Shown here piece by piece: positions 1 to 64,000 of a stretch of 64,000 nucleotides of DNA. The DNA comes from Fimbriosthenelais zetlandica. Its lineage: Eukaryota. A model generated the notes under the pieces. That model was not told where the DNA came from and ran no database searches. It saw only the letters and a program-made list of their open reading frames with translations. The translations under genes were made by a program, and so were the position numbers. How positions within the stretch are numbered: the first letter of the stretch is position 1; every line of letters begins with the position of its first letter. The stretch is taken from assembly GCA_977030845.1 (NCBI GenBank), contig OZ365110.1, positions 28,954,001-29,018,000 of the forward strand, in the 5' to 3' direction.

Positions 1-3000
1 TATATTAGTGGAGGGAGGGTATGGGTGTGATAACTGCCCCCCTTTGTTGTCGTTATTTATTGAGGGAGGGTAAGATATTCACCCCACATGGTCAGATTAC
101 TTACAGGGCTTCCAGTATACAAAGACTGCCTCGGGTTCCATTGCTGTCAAGAATTAAACAGTACCCTGTCTCAGTGAAAACAGGCAATATTTGATATAAA
201 ACCTCCTATATATACTAAACAGCAGCTTGCAGAAATATTCTTGGGAACTGATATTCACAGGCTGCAAGTAGGCTACTTCTTCCTTTGGTAAATATGGTTT
301 ATTCGTTCTAATTCTCTGGATATATTTTTTCTACTTTACATTATAATACCCTCAAGGTAAAATTTAATGATCTTGAAAATTCTATATATCTATATATCAT
401 GGGAAACGTAGGCAATATGTCCAAATAAAGAAAGAGACATTAAACTATAATATAAAACTAAATTTTAGGGAGGCTTCACATAGACAACAGTTACGTTACT
501 GTAGAGCATACTGAGTGCTAGATACAACTACCAGTCGGACTGGAGATAGTGACAAAGTGGGTAGGTCCGTGGGCATGCACGGATCGTAATTGAGAGAAGC
601 TGAAACTCGAAATAACCATCTCGGGTTTTAAGAAAGCTACAAAGTGCAGTTGGTATTCTGGTCTTTTGAAGTAACTTTCATGTGGTATGACACAATTGAG
701 GGTTTTCTGCATTAGGACTTAAAGGTATCTCAAGGGAGGAGATCAGGTGCCGGCGCTGCCCCTCAATACAATCTAAGTGCACTTATCTGCCCCTTTAAGA
801 GTGAGTTCAAGCCAGTCAAAATGGCAGTCTTCGTCTGATCGGACTAATCTGCTACCTCCCATCGACTTCCTAATGCTGCTGCTAACACATCTACTAGACC
901 ATGTTCCATACTGTATATATGTTTAACCAGTACGTCGTTATCAACATTAACAATGTAATATTGCATTTGATTATGCAAATAAAACCTTTAACAAAATCAA
1001 AGGGTTGATAGGCCTTTATTTCCCTTTAGTTCGATGGCTAGCAAGGTGCATAGGTATAGGTACCTTCAACATTGAAAGTTCATTTCCACGCTGATACAAT
1101 GGAATTGTCCTGAGAAAAGCATGCAAGGAGACATTAAATAAATAGATATTGTACAAATTTGTATAAAGTACATTTACACATGAGATTAAACTGAATGAGA
1201 GTGGATTTGAAAAGGGGTGCTGAAAGGTAGTGAGTGCGAGAAAGCATTTATCAGACTCAGCCAAGTCTGGCAAGTCTTTGTGCTTGTCGCGTGTAGAGGA
1301 AGCAGTGGGAACGCCACCTGAACCCTTTACCAGGCAGATCCCATTGACAAACAAGGCTGCCTAGTGAAAGGCAGATGCCAGAGTAAGTGCCACTTGCCTT
1401 GGGCATGGGATGCTGGGGTATCTATGGGAGAGCCTTTGTGCCTCCTGTCTGCAGTTCACAACAGCACTGGCAGGTCTGTGAATCTCTGAATTCTGCAAAA
1501 GAATTAGGGGGTTGTTTTGGGGAAGGGGGTAGTATGCTTCCGCATACTGTGAATGTAGCAATCAATGACCAACACAGCTTACCCAAGTGTTACTATCAGA
1601 AGTGATAACTGATGTACCATCCCCAGTTAAAGGTAAAGGAAGTCTGATATGAATGAAATGCCAAAGATCTTCAAAGATATTTGTATGTACTTGGGATGAC
1701 CCATGTATGTACATGTATGTAAGTAGAACTCAGAGGAAATGTTGAATGATGCTTTTGGAAAAGGAGTAAGTACCTCCCCTGCCATGTTCAAGCTGTGAGG
1801 ATATAGGACTAGGTAGGAGTCTTTGTAACAACAGTCTGTGGTTTAGGACTGGCTTGCATGTATCTCTCTCTCCGCATGGCACAAACACTGAAAGTGAACT
1901 GCGTGTGAAGAGCACTCACACTATCTCTGACAAGAGTCCATTGTGAGGGCGGAATTGTGTTTTAGAGAGTCATAACCTTGATCTTTGATGTGGTTTGTGA
2001 GCTTCTCCACATGGTTGAGAGAGTCTTGTATCATGTTACTCCTCTCCCACTGCTTTTCTACTGGATCCTCCACTAACCTGATTCTACCGATATGAGCTGC
2101 CAAAAACCATCCTACACACTGCACCCTTTGACCAGCAACAGTGGGGAGTGCCTGGGAGGTAGCCTCACAATGCTGACAATTTCCCTTCATTGTGTTCGGC
2201 TCCACTGAAAACTACTCCACAATGAAAGCACTGCATTCAGTCTTTCTCTCCTTCAATGGCAGCCATATTTATAACAAGAGGGAAAGAGAAAAATGTGACA
2301 AGAACTCAAGCAATTTGAGTAAAGCGTGCGTCTTGTCAATAGCGAACATACCGAACCAAAAAAAACCTGAGGCAAAAAGCATCTTTCCCAAGAGGCAGCA
2401 TTTGTATGGCTCTTCAGTGTCGACAGTGTGCTTAAGAAATACAAACAATAGCTTGTAAACACAAGTAGATGTATAGACAAAAGAATGGGGAGGCATTTCC
2501 ATTAAATATTCAGGCTCAACGGATATCAAACCTCCGGAATGGTATTCAGAATGCTGAGGTGGGCCGGAGTAGATCTGCTATGAACCAAAACTTATCATGA
2601 TTCATGCAATGTAGTCAGGTAGACCTATAAAGTCATCATGGCATGTTGGCAGAATAGCGGACATGTGCCTTCCTTAAATAACAAGGCGGGGTCATTAGTT
2701 AAGATGATGTATGCCATGAGTGTGTATTAGCATCCCAATACTGTGATTAGCAGGTGGGTGTAGAGGGGAGCTAAGCTCTTTCATTATTTCCATCAGGCCT
2801 TCAGTGGCTGATCCACCCATAGAGAGGGCCAAGTATGATGGTTAGAGGCCAGGCTTATGCCTTTAAGATCGCCCAGTAATGTATTTTACAGCCCATGTAC
2901 TGATTGACGTCATATGCCATAGATAGGACTTTATTTCGGGCTGAGCTATAACATCAGCAAAAGTTACCTGCCATATTTAACTTTATAATATATCCTATAC

Positions 3001-5649
3001 AATTCACAGCCAGCTTCTTCCATAACACCTCTCTTCTATAGTTTATAGCGCTTTGCAGTTTTTTTTTTGAAAAATCGCAAATGCCAGATATCAGTGTGCC
3101 TTTGACTCATACTCTCGCATGCAATTTTGATATCCAATTGGGGATAAATGACCAATCGGAAAGAGTGAATGGCAACTGAGGGCGTGCAAAGTGAGTGGTG
3201 GCAGACTCGAAAGGGCCAGAGATTAAAGGTCGGTTTGGACTCCTTGACCCTATTTTCACCTTTAATTGACAGAAAGCAATGACGTGAGCACCACGACCAG
3301 GCCCATACAAAGGGCTTATCCACTGGCTATAAGGCCAGTCTAGAGTTCCAATTTTCACTTTCCAAATATCACTTTCCAAATATGGATATGACGCTGACCT
3401 CAGATGGATACCTTAGGACTGCAGATGGATAGAAGAGCTGTTCCATCTATTATGTATTATTAACAAGTAACATGATAACGCATTGAACTCAGATCTGCAC
3501 ATTAGTGGGTTCAAATAAGTGGCACGAATAAATCATTTACCCGGTATTTAAAGATGTTCTATCTCATATAAAATTGTAGAGAGATTCGAACCATTCTTTT
3601 TTGAATTACCAGTAGGCCTACACAAAATTATTCACCTAAAGTAAGGACTTGACCCCTGCCATTCAAGTTTTACCATTAACTTTGTCCTAGGCAAGGGCCA
3701 TGACTTGAATTCCTTAATTATTTATGTCTTCTTTCCTTCCTGCTGGCCTTAAAACCCCCAGCATTTGCCAGATGGATTTAAATTTCTTTGTCTTTGAGCT
3801 TTTCTCCCTCCTGAGCATTCCTTGAATAGTCTTTACAAGACGCATGTCCTTCCCAGTTTTCATTCCGAGTAAAAAAAATATCGCCCCATTTGACTTCAAA
3901 AATTCCTATGGTGTAATGAAAAGGACTAATTATTCATATTGCCAGGAAACCTAATCATGCATTAAGGAATGAGCACCATTATTTATGCCACAATGGGAAT
4001 AACAGTGATTAGCAAAAAACTCAAAACTGTCATTACAAAGGAAGAAAGTATTGTTCATTTGAGAAGAAACTTGTTCATTTGAAAATGAGTACTCATCGAA
4101 AGCAATATTTGATATTTCAAAACCAAAAGGAGAAATAACAGAAAACGACCTACATGATGTTTACACATGTTCGGCATCGCCCATGTGGAGCAAAATTCAC
4201 TTGTGAAAATGTATTTCCTATGAAAACCTTCCATTTTCTTTGTGAAACATTCTTTCAATTAGCATTGCTTGGCTAAGGGACGTCAATGCAGAAGAAGCGA
4301 TCGTTTCCTTAGAGAACCATACTTGTTCAAGCATTAAACATGTGCTCATTGCACCGTGCCTGAGATTTTCAGATTGATTGAAAAGAACATCAGACCCGAA
4401 GTCAGACAAAGAGAACAATTGTCGTAGATGCTTCCATGATATGGATCCACGAATGGAACATGCCTCAATCCATGAAAAAAACATTATGGTATGGAGAAAT
4501 AGACATGTTTGACAAGAGCACCAGTGACCTACAATATATAATACATGTGCAGAGCAAGGTGTGGGTTCGTTAAATCTATTGTTGAGCATATGGCATATCG
4601 CATTCATATGATTGCATCACATCATATAACTTTGCCAATCCAATCCGGCAACATTGTGTTTACAATTGTGCTGATGTAGACCTAGCCATCCCGTAATATG
4701 GTTTCATTTGCAAAAGAGAACAGTCATCAGCATGCAGTTGAACAGAAGATATCGTTAGGCAATTTCTGCAAACACTGAGCATCATGAAAAAAAGACGAGC
4801 AGAATTTTCACCAAAAGTGTCATATTATAGATCACATCTAATAAATTATTAGAACAGTCTCATACATCAAACACAAGCCAATGTTGATGTATTGCAGTCA
4901 TGCTGAAGTTTAATGACGACCATATTTGCCTTCAATATAAAATGCTCCCAGGGAAGACTGATGAAGCTCAATGCGTTATGCCTCATTTTAATGAAGCGAT
5001 TTTCCCAGAATTTTCTTTCTTCAAATTGCAGGTAATCACGAGGCATGTATTAAAGCAACAGGGATTCAGCAAGCTCCGGGATTTGTATACTTGTGTTGAT
5101 CATTCTAAATGGCCCTTCACTTAAGGCAACATTTTGATGAAAATTAATGAAGCCTTGGCTTCATATATCGAGGAAAGAAGGTTCTCCATGCACTCACATA
5201 GCATTACCGACCATGCCTACATTACATTACGTGCAAATGGAATCAGGTCAACATTCCATCAGAACAATAGCAGCTTCCCCATTTATCTAACTCTGACTGA
5301 ATACTTTATGTTGCCTGACAACCTTTATGATTCATTGTACTAAGCTGCTGTTGTTGCAGCAATAACATAAAGCTATTATATTTGTCCAGGCAAGCCACTT
5401 GGGAGCAAAGACCAAAGCCTGTGAGTTATTCGGGGATGTTTGTGGCTGTTCGTGGGAGGGGGTTTGGTCTGTTTAGTTATGTAAATGTTTCTTGTAGGGT
5501 AATGTCCGGTGTGTGGTTAATGGCACTGTTAAAGCATGGAGGGGCAATGACCCAGTGATGAAGCTCAGTGGAGGGGGCGCAGCTGTAAGGGGGTATAAAT
5601 CACTATGTATCATGCCCAATGTCACAGTTGGCATTGTCGCAAGCCCTAC

Positions 5650-6840
5650 TTAATCAGGACAAACCTTCATCAGGACTGAAGGGGGAGGCCCGTTCCCACT
5701 CCTCGCTGGAATTGGAAGTATTTCCCAGCCAATCTGCTCCAATTTGCTGCTCCTCCTTCTCCAAATTGAAGCTATTAGCCTGGGAGTTGGCCAAGCCAAA
5801 TGGCTCTCAGTCTGTCTGTAAGGAGACTGGGGCACATATTACTCCATACCCTCCACTGTAGTATAGTAAAGCCAGTGAGAGTGTCAGCAGAACAATGCTA
5901 CATGTACCAGCAGGCTGTCGCAGAATGGCAGCTGTTACTGCAGAAAAGCTATGGAGAAAAGCCCTTAAACTCTTGCCTGAATAGAAATCAGTTCCTGCAT
6001 TTAATATTCACCTCACCTTGTTGCTTGTGTAGCTCACAGATAGCCAGAGCTGTTAACAATCTCTCTGACACCAATTCACCCTTCATTCAGACCTTGTCCG
6101 GGATCTTGTGTGTTTCCGGTTATTCATTGATAATGGGAACCCTTGCCATGACCCTTGCCTCCTCGGTTCTAGTCTCCAGCAACGAGCCCCAATCTCAATT
6201 TCCCGTTCATACAACCAGCATATTGAGTGTGGAATTGCTAACACTATTTACAGGGATTGCAAATGGGGATTCACAGCCTCGGTGCCAGACTGGGTATTGG
6301 ATTGCCATAATACTGCCCATCCTTGCCAAGCCCATCTAGTAGAGGCAGTAAAACCCATACTCTTCGCCTGTCCCGATCCCAGACCCTTTCCCATTGGAAT
6401 GGCCCCTTGGTATTGTAGAGCTTGACACTGCTGACAACAATAATGTCACTTGTATTGACTCGGATTTGCTCGTTACAACTCAGCCCGGCGCGTGAAGGAC
6501 TGACCCCCAGGCTATCTACTATTAATGCCTCCTCCTGCTCTACCATTATGAGTTTGGTGAGGGCTACAAGCGAGTAATTGGATCTCTGTCAGGATAAGCC
6601 TGCTCCATTTGTCATATAGAGTAACCCCTCAGTCAGGGGTCAATCAAAGTCCATGCCCCAGGTCCTGTATTGCCTGCTTATTCCTTCTGATTTCACAACC
6701 CCAATAGGTCCAGCATTAGCTGCCCATAATGGGGGATCTAACACTAATAGCTCTGACACATTAAGCACTATTTTGGGCCTTTCCGGGGAAGTTAGTCTTA
6801 GATTCATCAGGCTTATAGGCTTATATCACCTTATAACATC
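5650..6840 (+). mobile_element. Possible very old DIRS/Ngaro (tyrosine-recombinase) retrotransposon remnant
   Basis: By-eye motifs in DIRS order: RTEG..LLAGI (KxEGP..LxFLGI), DLVCFRLFIDNGN (DLxWWxxFxxxWNG), DNNNVTCID (CDNxAVVxxIN), IGPALAAHNG...LG...LRFIRL (IGAATxAAxxG..LGRW...YLRYIR). All weak and in different frames. Confidence 0.28.
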
Positions 6841-8175
6841 CAAAGAAATAATATTTGAATTAATTCGTATTTCATGTGACTATAAGATAGTCACAAATGC
6901 TGTATATAATAACTGTTTTGCTCGACCATGGTAGATGGACATTACAAACAGCATCTGAGAATTTCCTTTTTCTCGTTTCATTTGTTGAACACAAGATACA
7001 TTTTTAGAACCTATAACGAAGATTTTTATAATGCCGAAAACCACTTCATCTTACCGCCCTTATCACTCATTAAATATGTAGGTTGTGGATAATATACAAC
7101 TAATTTGATATGCCTACTCTGACAACTAACACAAAATATGTTTGCCTACCTTGGTTCAGTTTTTTCTGACAGACGTGACATCCAGTCCACACACGGCTGG
7201 AAAATAAAGGAAAGGATTCTATGACAGCCTTTTTGACTAGTCAAATAATAGCAAGAAGCTCATTAACAAACATTTAGTACATGAGAGGCAAGAGTTGGAT
7301 GTCTCCTATATAATTATTTTGAGTATATATATATACACGATTTGTACAATGAAAATAGTTCACCTACATTGAAAACGCTTCAGTATGATGGCAACATTCA
7401 ACACGGGGACACATGTATTTACTAAAGGGCTCAGATGTTTTACTGGAAAACTTTTATGGGATTCTGAGCTGCCCTGACTATATTTTCAAACAAAAAAGAA
7501 TTCTTTTGTTGTCATGTATACTTCACAGACTCACATACGCTCACAAGTCCATTGTTTCTTGGCGATAAACAAAAGGACACAAAGAGACAAGGTTTTTGTA
7601 AACTGGGATTATTATTGTGGTGCATCACAAAGACACTGTCATAGATAAGGCGCCAAGACGTGATGTGTATTGATCCATCAAAGGCTATAAGAAAAATATA
7701 ACCCCTCCAGCTGGGAAGATTGTATTGTCAATCAGGATCGGATTACCTAGTATACATCCAGAAGCCAGGTGAAACTGAAGAATGAAGGACTTTTGCATTA
7801 GCGGGCCAGAAATCTGAGTTGGAATGGAAAGCAACTTTTTCTATAGGTTGTGGAAAAATGACTCTTAACACAAAAACTATTGATCTTACGTTATCAATGC
7901 TCTTGTATATTTATTTAGAAATCAGTTTTTGAATCAATCTTTTATCCAGGTGTAATCTAAGCTAGGTTAATCTGTGAAAGTGAGGCAATGTGAGGATAGG
8001 TGCAAGAATGTAGGCCTACGCCATTTTTTTTTTATCAATGTTAAAGCAACATTTAGTACAAGTGAATAGATATCAGCAGAGCTTGGAAACTATTTCAGAA
8101 TCCTGAGAAATGGACAGGACTCGTATTTGAAAGGAACTTCGTGACTAGAAGCTCTCGCCATAGCTCTTCTGCCAG

Positions 8176-8390
8176 GAACTACTTGTCTGTTTTCGCCCCT
8201 GAAGGGACCCCTAGTATATATGCCACACTGTCTAGCAGAGTTGGTATTCGTGGAGAGACATGAGAACAATTGCACCACTAATGGCAGATCTTATAGGATT
8301 TGCTTCTCGCGTGAATTTCTTTGTTGGCTTCCAGAAATCCGATCATACCCAGCGGTACCATGATTGGATTTATTTCTCATATTCTTGCTT
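8176..8390 (+). mobile_element. Possible decayed RTE-type LINE endonuclease fragment
   Basis: By-eye motifs: LSVFAP (ISVYAP) and TNG / DLIGFASRVNFFVGFQKSDH...DWIYF (NGxxLxxFA...FQxxxxH..TW..IDY). Confidence 0.3.
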
Positions 8391-9173
8391 TTGGAATGAA
8401 GCCGCTACATCATTCCAGCCACCTACAATTCTGGGACGATCACTGTATATTACTGTCTCACCTCATTCCAAGAACCTATATTCATGAATACAGCCTTCCA
8501 TCAAGATATAAATCAAACGTTTTTCAGCTTGTTGAAATTTCGGCTTATACATGTATATTCATAAAGCCGTATGATGCTTTTTAAATCCATGTGGATTTTA
8601 CATGACATGTAGAGTTCATCCTGATTCAAAAAAGCAGAGTCCCTGTTGACAGTTCACATCCGGAGAGGCAAACCTAATCCAGAAACACTTTCAGAACCCA
8701 ATTCCATGCAGGCTGGCAAGGCCTTACAACTTGTTATCTGTAGGCAAAGATGTAACTGATCCAACAAGCAATTTACTATCGCATCAGGGTCCGGAAGGCC
8801 CGGGTACGACAGTTGATGTCGCTTGACGTCCTATAGAATGACCTTGTTGCCATGGGGACTGACTGTGTGTTATCTGATTCTATTAGGTCTGGGTCATGCC
8901 GAGAAAGCATGCCATGTCAAGCAGAGAATGGGGTGGGTCAGAAGTACTGCACGAGGCTATGACATTATTATTCGTTGATCTTTTGAAATTTGGATAATGT
9001 TTCTGGGCTACCCTGTGTATTTGTTTGCATTTTGCAATTTTTGGTGTGCTACAGAGGATTCTGGAACGGATCCAAAATGACCACCATTATAGAGAGCAGA
9101 GGAGAATCTATTCTTCTTGTATGCCCTTCGGACCACATTCAACACATTGAAAGAAAATCGGACATATGAAACA

Positions 9174-9248
9174 CCTGGGACCTGTTTCAAAACAAATCTT
9201 AGCAATGCCAAGTATATGGCTAATATTGGTTTTGAAACAGGTTCCTGG
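9174..9248. mobile_element. Short hairpin MITE, copy 1 (CCTGGGACCTGTTTCAAAAC...GTTTTGAAACAGGTTCCTGG)
   Basis: Near-perfect terminal inverted repeat of about 19 bp plus inner TTAGC/GCTAA pairing; a homologous copy lies at 29802. Confidence 0.65.
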
Positions 9249-11403
9249 AATGAAGAAATGATCTGGGAAGTTGAATAAACAATTTAAATCTAATAAAATT
9301 CTGCTAAACGATATTGGAAGGGTTGATGGCGATCAAGGTCTGTGAATTTAACTTCGCACATTTTTATGCACTTTGTTCATTGGTATACGTGTTAGTTGAC
9401 CGATTTTGTCTGGCGTTGGCCAACCACCAACTATAGCACATTGATCATCCCCCAGAAGCCATGTTTACACGTGAGTACAGATCAGACCAAAGCCAGAGCA
9501 AAAACCATCTATCATCACCATGCGACAGGTCGCCGTTTGCATTGGCTTTGCCTGCCCTGTATCTGCCCACTTTGACTCTGACGGTGGAATCACAAGCTCG
9601 CGAGTTTCTCACTTCTAAGAGGAGGATCCCATAATAGACTCATCCTCAATCAGGGCACATGTTCCTCTCATGCCCTAGCCCCACGTGACAGTTTTGAAAG
9701 CTGGGAGGAAATGAGCTATTACACGGACAGTCTGGTTGTGTCACTTCAGCCGACACCCGTGTGCTGTTTGATTCCATCAGATAATCAGATCAGACCAGCA
9801 TCAAAAGTGTCCGGAATATTAATGAACGAGTTTTAATAATTCATTTCTGGCAGATTGCGAGAAGGCAAAAAAAAGAAGGGTCTCCGTTCGAGATAAAAAC
9901 AGTGGGCAAGATCTTCTTCCACAGTTGTAATAATTGGAACTCTGCGTCTGCAGGTGGGAGGACGGGGGATGACTCAGCTTTCTATGTAAATGACATGCAA
10001 ATTACTACTGTTGACAAAACTTGTCTATACAGGGAGTTCTTTTGCAAAGGTCCCCTCCATCTAACACCCCTTCTGTCAGTTTGCAAATTCAGTATGTTTG
10101 GAGGAAAAGGCCATTTTTACATATTTTGAACATTTCCAACCCTCGCAACAGATTATTTTGATCAACAGAGGCAGAAAAGCATACGTGTACCGTGGTTAAG
10201 TCATTTCGAAAAGCAATATTTTGGATAATGAACAAGGGAAGCGAAATTTTGTAATCATTCATATAAATTAATTGGTAAAACATTCTGCATGAGTCTTTGA
10301 CATTGGGCAACAGCAATCAATTGCAAAGAGGACGACAGAATCTTTCTTGCCCATTTCATATTACAATAAAGTAATGGCGACTTTTGCAAGCTGAACCTGA
10401 TATCTTTTTGATACTGAATTCAATATCATTACTATTGCTTTGGCATTTCTTCCCCCGATATAGCATTACAATGTCTATATATTAAATGATGCCCTATAGG
10501 AATGATGTTTCGCCACAAGCGATCCATTTAAAACCACCATATCTCAGTATAATACTATTGGACACACAAAACCCCGCGGGTGTCGTCCATATCTGAGCCA
10601 GACATATCTATATTGATTATAGATTATGAATATAATGCCCATGTTAGGGGATACGGTAAGCGAGCAGCTCTGTTGTCATATGACAACGCTCGGTGAGTAC
10701 ATTGAGAAAATCTACGGGGGGATTCAATTCCCATTGGATCTCAGTTATAAATGGCATTGCCCATAACAGTAAGCCCTACTCTATATACCTTAGATAATCT
10801 TTCTTTCACAAAAACAAGACCACGAGCAAGTTTCACGGTTACTATACTACTGCCTAGAAATACACTGCCTGGTGGGTATTTAAAGGGAGAGGGTTGCAAT
10901 CGATTAATAGGGTTGGAATTTGAGAAGGTCTTCTCGGATGAGTTTAAGTCACTTAGACTAGCCGAGCCTTAGGCCATGAGGAAAACGGGGAGGGTGGGAG
11001 AGCCTGAGGTAAGAGTGGAAGTAAATTATATATATACATGTGGTGATTTTTGAAAAAATGTCTAACTCTAAATGGTAAATATTTTGGTTTTATTACAACC
11101 GTCTATAGCTATAGGGATAACAGGGACAGCAATTTCCCTCAGTTATTTTAAGAATTCCACAAGAAAAACAGTGATTGGCAGCTTTCATACATCCATGACT
11201 GATCGATTTTCTGATTAATAGACGGCAGTTTAGATGTTCAGAATCATTAATAGAGCAGCGATTCATATCGAGGAATTGTGTTTATGTAGATGAATAGCGG
11301 AAGGTATGGGGAAAAAAGGGACAAAAAGGGAAAGCGCTAAGCTATGATATTGGAGATAGAGGGGGAGGGAGGGAGAAGGGAAGAGAGAGGGAGAGCTGGA
11401 AAA

Positions 11404-11417
11404 AGAGAGAGAGAGAG

Positions 11418-11479
<62 letters not shown>
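11404..11479 (+). repeat. (GA)n microsatellite with one interruption, directly upstream of the receptor gene's putative promoter
   Basis: Directly visible; single A>C interruption at 11420; preceded by a purine-rich stretch from about 11350. Confidence 0.98.
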
Positions 11480-11481
<2 letters not shown>

Positions 11482-11515
11482 GCTGAAGTAAGTTCTACTA
11501 AGCGCCGCTGGGTGG

Positions 11516-11584
11516 CACGTGAGTGACTCATGTCGACAGCAGACCAACACTCGGTCCTCTGTACCCTCTCACAGAGCTTCAGTT
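11516..11584 (+). promoter_or_regulatory. Putative core promoter of the receptor gene: E-box CACGTG (11516-11521), AP-1 site TGACTCA (11524-11530), Initiator-like TCAGTT (11579-11584)
   Basis: Motifs seen in sequence about 390-450 bp upstream of the signal-peptide ATG, next to the GA repeat. The TSS position is inferred. Confidence 0.45.
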
Positions 11585-11968
11585 CGGCGGTGGAAGAAGA
11601 GCAGGAGTAGGAACAGTCCTCAGAGCCACTCATGAGCAACTCAACACTTTAATGCTTCCCCAGCTACCAGGGTGACTTCAAATCATTTCTCCAACTCAAT
11701 CATTCATGGATCTTTACTTTTTGTTAGGCAAAACAGGATGAAAAGTATTGGATAACACTAAAGAATTTGCTGGACAGTTTGCTCACTTGGAATAGGTATT
11801 ATTGGAGTACGTAGGCAGAGAGAGTGGATACATTACGCGGATGAAACATCTTTAAGAGAAAACGCCTCCTGATACTTTTGACTTGCAAGCAAGCTTGCCC
11901 TGTATACCAATGTAAAAGCCGAAAGAGTCAACACAAAAAGTACCGAGGGAGGCTTTTGTGACATAGAA

Positions 11969-12092
11969 ATGGATACCACGAGTTATCAGCGTATAGTGCA
12001 GAGTTCAATTAAATTGACTTTAATTTTAGTCGTCCTTACCACACCTGGACGCGGGTTTTCACTACCGCCCACCACCCAACCGGAATCCCATG
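11969..12092 (+). CDS. Exon 1 (coding part) of SUEL-CUB-sushi type-I membrane receptor: signal peptide MDTTSYQRIVQSSIKLTLILVVLTTPGRGFSLPPTTQPESH
   Basis: ATG at 11969 in AGAAATGG context; hydrophobic core IKLTLILVVLTT; ends G|GTAAG (phase 1). It joins the next exon in frame (G+GT=Gly, then VKEYC). Confidence 0.8.
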
Positions 12093-15000
12093 GTAAGATA
12101 TTCCCTAAGGTGATCCGCAATACTAATTAGAATAAGATGTATAGATAAACCATGTTTAATGTATAATTATATTATATTCTTTATCAGTTGCTTAATTAAC
12201 TTCTCCGGTTTTAATATAAAAATGAATTAATTCCTAGTTTAATATGATTAATCTTAATTAAAACATTTTTCCCAAACATGTATATCAGTGATTTTGCTGA
12301 TTATGTGCTCATTAAACTAAAGTATGTCTTGTGATTCTGTGTCTCGTGGTTACATTGAAATTTAGTTTCATTTACGTTAAGTCATGCCCCATGGATTTAA
12401 TTATGTTGAAAAAAGGTGCTGTCATATTCCCCAAAGCAAATTGCTTGTCTGCAGACACCTGTTTTGAATCACCTATCTCATATCCTGCTCGTTGGAAACC
12501 TTCAATTAAACAATGCCTCTTTCCATCGCCCATGTTTTTTCCCAGGTTCACAATATAATGTTGTCAGATTTATCTTACACATAATTGCATCCATGGTAAT
12601 TTGTTAAGGGAAAACAAGCAGTCAACTCGCCTGTCAATTATCTTTCAACGCAGCTAGCTGTAATGGTGTAGTTTTTCAAAGATTTCTTTCCGTTAAATTT
12701 TATCCTTCTCGGGTCCTTCCTCCTTCGGCAAGTCGGTCTTAATTACAACCTACTCACTTTTTCAAATTATTTTTTCCGCGAAAAGAATCTGATTAATTCA
12801 TTAGATGCATTCTCCAAAGGCGATGTTATCAATCTACTGACAATTAGAGAGAACAATCCTTCAAGCATAAACATTACGCCCCCCGCAATATTGATTCGGT
12901 TTTAATTGCATCGCCATTGCTCCTCTTCTCTTTCACCCTTTCGGTGAAATCTCCTTAAGTGCTTTCTTTTAGTCTCTTTGTCTCATCTCCCATTTAAAAT
13001 CGAGCTTTGCTCAAGAATGGCCTCGCTAGATTTCTATTGAGATGAGAAAATACAGAGCCCCGAACACAGGGATTACACTGCTCTAGATGAGATAGAGAGG
13101 GGAAGGGAAGTTGGGGAGCAAGAGAAAATGGGTACGAAGCGAGCTAAACCTGAAATACCTAAACATAATATATATCAAATATTATAATTTACAAGGTTAC
13201 ATATAATATGGTAGATATGGCAATTATTCACAAGATTACAACAATTTAAGTTATTTAGGTCATCGGATTATAATCCATGTTATAAAATCTTATAATAGAA
13301 AACAAGCCTCTTTCCCTATAGACTGGTATATGTAATATATGTTCTGTTAGTGACTTGTAGATTTGCTCAGCTGAAAACATGCTCGCAGCCAGAGCAACTC
13401 AGCAGACAAAATGAATATTGACCAACCGATTCACACCCCTCCTTATTGGAGCTGTCGATGGCTTATTGGGAGCCCGCAAGTATTCATAGGTCGGAGGCAT
13501 CCTCAACTCCCACACCGTATAGACACACCAGGCAATGCAAACACATTGTAATCAATGTCAATTCCACTCAATATCGCCCATTTAACCTCCACTGACCGTT
13601 CCCCTGCCTCGAGGGGTCTTGTGCCTTATTGCCCTTACCATGGTGAGGGCCTTGTGGGTCCAGACCCATTGCTGAGGGCCTTAGTTAAGGGCCAGTCTAG
13701 CGTGAAGGGCCATCAGTATGTCTGAAGGGCTTTTTGCGGGCATGGGCATCGTGGGGCTGCATTACCATTTTGAGGCGACACAAGAAGTTGGACGATAAAC
13801 AGTCTCCAAGCGACAACCACCACCCAGAGGCCTGTAATCAGTTCAAGCAAGCTGCACCCTCCCACCTGAGAAACCCCCACCCACTCCCAGAATCACCTCA
13901 CTTTACCCTCACCACCGCCAAGCCTTACTTCTCCCACAAAGAGTCTGGAAACTGACGGATGCCATAAAACAAGGTGGACACCCAGGAGAAGTCACTGATT
14001 TAAGTGATTCCATTTGGGAAATCCTCGGGCGTCTCAGCTATTAAAAGACGTTGGATTGAAGGAACATGTCCGATTCAACAATCCAACTGATAAGGAAGGC
14101 GCATCAATGCATTGCGTCTCCTTTTTAATTCCGACTGACCAACAGTTAATTATTTCATTTCCATATAATATGAAAATCTACTGATGAAAAAAAATACTCC
14201 AAAAATATCCGAAGATAAATTAAGATAAGATAATAATGAAGCAGTTAAGGTATACGATATGTCCGTGCAGATCGGGGAGCATCGCTTGATACATTCCCAT
14301 TGTATCATTCAAAGCAAACAATGTAAAAATCTCAGGCGATCCGTTCATGTCGTATTTCATTAATGTTCTTCAGTGGAGACAGAGAAAGCATATCCGCTGT
14401 CATGTCACCCCATCGACCCTGAGGCAAAAACACAGCCCCCACACAGAATCTGTTCATGCTTCCAACATTTTAGGCTCATCAGATGAATCGTGACAGTTGT
14501 AGTGAAGGCTTACCAAGAGGGAGTTTCTCCTGCGTGCTACAAGTCTGCACATCTGACGCAAATGGGAGCTAGATGATTTTGAAATGACAGCCAATGGGAA
14601 GAAAACTTAGCATTCTATTTGAAAACCCCATTCTTCCTCCCCCTTACCAATCATGTCTCAGTCCCCCAGTGGTGCATTTGAGGGGATTGGTGCATTAAAA
14701 TCTCCATTTTCCCCCAATGCTCCATGAGTTTTCTTTCAATTTACTTAATTATGCCCCAGTTATGTTGCCATAGTTGTCTGTCATTGTCTTCAGGGTGGTA
14801 ATGAACATGGTGTACACAATGAGGTGGGAGTCGTTGCCATGGAAAACACGCAAGGCCCTGACAGATTATTATTCTAATAGACTGTATATTGTGAAAGCAA
14901 TCAACCAGTCTTACAGCAACCCAGTAAGAAATCTACATAGAATCTGTGTATTCATGGCTGTTGAAGCAGCCATATATTTTACAATCAATATATCCCATTA

Positions 15001-15289
15001 TCTTGGGCTCCAGTGGACATTTTTACTGCCGAAGCGAAGATGCCATTATACAACAGAATACTATAAAAAGTTCCTTGTCACTTACAGTTGACTAACATGG
15101 GAAGATAAATATCCATGGATACTTTGCTTTGTTTGGCTTTGATTTACCTATTTCTCAGCTTCCTGCATATCTGATTTAGTTGGGACAAATCCCCAATTTC
15201 TGGTCAGACCTCCAAAGAGGGGGGCCTGGCCCCCCAAGGGAGTCATGAGGCAGATAAATGGCGATAAGCTGATATCATTATTCCACCAT

Positions 15290-15830
15290 ACTCACGATAC
15301 CGCCAATGATTGCCGATTCAGATTCTCCTCTGTCCACCAAGCGGGCCTTATCGCCCATGGCAACGGGCAGCTAACGTCTCCCAGGAGGGCTGGCTAAGGC
15401 GGTGAAAATGGAGCAAGAACATAACGGCATGAATCAGTTGCAACGTGTGCCAGAGGAGAAATTCAAGAGCTGAAGGTATGGCCGGGCCCCACGGGAGCAA
15501 ACCGACCAAGGGCTGCACGGCCATTCACAGGATGTATGCTACCCCCAAAGTAACTAGCATGGGCAATAAAAAGCTTGCTTAACTTGCGACACTTTTGGTC
15601 TGTCACGTGGATGCCGGACTGAAATGCAGCGAGCTGCTCAGACCGATGAGCAGCTAAGAGAAATGGCTTCTCTCAAGGTGACGAGAGGCTTCCCCCTTGA
15701 GACCGCTCTATCAGGCCTCTTGGCCCACTTAGGGTGAATTAAGACTCGCAAGGCTGACCACTCACCATCCTAATGGACAGCGGTCAGCCGAAGCCGTCCA
15801 CTGAGGCCAACTGACCACCCCGATAGGCCA
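15290..15830 (+). mobile_element. Decayed LTR-retrotransposon integrase fragment
   Basis: By-eye motifs: VATCARG (zinc-finger CxxC remnant), ARPFTG (xRPF), LTTHHPNGQRSAEAVH (TTxYHPxSNGxxERxV). GC-rich relative to the flanks. Confidence 0.33.
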
Positions 15831-16329
15831 TTTGTATTGGTCAGGAATAGGTATGCAGCTGTGTGATACAGTTGTAAGTCCTGGGTGTGGAAGAGATGTT
15901 CAGGGCCTGGGGCTGAGCCTTTGAAAAGAGCCCATCAAGGAGGTAATGAGTTCCGCACACAGACCAGTGGAACACTGAGTAAGTACACTGCTCGTTCCTG
16001 GCATCAATGTGTACACACGAGATGGCTCTGGTTTTACATTAAGCGATCAACATAATGAATTTGAGCCAACTATGGGAAAGAAGACTAAGCCAGTAGCCTG
16101 TGTCGGGTTTACAAGATGGCCTCGTCCTCTAGAGTTGGGAGGCTTTGATTAAATTTCCCATTGATTATATTCATGAAGGTACAACAGGGCAGCTGGATGA
16201 GGCACAAACCAAGCGGGTTTTGTTAGTCGAACTGGGAGAACAAAAGGCAATGTAGTGTGCAGGCTGCAGATGTTCCTCTTCTGATCACCATAAGCACACG
16301 TTCCTGGGACATTAAATGAACACCTCAGA

Positions 16330-16660
16330 TCCTGTATGATATTATCCCCCACATAAAACACCACCCATAAGCAGGCTTTATGAAGTCAGCCACATAGTTC
16401 TGCTCTTATTTCATCGATTCAGATGCTCTATGTCAATCTATGGTTCATGTTCAGGCTTTTCTTTATGCAATAAATAGAGCTGCAATCAATCTTTGACATG
16501 TATGCTCAACTACAGGTGGGGGCCCAGGTGGTTTTTGCCAGGAAGCATTGCGGAACTAAATTGGTAAATGCCAGTGTGTTTGCTTGGCCACTTTGAGCAA
16601 GTGAACCCTGTCAAGGTAGATTGCCATGATATTTTGTAGAATGTATGTCCTTTGAAGAAT
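16330..16660 (-). mobile_element. Decayed L1/Tx1-type LINE reverse-transcriptase fragment
   Basis: Minus-strand motifs in the correct order: TFYKISWQSTLTGF (AFDxVxWxxL..GF), HTCQRLIAALFIA (QGCPLSPLLFI), VFYVGDNII (LYADDI). Confidence 0.42.
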
Positions 16661-19600
16661 CCCATACGAGACCAAATCAATCTAATCTGTCTAACCTGGG
16701 GAAAAAATTGTATTGGCATACGTATGTTGTCAAGGGCCCTCAGGTTGACAGGCTCAACAGATGTACATCAAGATAGTGGCTCAGCAGAAAAGGGACTTAT
16801 GTTCATATACTTTAAACTAGAACTCTTAAAGTTCACAAAGTATTTCCAACATTATTGATGAAAAATCTATTTTGTGTAGCGCAATAAAAAAATCTTTAGC
16901 TGGATAATAAATTGGCCCAGTATTACAGGTACGTATATAGATAGGTATGATATTGACGACTTCTGGCTGTTGAGATTATGGAGATGTCTTCGCCCATGGC
17001 CTTGGGATCACCAGGCTAGAGACATTAGATGCACTGGCCTATTCTTCTTATCCTACAGAAGCACTGGCCTTTGACTCTTCCTTTGATTCTATTTTCTTCT
17101 CTCAGTACAAGGTTGAAGTATGAATGGATCATGATGCAGTATAGTCGCCAAGAAGCTCCAATATTATGTACAACTGGGTCTGATACTACACTGAACCTTC
17201 AGATCTCCTTTGGCAGCACATACCTGCAACAAAAACTCTTTCTTTGAGCCAGGATACCCAGGCTACTGCTCCAGATTTCTTAGAGTATGTCTCATTATCC
17301 ATGCTGCCTACTCCATGACAGAATCACGTGCCTTTATTATATTTACCCTTCTAATAGGACATAGATATTGAACATAAATACTTCACAAAGCTTTCATCAA
17401 TTGAGCTCCAAGACTTTATCACAAATATCTTTCATCAAAGTGGATCGTAACTAGGATCAGGTCAAAGGGCTGAATCTATAGTATGTTTCGAGTGATGCTG
17501 CTTTCAGAGATGCAAGATGCTCATACGTGACAAGGCTGCAGATGTGACCCAGGTTATGGGTAACTCAATCACCCCCCACACATACATTTGTTGGTAACAT
17601 AATAACGCTTCCATGCAAACTGTGACAGCTTGTGTTCCCTCCACTTGTCATAACTGATTCATCCACTATATGCATGGGACCTAATCTTGACCTCATCTCA
17701 TTGATATCAGATATAGACAAGCAATGTTTGATAGGGAGCTACATGACACATGACTTTCAACTTCGATTGCCCTTTGTACATGTAATACTAAGTCCTGTTG
17801 CAATGAAATTCAATGCCGACGAAATGATTATTGAACATAAAGACCTCTGGTAAGTGAGAAAAAAGCTTTAAAATGATCTTTAAAATGATCTAAATGAATC
17901 AAAATTCACTGTTCAACAAAAACAATTTTAGAATGGCCAAGATAAATTTGATACGAGATATGAGGCCTCTAGCTGTTTCGCAAATGATATCCCCAACATC
18001 ATTTTGAACATAAGCCAAACAAGAGGACTGCAATGAAGCCGAGTCCCCCGATAATACTAATGTGAATAGACGTTATCCACGAACATACTACCAAGTAGGT
18101 ATGTCAATGACATTAGGGCCAATATTACATTTCTGCCGCCTGTCAAGTGGCATGGGCATGTTATAGATGCAGAACAATAATCTGACAACCCTTGCATTAA
18201 AAGTGACGTCCCAGAGTGCTGCTCAGACCAGTGGTTGGCGTGAGGTTGACTAAAAAAATGTACATAGGATATATTTTGCATTACCTTCCAAGGACACAAT
18301 GGTTATTTTATTAATCAATAAACAAAAGCTAACCACAATAAATAGCAATTAAAGAATAACCAGTGCCAGGAGTTAAAAATGCTATCAGCACAAAAAAAGT
18401 AAATGTTTAAGTTAAGTTCCATGTCAGAATTGCAGACACAGAACTAGACAAAAAAAAAGGTAAAAGCGGCCAGGCTAAACCCTGATTTCTACCTTTCATG
18501 TCAGTTGGCAACAGTTTATCGTCATGAAACAATCGTTTCAGCGCAGCTGCTGTTTCATATGTTCAGAGATAAAATGCTGCATTTCACTATGAAGTAAGTG
18601 AAAGTAAGTGGTAGAAAAGATCAGATCAAAAGGTTTTTTGTGAATCCAACATTCCCTGGTGGCCCAGGTGAGGGCGTGCTTTGAAAGTTGAGCTCTTGCC
18701 CATTAACCACATGTGTAGCTTGTAGTCTGATCCTCAACCACCTTTCATTTAACCGCTATTCCACATTTTGTCTTATTATCGAGAAAAGAGGAGTCTTTCA
18801 AAGGTGGTTTTAAGACAAACAGGGTCAGCCAGTGCAGCATTCAATAGATAATAAATGGCATGACTCGGATAGAGTGGAGTTTTAAAGATAAAAAGATAAA
18901 TCGGATGGCCTACACAATGGATTTAACCGATGGAAGTTGTAAGGAATGGATTGGTTTAGAGGGATTTCAATGCCGTGCCCTCGGGCTAGTAAAAGTATTG
19001 ATCCTGCTTTTACTTCTTTATTCAGGCCATCAACTCCAGTTAATTTTTGGAGAATAAAACACAAAACAAAAAACATGATATACACTGACATCAATACGTT
19101 CTGCGTGGAAAGTTAAATGCAAAGTGGGATTTTATGTTGTAAATGGGTTAAACAACAACTGATGTATTTGGCCTTCCTTGCAATCATTTCATCACCTTCT
19201 CTTAAAGAATGCAACCTTTACTTGACATCCAGAGGGCATTGCATGCCACAGACCAATAGCAGAGAGCAAATGTTTGCCAGCGAAAGCTTCCTCCCCGATG
19301 AATATGCAAATATGCCGGATTGAATCAAGTGAAAAGATTCTCCCAGTACCATTTTCAAAAACAGCCTGCTGAATTAATGGGCATTGTGGACCGGCCTTTT
19401 GTGCGATGCACTAGAGTGTGGCAAACGTCTTACCCCTGCCAATTTGTGAGTCAGATCTGGACCTGAGGTGGAGGTGTGAATGGACACAGATTGGAGGCCA
19501 GGGAATTGCAGGGTTTTTTCTCTCCATCCACCCCACACAGGCTGATCTCTGACTCTAGGGCATGGGTGACGGAAGTGGCATCATTGGGTGGTGGTGAGGA

Positions 19601-22347
19601 GGTGGCATGGCATTCAGACTGGTACTAATTAGAGGACCGTGACAAGGGTCTCAGTGTGAGAGGCCAGTCACCCATGGTCAATGCCTGATTGCCTCCCGAT
19701 CCAGCACCTCTTCCTCCTGCAGGCAATCCTTCAGTACCCTCAAGGTTGCTGCCCCCTTCCCCCTCCTCCCCCTGCCCCCTATGTGTCCCCCATCACTCCA
19801 CCCTGACATGAGCCTCCCACCTCTCACAATCAGCCTTATTGATGGCTGATGAACTGGCGCCTGCCCGATCCTCACATTTGCAGTCCAACGCACCCGCCTA
19901 CTGCGAACTGATCCGCTTGGCGCCATTAGCTAAGTTCACTTCACACTCATCTCTGGTCGTGAGCAAAGCCCGTGGCTGAGCATGCATCAAGCCTAATCCA
20001 GAAACTCAGACAAAAGAGAAGAACACCAACACGGCAAGAATCCGACAAAAGTCTTTTTCACAGCGAAAACTTTTCGAAGAGTGATGTCGTCAACATTGCA
20101 GTGTCGAGTTTTAGCCTCTGGCAGTTAATATGTACATAGACAGGGACTGGTCCGCCTAATCCTGGCATATGTTCCAGATAAGACTAGCCAAGTTCAGCAA
20201 GGCATTAGTTCATCCTCCCAGGGTGATGCTTGCCCTCTGGAAGCAGTCAAGAAGGTGACAGGCTTAGGGCATAGGCTCTTAGCACGTGAAAGTGGCATGG
20301 ATAATCGTGGCCAGAAACATCCACTATGTCATTACAGGGTAATCTATTGCTGCTTGACTTTTCTGGAAAGCTCTGCTCCGGGTCAGAAAGTACACTCGAT
20401 TTGCTTTATTGCTGTATCGATTTCAGTATGAATACTAGTGTTGTTTTTCTTATGTCAATACCAAAAAATGCACTTCTATATGCCTTCATGTAGGTTAGAG
20501 TAACCTTTCAATCCTACTTCTCAAGTTTTGTCTCGGAATTATATTATGATCTTTCATAAGGAACCCGACATATTCTGTCGAAGAACAAAGAAGGGTAGAT
20601 CATGTCATCGGAGATATCAAAAAGAAGATGTCATGTTTCATGTTATGATTAATTTGATGTTGATTTATCTCAGCTTTAGTGCAAAAAGTGCATTTACAAA
20701 ATCATCAGCAAAAGCTCTGAATGCTGTATCTCGAATGATGCAAAAGTGCAATTTTATGTAATCCTGGACTAAAGCCAGATACAATGTTGTATCCTTATGG
20801 CGTATCATAGGCTACTATGCTGAAGATATAAAATATAAGGTTTATATGAATGAAAAGGCTAGGATTCATTTGGATTCCCTGCTTTTGTATAGATGGTGAC
20901 GTATTACCGGTTAGAGTAAGCAACGATAGATCAGGAAAACAGGGCCGTAAGATTGCCCAGCCACCTTAGCCCCAGCTCCTAAATCCCTCATGAGCCTCAA
21001 GCGCCAGCAGTTACATAGGCCCTGGAAGGTTTATGTTTACTCTTAGCTTGTCTGGCCGAGGGGTATCAGGCTTGAGGGCAGAGTGAATCTCCCCTTTCCA
21101 ACCCCTCCACGTGAGTCATGCTTGACACTGAGAGAACTAGTTCCACTATAGGATCAGAGAAAAAGACCTATGGCCGTGGACTGTCTGTTTGCTCAAGTCG
21201 ATCATGAACTAGTTGTATACATATCATAACGATTGATATAGACTAGCTTATCCTGAGCATTTTTAGACTACCAAACGACATAATGCAATTCTTCAGCAGA
21301 GATTGGGGGAGATTATTGACTCAGAAGAGAGTAGTGTCGAAGCACTGTCTCTTACAAGGATGGGGTAGGCGTGAAACTATAGTCCCTTTAATCCAGATAT
21401 CTAGCAGTATCAGAAGAATATCAGATCACCATTGATATGCTCGACCAATCTAGACTGACATACTAATCCAGACGCCAATCAAACCCCTCTGAACCGCCCT
21501 GATCACATTACATTGCCCCCTGCAGATACAATTGGATCTGTCTGCCACCCTCTGCCCAGGCCGGCATGCGCGGTGGTGGCCCAGCTTGACCTAATTGCTT
21601 GCCGTGCTATTGGCCTTTTAAACCCAATTACACCTGGCTTGACCGGGTGATAATACGTGCATGAGACGGTATAAGCGGCTGCGATTGGGCTCCTTCTGCA
21701 TGGTTAATGTCCATAGCCTGGGGCGCAAAAATCCAGAAAGCTGCCAGCTCTAATATGCGGGGCGACATGGTGACCGCAGCAAGCAGGAAATCAGTCCCAG
21801 TAAAGTCCCGCAGCCGAATACCAGAGAAAGCAAGAGAGGACAAGGGAAGGATTGATGTTTGGGGAACTTCCGGCTAACTGTTGACCAAACAGTGAATATA
21901 ATATAGTTGTCTTATTGTATGTTTTATAGATGTACTGCAGACAATTAAAAAGAACTTTATGCTCGAGGAAAGGATTTTCTTCAATCACATTCTCTTTCAT
22001 CAAAATGAAACTAATGATTGATGTTTTTTACATGCATCAAGTTCTGACATTGTCAATATGTAACTTGTTTCCAAGTCATGTTTCCAAAAGTCCCTGTTCC
22101 AAAAAGAGAAACTTTTCCTTGATAATTCTCGCTCGAAAAATGAACGGATTAATTTTCAGCTGCATTATCCATTATTGAAGCAGAACACAGTAATTGGTCG
22201 TCGATATTGCAACCCAATCCTCATTCAATTAGTCTCCATTGTCTTTCCTTAATCCATTCTTTCACAAACAAAGAATTGTTGTCATCTAACACCAGAAAAA
22301 AAGATGCGCTAATTGGATCCTTGTCTTTTTCCTCTTTCTCTCTTCAG

Positions 22348-22632
22348 GTGTCAAGGAGTACTGCCATCTCGACACGTTCAATGTCTCCTGTGGTCACAAT
22401 CACGTTATAGTCATGGAAACGGCACGCTACGGGCGGATGGAAGTTGGGGCATGTGTACGGAGGAATTTAGGTTACCTGGGATGTTCTATGGACGTGCTAC
22501 GTTACATGGACATGCGGTGCTCAGGCAAACACTCCTGTAAGGTCAACATCGTGGACCTGGCGAAAAAAGAAATGAAGCCTTGTCCAGAAGATGTAACATC
22601 GTACTTGAAGGCCAGCTACAAGTGTGTGGAAG
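22348..22632 (+). CDS. Exon 2: SUEL-type (galactose/rhamnose-binding) lectin domain
   Basis: Polypyrimidine tract + CAG acceptor at 22345-22347; G|GTGAG donor. Translation EYCHLDTFNVSCGHNHVIVMETARYGRMEVGACV...GCSMDVLRYMDMRCSGKHSC...PCPEDVTSYLKASYKCVE has the cysteine spacing, the A-x-YGR motif and the YLxAxYxC end of SUEL domains. 285 nt, phase 1-1. Confidence 0.92.
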
Positions 22633-25600
22633 GTGAGAACTATATTTATCTATTGTACGTATAATTAAAGGTAAAAGATTCATAGCCAGGACCGATAGTT
22701 CTTGACCAATGTTCCTCCACTATTGCAAAACCTTATTCACAGCCAAAAGTCTGATCATAATGATCAGAATATTGAATCACTTTTGACTGAAATATCAAAG
22801 ATTTGTATAACCAAGCCATGCAAAGTATTAGAGTATTAAAGTATTAGACAGCTATAATAATTTAGTGTAACTGTTTCAGATTTAATACAGGCACTGTCTC
22901 ATTAAGCAAACAATGAGTGCATGTATAGAGAACAACCCAATCAAAAGAGAGCTTGTCTAAGCTATAATGAAGCTGTAATGAAATCCCACCAGCCCCATAA
23001 TGACCAAAATACAAGCAGTGATATGAATTATCACCCCAATGAAATCTTTAATTGCCGTAACCAACACATCCCCCTCTTCCCTTCTCATCAATTATCCAAA
23101 GTCTAATATTGAATAAAATAAGGGGGAAACTAGGCCCACGAATCGAAACATTTCATGAGCGAGCAATCAAAAATGGCCGATTTGATTGATCCTGGAACGC
23201 CCCTAGGGAAGCGGTATTTTACTAATTGATGAGGCCGCCATATGACTGTGCCTGTCACTTGCCCACCTATAAGCCACCCCTCCCTGGTGCTATGGTTACT
23301 GAAGCTTATTAAATTCTCTATTGTGTGGGGGGAGCCACACAGGAGGGCCAGGTGGTCTCTGAGGACTAATATTCACACCTTGGTATTGAAATCTGATTGA
23401 ATCGATGGTGTTTTGAGGTCTCACGTAACATGAGTTATTCATACCTTATTGTTCATGTAGCACCACCATCTGAGACTCACCAGAGACCACCCTAGGTGGT
23501 TTCTTCTAGATTGATGAGGACTAATTTCTCTTGAACATTAGTGAGATGAGTAAGTAGCACATGAAATGTGGCCGTTTTTTAAGGAACCCTCCTAAGTGTC
23601 ATGAAATGAAGCAAGCATGGGAATATGAATTATACCATCATGTGGCTTAAAACAGATGAGGGATTAGTTTTGACAGAGAACTTTAACAAAATATTAGGAA
23701 TTACAGTAAATTGTCCCCATGTGATGGGAACCAAACCGCAACAGTGATAACTTTCCCAATCGATTTTTTTGAAGTTTTCAATTAAAGGCATCTTATTCAA
23801 TTAATGTCAAATCCCATGATTTGTGATTAGACAAATTTGGATTCGTTTTGTTGAGTGAGTATCCCTTTCACAGCCTTCATTGGTTTTCTAATCTCTCTTG
23901 TTGGAAAGCCAACACCAATAAAAAGATAATGATCTGGTCGAATACTGTGCATGATACCTGCACAGACGAGGAGCTGGTATCGTGCACATCGCAGTCAGAT
24001 CATTGCCATCTCCGGGGACCCACCTGCCATTCCAACCGACACCAATTCATCAAACTCCCCTTAAACTCCCGTGGGTTAGTTAATATTGAAAGCACATCAA
24101 TGCCTACTGTGCTTTCTGTCGATTGTAACTCCAGGCTCTAGTTCTTCTCTACGCAGCAAAGCGACAGGCGTATGACCGGAGAGGTAATTGCCCCTATCAC
24201 GAAAGCCCACTGTCCCGAGGGGTGAGTGCAAGAGCTCAGATGCCCTCTCTGACTGTAGTTCAGATGTGGCCGCTTGGGGGATGATCAGGGACCCTCTGGC
24301 CTTGTCACACCCAGGATATAGAGCCAATTAATCCTCTACAGATTCAGGTCATTCTGGGCTCAAGTTTCTCCTTCTCTCACCGCCCGGAGCAAAATCGAAC
24401 CATTCAGTCACCATGAATCTGAACCTCGGGTCAGAGACCCTGTTGAAAAAGGATCTGCACTAACAAAGCCCACTCTCTTTAATGGAATAACATTATCAAG
24501 GTTTTTTCGATCGATGTTGGTTTGATGCAGTTTCAAACACGCAAGTCAAGATCCCACTGTGATCTTTCTAGCAGGGTCTTGATCATCCACTCTGGCAGTG
24601 TGATTGACCTGGGTTGAAGGGAGGAAGGACCCTGAGAGGGAATATCAACTTGTTTAAGGTCTGCCCCAGTCTGACTCGCCTGCTCTAGTCTCTGATCATG
24701 CAATTAACCCAGCCTTCCGTTTTTCCAGCTTTCTTTTATGTGATTGTTTCAGGCATGGAGCAGACTTGACAAAAGCAACATAAATTCCTGAGAGGGTTTT
24801 TGTGATGCTCTAATAGTATTACGCACTGGGAAAATCAAGGGTCCATATCCTGTGTGGATTTTTTCAGTTCTCGCACCTCAGGCCGTATCCCATAAAGAAA
24901 ATGAAATTTTGCATGAAGGTCGGGAGCTGGGGATGCTTGGATATACCCAGGGGGGAAATAACTTCCACCGTAAGCCAGGTTTCATCAGTCCTGAAGTATG
25001 CCCGGGCTTAGAAGCAATCCGTTACTGGGAGATTCCCAGCTCCTCCGGATTGTTATTCTCAGCAACTGTCTTCTTTAGCCATAGCTCTTGTAAGCTTCAT
25101 TCAGTCAGGATTTAGCCTGGCCCAACAAGAACCAGCGGCAATCAGATCAAAGCTGAGGGATTAAGCAGCACTGGGCAATCTTAGGTTTTATAAGCATGTT
25201 TATCAACTTGTGGGTTCCATTCAGCAGCGTAGGCATGTGCTGTTGCATTAGCGTGAGCGTGATTTGAATGGCCGTCTTTGTGCCACTGTGCAGGGGTAGG
25301 AGTAAGTTTCATTGTATCCACAATGAAGTACTCGCATAAGATCATAGATCACTGGAGCAGGTGTAATTTACTGTTACGGCCCCTCGGTCCTTACAAGGAG
25401 CAACTCCTATAACAGGGACTATTTTTTATCCAGCTAGTCAAAGTATCACTTGGCGAATTCATTAAAAGAGACAAAGTATTAGTGATCCCATTCATCAAAT
25501 CAGTACACCATCCAAATGCCTTCTTTAAAAGGCTGCTTTGCCTTTCAAATTTTTAGAGAGTAAATTTAACTGAAAATGAGAACATCTCACGCAATATGTG

Positions 25601-25857
25601 TCATTCTGCTGGTGGAGTGATATTAAGTACAGGGATTGATGTGGGTGCTCTACTTTAGGCCCAGTACTGGTTCTTTGTAAGGCTGATAGGAGCTCTAGAC
25701 TTTTCATTCTTTTCAAACAGAATGGCTGCCCAGAGGCGGCTTTGTCCGACAATTACGCATGCAATGATGGCGTCTGAAAATTGTAACTCGATTAAGGGTT
25801 GATTCTTGCTAAGCTCTGCTGAAAGTAATGTATTTATGATGTGTTCTCTCCTTGCAG

Positions 25858-26259
25858 TGCGCTCTGGGAGCCGGCATAGCTGCCAACACAAGAAGCATGT
25901 AGCTGTACCTGCCACGCCCGGCTTCCTCGCCTCAGTCACAGCATCAGAGTATGGCTACGGAAGTCCCAGATGTCCATGGCTTATCCAAGCTAAGCCAGGA
26001 CAAAGAATAAACATCACACTACATAACTTTGCCAGATATCATTCCAAAAACACTGGCCTGTCCAGTGATCAAATCAGGCCTGATGCTTGTTATGAATTTG
26101 CTTCTGTGAGGGATGGAAAACCTCACAAAAATATAGTCGGTTGTGTCGGAGAGGAGCGGAAGACTCATGTTTTCACTTCAACAGGTCACAGTGTGGAAAT
26201 AAATGTGCTTGATAGGATTATATCAAGTGAAGCTGTGCAGTTCATGATTGAATACAGTG
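25858..26259 (+). CDS. Exon 3: CUB domain
   Basis: ttctctccttgcag acceptor; G|GTGAG donor. Translation ...GFLAS...GSPRCPWLIQAKPGQRINITLHNF...CYEFASVRDG...VFTSTGHSVEINV...FMIEYS carries the CUB hallmarks (CxWxIxAxPGQRIxIT, FxSxGxSV, FxIxY). 402 nt, phase 1-1. Confidence 0.92.
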
Positions 26260-26689
26260 GTGAGTATTCCTTTAAATAGATGAACCAAATTTTACATCAA
26301 ATCCATATGACTTAAATGACCCAGTTGGCCCTTTCCCAAAAGAAAAGAACAGGTTCTATCAAATCTCATCAGGCAATGTCACACGCACCCCAAACACCCC
26401 TCATCCTTCATTAAATTTCTTCAGCTAGACTTTCTTTCCATTCCCGCAAGGTATCATATGTCCCAATATCCATCATCCAATGACTAAAAATAGACGTCAA
26501 TAGAACAATTAGATTGGTTGTAACAAAACACAAACAATTTCAAAAAGCACTTAATCGGACTTTGATATTCCTATAATCAGCAAAAAAACTTTAATCGCAG
26601 GAGACATAACAAGGCTTATTACATTTTCAATCAGTTTCAAGTGGAGCTTTTTGTTCCGACGCAGATGTTATCATGCAGGAGCCAAGCAG

Positions 26690-27110
26690 GCTGGTGACGT
26701 TTTTGTCCGCCGTCCGCGTCTGATAAGATAGTGAAATTCTCCCTTCCTGAATTTCCGGTATACCCCAGCCTGTAATAAGCATCCGGAAGTGAGTCCCAGT
26801 TGGGGCATGCGCATTCAGGCGGAGCCAATCTCCTTACAGAGAAAATGAAGCAGTAAATGAAGCTGGGGAAGGAGAGAAATCTTGCTCCATCCTATCGGAT
26901 GAGGCCATTAAAACGCGAACGCTGAGTCATTGAGTCTCTCGCGTTGAGCGCTATTGTCACGAATGCCGAGCGTCTCTCGTTTCAAAACCTAAGCGGACGA
27001 CACAAGTTATTTCCCGCCACTTTACTCGCACACCAAGATTGCCGCAGGAAACTCCAGACGCGTGGGATTACATTTGTAAGACGAGTTAAATCCAATCTGG
27101 ACGCGGGAAA
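26690..27110. promoter_or_regulatory. CpG-rich promoter-like motif cluster inside intron 3
   Basis: ETS TTCCGG 26753 and CCGGAAGT 26783; NRF1-like GCATGCGCA 26805; GC box GGCGGAG 26818; CCAAT 26825; E2F TTTCCCGCCA 27010 and CGCGGGAAA 27102. Confidence 0.4.
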
Positions 27111-28132
27111 CATACATTATGCCACCGTGATGGGGTGCTCCTCTTCCTCCCCGCTTAATATCGTTACGTGATTCGCATTAGTGTTCAGCATAGACAGAGG
27201 CGAACGAAAAGGAGCAGCTCAGAAAACCTACCCTGGCCATGCAATGAGCAGATCTTGGTGTAATTCACAGAATTAGCTGCTCTATTACTGGCTACTTCCA
27301 AGACGCTTTCAGGGTGCGATAAGGTAGATTCTTCCCCAGTATGACCTCCTTTTTCTAAGCCAAGATAAGGATTAGCAACAAATGGCCTGCAGCAATTCCC
27401 AATACTCATCAAATTCACATTAAACAATGCTCACGCATGCCTGCCCCTAACTTCCTTTCATCATTGAATGCCTTATATAGAAACCGTGAAATAAAGAAAT
27501 CAAGGAAAGAATCTTTTTGGCAATGATCTTCTCAATGAAACTTTTCAGCAATGCTGATCTCTAAGCATTCGTTTAATAGTAAAATTTTACTTATCTCAAT
27601 ACCTTGGCAATGAAAACAGTCTTTCGTGATTGCCAGGAACTTTAAGGGCTTTACCAACCTTATGCCAAAAGTAATACAATATATTGCGGAAATGGCAAGT
27701 GAGTATTTTGACACTGGATTAAGCCCTCTACTACGTTATTGGGATGAAAAATGGAGGAAGCTATCTCGCTGGGAAACAAACTGAAGCCTGCCTTCTCTGC
27801 GCGTATGATGCTCATATCGCCGAAAGTAATGTTGTCTCAGAGCTTTACGCCTCCTCTGAATCCCTCCATCTCCCTCCTCTGTGAGATATGTGAATTGTTG
27901 ACAACTGCCATTTTTTCACCCATCCCCGTCTTTCCTGGTAACTCATACTTCTGTGGCTATATGGGCTGTTGGTATTTTAAAATCTCTTTGTATAAAATTT
28001 AATATGACCTAGCTCGAGGAACATTCGAGGTTCATTCATATCATGCTAGCATCTAAATTGGTTAAAACCACTAGTAGTGACTTAACGTTCATTTCGATTC
28101 TGTTCTCACATACTTTACACTTTCTATTCCAG

Positions 28133-28285
28133 TCATTGGTTGTCCTACGATCAGGGCACCACTTGGTGGTACCGTCAAGCGTGAGGGACAACATGTGACC
28201 ATTCGTTGCAACCAATCAGAGGAGGTCTGGTACATGACTTGTCGTGACAACCATTGGGTCGGCGAACAGGGCAACTGTAGTCTAG
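28133..28285 (+). CDS. Exon 4: sushi/CCP-like domain
   Basis: tttctattccag acceptor; G|GTACG donor. Translation VIGCPTIRAPLGGTVKREGQHVTIRCNQSEEVWYMTCRDNHWVGEQGNCSL has 4 Cys and the C-x-x-x-x-W pattern. 153 nt, phase 1-1. Confidence 0.88.
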
Positions 28286-29479
28286 GTACGACATCTCCGA
28301 CCTCTCTCACAGGTTCGATATATTAGTCTTATCTGGCTCATATCGACCTAGATAGAGGGTGTTATAGATTTGTTCTGCTATCTCCAACCCACAGCCAAAA
28401 GTCCTAATATCATCTGACAACAATCCAGACAAACCTAACAAACCCTAACCAAATGTTTTCTCCATGACGTTTTTCAAAGGAAAAATATTTAATTTTAAAC
28501 AAATATTGTTTATATCTCCGTAGAGTAGTATTAGTGTCTTTATGAAAAGGAAATCCACTTTTGCTTTGGGTTGGATTAAGCAGAAGTAGACCGTGCATAT
28601 CGTATAGCATTGATCAATGTTCCATCTGTTATATCCGCAGTAATTTGTTAGATATCAGACCATTTAATCAATACATGCTGTGCACCTTGTACGTACATAC
28701 AATACCTGTCAGTGTTTAATTCCATTTGTCATCAATTTCGGACTTGAATTGATTGCCTATAGACGATATACGAGTGCCTATACATTAGGCTAACTTCAGT
28801 TCATTTTAAATGTACCCGCATTTACCCTTCAATTCTGAGATCATTCATAATGTTCCTGACAGATTTTATGATTTAACTATTCAACATTTTATTTTTTCAC
28901 TGCAGTTTGCTTCAATTTTCTGCTGTATTAGTGTTTTTAGCCTTAGGCGTTGTAGTTTGCTATATCTATATCCCTGTCCAACAAAAGTATGATCAATGTA
29001 ATCCATGAAAACTCCCATCATACATCATGAATTTTCAATGCATTCTATGACAGTTATCACAGAGACTCAGCCCATTTAGTTACGCCAGACGGTCGCGTAC
29101 TGTTTTACACGAATGAGTCAGTGGCGTTCTGTTTTACCACCCCCTGTCCTGCCCTCTGCTGGCGGATTCTGAATTAGATTGATATGATGGCGCGATAGAA
29201 GCATTGACAAAGTGGACCGGAACTGCTGTCAGACAGCAACCAGAGATAAAGCTGGCATCATGCTTAATTATCTCAGTGATAAGGCATGTTTAAAAAATCA
29301 AACATCATCATGAAGGCTGCATAGCGTTTAATCACGAGTTGATTCTCACGTGAAAACATGTCGTAAAGTGGTCACTGACCTATATAAGAGAAAATATATA
29401 CATATTATACATATGGTCTCTGCCGAAGGTAACCAACACCCACATACACAAAGAGAACCACATTTCAGAAGCATGTTAG

Positions 29480-29750
29480 CAAGGTTAAGTCTATGGCTAA
29501 AACCAACACAACCTAGGCCCACCTCAAAAGCATTATTGGCAATGCTAAGGCTAAAATGACTAAAAGCAATAGCCCCTACCAACACAAATTTGGAATCCAT
29601 TTGAAGAGCAATAATCAGCAAAGGTTAAAGCTAAAATCAACATCATCTACGAACATAAACCTTTAATCCACCTCAAAAGCAACACTATCGATGCAAAAGC
29701 TAGAGGGAAAACCTGGGTAAAACCTAGAACCTATCTCAAAAGGAATGTTG
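29480..29750 (+). repeat. Highly degenerate minisatellite-like array (about 60-80 bp period)
   Basis: Recurring cacctcaaaagc / catttgaagagc / cacctcaaaagc / tatctcaaaagg at about 29520, 29600, 29670 and 29732. Confidence 0.45.
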
Positions 29751-29801
29751 TATTAGCAATGCCATAGCTATGCTGGACAGACTTTGACCCGCTCATGGGT
29801 A

Positions 29802-29866
29802 CTGGGGTCTGTTTCAGAACAAACGTTAAGTTTATGGGAAATTTTTACGCTGAAACAGGCCCCTGG
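29802..29866. mobile_element. Short hairpin MITE, copy 2 (CTGGGGTCTGTTTCAG...CTGAAACAGGCCCCTGG)
   Basis: Inverted ends; the left end matches copy 1 beyond the TIR (ctgggacctgtttcaaaacaaatctta vs ctggggtctgtttcagaacaaacgtta). Confidence 0.6.
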
Positions 29867-32800
29867 TCACCACTTCACCTTGATTATGTGCAGGTGTTTA
29901 TACTGCCAATGATTCATGCTGTGTCAAATAAAACAGTCAGTCTAGTAGTCTATTGAAATATGAAACGATACATGGATAAATGAAATATGTTCGAGTGTCA
30001 GAACGTGATGTAAACTAAGCTAAATAGAAAAGTGATCCCTTTACTGAAAGTATTATACATAATTATTCCCTATGGCACGATCATGAATTATTTCGAATTC
30101 ACTATTTATAACACAGTTGCAAGCACCTGTAATAGTTGGGTATATATATTCTTGGATAAGCTGAACTCGTCCAGTTTTCAATGGTAGAAATTACGAGGCA
30201 GGAATGGCAGTCTCATTATCCCGTTTGCCCTGCCGACCTTTCCCTCTGTAGGAGCCTGTGAGAAGGTCGGCTATTAAGCTTTGATACTCTACAGGCGCAT
30301 CTCATGGTCAATCTCGCTGTAAATGGACGCGTCTCCATGACGGTCGGCCGAAGACAGCCTCCTAATTAGGTGCTGCATCAGGGGATTTGGTTTTCGAATT
30401 GACCTGTCCATCAGTCGTCTATCACTGCCATACATATAGATTATACAGCCAAGATATATTGCGCTTTTAGTGTCTATGAGCAATTTAGTATATTTAGTAT
30501 GAATGACCCACCTATTACATTATGAACCACAGTGATGCATTTGTCCATGACTGCTGGATATCAGAAATAGAATGTGTCAGATTCCGGACTGTCGGATTCG
30601 GACGTAATATGATAATGAAGTATAAACCATGCCTTATTATACGTATCATAATATAGCTCTATACAAGCAAGTAGTATATGAGAGTGGAAATTGGAAGAGT
30701 GCTGAAATGTATAAAAGCAGTAAAGCTGCAATAGGTATCAAGCTCTAATCCAAAACAGAAACTATACAGCTAGGAGGTAGCCTATACGTGTATTGTATTG
30801 TATACTAAGCAAAAGATCTTCTCTCTGGACAAATTACAGTGGTATGTTACATGGGTTGGTTGTGGATTATAATGAAGGGCGATAATGAATGGTTGCTTTT
30901 TCTATAATGAGGTTATCACGCGGAGCACCCAATGCAAGCTCTCCTCTTATCTGACCAAGCATATACCATCAAAGCCTTTAGAAAAGATCATATCGTCCAC
31001 AATCATGTTCATTTTCCAAGATGCCTTTAGCTACATTTTGATAAGATCTCCTTAGTAAGATTCCTCATGGGAGCATGGAGATGCCTAAAGATCATGCCAT
31101 GTAAAAAGCGATATCGGTACTATTAAATATACATGCAATTTAGTCTCAAAGGCTTGACTATATTCTGGCAATAAACTGCAATACATGATATTGCAGGATA
31201 CTGAGGCATAAAGTGCTTACATGTATCTTAACTTTCATTACATGCGGGGAAAAGCCGACTTTTTATCAATATACATGTATGTATTATGGCATGTTGGGGG
31301 GCCTTCTCTATCCGTGTCAATAATGAAGAAAATACATTCTTGCAGTTCATGCATCCCCAATATCGTGTCTGCAAATAAAGGCATTGTTTTCAGAGAGGCC
31401 ATCTTGTACACACAGTTTCAGACTTGGCCGAAATAATATTTATCAATGTTGGCGGTCAGCCGGCCGGCATGGACAAACCTAATGAAGCTCTGCCTGCGGA
31501 GGACAAGCCTGCCCTTTGTATTGTTTCATACTTGTTTATGCCGTCACGCTCAAACGATGAGCACAAACATAAAACCGATTCGGTGGAGGGTATCTTATTT
31601 CATGGCCCTGAGTTTGCCTTAGACAACCTTGACTATGCCTGAGTCATCGATCATATAGGATGTTGGATGTAGGGAGGCCGACTTGTGGGCTGTATTGTCT
31701 GGCAAGTAGGAAGTCCTGCTGTATAGCTTTAATATACTTTACATAAGATACTTTGAAGCAGTTGCTGCCTGTAAATTATGGCCTTTTTTGTAAAGTTTAT
31801 AACAGTCCTTTCATATTCTTTATCAAAGGAAAGGATGTTTACCTAAATCAATCTATTATCAAGATAGGCAGATGCTTACAAGAGTTTTTGGCAAATATAT
31901 TTCCAATTATACATTTTTCAAAGAACTCATACACCCATAGATATCTCCACGAGAACTTTCAGACCGTAACAATAAGTTCTGAGGAACTGAAGTTCGAGAA
32001 AGGAAAGGAGAGCAACAAAGCAGCACAGTAGGGGGTGCCTCTACCGTTGGCTGCGCACCCAGTCTCCTTGTCTTTATTGTTTTAGACATGAATGTATTTT
32101 CTTTGATGTGTCGGATCATTGCTTATTGATAAGTTGGCTAAATATTGATGGGAACTGTTTCATGGTTGTTGGAGATGCACTGGTAGAGCACGGCGAGGGA
32201 GGATGATGTCTTTGAGTAGGGTAAGAGGGTGGAATAATCTTTCAGCATAGGCCTACACGTATTTGTTATGACTTCTAAATTAATATTTGCAACAAGTGCC
32301 TTTGACATAACAAACACACTGAATGTATGGCTTTCTCATCTTCATCCCTTCCCTCCCTCCCTGTTCAGCCCCCATGTAGATCCTGTTTTGCTAAGGGGCG
32401 ATAATTTAGGGAATGGGTGAACTGTTTGCCAGACAAAAAACACAACCAAAGTTTTCACCAATACCCTAGAATCCCAATTCTAGGCAAATGATCAGGGTTG
32501 GGGTGATAGGTCTTATTGTGTTGGGCCTAAATATTTGGTATTGGTTGAATCTAGGTTCAGGACATAAAGGATTTTTATTTATCAGGTAGTGGAACAATAT
32601 GAATATGTCACATTTCAGATTGTAGCACTGAATAATATATCACAGCCTGCAGGACTCGGACTTGTTCAGCCATTTCCATCACCTATAATGTAATTTAGGA
32701 CATGTAAAGGCAACCAGGCTTTGTTTATAACTGCATTGTGAAATTATAACGCACAGAAAATCTAATTCTCGTGTAATTAGCCCAGATCTAAGCATGAAGT

Positions 32801-32998
32801 TGTATGAGGGAAGATTACATTAATTTCCTTAGCCTAGAGCTAGGATTACATTGATAATCTATGGCCCCTTCTTTGACAGACTTAAGCCCTAGATTCATTT
32901 ACTCTATTTTTCCTACGGCTGGCATTATTATCCATTCCACCTCATAAAAAACTCATTTAAAAATATCCATCACATGGTTTACAACCAGGATCGCGTTT

Positions 32999-33118
32999 CA
33001 AAACCAAAATCAGCTAGCTACAATTGCCTATATTCTTTGCGAAACAAACCTCTGGCTCTGGCAAAACCAGAATCAGCTAGTTATAATTGTCTATATTCTT
33101 TGCGAATCAAACATCTGG
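32999..33118 (+). repeat. Two-copy tandem duplication, 57-bp units at period 63
   Basis: caaaaccaaaatcagctagctacaattgcctatattctttgcgaaacaaacctctgg vs caaaaccagaatcagctagttataattgtctatattctttgcgaatcaaacatctgg; 6 mismatches. Confidence 0.9.
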
Positions 33119-36100
33119 TGTGAACTTAAAGGTTTTAAACTTAAAGGCAACTGCATCCAATACGTCCACAAATGAAATAAGATGTTCGACAGCTAAAAAG
33201 AGTTCAAATAGAGAAACCTGCAGAAAGGTTTACTGCAACAATTTATGTGCACAATGAGGCTCCAGTGATAGCATAAACAATGAATGTGGGTTCGCGTCCT
33301 CATGTCTCGTGCATTATTAATTGATTTACCTCTGTCAGTTATCACATCTAATGAACAATATCACGACAAGCAGAGAATGGAAGCCTGACAGGAAGAAGGG
33401 CCATGTTTCGGTCCCATCTCTTCTAATTCTGCTTGTATTAGTGTTCCTGGCTCCACTTGCATTCTGCTAGCGTGTAAATTGGTCCCCTTCTGTCTTCTCC
33501 TCTGCCACCCACCCCTGCCTCACGTCTCACTTGCTCTTCACTGTTTCTGTCTGACCAAGAATGGGGAAATAATGAGATCAGATAGTAACGTTACTATGCT
33601 TTTCCCTGATTGTTCGAAAGGAAATATAAGCTTGTGACCATGCAGGGACACATGCATTATTCAGGCCTTCTGCACTCATATCATCTTCTCTTTTTAAATG
33701 CAGTGGAAATTGCAACTTCCGTATGTCACCATTCATAATTCAAAGTGACATTGATGAATGCATGGAATATAATTCCGAAAAGCCTAAAGTGATATTTATG
33801 AGTCAAACAATGCATAAAAAAGTTGCTCCTTAAGTTCAGTTCCTCATCTCCCAGGAGATGCTTCCACCACACACAAAAGGCATTACCTCAGTCGAACAAG
33901 TCCCTCATGGATATCCCAGCAGTCATTGTCTTGTCCAATATTTGTTGACGGCGAGTGCTTCTTGGGCGTCCGTTGGTAGGGGGAGCTGTCAATCTGTCAG
34001 CACCAGGCGAGGATTGCTCTTCACTACCTCATTCCAATCGCACCACCTCTCTCCCGTCCCAACCCGCACTATAGCTCTCACCCCAAGCTCCACCCATCCA
34101 TCCGCCTTCTCTTCCTTCCCTTTCCCGTAATAAAGTTCACCCTCAACTCCCTATATGTTAAATATTCAATGTGCTGCAGCCATCTACTTTCCTTCAGACA
34201 CTTAGGTGTGTATGGAATTGAGAAACGCCAATGTCACGAGACACGTTTTTCTTCCCAATCCTATAAGACTCAGAACTTATTTAAAAGGATTTTCCTAAGA
34301 ACAGAACGGGCTGTGTTCACCTCCCACTTATGGCTGATATTTCCCCATTACAAGTAACCATAATGGTGCCCAGGGTACCCAAGGTAATCCAAGAAGTTCT
34401 GGATTTAAAATTCAAAGCATCCTAAATTAAATTGCAAGAAAATCTGAATTTCTAATTTTTTCCCAAGAAATCCCCATTAAATCTTATCACAATTGCTTCA
34501 GGCAGGAAGCCAACTGATAGAGGAATAAATGACTGGGATAAAAAAAGAAACTGCTTGAGGGGGAATTCTTTTGCTGTTGTGCTGGAAACGTGCGACAGAC
34601 TCCGATAATTTCATATGGATGTTATGCAGAACGGGCGATGGGCATTCCACTATCACGGGGGCGGGGGCACATATGCTTAACAAGGTTTAAACAGAAGAAG
34701 ATAGGAAATCCTCCATGCTTTACTTCTGTCTGTCACATTTGGCAGCACATCCATCTTAATTTACATCTTAAAGATGTTGCGTGTGTGATTGGGAGGGTGC
34801 TTGAGGCCTACCTCACTGAGCGATATTAGGGTGAGATTCCCCACTCGGGGAAGAAATCAATAAATCTGATGGCATATCGCTCCAGGCATGCTGGCTGAGA
34901 TTTTAAGGAATTATTTCCAATAAGAATTTACGATGAAGCATGAATCTCCAGTAGCTGGCACTTAATTCCTGTTAGTTTTAGGTTTGAAAGATGAGGCGCC
35001 ACCCTCAAGGTTCAAAACTAACTCAGTGGAAGTAGGCTATATATATATGTATACGTCCTTGACATGGGCGATCTTGTCAGAAATCAGGCTCACGTTATTT
35101 TATGTGCGTGCTCTTAAATAGAATGAAAGATTCTTCAATATCTTCAACAACGTCACCATAATCAATCCAGGACTTTATCTCCAGTATTAAAACGATTTTA
35201 CTGAAATAAGCTGAAGGGATAGCTCCAAAGATCTGACGTTATCTTCTGCACAAGCAATGCGCCCAACCGATCATCATCGGTTTGGAAGATCCGCTTTGTG
35301 TACTTTCACCTTCAACCTCCCTTTAATTCAACTTCTCGGAGATGACTCGTTTGTTCTAAATCTGTCTGTCTGTCGGCAGTACATCGTTTGTTGGAACCTT
35401 TCCTAATTCAAACACACTTCTCACAGACCTAAAACACGGCCTGTTATTTATGCATGCTTGGCGGGCCAGATTTCCTCTCTTTCATCCTATTTCCTCCCAC
35501 CTTTGTCAATCACAAAGATAACAAATTAACCGAATTCCAGATCCTATACCAGCTCCTCCCAAGATACGGCCCACCATTTTTCATCTCATTTGCCAAACAC
35601 AAACGGAGCTGGGAGAAAGAGATGGTTCAATCAATATAGAGGTCCCCAGCGAGGGCTATCTTTGTTCTTGAAGCATCTAAGACAGGGGTGAGAGATAGAG
35701 AAGCCAATCCCTGTGTTTAAGTCAGATTTAGCCTCGCTTCTCCGTCCCCTTAACCTGCTCTCCCAAGACTCAACATACACGTTTGGTGAAGAATATTAAG
35801 GTCTCTTTCCACTAGAAATAACTGGCATCATCATTATTTAATGGTTCTAGTTAGAGGTGATTTCAGGGTAGCTATGAGGGTTTGTTGGAATAAATTATAT
35901 TATCGTTACTGATAGTCTAAGTATATGCCTACATATTATTCGGAATTGATGCACTCGATTGCACAGTTGCGGCAATTGTTTCCGACAGAAATTCACCAAA
36001 TATGTCTGTTTTTATCTTTCTGTATTTGCCAGTCTACATATAAATTGATGAAAGTATTTATTATGTATTTTCTCCAAACATAATTTTCTTCAAATCACAT

Positions 36101-36167
36101 AATGTGCTTGAGCACAGTGGTGCATTGGCTTAACTGATCGATCCTTCTCTGTTTGTCTTCCCTGTAG

Positions 36168-36221
36168 CCGGGAGTTGGAATATCGGGACAATATTTGGCA
36201 GCACCGCGTCATTTCCTTACG
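36168..36221 (+). CDS. Exon 5: short stalk exon AGSWNIGTIFGSTASFPY
   Basis: Long pyrimidine tract + TAG acceptor; G|GTAAGT donor. 54 nt, open, phase 1-1; links sushi to TM in frame. Confidence 0.8.
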
Positions 36222-37475
36222 GTAAGTAGACAAGTGTGCACAGGAAGGACTCCTGTCACGGGGTGATGTTAGAAAAACACTGCTCCTAATAGGACCCCAT
36301 CGATAAAATCTTTAAAATGCCCCAGCTAACTTTCTACATCTCTGTTTGTCTTCAGCTGCTCTTTGTCTTAGGTCGCCTTGGTCTTCTGCCAAGCTTAGTA
36401 TGTGTACATATGTGTGTCTCATGCCTGTCTGTCTGTGTCTGTTTAGGGGTGTGAGCTAGTGAGTTTATATTTGGTTGTTAGAGACGAATGGCTGGTCTAT
36501 GTTGGTGGCAATGTTGGATGAGATCTCTAAATGTGTGCGGGAATGGTTGGGGGATGTAGGCGGACGATTAATGAAACTGTCCGACTAAAAAGTGCTCGTC
36601 ATGAAATATATCAAATATTGTGATACAAAAGGGTCATTGAGCCTAACAGATGTAGATATAGTATTATAGGAAATTACTCTGTGCCAATAATCTGTTGTGC
36701 TATAGAAAATGATCTTCTGTTTCCTGATAAAAAGGCATAATGTTTAGGTTATAGATGAAAAAGGAGGTTAGAAATATCACCAGTTTCTCATACATTTTTA
36801 TCTCTAATATGGGATCAGGCGCATCATGACAAGGGAAGTTTCGTCTTATATCACGTTCTAATAATGTAGTGTCCACTGATCAGCCTCCCCTTGATGGTTA
36901 CTATGGATGTAGGCAGATAAGCCTGCCTTCATTTGGTGTAATCAAGCCGTGCTATAATGAATATAAATCACTTTCGTAAGCTTAATTAAGAGTAGAAGGA
37001 GGGATTACAAGTGGGATGCAGATCACAAATTACTCACTGAAGCTTTCTGTTATATATGTACCGGACTAGCGAGTCTAGCCCATAATATCCCAAAGGGTAG
37101 TATAAGATACATCCTCAAGTTCCCGTGGGATTATTCACGATAACTTTATGATCCATGCGAACAAAATCATGATCGGGCTGCCTTTCTCGCATTTCTTTTC
37201 TTTCTGTGATTCAGAATTCCATTTTCTACCAAAACACATTCAGATGTGATCTCATCTCCATCATCCTCCACAATATCTTCCATGTTTTGTAGCATTCATG
37301 TCGATAGTGCTGCCGCCTATAGTGAGTGCGGCGATACTCTCAAACTGGCGAAATGTTCTAAATTCAGCCACCAGGGCGGCTGTACAGAACAGATTCTGAG
37401 AACGGCTTACAATTTAAACACCAGGTGGCACCACTTGATATAGCAATTCATGGTTCCTTCTGCTTTATTTTTCAG

Positions 37476-37563
37476 GAATACTGGTTGTTGTTGCCATAGG
37501 TGTCGCCCTTGGAGTATTCTTTGGTGGGCTTTTGCTGTTTGGAATAAACATTTACATGAAAAG
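37476..37563 (+). CDS. Exon 6: transmembrane helix GILVVVAIGVALGVFFGGLLLFGINIYMK
   Basis: tgctttatttttcag acceptor; AG|GTAAG donor. About 23 uncharged hydrophobic residues followed by basic stop-transfer residues. 88 nt, phase 1-2. Confidence 0.9.
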
Positions 37564-39413
37564 GTAAGGACATTTTTTTAGACGTTCATGTTTCGGTAAT
37601 TAACCATAATTTAACATGACCATTTGTCCGCCCTTCCAAGCATAGAGGGGTGCAATACAAGTATAGATCTATACATACTGTATTCCTATCATGGACTATA
37701 CTCATTAGGCTTATGAACTTTTACCCCATTTATATATAGTTCAATCGCCAGTGTTACTTTGAAAAAGCAGTGCAATTCATTTAATAAGTCCTTTGTGACA
37801 GCAGGCCTTTCTAAAGCACTTCAGAACCTTTTTGGCACCCTGATTGTATGAATAAAACACAATAGTTGGAGTGGTGCCTTGCTTGTAGAGAAACACCTGT
37901 ATTACCCATCGATCCAGCACGTCTCCACGCTAAGAGAGCAGCACTTAAAAAAGACTGCCTCACTGGGCGATTTTTTCCAGGCCACCGACGATCAAAATGA
38001 ATCAGCCACAAAGTGACATTGATCCATACTATCAAGGGTCACAACAACCGCCCACACAGAAATATACTACAACGAAAATAACATTACCATTCCCCGGTAT
38101 TGACAGACAGGGTAAAAATCAGTAGTCTGCAGGAATATATCCAACATATTCCAATATTCCTATAATATTATAGCCACTTCCTGCTGGAAGAATAATGGCA
38201 AGTTGGACTATGGTACATACTTCTTGTATAGTCCATTTCATATTTCATGGGTCAAATATATTGTGGACTCTTGTCCACCTCTGTGGCATTACCGATCAAT
38301 TTCTTGTCTCGATATCTTGTCCACACCCTTCGACGTACATCAAAGTGCCACTTTTTCCGGCTTGAGCCAAGCTACATAATAATTATACTGAATAATTGTT
38401 AGTATTTTTCTATAAAACATTGCCTTAAAATCTGCACTTTAGTACAGAATCTTGTTAAAGACAATGAATCCAGACAGGGGAATGGGTTAATTAATTATTC
38501 TTTACATGGCGACGTTTGCTTTCGCTCTGATCGCCTCCTTGGCATGCACAAGGGGTCAGACTTGGCACTGTTATACAAAGTGCACTCAAGAATGTAAACA
38601 TTTAATGAAAAATGCAGGATCTTCTTTTATGATTTCGGGCTGATATACAGAGGGACACCTGCTAGAATTGGTTCTTTTGTGCCCAAGTCACAACTGAGCA
38701 GAAATGAAGAGAGCCAATTGCCTCTGTGGCGATCCGGCGTTCACATATACACATCTGTTAAATGCCCAGAACAGAGTCTTGTATATCCGCAGTACATCTT
38801 TTTCATTTGACAGAAAGCACTATATGTTGCAGGCTGGAGTTTGCGTTTGCCTTTAAGAGGTGAAGCGTTTTGATGTTGATTCCTACAGTCACCTTTCTTC
38901 ATGGATGGATGAGTTGTCTGTTAGTAGAAGGATCAAACCTTCCAACTCTCTCTATAAGAAGGTCTGAAGCACCAGCTCTGATGATAAACTTGCCTCATCC
39001 CCTTAGGCTATAGATGGAACCCTGGGGAGTACAGACATGTCTAAAACAATTAATCCTTGCTAACACATCAGCCATGACCCTATAAGCTTCCAGTCTTCTT
39101 ATTTATTCTGTTTATAGTGGGTTTTTTGAGAGACTTTGAAGAGAATAGCCTCGTTCAGGGAGGCATAATTGCACTGCAACACTCTAAAAGACGATCCTGT
39201 GGTGCATCAATTCAGACGGTCCTTTATAGCCGTTATGTACCATCTCTAAGCATAATGCTTAATTTCAAGGCTATATATTTTCTTTCGGGACGGTTCGAAG
39301 CAGTAATCTCAGCAGTAAAAGTCATAAATTGTTTATCAAAATGTGCCTTTGCAATACACTTTTTCCATTCCTGCTAGTTTCTTATGGAATTTCTTCTTTA
39401 TTTTTGCCGACAG

Positions 39414-39774
39414 GTCGCGCCATGGACCCACACCGCCCACCACAAGAACCATCGAGGAGGTCTCGGGAACTGACAAGCTGATGGGACCTCCAACTGAATC
39501 TGGCTACTCCTCAGATGTTTTCATTAAATCCAGAAACAGTGGTACATCTACCCTGCCCCTACATTCCCAGGGCGATGAGGGGCTAGAGACTGTCAATGTA
39601 CGGGAATACAAAGGACGAAATGGCTCTGAATTAGCACATGTGCATGTACAAAGTGGTCTAGGAGGTGGTGGGGGAGGACAGTATGGTAGGGCTGGCTACC
39701 CAGTACATCAATACCCCACAGGGACATTAGGGAGACCAGGGGCCCATTTGTATGAAAGTCCTAAATTTTCATGA
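39414..39774 (+). CDS. Exon 7: cytoplasmic tail (R)SRHGPTPP...GRPGAHLYESPKFS*, ending at TGA 39772-39774
   Basis: T-rich tract + CAG acceptor at 39411-39413; AG+G=Arg puts it in frame with the ORF-track ORF 39343..39774. Summed exon lengths are 124+285+402+153+54+88+361=1467 nt = 488 aa + stop. Confidence 0.85.
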
Positions 39775-40476
39775 TGTTTGAGTGCCGGAACCCACAAGAA
39801 AAACAAAGAAAGAGTGGAAGGTGGGACCGGCAAGAGAGAGAAGCCGATCCCAAAACCCCACTGCGAAGCCATCGTTAACAATCAAAAGCCACACAGACTG
39901 AATGGCAAAGCCACATCAACCGCAATTGGCCTTCCCGAACCCTACAGGGAAGAAGTCGCATATGAAAACATGGGAAAACCCGAGCTTGAAGCCAACAAAG
40001 CTAGCATTCGATTTCTGACGTCAGAGCACCAACGTGTTGTCAATGACAATGCGAAAAACTTGGCATTGGACATGAAGAGAAATGCTGCCAATGATGGGTA
40101 TTACATAAACGATGCCTCATCCCCTTCTTCATTTTCCTCCTCCTCTTCGTCTTCTTTTCTCGGAGCGTCTACTGAAATTCACAAAGGCTCCTCTGGGTCC
40201 GTGAGTAGTGGATCCCTGGACATCCACACGGTTACCAGGGAGAAAATGGAGAATGTTTACCACGCTGAACCGCAGCTAGGTACGTGTCCCAGACCAAAGC
40301 AGAGCCGATCTCCAATCACTAATCCACATCGATTTGCTCCTGATATCCCTCCTGCTCCTGAATTGTCTGGCGACAAAGCCAATATTGTCTACACCAATAC
40401 AGCCCCACGTGAACCCGAAGGAGGCACATATGAAACACTGAAAGAAAATATTTACCGAAATATACACATTGCTTAA
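39775..40476 (+). CDS. In-frame 233-codon extension after the TGA (candidate stop-codon readthrough or alternative tail)
   Basis: Same frame as exon 7 (39415, 39775 and 39778 share phase); no stop until TAA 40474-40476. Contains YENM, YIND, YTNT, YETL, YRNI motifs, a Ser-rich tract and Pro-rich segments. Confidence 0.65.
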   Translation, partial: CLSAGTHKKNKERVEGGTGKREKPIPKPHCEAIVNNQKPHRLNGKATSTAIGLPEPYREEVAYENMGKPELEANKASIRFLTSEHQRVVNDNAKNLALDMKRNAANDGYYINDASSPSSFSSSSSSSFLGASTEIHKGSSGSVSSGSLDIHTVTREKMENVYHAEPQLGTCPRPKQSRSPITNPHRFAPDIPPAPELSGDKANIVYTNTAPREPEGGTYETLKENIYRNIHIA

Positions 40477-41140
40477 CTCCCCTTGTCTGTCCATAGAACA
40501 GTGTGGATAACCCCGAGAAGGACCGAAAGTGGCATGTGTATCTTATCCCCTTGGTCCCATCATTATAATGCTTAATGTGTGCACTTTGGAAGTAAAATAA
40601 TTGTGTAAGCATTGTCAATGGGTGCTAAACCTTACAGATCTGTATATATAATGTGTGTGTGGATACGTTCAGCGGGGGACCTATATCAATGCTTGGAATA
40701 ACACGCAAATATTGAACGCTCTGCTTCATCATACTATTCTGGTTCGGTCCATTTGAAATGACATTATGAGGAGCCTAGGGAAATATAGTCATTTCAAAAT
40801 GAAAACTCTGGTTATACCGGTGTTGGTGGGGGATGCGTATTGACTGGCTCTAACTCAGCCACCGGCCGTGGCTTGCTATCTGTGGGTGTAATATAGAGAA
40901 ATGACTGAGGCCAGGGCCAAGGATCTTAAGCCTATCAGGCTACAGTCGTATATCAGAAGCAAGGGAAAGTGGTTATCATTTAATGGGGAAAAGGCGAGAG
41001 GCATGTGAAGCCAGCAGTTAGGATTTGTGTCTGTGAAAGCAACCAATGTAAAGAGAGAAATGATGAAGTTGTCAACCAAACCAGAAAAATATCATATAGA
41101 TACAACTCATGAATCAAATACCGATTGTTTGAATGCCATA

Positions 41141-41146
41141 AATAAA
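41141..41146 (+). terminator. First AATAAA after the receptor's stop codons (candidate poly(A) signal)
   Basis: Hexamer visible; no AATAAA seen between 39775 and 41140. Confidence 0.35.
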
Positions 41147-42200
41147 TTGAAATTTCAACACAAATGAAGTTTTTAACAAATGGACAACAGAAGAAAGCAC
41201 GCCCGGAAATTTTCGTTAACATACTGAAAATAATTTTTAGAATACCGCTACCCAGCAGCACAACCTACCAAGCCAGAACCGATGTGTTTTAAGTATTTTG
41301 TTCCAAAAGAAATGAGGATCAATACTTGATAGTTCCTACTTAAGATGGTTCTATTATGTAGATACAACAACATTGTTTCTTAAACTGGGAAATTCTGCGA
41401 TGTATAGCTTTTATCCAACTGCATAACCTCCCCATTTATGGATCTTATCACCCGATGGACCAACCTCAATTTGTAAAGGGAAACAACCTCACAAAGACAT
41501 GTGTATCTATATTTTTGTTAGATAATACATTTGCTATAGAATAGCAAATACAATGTGTATGTTCACCCTTGTAAAAACAAAGCCTGTACGGCTTGGAACA
41601 AATATCGATGGCTTCGAAATGGAGTTTGTAGGGAATCTGCAAATAAAAATCCACAAAGCCTTGTGATGTTGGTGTATAATTACAAGCAGCTGCTTGGCAG
41701 ATGTAAAATACAAGTCCTTGGGAAAGGAGCTGCTCCCAGTGAGTCAAACAAACTGCTCGCTGCGTCAGATAGATGAGCACTGGACCATCACACTCTATCC
41801 AAACTGCTCATCTGGAGTGAATGTAAATAGAAACTAAAAGGCTGGAGTACTCGTGTGCAACTCAGAAAAGGCGATTTACACATTGGATCTACCTAAAACA
41901 GTCTATATATAAAATATACCTTCATTGATGCGCCGTGATGTTGATGCCGTGATGTTTTGAACAGAATGTTCCCAAATGGATATGAATATAATATACTTTG
42001 TACAATAATTATCACTTTCTGTATCAAATAAATTTGTGACAGAAACACTTGTGTGGAGCTCCTTTCATTGCCCTCTTTAGTTCTATCAGTTGAAATGTAG
42101 TGCGAGTGTGCCACCCGATATATATGGCACGAGCGTCATAAGTGCTTATAGCATAGCACTCCTGTATACATGTATGGCACTACAAAATGGATCAGCGTAC

Positions 42201-42210
42201 AATAAATAAA
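42201..42210 (+). terminator. Overlapping double AATAAA followed by a GT/T-rich stretch (candidate distal poly(A) signal)
   Basis: AATAAATAAA then gtctatgtgtatagtctttc. Confidence 0.4.
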
Positions 42211-43613
42211 GTCTATGTGTATAGTCTTTCGCTGAAGTATACGAGAAAGTAAATGTGTTAAAATTAAACCTAAAATTTCTATCAATAACATTCTCATAAC
42301 TGATACGGTTTTCTACTGAAAGATGATCATTACAGCAATAACCTGTAACATCGAGTATGGTATACAGGAGTGTTACAGTGATGTAAGGCAGAATATAATC
42401 TATACAGCTTATCTGATGTCCTAGGTGTCGTATCTAGTTATGGAGAATGAGAGCTGGGAGACTGCAGGCATGGTCTGATTTCTCTCAAGTTCTACCATCC
42501 CCCTATTACCCCTGAACATGATAAATGGTGGGCCTCCCCACCATGTCTTATCGGTATTATATATGACAGAGCACAGGAAATCTAATTCATGTCAAAATAA
42601 AACTTCATTACATGTAAATTCCCAGCGTAAACATCCTACCTGATATTGACCAAGAAGTATAGAAAAGTCTTGGTTTCACCTCCAACTCAATACTCCATAT
42701 ATAAAGGCAATTGCCTTCCCTTAATAGACACTGCTTCAATCTTACAATCTTCACTTGATTTGTGGCTCATATTGAGTGTATACAATCCTTTCAATTTCTT
42801 CAAATCGATCAATAACCATTGCGAATGAGGTTCGCTGGATTCTACAGTCCCTTGTGGGTTTGTAATTTAAGCCCAATAGTCTATTTCAAGGACCGTACAT
42901 TTCCCAAACGCATTCATCCTCATTAAAAGAGAAATATTTTAAGAGTAAGTTCAGGAGACCTTAAGATGTAGTAGTTTTCCAGAGACGAGCTTAGTTGGGG
43001 GAGTGGACAAGCCATATAAAGGTTGTCTGGATTTAATCAGCAGAGGAAAAGACCACTCAGTGTTCAGGTCGTGCTTAAATTTGTAGAAATCCCTGGGGGA
43101 ATTAAGGTCAGGGATCGGTACAAATGGCCTTATAGAGGACAAAGGTCAGGTGGGAGTGCCCCTACTCACGGCTCCCAAACAGATGTATTCATCCGCGCTA
43201 CACGGCTAAATCCTAGGAGGCCAGCCAGCCCGATGATATTTCTACAGGACTTTCTTTTTTCGATGAATTCCATCTAGGAATTGCCCAGCATGAATATTTC
43301 ATAAAGTACACTCGTCTGCTGCAGCTTATATCGACTATATCTTGGTGGTACATGGACTATATCTTGGCGGAATAAAGGGTGAGATTCATTCATCATGACA
43401 GAGATTATGCCCTATTTTGTTAGTCAAAGTCTTCAAGTCTGTCCAGACTTAAGCATTTAGCTATGAAAAGTCATATACATGCAGATATCTTGTTAGAACC
43501 CATGGGGCAGACCGACCTACTTCCACATGATATCTCATGTATTTAGGTGTAAATAACCTCACATTTAATCTGATGGGTTCATTCTGTGTCATGATCACAT
43601 GGAAGGTTAGAAC

Positions 43614-44009
43614 GGTCACATGACCCTTACCCATTGTCCACTGCTGATGACGTCACCTCGCCAACTATCGGTCAAGCTGATTACTATGATCATGAGGGAT
43701 GCTCTGGCCTTGGCTGGATGGAAGGGTGGGGGAAGTCTGCTTTAAAGCATACCTTAATTGGTAAATTGGAAGCGGCATCAGCGATCATAATCATGACCCT
43801 GCCTGGCTGGGAAAGCGACATCGTGTGATATGAGAGCAAGCCTGAGTAATCATGGCGACCTGGGACTGCCATCTCTGACCACGTGTCACCTAAAGTTGAC
43901 CAACGGTCACGCCACCTGCCACAGGGTTATGGCACCAATTGTTTGACCCTCCTTACAGAATGACCTTCAATGACCTCCAGCTGCCCTCGGGCCCTCTCCT
44001 CGCTGACCT
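43614..44009. promoter_or_regulatory. Nuclear-receptor half-site cluster with a perfect DR4, plus CRE and E-box (candidate enhancer)
   Basis: 11 GGTCA/TGACC pentamers in about 400 bp; TGACCTtcaaTGACCT at 43961-43976; TGACGTCA at 43648; CACGTG at 43880. Confidence 0.5.
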
Positions 44010-44959
44010 CTCTGCGCCCTTTTACGATCATAACACGAGAAGGCCATTTCGGACATTAGGGTCAAATTTCCAATCTGAGAAAGGCTCGCAAACCTATTAT
44101 CTCACGAGGAATGGCCGCCGTGCCAATTTCTACTCGATGGCAGCGGAGGAGCAGGATGGGGTCCTTACAGAAGCCCGGATAAAATATTCAACTGCAAGTA
44201 CTACTCACACTGCGCCTAGGCTTCGTCATCATGCCAGTCAGCCTCCTCAATCTCATTTAGATCATATTAATGGAAAAGCATGGCATTTCATTTCATTTTA
44301 TGAAGGAATTAGATCAAGACACAACAAAAAACATTGATTGCACCCCAGGGGGAGATGGCAGTGGTGGGGAAGTTGTGAGAGTCGGGCTTCAATTCCCCTG
44401 ACGGTCGTCATGAAATCTGTGTTGGAGGATTTAAATTCAGATCTCCCAGGTTGAAGGCTGATAATGCTGGGCCTCCCACGGAAGACTGAGTGTAAGGGAA
44501 AAAAGCTTAGTTGTCTCATTAGGGCCGGGCTACTGGTGGAAGCTTATTATCTGATATCTCATTTTCAAATTATCAACGCTCGGGTGTCACATAATTTATA
44601 TAGGGGTAGATGGGGATCGCCCGAGTAAAGGCAGGCTGGAACTAAAGTAATGCATCCAAGAGAACAGACCTCTCCAGGAAAATTATTAAGACAGTACACA
44701 ATAGTATGGTGGTGGACGTCTCAAAATAGCCTATATCTCTCATGGGTTAGATTTCAGCCTGTAAGTGAGCAATGTATTAAACATGATGGTTCATTCAGTA
44801 TTCTTGTTCTTTTGAGTCTACTCTTTTGTAATCAATATAAATACAGCTCGTTGGCTGAGAAGACAGCCATCAAAGATTGACCTAAGTACCTGCCAATTCC
44901 GTATCTGAGTTCAATATAAGCATCACACAAATGTGTTAGCAGACATTTAAGTATAAAGA

Positions 44960-45330
44960 TTGAGTGGATATGAACTGTGATGTCCTGCCTTTGAAAGACC
45001 TGCATTGCTAAATGTGACCAATTCAACACAACAGAGAGCATGTATCTCATCTTGGACTGAGAGATGGAGAGCCTGCTTTGCGCACAAAGAAGAGCACCTC
45101 CTTCCTGACTAGAGTGGGAATCTGAGCTACTCTCATGTCCAGTCGAGCTTCTAATGGCCAGCAGTTTTTTCTCTCAGATGGAGACCTTAGTTGGGTGGTG
45201 GCGGTCGGGTGGGAGAGGGTGAATGGGGGTAGGCTTTCATTTTGTCAAGACAAAGAGAATGGTTGTGGTCAGCTCGCATCAGTTGGTCTTTTACCAAAAA
45301 CCATCAGATGAAATGGACGCTGAGATGGTT
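44960..45330 (-). mobile_element. Possible decayed DIRS-type tyrosine recombinase C-terminal fragment
   Basis: Minus-strand GHESSSDSHSSQEGGALLCAQSRLSISQSKMR resembles G.D...YSxHSxRxGGAT; catalytic R appears as Q (CAG, one CpG transition from CGG); an upstream KTN*...TIL resembles KTDQ. Confidence 0.33.
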
Positions 45331-47675
45331 GGTGGACACGTCATGGTCAGCGAGGCTTTCTCCAGTTGCCCATCTTGATATCCTGAGCCTAATCATGCCT
45401 TGAAAGAGCTTCATATCCGGAAGACTGCATCAGGCTTCAAAGCATGAAGCCGTGGTCGGGGTTTAGGGTGGGGGTGAGAGTTGGGGAGGTGGGGAGTTCG
45501 AAAGGGCAAATCCAATCTTAGACCACAAGAAATGACCACTTTCCAAACCCATCTAATAATATAGGAAAGACACGCTCAGATGGTTCAGAGACATATAAGT
45601 ATGCCATTTTCTAGCAGTATGAAGTATAATGTAATTTTGGGCTTGTAATAAATACTACTATGTCAAATGTTTTCTCACTTATACACATCTGACAAAGATT
45701 AAAAAAGGTCATAAGACCTCCAGTTAGCTCGTTCCTTGGTATACAAAACACTTGGTATCTTTGTCACGGCTATTGAATGTGATAGTTTTACAGTGATTGA
45801 CATTGAAGTAACATTCTGGCAATGTGGCCAGCAGTGTGGTTACATGTAAGTACCAATAATCTTCTTGGGTGGGTAGAGTGGGATGTGTGGCATCTTACTT
45901 GAAAGCAATGGCGGAAGGGTGGGGTGATTGGGGGCGGGGGCCGAGAGATGTGGAGAAGATAAGGCCATCCTGAGCACATGGAGCAGCTCTTCCAGTTAAG
46001 CCGATGGAGTATCAGACTAATAAGGAGGTCGTCTGAGAGAGGAAGGGTAATGACTCATTTTGCTACGAGTCGCTCCTCCCCAGCTCCTCATGGTCCGAAT
46101 GGCTGTCTCCCTGCTTAGCCAGAGTAAAAACATCAAGCCATAATGAATTCTCTGATGGGTTTTACACTGGGTGGGCTGCAGCTCCTCTCTTTCCCCTCCA
46201 CCAACCATCCTGTATATTCATATATTTTAGTCGTATAACATTAGAGACCGGACACATGGCTTTCTGGCATGGACCATTCTTTGTTGCTAAGACGCTGCGA
46301 AACTTGAGCATTCCTTGTCTAATTCCATCAAGGATTAATAATAGATTTTAAGTAACATGAATGTAACACGAGTTTTCTTTATGCAAGACCTTTATGTATA
46401 TGGGCTGGTCTTAACCATGATTGATGAAGTCACATCTGACCAGCCAGTGATGAAAAGAAAGTATCAATTCATGGATGGTTAAACTATACCTTTCAGGGAC
46501 ATAATTGATATGAGTAAATAATTTGGCGTGCTTGTCCGATGCACTTCAAAAGCACATTACAGGCACTGCCCCATATCGAGTATTACAAGTACTCCCCTGT
46601 GGAGTCGTAGCTCCAGTGACATTAGCTATATCGGGGCCTGGTCGGTGAAATGGTCGAATATGCATCATTCCTCATTTCCATGAAAAATTGATTAGTTGGT
46701 AAAAATTTGATGGATGGGTGGTCCGAGAAGGGACAGGCAAATTGACCGGCAGGAAAGTCTTAGGGGCAGTGGAGAATGTACTCAGGAAGCTATGCCAACT
46801 GGAAATCCACTTTAATATATATTCCCAGAGTGTAAAATACCACACACTTATAAAACTTTAAGACCAACATTTGCACTCATGCTTTAGCATTGATTTCATT
46901 CCCATAAGACTAACATATAATAGAACCCAACTAAATCATCTTTCAGTTCTGGGTTTTATTTTTTCCCCGAAGGAATATGCACAGAAAAGCCACAGATGGC
47001 AAATTTCACCAACCTGTTTACTCAACCACTCAACCAGGACTCAAACTCGGTTGACAAATCGGCTTAGAGGGAATACATCCCTGTAAGCAGGGGAGAAGAT
47101 TTACTGCGTATATATGGATGGAGTGCCATCCCATATGAAAGGCGAACTTCTCCGACCCATCATAAGCCATGAATTCTAAGCAAATCCCTCAGTGCAGACT
47201 CATCAACTTTGCTGACAGACCGATTGACCAGAGCATCTCACATTTCAAGGCGATGTCCCATTAGCAAGATGAAGCCAGTGCACTCTGAGCCTCTGTCGAT
47301 TTTCCAAAAGCCACAGTGTGTGTATTGTGATTAATGTGAGAGAAATGGTAAATAGCGGGGTGAGACCAGACCGTCGTGGACTGTCCCTGTCTCTAAACTT
47401 ATACATCAACTTCCTGCCGACAACGGGCTCTCAATTACACTGCTACCAAACGTTTCTAATGTCGCAATATGGCTGGCTCTACCAGACACACAGACATCCA
47501 CACAGCCACAGAGGATTTGATATTTTAATGAACCATAAACACAAAATAATGTGCAATATTAGGGAAATTCATTCAAAATACAGCTTTGCATCATGATGAT
47601 ATCGACATTTTTATTTGCTCTAAATCTTCTCAAGTAAAGGAGATGAATCTTCCATTCAATATTTTAAGTAAGATT

Positions 47676-48072
47676 GGTCGGCCAATGAATATCATTTCGA
47701 TAGGATAAATTGAACTTAGTGGGTGACATCAATAGCCATGATTTATGGTGCCATTTCTTGTGATGATCGATTACTTCTATGCATGTGGACCTTCTGATAC
47801 CTCCCCGAGGGTTAAGAATGAGAAGAAATGGCATGGAATTTAAAGACCTGCATACCACAGACGGAATTGGACCATGGCCCCAGCCTACCAAATGCATGGC
47901 CCTATATCAGGCACAGGGCATAAAAGAAGCACCACAGCCAGGCTTGTATGCAAGCACCTGGGGGTCTGCTAGTCATACTCGAGTAATTGATCTGCTCTGT
48001 TATCACCAGCATGAGCTGCTCACGGGCTCCTCCATGGTCCAGGGAGGTTACAAGAGGCTTGTACAGTGGTGA
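47676..48072 (+). mobile_element. Decayed Ty3/Gypsy LTR-retrotransposon integrase fragment
   Basis: By-eye motifs in the correct order, with stops and frameshifts: RPMNIISI (RPxxxIxID), FLVMIDYF (xLVxVDYF), PRGLRMRRNGMEF (PxxIxSDNGxEF), YQAQGIKE (YxPQxNGxxE), LLCYHQHELLTGSS (FAYxxxxHxxTGxSP). Confidence 0.45.
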
Positions 48073-51000
48073 TGGCCCAGCAAGACCCTGTTGGTTCCAT
48101 TCAGCCATTGCTGGCTCCTGCAGCCCCTGGGTGCCTCTTTCTCTGGTGCCTCGTAGAACCCCCTCCACCTTAGTCTCGAGTTACTACCATGGAAGCAATG
48201 TGGTACTGGTGGGCCCTTCCGGCGCCTGTCTTACCATTGGGAGCCATACAGACATTTCCACCCTATGTTCACTCATATCCATCAACCATAGCATTGGAGG
48301 TTTGAAAACTACAATGCAAATCCACACTGGTGGTCCCATAAGCTGGTTGCATTGTTCATAATAACAGATTTTTTGTTGGACAAGGATGAAAAAATGTCTG
48401 ATCGATGGGAGGTATACAAAGGCCATATATTCCACACAAAGACTGTACGTCTATATTTGCTTATAGGGCGATTGTAAAACAATATCTGTTCTATATCCAT
48501 TTCCTCCATCTGTTTCTCCATGATTTATGGCAAATTCTATTTACATAACCTGTGCACCACGTCATTTATTTTGTCTTTTTATAATTATAATTCAACAGAT
48601 CATATCATCACTAAATATCACTTATTTGACGCATTTCAATGTGATGACTCATAACTTTTGACTGTAGATGGTCACTTCAGACAGGGATGATAGGGTGGTG
48701 TTTAGACGAAGTCTATTAAATCGTAAAAATGATGCTGAAGATTGCAGCAGTCATTACTTATTCATCCCGGAAGATATATAAGTCCTGACAACTTGTTTTA
48801 TTAGATTTATATCATAAAAATCACAATCAAAAATGATAATGAAGGATTTTTTGAATGCCCCGGGAGTAATATAAATTACAAGTCGCCTCTGTTTTTTTCT
48901 ATAAACATGTTCTTTGACATGAGCAAAATTATGCTGCTGAGTGACTCATAACTATGCTCTTTATGGCAGTATTGTTTTATGATAACATTGAAACTGCATG
49001 TATACGTATATGTGAAGTGCTAAATATATACAGCACATTATACTGGATGGCATGGGAAGACAGACAAAAAATGGTTTTGTGTAAAATTATGCAGGGGTGA
49101 AGGGAAATAAGAGAGCTCTATGCATGTGGATGCCCATATCATTCCATCCCTTAAACCTTTCTATGTGTACATTAGAATCACCACTTATTCCAAGAAATAA
49201 ATCATATAATTCCAACCATGAAGCCAGAAAAGTTTGATGAGCCCATCTCTTGACAAATCAGCTGCAGGAACCGAAGATGAGCTTCATTCCCTGCTTTTCT
49301 ATTCATAACACCTATCTGGTCTTGCATGTTGGAAAAAATCACCATTACTTCAAAAAACAGATCAGAGGTGGAAGAAAAAGGAGCTGGGATCACCATCACA
49401 GACAGCAGAGTCAATGAATTATTCATTACTTGACACTATTTTCTTGTGAATGATGGACTTTTTCATATTTTCCCCCACTGAGGATTTGCATCTGACTATG
49501 CCATGATTGCCATTGAAAAAGACATTTGGCGTGATATTTTTTTGTGTTGCGTGCTTCCCGGGAAGAGAGGGAGAAAAATGTCAGTGGTGATGTGCATTTG
49601 TATGGTATTCGCCAGTACTTCACAGTAGAGCAGTAATGAAAACTCATATATATTCCAAAATGGACTTCCTGATAAGCTCCAGTCATAGAAATTGGAATGT
49701 AAATTATGTTAGAGCGCGTGTTAGTGAAAGGAAATTGGAATATGAACTGTAAAAGTGTAACTCTTCAAAACAGCTCAGCCCGGCATACATGAGCTAAATA
49801 TCTTTACAAATGACATAGATAATGTAATAATTCAATAAACAAACATTTGATATTTTAAATTAACATTTGCTATATAGATCAGTGGCACAAGTCTGAGCCT
49901 CAGGCGAGAAAAAATTGAGTCGATCCATGTCCAAGTCCCATGAATATTCAATTTAAATTACTTTCAAAGACCTAGAGGGACTTTTCTGCCAATCATATGT
50001 AGTAATCTTTTTAGATGATATTGATCTGTTCAGGGCCTTATATTCCAAGACTTCATGATCCCATCTGGGGCTTTATTGCATGTATTACAAGTCCCAATCT
50101 TGCCCTTATAGTCCCCTGTGTTTACATCAGTGTTGGAAACGTGGACGCAGTCTAGAGCTATCACAGTCGCAGGCCTAATCGCATATGAGATCTACTTCTT
50201 TACGAATGAATAAGAGATTCTCTCCCAGGAGGGGTATTTAGACGTCCCTATCAACAGGAAACCGATCTATAACTGGTCACAGTTGTAGTTGTGGCAAGTT
50301 CAGCTGTGATACCAAGGGCAGATGGACATGTTATGCACAAAAGTGTGCTATATTCTCAAAAAGGGGGAGCTACTATACTATCAAAAAGCCGGGGAGACAC
50401 TCACTCTCCTAATGCAACAACAATCACCGCAGTTGAATATCTAAACATCAAGACAAAAGTAAATACTTTACACATAGGAACGTTGGCACATAGGCAAGAT
50501 TATAAATAATTATAGCATTTTTGTGATTCATTCAACTGGTATAATAAAGATAATTATGATGTAGGCCTACTGTAACTCACATTTTATAGGTTTCTGATAT
50601 CACTTGTTTATGAATTACATCCATATTCACCGAATAACGCAACTGATGAGCAAATATTACAGTTCACAGTCATATTAGTCCTAGTATAGATGTTCGATGC
50701 CATGCCAATCTAAGGCAGTAATTGGACAGCGAGTCTCCACTTCAGTGCTCGGAGGATCCTAGATATATAATGTCATACAATATTCAGAATACCTCCCTTT
50801 CCTCCTACTCTCCGAATGGTCAGTAGATAAATGGTGCAAGCAATATGGATGTCCACTCCACCAAGAATCTCAAGGTACCAGTTAAAAACGTGGAAAGAGA
50901 TGGAGAGTATATTAAGCAGTTGATGTGAGGCCATCAATTCAATGCTGGAGGTTTAAGAGCTTAGTGTTAACCTCATTCAATATTATACTATATTCCATAA

Positions 51001-54000
51001 AATAATTCCATGGCTACAATTTGGTATAATGTATATAATTATAGGCAATTTGAAGTGCACTATTGCAATAAAGAAAATTATTCTCTGTTTCATATAAGAT
51101 TTAACTGTTATTGTAGAAACATACATAATAAATATTATATAATAAAATGTCATTAACCAGACAGACTTGTCACATCTAGTAACAGAACCTGATTTACAAG
51201 TCTATGAACCAATACACCATTTCCTCTCGAGTCATTCCAGATTGAAATGCAACAAGGCCTTTTCAAATTGAACTTTTCTCAATTGAAATTCATCGGAGGT
51301 GATCATGGGTGATCTGTTGTATCCTTAATGAATATTTGCGTCCCTCGTTGAGGGTTAATAATGGGTCGTGTTTCATCAGAGACCACAATGAATGGTAAAA
51401 TCATCACGCGCTTGTAAAATTGACAAACGATGTCCGCCAACCACAAAGCCCGACCATCCGTCATTGGGAGTGAACATGAAGCTGGAGCAGAGTTGATGAA
51501 TCCCTCTAAGGGTGAACTAGAATCATCATTATCTCCTCCATCATTTACTCCGCGCCCGCTTCCTCTCCTACCTTGCTCGGTAGAGAGTCCACGTTAGACA
51601 TGATGCAATTTTATGAGTGTAAACGGAAAGCAGGAACATACATATATTCTCCAGCGAGGTTAGCTGCATGTACAGGTCGAACCAAACCCTGCTGCCTTCC
51701 AGAGCAGCAAGGATATGGAAGATTTTTCAATCACAATTCAAAGATCAGACTAAGAACCAGTCTGGAAAGATGCAGAATGTATTTGTCAGTAAATGATGTA
51801 TGGCCAGTGTGGGGATATGCCTGTCAGAGCAAATAATTATTGTCTGGACAGCTTCGGACCATGAACAAAAGCTCAACTAGACGGGCATGTCGGCTGATAA
51901 TTGTGTCATGTTAGCCGTGTGAGGAGGCAGCCTATTGCCAGAGCAACTAGTGAGCATATCCTGACTGTGAGCAATTCCAGCTATGGGCAGCAGGTAAGGT
52001 GACAACCACCATTGACCTGCAGTTCCTGCCCCAGTCCGGCACCATGTTCTGGTGGACTTAGCATTAACTAGAGGTGACAGAGGAAGCATCAGCGAACTGA
52101 GAAGTGCATGTAGCCAGGCTAAAGACAGATGTTGAGAGAGGAAACACTGTACTTGACCCGACGGACAGAGGTGGTGAGAGGCAATGGTCGATGGAAATAA
52201 GGCATCCGGGTGATGTAGTGCCTTTAATTGACCCCGTTCACCTTTCCCCTATTTGTTCCACCTTTGGAAGTATTCCCAAACCAGTGTAACTTAGGTCTAC
52301 GTCATAAATGAGCAAGTTTACGGCTGTAGTCGAGACAGACAAATGTGTTTTTTTATTTCTCTGCATGGTCAGAATTCTAGGCGCCATGCATAATTTCCTG
52401 TGGCAACATAAAATTTGTAAATACCAAAGAAAAACAATCAGGTCAAAGTATCGACAACATCTATACAGTACTTCGGATATTTATGAGCACCGCCTTACAT
52501 AGCTATCACATTATCACTCATACACAATGTGAATCCGGGCCATCAGAAGGTTTGATTACAGGGCAAGAGGAAGAGCTAGGTTTTCCTGATCACTGACTGA
52601 GAAGCATGGGAAGGGAGTGACACCATTCCACAGTCACAGAGACTAGTACCAGCATATACAAGTCTTGAATAGGGCTGTGATTGCCTCTGAAGTGTTCTGT
52701 GCTGAAAATGAAACAACCTCATAGACGAGAGAGATGTGGAATGGGGGTAGAGGGAATGGAAAGAGAGGCTCTTTTTTTATCACAGAGCCACCCCATTCCA
52801 CCCCATATGATTAATGGATGCATATGATGACAATGTGGATTGTTATAGTGCATAGACGTGCCTTGTGACGTTGTAATAATGCAGGTCAATTTAAGTGAAT
52901 ATTAGCTGGAAATTGAAATATTTCCCTTGGATGCGGGACGGGCGGGACAATGACAGTCACCATTACTCATATCTATTGTGTTTGGACTAGGACCAAGAGA
53001 CCAAACGAGGAGTAGGGCGACTACTTAACGATCCATGCCAAATAACAAGGCCAGCATTTATTAAAGGTGTTTTCATATGCGTTCATATTAGACAACGTTA
53101 TAGAGTCCACCTCAGCCCTGCCCTCCAACGAAGCTTTAAGTATCCTTGACTGTGGCATCAACAACGCATTAACACTGTTCACTTAAAAGGCAGAGACGAG
53201 GAGGAAGGACTTGTTGGTATATGTAAGGCCCCTATACTCTGGCCTTTGGCACTAAATTCCCCCAGATCTTTGATGCATGTACTCGCCCACTTTCCCCTCC
53301 ATCCTCCTCTTAGTCTCTGTCTTTGCTGAGTATCAGCAGTGCATTAGATGTCTAGTAGGTAAGTGATGGACCTTTGAAAGCCTCCTCTTGGTTCATTCAT
53401 TGCTTCCTCAGACCTCACTCACCAAGAAAGCGATGATGCAGCTACGACTTATTAAAGGACAAATAAATCTAAAACTTGTAGCTAAGAGATGCTACATTTA
53501 TCAAATGTTGTGGTTGATTTAGTTACATTTGGCACTAAGTGTTGGAGGAGATGGTAACATATGAGACGCAATAGGAACAAAAGAAAGAATACATATAAAA
53601 ATGCACTGATTCTTATTGGAAAAGAGCTACTTCCTGCCACGTGGGTGTATTAGAGACTAGTGTTGTTCCTAGGGGGTGCTCCGTTAGTATCAGGAGCCAT
53701 TCTAGTAAATTGACATCAAAGCCAGAGGCAGGGTAGGGGGCTATCAACTCTTCTTTTATCTTTCTCCAGACACATCGCGCTGTCAAACTCGGGAGAAATC
53801 GATTAATCGAGGTATTTGGTTGCAGTTACTGGCGTGAGTGTCTACTTTCTTTGTAATGTAACACATATCTTCACTGAATGAGCTGGGACTGTTGAGACCC
53901 CATCGAACGAAAAACAAGACTTCTCATCATTAGAAAAAAGTATGCCCTGAGAAAGTTCCAATTTCCACATACTACTATACCCAACAAATGATACCCGAAG

Positions 54001-54920
54001 TTTTGCATAAGGCGTAAAGTAAATTCTCCCTTGAGGGCCAAGGATCAGTGCTATAGAGCTCAGACGTCCGATTCAAGTCATCCAGATGCGTGGAAATATC
54101 AATAGGTCATTCATATTTCTGAGCATTGAAGTTGCGTCGATATTTTGGTCACTTGCTCCGTTCACACTGCACCATCAGAGGACGGGTTTCAGTGATGGGT
54201 GCCATTTGAACCGACGTGTCTCCTTCCACTGATCCTGTGTATACATGTACTGACCTTCTCATTCATTCTAAAATCAGTATGGTTTCTATTTTGTTGTCCA
54301 AACAAAAAATATAATGCTGGAGTAGCAACTTACAGTATGTGCAGCAACTTATGTGCAGACATACATCTAACACATTTCTTACTCTTAAGCACTTCAGTGA
54401 AAGATCTTAATGTTCTCACTGACTGTATTGATCCTCAGTAAATAGAGAGAGCCCCTACACATTCAAGTACGTGTATTTGAAAGGAAAACTAAACCTTTGA
54501 AATTTGTCACCATGTGTGTATGCATTTTAAGGCCATTGTTTTAACGTTTTCATATGGAATTTAAGCACCTTGAATGCCGTGAAACAGCCTATTTTTAGTG
54601 AACATTTTTACATTTAGTATCTCTCGACTGCTATGGAAATTAATGTGTTTTCGAAATTATGATGCATGTATATAGAAACCTCTGGCAGGAAATGATTTCC
54701 TCTAGATAATGATTTTACATAAGAATGTGTGGCTCTCAGTGACAGCTTAAAATGTTTTAAGCATCACGGTTTAAGTACAAGACCGATAAATAGCAACATC
54801 TTAAAGCACTTATAATTGGGAGAGAATGAAATAATAAATGACGCACAATAATTTAGCCTTAGACTTACCGTAGAAACAAGGGCATTGGAAGTAAAGATAA
54901 AAAAAGAAAAATCTACTCAC

Positions 54921-55038
54921 GTATTGGAGGTGTCCGTCTTGTGAATTCATAACACGCTAGCTGACATCACGTGCCCATAGCTCGCTTCATCTCCTGTGGT
55001 CTTGGAACACCAAAATTAATGTGTCGGTGTGGAAAAGC
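54921..55038 (-). other. Putative exon of a minus-strand transcript (UTR-like)
   Basis: Acceptor tgtatatttccag| at 55039; donor TAC|GTGAGT at 54920; a second strong donor ACG|GTAAGT at 54868; CpG-rich exon body. Confidence 0.35.
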
Positions 55039-55125
55039 CTGGAAATATACAGTTAAAGGTCTTAAAATAGCTTGGTAAGTTTAAAACGATCAATATCCAA
55101 ATTAATATGGCATATCTAAGAGCTA

Positions 55126-56119
55126 CAGTGCACCCTCGCTATACCGCCCCTCGATATAACGCCACCCTCGCTTACCGCCATGCTTTTACCCAGAACGGAT
55201 TTCCGCCCATGTTATTTCCCTCGATAAAGCGCCACCCTCGCTTTCCGCCATCCGCCATGTTATTTGGGGGACGAAAAGTCCTCCTCACCTCGTTATACCG
55301 CCACTGGTGACGATTTTCTACCTGGCTTGTTACAACAAGCTAAGAGATTAAGGGGCGGGCTATTGCTAAACAAACATGTGGCGGCGTCTCTGTACCAACA
55401 CCCTTTCATTAATCGAGACAAGCCTCACTTGATATCATTTTTAGACGGCAGTTAAAGATCACCAGATAATTTATAGCCTATATGAGTTACTAAGACATAA
55501 TCACTAATGATTAAATTGATGACAAATGTTTTATGTTATTCTAATTATACAAATAGTATTTTAAAACTAGCTAGGAATAATCCAATATTCATTCATTTTG
55601 GCGCTCTAATTCTCCATACAAATTTACACAAAATAAAACAAATAAGAATTCAAAGAATTTGAGAATTAAAGAAATATCTTTTTTTTTAAACATGCTTTGG
55701 TCATTCACCATAATTATATTAAACTCAGTTCTGTTAACGATAGATATGTAGAGATTTAAAACAATATTTAAACAATATTTGAAACCATATCATTCAGGAA
55801 CTTGCTTTAAATTGTTTAATTGATGAGCCCCAATTTCCTAAAACCACATCTCCAAGGTTTAATATTGGTACTATTTTCTCTATTTTTTAGATTTAGACGC
55901 ATATTCTACATTTGGAAAGATCACTCTTTTCAATTTACAAATTAAAGGCTATGCGAGTTAATATATTTTACTTTAAATTATTATACATTTAGGCCTACTA
56001 ACATGCATACATGTACAATGTATTACGTAAGAGATTTGCCATTTCGCTATACCGCCACCCTCGCTATACCGCCACTTTTGGCTAGGTACCAAAGGTGGCG
56101 GTATAGCGAGGGTGCACTG
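55126..56119. mobile_element. Non-autonomous Tc1/mariner-pogo(Tigger)-type DNA transposon (MITE), 994 bp
   Basis: Perfect 23-bp terminal inverted repeats CAGTGCACCCTCGCTATACCGCC; TA on both flanks (55124-55125, 56120-56121); subterminal reiterations of the CCCTCGCTATACCGCC-like motif; AT-rich interior with no transposase ORF. Confidence 0.9.
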
Positions 56120-57550
56120 TATTTACTTTCTGGGGATTTTCATTCGGACTTTATTATGAGCTACCATCTGAACCAACAAAAAGTGATTCAAATCCTCTTC
56201 AACCAACAAACAGAACATCGAATTCATCTACTTCAGTGACTCCCGTGTTCTCATTTTTCAAAGGGGTCCTGGTTACACGGGGTCGAATCAATTTATTGGT
56301 AATCAGAAACCGCACATGCCCCTTTTTGGTCAATGCAGCCTGGGTTTACGCAGCTGTTTTTCCCAATTTTTCATCTGTATTTGGCTTGTTTTCCAATGCT
56401 ACTGGCCTATCAAAATGTGAGTGTGTAGATAATTGCCATCTTTGTAAATCAATCACTTACCGTAGTATTAAGTACTAAGTTTTCCATTACATTAATTCTA
56501 TGATAACTTTTTAATCCAAGTAAGTACATACAAGGGTCACTTCAAGTAAACGATTCTAGACTACTTTTCTTGTTGATCATACTTTAAATAAATTGAACCC
56601 GAAGCCCCTGTGGCCAGAAATCCATCATTTGCCCTCTAAGGTCCATGACTGGACTGAAAGAAGGATGACCCACAGGTGGAAATTATGGGATGGCGTGACA
56701 AGCAGGCTTGGTTGAAGCTATAGATCCTGTTTCATGCGCGAGGTCCAGAGCATACAGTATAGGGAAGTCAGAATTATGCATGTCCACACTCCAGGTGTGG
56801 ACAAGGGGATCGATTGGCTTGAAATAGATCACAATCAGGTCGTATTTCTGCAGATGTGCTTAGAATACATCTGTCACGTTTCTTGGATATCTGAACCCTA
56901 CATCAATGTCAATGTCAATGACTCTTTTGCTCTCTATTTACAACGTCTACGCATCCGTATCAGATATAATTATAGTTATTTTCTTTAAACGCAAATAATG
57001 ACGAGCATCATATATAGGTGTTACGGGTCAAAGACAACAGACAACAAATGATGTTTAAATCTTTCTTCCCAGAAACAATAGAAAAGACATTTGTTACAAA
57101 AACATATGAGGCATTGGTCAAAAGGTCAAATTTAAAGTGAACATTACCAAAATCAAGAAAGCGGTGGTGAGATGTCCATGGAAGTCAGGCTAGCAATACC
57201 AATGTGGAGCTGGTTCTTGGTTGAGAGTTTCCTAGGCTCTGCTGTTATACGTTGAGTTTGGTGTATATATATTAACTGTTATGCTTCAGTGGTTGCATGG
57301 TCTAATATAGCTAAAAAGGGGGGATTCTAAGAATAGTAGTGTAGTGTACAATGTTGAAAGTATATAGCACTAACCTATAACACCCCTTATGTGTGGAAGA
57401 GTCTATTCTCAAAAAGGCCATACAGCACAGAAAGAAAGGTAGGACCTGAGTTATATAATGTTACATAAGAAAATATATAATATATTCTGACATTCACAGA
57501 TTAACACTTATAACACTTTAACCAGTTTAACCATGGTAAGACAAACATAC

Positions 57551-57737
57551 ATTTAGATCATATGTCACATAGGTTCACTGTGAACTACGCACAAATCGCA
57601 TTGATCCTCAATAAAAACGATCCTGATATTAGATCTTTTGTGAAAGAGAAATCCATTTTCAAATTGTCAAAAGCTATACAAATCGTCACCATTATCAGTG
57701 ACACTCATCTTGGCTGCGTGACAACACACACACCAAT
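57551..57737 (-). other. Putative non-coding internal exon of a minus-strand transcript
   Basis: Minus-strand acceptor ttcttttctttctctctctactctctgtag|; possible donor AAAT|GTATGT; stops in all three frames. Confidence 0.3.
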
Positions 57738-60700
57738 CTACAGAGAGTAGAGAGAGAAAGAAAAGAATTGACTTACTACTTGTCACACTACTACTGGAAT
57801 TATCTGTTTAATATAGACATAATCATCTCTGTTGCTGTTGTTCAACTTGTTGTAATATGGTGAGAAAGTTCAAACAAGGTTGGAGTAGCCATCTTTACTA
57901 TTATGGTCAACATAAGGGGCCTCATATATCGCTTAGGCGATCGCTTAGCACATAGAAAATCATTGTCCATGGTTTTATTAAATGCCAATTAAATAAAAAC
58001 GTAATGAACAAAATAAAAATTGTGAAGAATATGTCTATGAAGTAAACTTAAAATACAAATTATGAGATACATTTAGAAATAGCTGATTGTTGATGAATTA
58101 AAATAAAATATCTATTCCTAACATGGAGTCATGGATCCACCCCTGGAGTCAGGAGCTAAATCTATGACATCAACCCTGGAGTGGAGGAAATCTTCTTTGT
58201 GCTAATGAGCTGACACCTTCTTGCTCGCCTGATTGACATCGTTTATATAATGAACCAATTAGGGCGCGTCAGGGGAGGAAATGCTGGTGTGTTTTTTACC
58301 ATATCCCATGACAGCTGTCAGCTGTTAGCTCAGGCTGGCATTGGATACCTCCGATTCATACCCCCTACTGAACAGAAAGGTGTAGCCTCAAGATCTTATT
58401 ACTTTCCTATTTTGATCTTTCTTCAGCAGCTTTGCGAATACTCAGAAAGGTAAGACGGTGTGGAACAAATGATTCCTGCGTACATACAGAAGGAAATTAT
58501 ACTAGTAAATCTAACCCATAGCTGGACAGTACATTTTCCCTGAGGCTGTTACATCAGATTGCCTAATGTATAAGTGATCGTAAGTCGCCATTATAGCCAG
58601 TTGAGACCATTTCCATGAAATTTGCAATGAATTATGATACCAATCTATGTTAACGACATTATTTTAGATCTTCAATTATTGGCATTCATATTGCTTAATC
58701 ATGGTCATGAAGCACCAATTGACTGGTGCCATTTGATAGTCCCCATGATACAGCAAATAGTCTCTCCTAGCCAATTAGTCCTTGGAATTGCCTCCAGTGG
58801 CCAAAGGTTTATACACTAATTGGGCTCCACATATGCATTCTTTATATGTATACCAGTGCCAATGGAGTGTATCCGTCCATGGCTTTGGGTCAAAGCCAAG
58901 ACCTGTCTTTGTTTTCTTTGCTCTTTTGGTTAAGACTGGGAGTACAAAGAGAGGTGGATCTAGATCTTACCTACATCATTAGCCTAAAGGATTGAGGACG
59001 CGGCCTTTGATGATTCTTTGAGGGGGAGATCATAGGATGGACCGAGATGGAGGGACGGGGGAGGTGCTTGGAAGGGAAAGGCTTAATCCAAGGTTATAAA
59101 CCAGATCCGAGGTAGGGATCCAAAACTCAAGTCTTTTCCCGTTTTACAGGACAAAATGTTTTCGAAATACCTCTAGGGAAATTACTAATAAAAACATTTC
59201 CATGCATCACCGACCTAAAGTATCCTGAAGTAAGCCCACCTTCAGACTGGAAATCGAAGAAAAAAGATTTGTACTCAGATGTCTGCATATTGTGTATAGC
59301 AGTAGCGAATATTAGAATTCATAGGCGATACGGTACCTATAGCAAGCTTATAAAAACAAAACAATTCATTCTTATTAGTTGACTACTTTCAGAATACATC
59401 CCTAATATAACAATCTGACAGGACATGCTGTTAACGCCGCCTCTAGGAAAAAACACTTTCAAGTCACAGGAGGATAACACAGAGAGAACCACACCAGCCC
59501 AGGAGATAACTCAGTTAAGATCTAGTGCAATCTTCCCCTTCCCGAAAGTCTGGTTTTATTCTGCAGAAAAGATTAGATTTATTTTCAATCCAATCCACTT
59601 GTCCTTGGGGAGGCCTGGCCAAGAAAGAGATGGTTACTTTGGAGTGAGGAGTATTTGCACAACTGGTTACAAAGTACAAGGTTTCCTTCATATAAACATT
59701 TTCAAACTTATTAATCATTCTTTTATCCGTACTGCTCTTCCCTCCGTCCCCCTCCCTCGCCACCATTAAATTTTCATTTGAATATCTCTTCTCCTCATTT
59801 TAATCTCTCCCCTTAGACCTATTTTTTCCATCTCTGTTTTCCCTCTATTTCTCCCTAGTCCTGCATTCTCACCCTTACTGTACTGCCTGCTCCCAACCTA
59901 TGCACCTCCCCCTTTCCACCCAGGCCTGCCTAGCCTGAGGCGATACTGTAAGACTCCCTGCCTGCCTCTATTTGCTCTGTGCCAAGTGGCTGAACACACA
60001 GCTTGTGGCCAATTTCAGGCACCTTGGAGACCTCTAACAGCTCTCTCTGTTACCACAAACAAAACTCGCTGATTTTCCTGTCAAAATGACACTGTTTTCC
60101 TAAAACCAGCCCCGAGAACAGCAGAGGTAGCCCACTTCAGGCTTGGCCGAACATCAGAAATCACCAATAATCATGGTGAAGTACACTTGTAAAGTCTGCT
60201 CAGGGCCTCCTCTAGGTTGACAACCAACAAGCAGGCCACTCTTTCACTGGCCTGTTTTTTCTCTTTCTTGTTTTTGGCTCTAATTTGATTGGTTAGAACT
60301 AGAATTAGCCCTTTCGATAAGAGTTGCTTTCATCCGAGGTTTGATGCTGATGGAGCTACCAAAATGGAATTCCAGAATAAGAACTCATTCTGACTCATTA
60401 GTGCACAAACTGTCAATGGGTCCCAGGATGGGAATCTATAAGGTTCTCTATAGCAGCCACCGATACAATGTCTATGTATCCAATAGTGTTAGAGACTTGG
60501 TACAATGAACTGGTACTGATTCCACTTGGGAAATGGAAGAAATTTGTAGTCATGTGCAACCTGCATAACTGTCAGATACGGGACACTGGTTATCAGGAAG
60601 CTGGGGCCTGAGTCAGCTTTCAAGTATTGGGTATGAAGAACAAACTAGTCAGATAGGCATGAGGGTAGGCCGACAAGCAAACTGTCAAATCCACCAGCAC

Positions 60701-62348
60701 AGTGTATGGAACAAACGGGTAGTTCAACTCGTCCTACCAAATGGGTTTGCATGAGGTTCAGGCTGGATGAATCTGATTCATCCTATTTTCATCTCATAAC
60801 ATCACTCCATCAGTTCTTATAATATTTTTTTATCCATGGTGCTTTTTCTCCGCAGTTGAATGTGACATTTGAGAGTGTTTTTGTAAGAATTCCAGTCAGG
60901 AGAGTGAGGGAGAACGGGAGATAACGTTTTTGAATAGAGCCCGGTTTGACTGACGGGAGTCAGTGATATGGAACCGCTGGATGGAGAACTGTCGGGCGTG
61001 AGGGTTATAAGGAAAAACGGCGGCAGGATAGGAGAAAAGATGGAGATGAGCGAAAAGTCGACACAAGAAAGGCGAAAAGGGTAAAAGAAGACCGAGAAAT
61101 AACTCAACAGTAAAGGTGACGTTTAAGGAACAAAAGAGAGCGTCTAAAAGACAGATAAGGGCAGAGTCAGAGATAGTTGAGTCTCTAGTCGCCTTTAATT
61201 CCATTTGTTGAAGAACATTTTTAAGGACAAAGTGCCCCCTCCCTACATTTCTTTCCTATCAGTGTCCAACCAGTATGATCAATGTGGCGTAGGAAATGGG
61301 CGTATCAGATTATTTCAGGTATTCGTTAGTTATTTATGCCAGCAGTCGTTTGCTGTTGTTTGCCATCGACAAGAAGCCAGATCGATCCCTCTGATTGGAA
61401 CCTCTCCTCCTTCCCTTCCTTCTTTCTCTATCTCCTCCCCCTTCTTCTCACTGCCACGTGTCATCCTTCCCTTCAGTACACCAGAGACGCCCCCCACCTC
61501 CCTTCCCACCCCCCTCAGCGGAAGATCGAAGTTTCCACCGAGCTGAGGCCCCCAGCGGGCATTGGCAACACTGCGGGTCAATTTAAAGCGATAGGCAATG
61601 AAAAGGCAAGTCATTACACGGCGAATAATCGCACGACTCGTGGTCATATTGGAAGAAGGAAGGCTTTTTTTCATCTACTGATCGAGTCTGGCCTGTACAA
61701 ACAAGCATTGCCAGCATAAAGCATCGAGACGTGATGACAGAAGCGACCCCTACACCATTGCCAGCCAGGGAGAGGCCATGGGGGCATATAGACAGGTTCT
61801 ACAATAGAAGGAAACACTTAGATTAATACTTCTAATATATCGCTAAAAATCAATATTTATCGACCAAAGGGATGCGAGAAATATCTTTGTTACGACCAAA
61901 ATGGAATGAATCATTTCCCATATGATGATTTCTCGGAAAGATTATCTCCTCGCTGAAGGTTAGCGTAGATATATCGTGCAGCATAAACCATTCTCTTTTA
62001 TGGAAGTTCCAGCATATTTGTTGGAGTGTTATCCTAAGTATCAGACATTTCCTGAATTTGAAAGGAAGGGTTATAATTTACGTTCTAGCCAATTAGCTGA
62101 TTTAATTGCTAATTGTCCAAATTTTGGAAAGGACGGAGGCGTTGAGGGTGTAAAACCTCCAGTTTGGAAATTCATTCCACAAAGGAAAAAAATGATTCTG
62201 CAGTATAGAGATATTCAGAGTATGGAATAGCTATCCTAATGGCTTACCATACGCCCTCCCACCCTTTCACCGTCACCGACGCGCCCCCTTGTGGGAAGAA
62301 AACGAACCGTGCATCCCAATCACTCAGCGTTCACTGGGCGTGTGCCAT

Positions 62349-62510
62349 TCAGTTGGCGAGCATTGTGGAGTAAGCTTCACTCGGAGAATTCTCTCCTCTC
62401 CGTTTGAGACTGCTGCTAGTCCTACTACTAGTACTACTATTGCCGCAACCACCCTAGTAGTCACCCCGCAAACTACGACCGACCCAGTGGTTGTGGAGTG
62501 GGAAAGAAAG
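62349..62510 (+). other. Putative non-coding first exon of a downstream + strand gene
   Basis: Initiator CATTCAGTT (TCAGTT 62349-62354) preceded by CCAAT; CpG-rich; no ATG; ends at donor AAG|GTACGA (62511). Confidence 0.4.
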
Positions 62511-64000
62511 GTACGAATTCCACAAAGCACGCACGCTCAGAAAAATTGGACCCATTATATTCATCCAAATCTTGCAAAACTAATTACATACATTGGATTA
62601 TCTTTGTGCATCGCTTAGAAGGTCAAGACAACTGGATTTTGTCTTTTTTTCACACTGGTCGAGAGAGCTGTTGCTAAGTGGGTAACTATGGGAGAGATGG
62701 AGATTCAAGGTGGAGTATTTTCTAGCCTCAATGGGAGGAGGAGCAGGAGTAGGGTCCAGACCACTTTTGGAAATGGATATAGATATGGACTTCTCGTGCT
62801 CTTGTTGCATTTGGTGCCAGCAGTTTCACCAGAAGAGAGAAAGGGTAAGTATGATGTTTGATGCCTGATGGATGACCTTTTTAACTGAGGTGTGCCCATC
62901 AGACCATGCATGTTTTCATCAATTATAATTCTGTGGCCCTGTGGAAAACCTTATTATTTATGATCCATGAAAAATAAATTGTCCTGTCATACGTAAGTGA
63001 ACATTGTGTCTGATAAAATAGTACTTAAGGCATATTTAAATACCTTTTTTTTCGCTGTATCATTTTGGAAGTTACTTCAAGTGATCTTCAAGAGCGTTCC
63101 ATAGATTAATTTTAAAAGAATAAAAAATAAATTCATTAAAACTTGCATTTTCAATTCAATTAGCAGTAAACGGTGGCATATGGATTCCAAATCACTGACT
63201 CAAATACCGTAGTCGGCCACTTTTGCAAAGTGCTAACAGGTGATACTTGGGATTTCCATTTTAGGAATAGATGGAGGGTGTGAGGGAGATCATACCAGAG
63301 ATTTTTCATGCATCCATGCAAGTTAATAAATAAGCGGCGTGGTTGTGGTTGGAGTTTTGCCCTTCAAACCTCCTTGGGCTGGGCTTGTTTTGTGTGACTA
63401 AGGGATCCAACTATTTGATGGATCCAGTAGTGGCTCAGTGGTAGAAGCAGTGGGAGAGGAAGAGGGAGGAGCACACATGTTTGCCTTAACTGTATGGAAC
63501 TCGGTGGTATGCACGTGCTGATAGTGCTAGAGTGGCTGTTCAACCACTGGTATAGGTGGAGTTCCATCTATACTCCTGGGTAGGGCACTGGGAACTAACA
63601 AAATACTTATGAAAGTGGGGCTTCCTCGAAAACAATCCACTAAATGGAGCCTAGGTGATGTTCAACTGCATCTCCCACATCAGTGCCACGCATATGAATG
63701 TGAAAGTCAACTGCGTGTTGCATATCATATAGAAACGCTGTAGAAGTGCTAGAGATAGGTTAAATCACCACGAAAAAAAATCCCTTATATGGAATGGACC
63801 TATAGCTCATCCAATTTTTGAAGATTAAGGTACAAAGTGTCCCAGAGAAGGGTATAGTCCAGGTAGGCGCCAGAGATGTACTTGAGGAGCTGCTGGAGGA
63901 TCCCATACATACCAGAGGGATCCGGAGGAAGGGCAGGGTGAACATGATGTCTAGAAGGCCGGGTGATGGATCCTTCAGGATCTAAGTGGTAGAAGGTGGT

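Follow-up and report, generated by a model that had tools for sequence, protein, structure and literature searches.

The window, by which we mean the whole 64,000-nucleotide (64-kb) stretch of DNA that was analyzed, carries a gene of seven exons on its plus strand and contains no N. The exon phases are consistent, and joining the exons gives 488 codons without an internal stop. We infer from the sequence that the product is likely a type I membrane receptor, with a SUEL lectin domain, a CUB domain, a small Cys-rich module, a transmembrane (TM) helix and a cytoplasmic tail; exon 1 is a candidate only. The exons are listed below, where L001 to L005 denote loci in other genomes.

11969–12092, plus strand: candidate exon 1, with an ATG, a hydrophobic signal-like stretch and the donor ATG/GTAAGA in phase 1 (our own scan; no orthologue support)
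22348–22632, plus strand: exon 2, the SUEL (D-galactoside/L-rhamnose binding) lectin domain (Pfam PF02140, 40.3 bits, E 4e-10; splice sites)
25858–26259, plus strand: exon 3, the CUB domain (Pfam PF00431, 22.1 bits, barely exceeding the cut-off of 21.4)
28133–28312, plus strand: exon 4, a four-Cys 'sushi-like' module with two conserved donors, at 28286 and 28313 (71% amino acid identity to L004)
36168–36221, plus strand: exon 5, a 54-nt microexon (splice sites; the block is conserved relative to the orthologue)
37476–37563, plus strand: exon 6, the TM helix (ILVVVAIGVALGVFFGGLLLF) followed by basic residues, ending in phase 2 (hydropathy scan; 100% amino acid identity to L004)
39414–39771, plus strand: first part of the last exon, encoding the short form's cytoplasmic tail of 119 codons, with YESPKFS at its end (frame reading)

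At the amino acid level, exon 2 is 81% identical to L001:4599-4880, and exon 3 is 73% identical to L004 and 88% identical to L002 and L003. The TM segment spans 21 residues with a mean hydropathy of 2.83 and is followed by KRSRH. Exon 4 ends at either 28285 or 28312, and use of the distal donor would give 497 codons instead of 488. With a threshold as loose as E 10, the sushi/CCP profile PF00084 still fails to match this exon, both in the window and in L004, and the exon has no match in Pfam or PDB. Its resemblance to a sushi module lies in the four-Cys plus Trp spacing and was judged by eye only.

No Pfam domain was found in 45 flanking open segments, leaving the receptor as the sole recognizable gene in the window. 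No paralogue of the receptor was found in the window, and neither a search of the whole window at the Rfam gathering threshold nor a tRNA scan found anything. The two pieces of the cytoplasmic tail, the proximal tail and the extension described below, do not match any Pfam family. In the literature searched, nothing relevant to this domain architecture was found.

An in-frame UGA followed by 233 open codons

The proximal tail is terminated by a TGA within TCA-TGA-TGT (39769-39777), beyond which the same frame remains open up to a second stop.

39772–39774, plus strand: the conserved in-frame UGA in the context UCA-UGA-UGU (the same codon is TGA in L005 and L004, and the orthologous protein P0005 ends at the same residue)
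39775–40473, plus strand: the extension ORF of 233 codons, disordered and Ser-rich, with 8 Tyr including 4 YxN motifs (frame scan, motif count)
40474–40476, plus strand: TAA, the second stop, with the last YxN motif four codons before it

No other open stretch in the six frames of the window is as long as these 233 codons; the next two are 186 and 158 codons long. Stops number 8 and 14 in the other two frames of the segment, and shuffling it 20,000 times never produced an open frame. Using the window's own stop-trinucleotide frequency (0.0527), the probability of 233 open codons is estimated to be 3e-6. Neither AATAAA nor ATTAAA is present between the two stops, and the first AATAAA lies at 41141. 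Termination at the first stop of the seven-exon model gives a short form of 488 aa, and termination at the second a long form of 722 aa. The YxN motifs of the extension are YENM (39961), YIND (40102), YTNT (40390) and YRNI (40453). The extension also contains YETL (40429), a Ser tract (40117-40158) and PDIPPAP (40339-40359).

The original prediction, made from the sequence alone, had reported the TGA at 39772-39774 and the frame open to the TAA ending at 40476, and both were confirmed when the sequence was re-read. It had put the chance of such a frame at about 1e-5, a fair figure beside our 3e-6. The claimed absence of AATAAA between the stops, the 488-aa and 722-aa forms, and all of the named motifs (four YxN, YETL, the Ser tract and PDIPPAP) also stand. 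Its description of a lectin-CUB-sushi receptor holds in part: the SUEL lectin, the CUB domain and a single TM helix are confirmed, and the sushi module is not, by Pfam or PDB.

Conservation of the stop codon in orthologues

Orthologous loci were obtained from three other genomes: L004, which covers the whole region, L005, which is partial, and P0005, for which only the protein is available. The CUB exon led to ORFs on contigs of other genomes, the proximal tail led to two more, and walking along a 3.4-Mb ENA contig yielded the whole orthologous gene (L001/L004). L005 is a Logan contig from a closer relative and covers the last exon as far as 176 nt beyond the stop. Two more contigs, ERZ26222911 and ERZ23498367, are also orthologous. 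The extension is covered in full by one orthologue (L004) and over its first 58 codons by one more (L005). Searching the 233-aa extension against 1.84e9 representative proteins gave no match, as did a word-indexed search with E up to 1, because the extension evolves too fast and the called ORF of the orthologue is only 96 aa long. JGI metagenome scans, using the extension or a DNA pattern of the stop plus the downstream arm described below, returned nothing.

The short tail of all four sequences terminates directly after YESPKFS. In the three species for which DNA is available, the terminating codon is TGA and lies inside an identical segment, TCATGATG; the orthologous codons are at 1808-1810 in L005 and 15243-15245 in L004. 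Since the TGA occupies the same codon in the relatives, an assembly or sequencing error, a heterozygous or private nonsense allele (CGA to TGA) and a recent truncation are all refuted.

The proximal tail shares 87, 70 and 64% amino acid identity with the three orthologues (about 63% for L004), and its last seven residues are invariant. The synonymous difference in this region is saturated, with pS of 0.74 relative to L005 and 0.84 relative to L004, and dN/dS relative to L005 is approximately 0.02. The intron adjoining the last exon does not align to the relatives by blastn. The window has a CpG observed/expected ratio of 0.50, compared with 0.75 for the relatives.

Coding pattern and tyrosine motifs of the extension

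The L004 sequence can be read in this frame for 211 codons before its own stop is reached, and the other frames contain 4 and 14 stops. Based on these stop counts, the chance of the L004 open frame is about 1e-4, beside about 1e-5 for the window. L005 likewise has no stop in the 58 codons available past the TGA, and the first 57-63 codons are uninterrupted in every one of the three species (P 0.003 in a joint shuffle test). The window and L005 differ by two indels in the extension, each of 3 nt. The differences between species in the length of the loop between the two arms described below, counted from the arm positions, are multiples of 3.

The distal extension is conserved as protein. Local protein alignment is significant in frame 0 only (z 5.0, 1/500) and not in frames 1 and 2, and an island of similarity is located near the C-terminus.

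40420–40461, plus strand: C-terminal island GGTYETLKENIYRN (tblastn match to L004:15822-15866)

The shared C-terminal motif, GGTYExLxENxYxN, is identical at 10 of 14 residues, and 6 of these 10 are encoded by different synonymous codons. Both extensions stop four codons past the last YxN. YxN motifs account for 4 of the 8 tyrosines in the window (P 0.001) and for 3 of the 5 in L004 (P 0.006); the enrichment is independent in the two sequences.

The first 55 codons do not show this coding pattern. Between the window and L005, the differences by codon position are 17/22/22, with no excess at the third position, and dN/dS is approximately 0.7. In addition, pS in the proximal extension is 0.43, compared with 0.74 upstream. 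These data suggest constraint at the nucleotide level, and the evidence for coding in this part rests on the openness of the frame and the phase of the indels only.

Could the extension be translated alone, through reinitiation, an internal start or a separate transcript, or be a non-functional remnant? In favor of a separate product, TCATGATG holds two AUGs that overlap the stop. Such an arrangement is known from termination-reinitiation sites. A Met is also found at a similar place in the two extensions (codon 66 in the window, about codon 70 in L004). However, the overlapping AUGs are in the -1 frame, which is open for only 17-35 codons, and no frame-0 AUG occurs before codon 66, yet frame 0 is open from the stop onwards in all three species. 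As for a remnant, it could not keep 211-233 codons open in two lineages at saturated synonymous divergence, nor would it retain the pattern of synonymous substitution or the enrichment of YxN. A decaying relic is ruled out on these grounds, and we regard this class of explanation as a whole as very unlikely.

Several of these results bear on tests that the original prediction had set for itself. It would have been refuted by a TGA that was an assembly error or a heterozygous nonsense allele, which the orthologues rule out, and it had proposed that the TGA be conserved in orthologues, which is the case in the window, L005 and L004, with P0005 ending at the same residue. Stops or frameshifts in the extension of an orthologue would also have counted against it; none are present in the 211 codons of L004, the sole orthologue covering the whole region. 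A synonymous bias in the extension had been expected, and this is met in part: it is seen at the far end, in frame 0 only, and not in the first 55 codons.

Frozen nucleotides and a candidate stem at the UGA

Across the proximal tail, codons for the same residue are identical at a background rate of 33% relative to L004 and 47% relative to L005. Near the stop, the window and L004 share a run of eight codons without a single difference (background 0.33, P 1.4e-4), and the three species have five codons in common (P approximately 1e-4). Downstream of the UGA, two segments are complementary and could form a stem.

39784–39795, plus strand: 5' arm GCCGGAACCCAC, 12 nt, separated from the UGA by 9 nt, with the same sequence in three species and frozen synonymous sites
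39821–39831, plus strand: 3' arm GUGGGACCGGC, complementary to the 5' arm (duplex −18.6 kcal/mol, P 4/2000 shuffles)

In each species, the 5' arm has a partner of the form GUGGG(1-4 nt)CCGGC within 150 nt, with a duplex energy of −18.5 to −18.6 kcal/mol (P = 2-5 per 2000 dinucleotide shuffles in each of the three). The resulting stem has a 9-nt spacer, 10 bp and a bulge of 1-4 nt, and encloses diverged loops of 25, 28 and 64 nt. In a short context (67 nt in the window) it is the minimum free energy (MFE) structure in all three species. When the context is extended to 100-176 nt, the stem has a probability of about 1 in L004; in the window its pair probability is about 0 and it lies 4-5.6 kcal/mol above the MFE, and in L005 it is mostly out-competed. 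In the window, the competing partner is a segment at 39843-39861 that resembles the 5' arm and wins in contexts of 100 nt or longer. Both arms are invariant, and no compensatory pairs are present in the stem. We therefore consider the stem a well-motivated hypothesis and not a demonstrated element. Applied to a MAFFT alignment, RNAalifold misplaces the 3' arm of L004; no covariation is seen.

A conserved UGA with a stem nearby raises the question whether the codon is read as selenocysteine (Sec), with the stem serving as a Sec redefinition element like that of SEPN1. The conservation of the UGA is in line with this, and a stem-loop a few nucleotides after a conserved UGA is also found in some selenoprotein mRNAs (SEPN1, 6-nt spacer; PMC3159437). 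However, no SECIS element was found. Rfam gave none up to E 10 in positions 39000-45000 of the window or in L004 14800-20243, and our own core plus helix scan of approximately 4.7-5 kb after the UGA gave no candidates in either species, although the sensitivity of these searches is limited. Furthermore, the site is within a disordered cytoplasmic tail, and the neighboring residue varies between Cys and Trp (C, C and W). A Sec codon is therefore very unlikely.

A further possibility is RNA editing, in which ADAR would turn the UGA of some transcripts into UGG (Trp). The stop and its neighboring nucleotides are conserved, and editing of stop codons is a recognized alternative in readthrough screens (PMC3159437). 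Against this, no inverted repeat or duplex over the A of the UGA is conserved in the three species, and the conserved stem begins 9 nt downstream, leaving the UGA unpaired. Editing too has very little in its favor.

Alternative splicing as the main rival

The main rival to readthrough is alternative splicing, in which the UGA is removed from the transcript of the long form and terminates the short isoform only. This could be achieved by splicing the TM exon to an alternative 3' splice site within the last exon, or by excising an intron that spans the stop. The TM exon ends in phase 2, and in-frame CAG acceptors preceded by pyrimidine tracts are present at roughly homologous positions, 39948 in the window (+176 from the UGA) and 15437 in L004 (+194).

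39946–39947, plus strand: candidate alternative 3' splice site, an in-frame CAG with a pyrimidine tract (comparable site at L004:15435-15436)

A second AG, at 39781-82, is also in frame, as the distance 39783−39414 is 369 nt, and a conserved stem placed between rival splice sites might control which of them is used.

Several observations argue against splicing. The AG at 39781-82 and the GT donor at 39750 are absent from L004, and on this basis both the in-frame AG and a 33-nt GT...AG mini-intron (39750-39782) are rejected. The proximal tail lacks a strong donor shared between species, and no conserved splice pair was found. Given 2 and 4 candidate acceptors in the two species, chance alone would produce a near-coincident pair with an estimated probability of 0.2-0.5. 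The candidates are also weaker than all six of the real acceptors of the gene. Splicing to +176 would release the first 57-63 codons from constraint, but these have stayed without stops in all three species (P 0.003) and their indels are of 3 nt. Finally, YESPKFS and the stop are invariant. We consider splicing unlikely, but it cannot be excluded without RNA data.

Proposed UGA readthrough and comparison with known systems

The site is a real conserved feature of the recoding type, and readthrough itself is a phenomenon already known. Programmed readthrough of the UGA is the most likely reading, held with moderate confidence and without support from RNA-seq, ribosome or peptide data. In this model, most ribosomes would stop at the UGA at 39772 and produce the form of about 488 aa ending in YESPKFS, which retains the strongly conserved 119-residue tail. 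Some ribosomes would decode the UGA by a near-cognate tRNA and continue for 233 codons, producing a form of about 722 aa. That the stop is bypassed through readthrough is an inference. The additional tail is predicted to be disordered and to present several YxN phosphotyrosine docking motifs together with the conserved C-terminal YExL...YxN pair, and the level of readthrough would set the fraction of receptors able to signal via tyrosine motifs. Readthrough would probably be aided by the conserved UCA-UGA-UG nucleotides. It would probably also be aided by the stem, formed between the segment 9 nt past the stop and its conserved partner 25-64 nt further; this stimulatory role is inferred. The comparison with relatives thus supports the original prediction of a UGA readthrough that adds a signaling tail, with the readthrough step inferred and alternative splicing still possible.

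Binding of the motifs to SH2 adaptors is likewise inferred. SH2 specificities are established: YxN suits adaptors of the Grb2 family and YxxM suits PI3K p85. YENM in the window and YMNQ in L004 resemble the dual site of CD28.

One point against readthrough is the four-base context, which is UGA-U and not UGA-C or UGA-CUAG. The bases at the stop are UGA-UGUU in the window and L005 and UGA-UGGU in L004, and the CUAG motif is not met. A UGA-C or UGA-CUAG context marks most known cases of animal readthrough (PMC5100048, PMC4132726).

The closest comparison is with kelch and headcase of Drosophila (PMC3159437; Firth et al., 2011). In these genes, a conserved stop is followed by a conserved 8-nt spacer, a bulged stem of about 14 bp, and a long, poorly conserved loop of 52-268 nt; synonymous sites are most strongly conserved 3' of the stop, and the protein gains a long C-terminal extension (PMC3159437). 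The kelch stop is a UGA in the unusual context UGA-AUG (PMC3159437). The present site resembles kelch, headcase and several viruses in having a spacer of about 8 nt (9 here), a candidate stem with conserved arms, a variable loop and frozen synonymous sites. It differs from kelch and headcase in belonging to another gene family, in its shorter stem, in the lack of support from covariation and in the competing folds observed in two of the three species. In Drosophila dfr, the distance and stability of the stem, not its sequence, set readthrough (PMC13170385).

Insect readthrough candidates are characterized by TGA as the first stop, a highly conserved stop, a coding second ORF, and long genes with long introns (PMC5100048; Jungreis et al., 2011; Jungreis et al., 2016). 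In about 9-10% of them, a conserved structure lies no more than 100 nt downstream of the stop (PMC5100048). The receptor gene shares the TGA, the conserved stop, the coding second ORF, a candidate structure nearby, and a long gene with long introns. Unlike most of these candidates, it has U instead of C after the stop, and the comparison here rests on 3-4 species, compared with 20 there.

Among vertebrates, the UGA-CUAG genes OPRL1, OPRK1, AQP4 and MAPK10 have extensions of 13-30 residues (PMC4132726; Loughran et al., 2014). The likenesses to these genes are a membrane receptor or channel with a C-terminal cytoplasmic extension, a universally conserved UGA, conservation at the nucleotide level after the stop, and amino acid conservation near the C-terminus of the extension. 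The differences are the absence of CUAG and the length of the extension, 211-233 residues, at the present site.

A bolder reading, which we consider unlikely but cannot exclude, is that the locus encodes a deeply conserved readthrough switch on a glycan-binding receptor, gated by RNA structure. The 3' arm would pair either with the segment adjacent to the stop or, in this species, with the downstream look-alike. The mRNA would thereby toggle between a terminating and a readthrough-prone fold, and readthrough would give the otherwise short-tailed receptor docking sites for SH2 adaptors of the Grb2 or PI3K type. Abundant readthrough has been reported only in Pancrustacea. If this bolder reading were correct and the animal lies outside Pancrustacea, the extension would be among very few long functional readthrough extensions there.

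If the preferred reading, programmed UGA readthrough, is correct, one mRNA would give rise to two receptors that have a common ectodomain and differ in signaling capacity, in a ratio set at translation termination. An extension of this length is unusual for cellular readthrough. Its content, repeated YxN motifs and a conserved C-terminal Tyr pair, can be interpreted, and a function for recoding would thus be directly testable, which is rare among candidates. The conserved nucleotides and the candidate stem provide defined targets for mutagenesis. Standard annotation would truncate the protein at 488 aa in every species. On a further contig, ERZ26222911, two ORFs of 129 and 169 aa are located 84 nt apart in the same frame, possibly representing the same arrangement.

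Constraint on the microexon and twin donors of the Cys-rich exon

Window 36168-36221: microexon (exon 5), 54 nt, with identical runs to the distant orthologue
Window 28286 and 28313; L004 ~5173 and ~5203: pair of splice donors where the Cys-rich exon (exon 4) ends

Despite synonymous saturation elsewhere, the microexon shares identical runs of 24 and 22 nt with the distant orthologue. It is under nucleotide-level constraint, the cause of which has not been identified. Both donors of the Cys-rich exon are kept in L004, the distant orthologous locus with the whole extension behind the UGA. The distance between donors is 27–30 nt, a 3-nt indel separating the window from L004. Because both are conserved, alternative-donor use is suggested, which could give short forms of 488 and 497 aa.

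Elements at the UGA

Window 39771-39776; L004 15242-15247; L005 1807-1812: conserved TCATGATG overlapping the UGA
Window 39843-39861: look-alike of the 5' arm, GCCGAUCCC...CCCCAC

Downstream of the UGA, the look-alike rivals the 5' arm of the candidate stem (39784-39795) for pairing with the 3' arm (39821-39831), and prevails in folds of at least 100 nt. It was not found in L004 or in the closer relative L005, and this pairing may be a species-specific alternative. The TCATGATG motif places two AUGs of the -1 frame across the UGA, opening short ORFs of 35 codons in the window, 17 in L004 and 29 in L005. The arrangement resembles termination-reinitiation.

Orthologous loci

L004 14596-15243, minus strand: antisense ORF, 215 aa, called across the GC-rich proximal tail (the last-exon part before the UGA)
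L004 15545: ATTAAA hexamer within the extension
ENA ERZ26222911, 20030-20419 and 20504 onwards: two ORFs of 129 and 169 aa

The L004 antisense ORF is probably an artefact of composition. Because it was called there, the sense ORF is missing from the protein database. Unlike L004, the window has no ATTAAA hexamer between its two stops. The ORFs in ERZ26222911 share a frame, are separated by 84 nt and lie about 10 kb downstream of the CUB exon on that contig. Judged from ORF layout, without the DNA sequence, they might represent the proximal tail and extension of another species.

Features outside the modelled exons

Window 21760-21801: weak conserved block against the orthologous locus (E 0.004)
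Window 32075-32152: weak conserved block against the orthologous locus (E 0.001)
Window 11404-11478: (GA)n microsatellite, ~37 units

Both blocks lie beyond the modelled exons; they might have a regulatory role or be small exons missing from the gene model. The microsatellite is a short way upstream of candidate exon 1 (11969-12092).

Follow-up and report, generated by a model that had tools for sequence, protein, structure and literature searches.

A receptor gene in the window (the whole 64-kb stretch of DNA that was analyzed) ends in a UGA stop codon that is followed by a long, open, coding-like frame and by a short RNA segment with two mutually exclusive folds. Readthrough of this UGA, counted over all the forms that it could take, is probable. 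Among these forms we tentatively prefer programmed readthrough helped by the stem directly behind the stop (stem A) or by the pseudoknot built on it, and we hold this model with a little less than even confidence. The original prediction had named stem A as the cis-element that drives readthrough. Readthrough is indeed the best explanation of the locus and the geometry of stem A fits, but at equilibrium another fold of this RNA is predicted to prevail over stem A, and splicing to an acceptor at 39948 is a rival that has to be taken into account.

The receptor gene and its stop codon

Seven exons, the seventh running from 39414 onward, have AG/GT borders throughout and, when spliced in frame, give 488 codons followed by the UGA (Table 1). 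The gene is intact, and the encoded 488-aa receptor is composed of a SUEL lectin domain, a CUB domain, a domain that we take to be sushi-like, one transmembrane helix, and a cytoplasmic tail. Among the Atlas clusters closest to the CUB exon, Annelida is the commonest group, and the gene is probably annelid. When the genome itself (a 447-Mb assembly of 79 contigs) was searched with the CUB exon, 56 further matches were obtained, and the family therefore has at least 57 copies. Full-length relatives sought through the CUB exon were not found at E 1e-10, and no paper on a SUEL, CUB and transmembrane receptor family was found in the literature searched, whose coverage lies outside the subscription journals.

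Table 1. Positions in the window of the exons, the stop, and the RNA and splicing elements behind it
Feature	Position	Strand	Details
Candidate first exon with signal peptide	11969..12092	+	Assigned from splice sites and frame; sole candidate
SUEL lectin exon	22348..22632	+	Pfam PF02140, E 4.3e-10
CUB-domain exon	25858..26259	+	Pfam PF00431, E 2e-4
Cys/Trp-rich exon, presumably sushi-like	28133..28285	+	Without Pfam match
Short linker exon	36168..36221	+	Assigned from splice sites and frame
Transmembrane exon, phase-2 donor	37476..37563	+
Part of last exon, conserved cytoplasmic tail, end H-x-YESP-x-FS	39414..39771	+
UGA stop, candidate readthrough codon	39772..39774	+	Context UCA-UGA-UGU
8-nt spacer TGTTTGAG	39775..39782	+	Ends in weak GAG acceptor-like site
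In-frame extension, 233 codons, to TAA 40474-76	39775..40476	+	Low-complexity
Stem A: 6 bp, AA/A loop, 5 bp, 25-nt purine loop	39783..39832	+	-17.3 to -17.9 kcal/mol
Hairpin B: 39813-17/39858-62, 39822-26/39848-52, 39828-31/39843-46	39813..39862	+	-21.4 kcal/mol; predicted equilibrium fold; excludes A
Shared central arm, pairs upstream (A) or downstream (B)	39821..39832	+	Best duplex partner of 39781-39800 within 39801-43500
CCACT, partner of AGTGG 39813-17; pseudoknot second helix and base of B	39858..39862	+
Phase-2 CAG/G acceptor-like site, exon start 39948	39930..39948	+	Score 6.0; frame kept

The SUEL-CUB-sushi-like receptor genes are clustered (on C10, C1 and C25 of genome G000), and their tails share the motifs H-x-YESP-x-F and Y-x-ELD. 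Short forms of the tail, which end at the first of these motifs (L007, L009, L019, L068, L075 and the gene studied here), occur beside long forms. The next tandem paralog has its CUB exon about 19 kb past the window end, and a 140-codon frame near that end (62196-62618, forward strand), with a Thr-rich, mucin-like stretch, may be one of its early exons. Directly behind another paralog (L021, G000:C1:23403859-23413858, reverse strand) there are two single-exon frames of 237 and 389 codons, which by eye look like rhodopsin-type GPCRs.

The UGA stop is old, judging from the comparison of tails within the family. The same residue is terminal in all four orthologous tails, which come from other assemblies and share 52-85% identity when compared at the protein level, and the paralogs L007, L009 and L019 share that end point. 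Nine paralogs run on past YESPKF, and in eight of them the stop position is occupied by Arg; Arg, Cys and Trp are the residues usually inserted in UGA readthrough (PMC13517186). The stop has an A at position -1 only and a U at +4, and it therefore lacks the leaky context of UGA-C with adenines at -1 and -2; UGA-U is no known strong leaky motif (PMC7026636). A leaky context is dispensable in structure-stimulated cases such as kelch (PMC3159437). A loose search for the pattern YESPxF gave counts at chance level, and orthologous DNA behind the stop was found neither in JGI metagenomes nor in GTDB contigs. The codons for YESPKFS also make a 9-bp hairpin (39751-39773) that ends on the U and the G of the stop codon and that a terminating ribosome would melt.

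The open frame behind the stop

An open frame of 233 codons is expected from base composition with a chance of 1e-5 to 4e-7. The post-stop frames of the 35 paralog tails that were located have 0-67 codons, and not one is longer than 67. This set is composed of 12 tails found via the pattern and 23 from 40 regions of 20 kb, 17 of which were without a tail; five CUB hits were left out. We also scored the extension with a codon model trained on 32 paralog tails, which makes it a single-genome test. The first 57 post-stop codons score 12.9, a value that none of 190 UTR and 192 intron segments from paralogs reaches, and their T fraction is 0.12, compared with at least 0.25 in non-coding paralog segments. 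The coding-like signal continues up to the TAA and collapses beyond it. Over the whole extension the codon score lies under the paralog-tail mean, and against mononucleotide shuffles it is not significant (127/2000).

The extension holds eight tyrosines, several of them in signaling-like motifs (YENM, YYIND, VYTNT, YETL and IYRNI). An ATG in a strong Kozak context lies at 39970-39972, 65 codons into the extension, and the first AATAAA 3' of the extension is at 41141.

A search of 1.84 billion protein representatives gave no homolog for the extension, though it did find the four orthologous first tails. This is a weak blank, because the libraries contain only genes predicted by prokaryotic gene finders, on contigs that are partly short. 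A search for tail plus extension among proteins of 621-2000 aa likewise yielded no homolog, and an ESM Atlas search with the extension had a top value of 0.78, which is at chance level. The genome search found no second copy of the extension or of the stem, and the extension did not match six-frame ORFs of the retrieved loci.

The same frame could be reached by alternative 3' splicing. The transmembrane exon would then be joined to an acceptor at 39948 (CAG/G) or at 39783 (GAG/T) to give a second tail, the UGA would never be read through, and the hairpins would be incidental or would modulate splicing. Both acceptors are phase 2 and match the phase-2 transmembrane exon, and the products would be intact proteins of 544 and 599 aa. 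In order to score acceptors we built a matrix from 66 family sites, 45 of them collected without base restriction and 21 restricted to CAG, TAG or AAG; a further GAG site, from L012, had been picked wrongly and was removed before the count. With its score of 6.0, the 39948 site lies above 10 of the 66 true sites, and none of 315 in-frame decoys in paralog tails scores as high. Seven of the eight tyrosines of the extension are behind 39948. This acceptor, however, leaves 57 open, coding-like, T-poor codons unexplained and requires that both tails share one genomic frame by chance. The 39783 acceptor (AG at 39781-82) coincides exactly with the start of stem A, but it scores -0.1, with only one of the 66 true sites lower, and GAG acceptors number 0 among the 45 sites collected without restriction. 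We consider splicing in place of readthrough rather unlikely; the 39948 acceptor may be used in addition to readthrough. Introns that would excise the stop itself, one of 33 nt (39750-39782) and one of 102 nt starting at 39681, were rejected as too short or as combining weak donors with a GAG acceptor.

Competing folds and the readthrough model

The pairings given in the original prediction were confirmed. The spacer occupies the 8 nt after the UGA, 39783-88 and 39827-32 are exact reverse complements, as are 39791-95 and 39821-25. The stem has 11 pairs, 9 of them G-C, with an AA/A internal loop, and 23 nucleotides of the 25-nt loop are purines. Within this loop, AGTGG (39813-17) is exactly complementary to CCACT (39858-62). 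With 11 bp, 9 G-C pairs and an 8-nt spacer, stem A has the geometry of known stimulators, which are G-C-rich, 10-14 bp long, and placed 8-12 nt behind the stop.

We compared this structure with several kinds of control. The fixed 60 nt after the stop fold into stem A with -17.9 kcal/mol and a z of -3.4 (2 of 500 dinucleotide shuffles), and a z of -3.3 or lower is attained by 5 of 400 random stop triplets from the 64-kb window. The exon was scanned in 54 windows: the two directly after the UGA have the lowest z values (-4.0 and -4.6), the next is -2.6, and none of 43 pseudo-stops in the same exon reaches a z of -2.5 or lower. When the encoded peptide is recoded synonymously, 4 of 1500 recodings match the stability of stem A at a spacer of 5-12 nt. 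By raw energy the stem is less unusual: 39 of 1500 random stop triplets have, at a comparable spacer, a closed structure of at least this stability, and 24 of 258 GC-matched stops have one equally stable. The minimum free energy of 99 nt falls within that of synonymous recodings (141/1000, with a codon table slightly contaminated by two out-of-frame exon pieces). None of the 35 paralog stops has a comparable hairpin (best -14.7). The structure behind the stop thus exceeds chance moderately. It had been put forward as evidence independent of the open frame, and as such it carries moderate weight only, with a chance of about 1-3% in the fairest controls and of 9% by energy in GC-matched sequence.

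The best paralog structure is that of L006 (G000:C10:8165544-8168566, reverse strand), where UGA-C is followed by a G-C-rich frame of 30 codons and the -14.7 kcal/mol structure has a 10-nt spacer. This paralog is a weaker second candidate for readthrough, judging from its sequence.

These numbers bear on a second rival, namely that readthrough is real but independent of the stem, being due to context or to a trans factor, with the folds as by-products of a coding stretch that is G-rich/C-rich and A-rich. Among readthrough candidates of insects, a structure is predicted in only 9-10%, and readthrough persists although structures are gained and lost (PMC5100048); the 9% obtained by energy in GC-matched sequence points the same way. 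Against this, the structure signal peaks directly after the stop and survives the synonymous control, and the UGA-U context offers no strong leaky motif among those known (PMC7026636). We regard stem-independent readthrough as unlikely.

The original prediction also took stem A as the fold of the region, and the predicted energies do not support this. Once the RNA reaches 39862, the 3' arm of A (39821-32) pairs with 39843-52 instead, in a hairpin (B) that is 3.5 kcal/mol more stable than stem A (-21.4 vs -17.9). In 39783-39870 the pairs of stem A have a mean probability of 0.006 and B wins; in every window containing B its pair probabilities are 0.6-1.0. Stem A is predicted to prevail only in RNAs whose 3' end lies before about 39850, and at equilibrium it amounts to less than 1% at 10-37 C in a nested model. 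Because folds A and B compete for 39821-32, the 90 nt behind the stop are best described as one arm with two partners.

The H-type pseudoknot that had been suggested is possible as a pairing. Its second helix, however, is the base of hairpin B, and our hand estimate of its energy, -18.3 to -19.3 kcal/mol, lies 2-3 kcal/mol above B, which is within the error of the model. Its loops are 17, 3 and 25 nt long, and the second stem has 5 bp, including two A-U pairs. We also looked at codon choice within the two folds. The stability of hairpin B is matched by 2 of 1500 synonymous recodings (in a window chosen post hoc). With the central arm held fixed, the synonymous choices are marginal in the 5' arm of A (155/3000) and strong in the 3' arm of B (4/3000), and none of 5000 recodings gives both folds.

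It could therefore be argued, from the pair probabilities of B and the stronger synonymous signal in its 3' arm, that B is the working element, either alone or atop a longer stem in which 39784-94 pairs farther downstream, and that A and the pseudoknot hardly form. The stems of alphaviruses and kelch enclose loops of 100-270 nt (PMC3159437). However, B starts 38 nt behind the stop, compared with 8-12 nt in the known proximal stimulators (PMC3159437, PMC13517186), and because this is too far by those precedents B is unsuited to a role at the entry channel; it is probably inactive. The long-range partner of the 5' arm that was sought by analogy with alphaviruses differs with each window tried (39933, 39971-85, 40093-99 and 40194-201) and is unstable, and it was rejected. 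A working element made by B is, in our opinion, quite unlikely.

Very unlikely is the view that the extension is untranslated today, being a relic of coding sequence or a frame left open by chance in the 3' UTR, or that the stop arose by a nonsense mutation confined to this genome or by an error of assembly. The extension is without a homolog in the searches made, and its overall codon score is under the paralog-tail mean. On the other side, a chance frame has a probability of 1e-5 or less, and the stop is common to four orthologs and three paralogs, which makes a private change or an assembly error unlikely; an unselected frame of 233 codons would presumably not survive such divergence. Finally, A-to-I editing of the UGA to a Trp codon, which the 5' G neighbor disfavors for ADAR, and recoding as selenocysteine are together highly improbable. 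For selenocysteine, the codon is a UGA, SEPN1 also has a proximal stem (PMC3159437), and the 9-bp upstream hairpin abuts the stop; on the other hand, no SECIS was found with Rfam on 38500-43500 or by a pattern scan on 39775-45500, and no paralog has a Cys at the stop position, as a selenoprotein family would be expected to show. The Rfam scan of 38500-43500 gave one snoRNA match, which is at chance level.

Programmed readthrough helped by stem A would proceed as follows. Most ribosomes would stop at the conserved UGA and produce the 488-aa receptor ending in YESPKFS, and a fraction would decode the UGA as Arg, Cys or Trp and produce a 722-aa form with 233 additional residues. The eight added tyrosines would provide more possible phosphotyrosine docking sites, and the C-terminus of the shorter form would be masked. 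With the UGA in the A site, stem A would stand at the mRNA entry channel and slow termination, as has been described for the stems of alphaviruses and kelch; spacers of at least 8 nt are thought to set a stem at the entry channel (PMC13517186). In this position stem A could offset the non-leaky UGA-U context. Because B is more stable on the same 3' arm, stem A, alone or as A plus the 5-bp pseudoknot, would be a minority or kinetically favored conformer. It would fold first in transcription and behind each readthrough ribosome and would then relax to B, the conversion passing through the shared 5-bp helix.

More speculative, and in our estimation unlikely, is a two-state cellular readthrough switch in which the 12-nt arm toggles between a stimulatory A (or the A pseudoknot) and the more stable decoy B, with the shared 5-bp helix as a toehold. 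If such a switch exists, the share of receptor that carries the 233-residue, tyrosine-rich tail would depend on temperature, on the traffic of ribosomes, or on a protein that binds the purine loops of the RNA, and readthrough could come in bursts, since A would refold first behind each readthrough ribosome. The competing hairpin leads to the prediction that removal of B would increase readthrough. If the model of stem-driven extension of a receptor tail is true, it would bring this mechanism to annelids, in a compact 90-nt element that is ready for reporters.

Comparison with known systems

Readthrough stimulated by RNA structure has been described in viruses and in a small number of insect genes. 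The receptors EVA-1 and EVA1C are single-pass proteins that carry a SUEL lectin domain and whose tail has a tyrosine motif, and to our knowledge no readthrough is known for EVA-1. Compared with these receptors, the family described here combines one SUEL domain with a CUB and a sushi-like domain and has at least 57 genomic copies.

Abundant readthrough was not found outside Pancrustacea (PMC5100048). For annelids, the literature searched contains one case of readthrough, the FVa/EFLGa neuropeptide precursor of Platynereis and Capitella (PMC3890597). It resembles the present gene in being from an annelid and in having a second coding region behind the stop; it differs in encoding a neuropeptide precursor, and no RNA structure is named in the accessible portion of that paper. 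In the genome studied here, L110 (G000:C19:40259859-40262899, reverse strand) is an exon of an FV-amide-type neuropeptide precursor, with about 500 codons and many R-x-x-FV-GKR repeats. Because only 8 codons, and no proximal stem, come after its TAG, it is uninformative as an in-genome positive control; no in-frame EFLG region was found within the 1.3 kb examined, an arrangement unlike that described for the Platynereis/Capitella precursor (PMC3890597). A genome search with the EFLG pattern was overwhelmed by matches to a repeat.

By its position and geometry, stem A would be placed with the 3' stem stimulators of kelch, alphaviruses and headcase and would work as they do. Drosophila headcase shares with the present gene a cellular mRNA, a stem-loop that lies 3' of the stop at a distance of no more than about 80 nt, and a long extension (PMC7026636, PMC3159437); it differs in having a UAA stop, in being experimentally tested, and in encoding another protein family. 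The likeness to Drosophila kelch, where the stem is also a prediction (Firth et al. 2011, PMC3159437), includes a cellular gene, a UGA without a following C, an 8-nt spacer, and one extra nucleotide close to the midpoint of the 5' arm. The kelch stem, however, has 14 bp and a 268-nt loop and is kept in 12 species, whereas the stem here has 11 bp and a 25-nt loop, comes from one genome, and faces a stronger rival hairpin.

The alphaviruses VEEV, EEEV and SINV have a UGA, a spacer of 8-9 nt, and a G-C-rich stem of 10-12 bp with an asymmetric bulge in the 5' arm (PMC3159437, PMC13517186), all of which recur here. The stem of VEEV in particular has an 8-9 nt spacer, 11-12 bp, and a single additional nucleotide midway along the 5' arm (PMC3159437). 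In contrast to the predicted stem behind UGA-U, the alphavirus stems follow UGA-C, enclose loops of about 100 nt or more, and have been backed by covariation and reporter tests.

Mutually exclusive hairpins that tune readthrough are described in the tombusvirus CIRV (PMC3234231), and in this respect CIRV resembles the A/B pair. That system is viral, and its switch lies 3.5 kb away and acts via long-range pairing, not on the proximal stem (PMC3234231).

The gag-pol stop of MuLV offers a likeness in its 8-nt spacer, in the possible H-type topology, and in the existence of alternative conformers (PMC3159437, PMC13517186). MuLV differs in its UAG-G stop, purine-rich spacer, 1-nt loop 1, and all-G-C stem 2 of about 7 bp, compared with UGA-U, loops of 17, 3 and 25 nt, and a stem 2 of 5 bp here, and the element described here is not a MuLV-type pseudoknot. 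In MoMLV the less stable conformer may be the active one (PMC13517186), and the A/B pair bears on the same question of whether minority RNA conformers are active in recoding.
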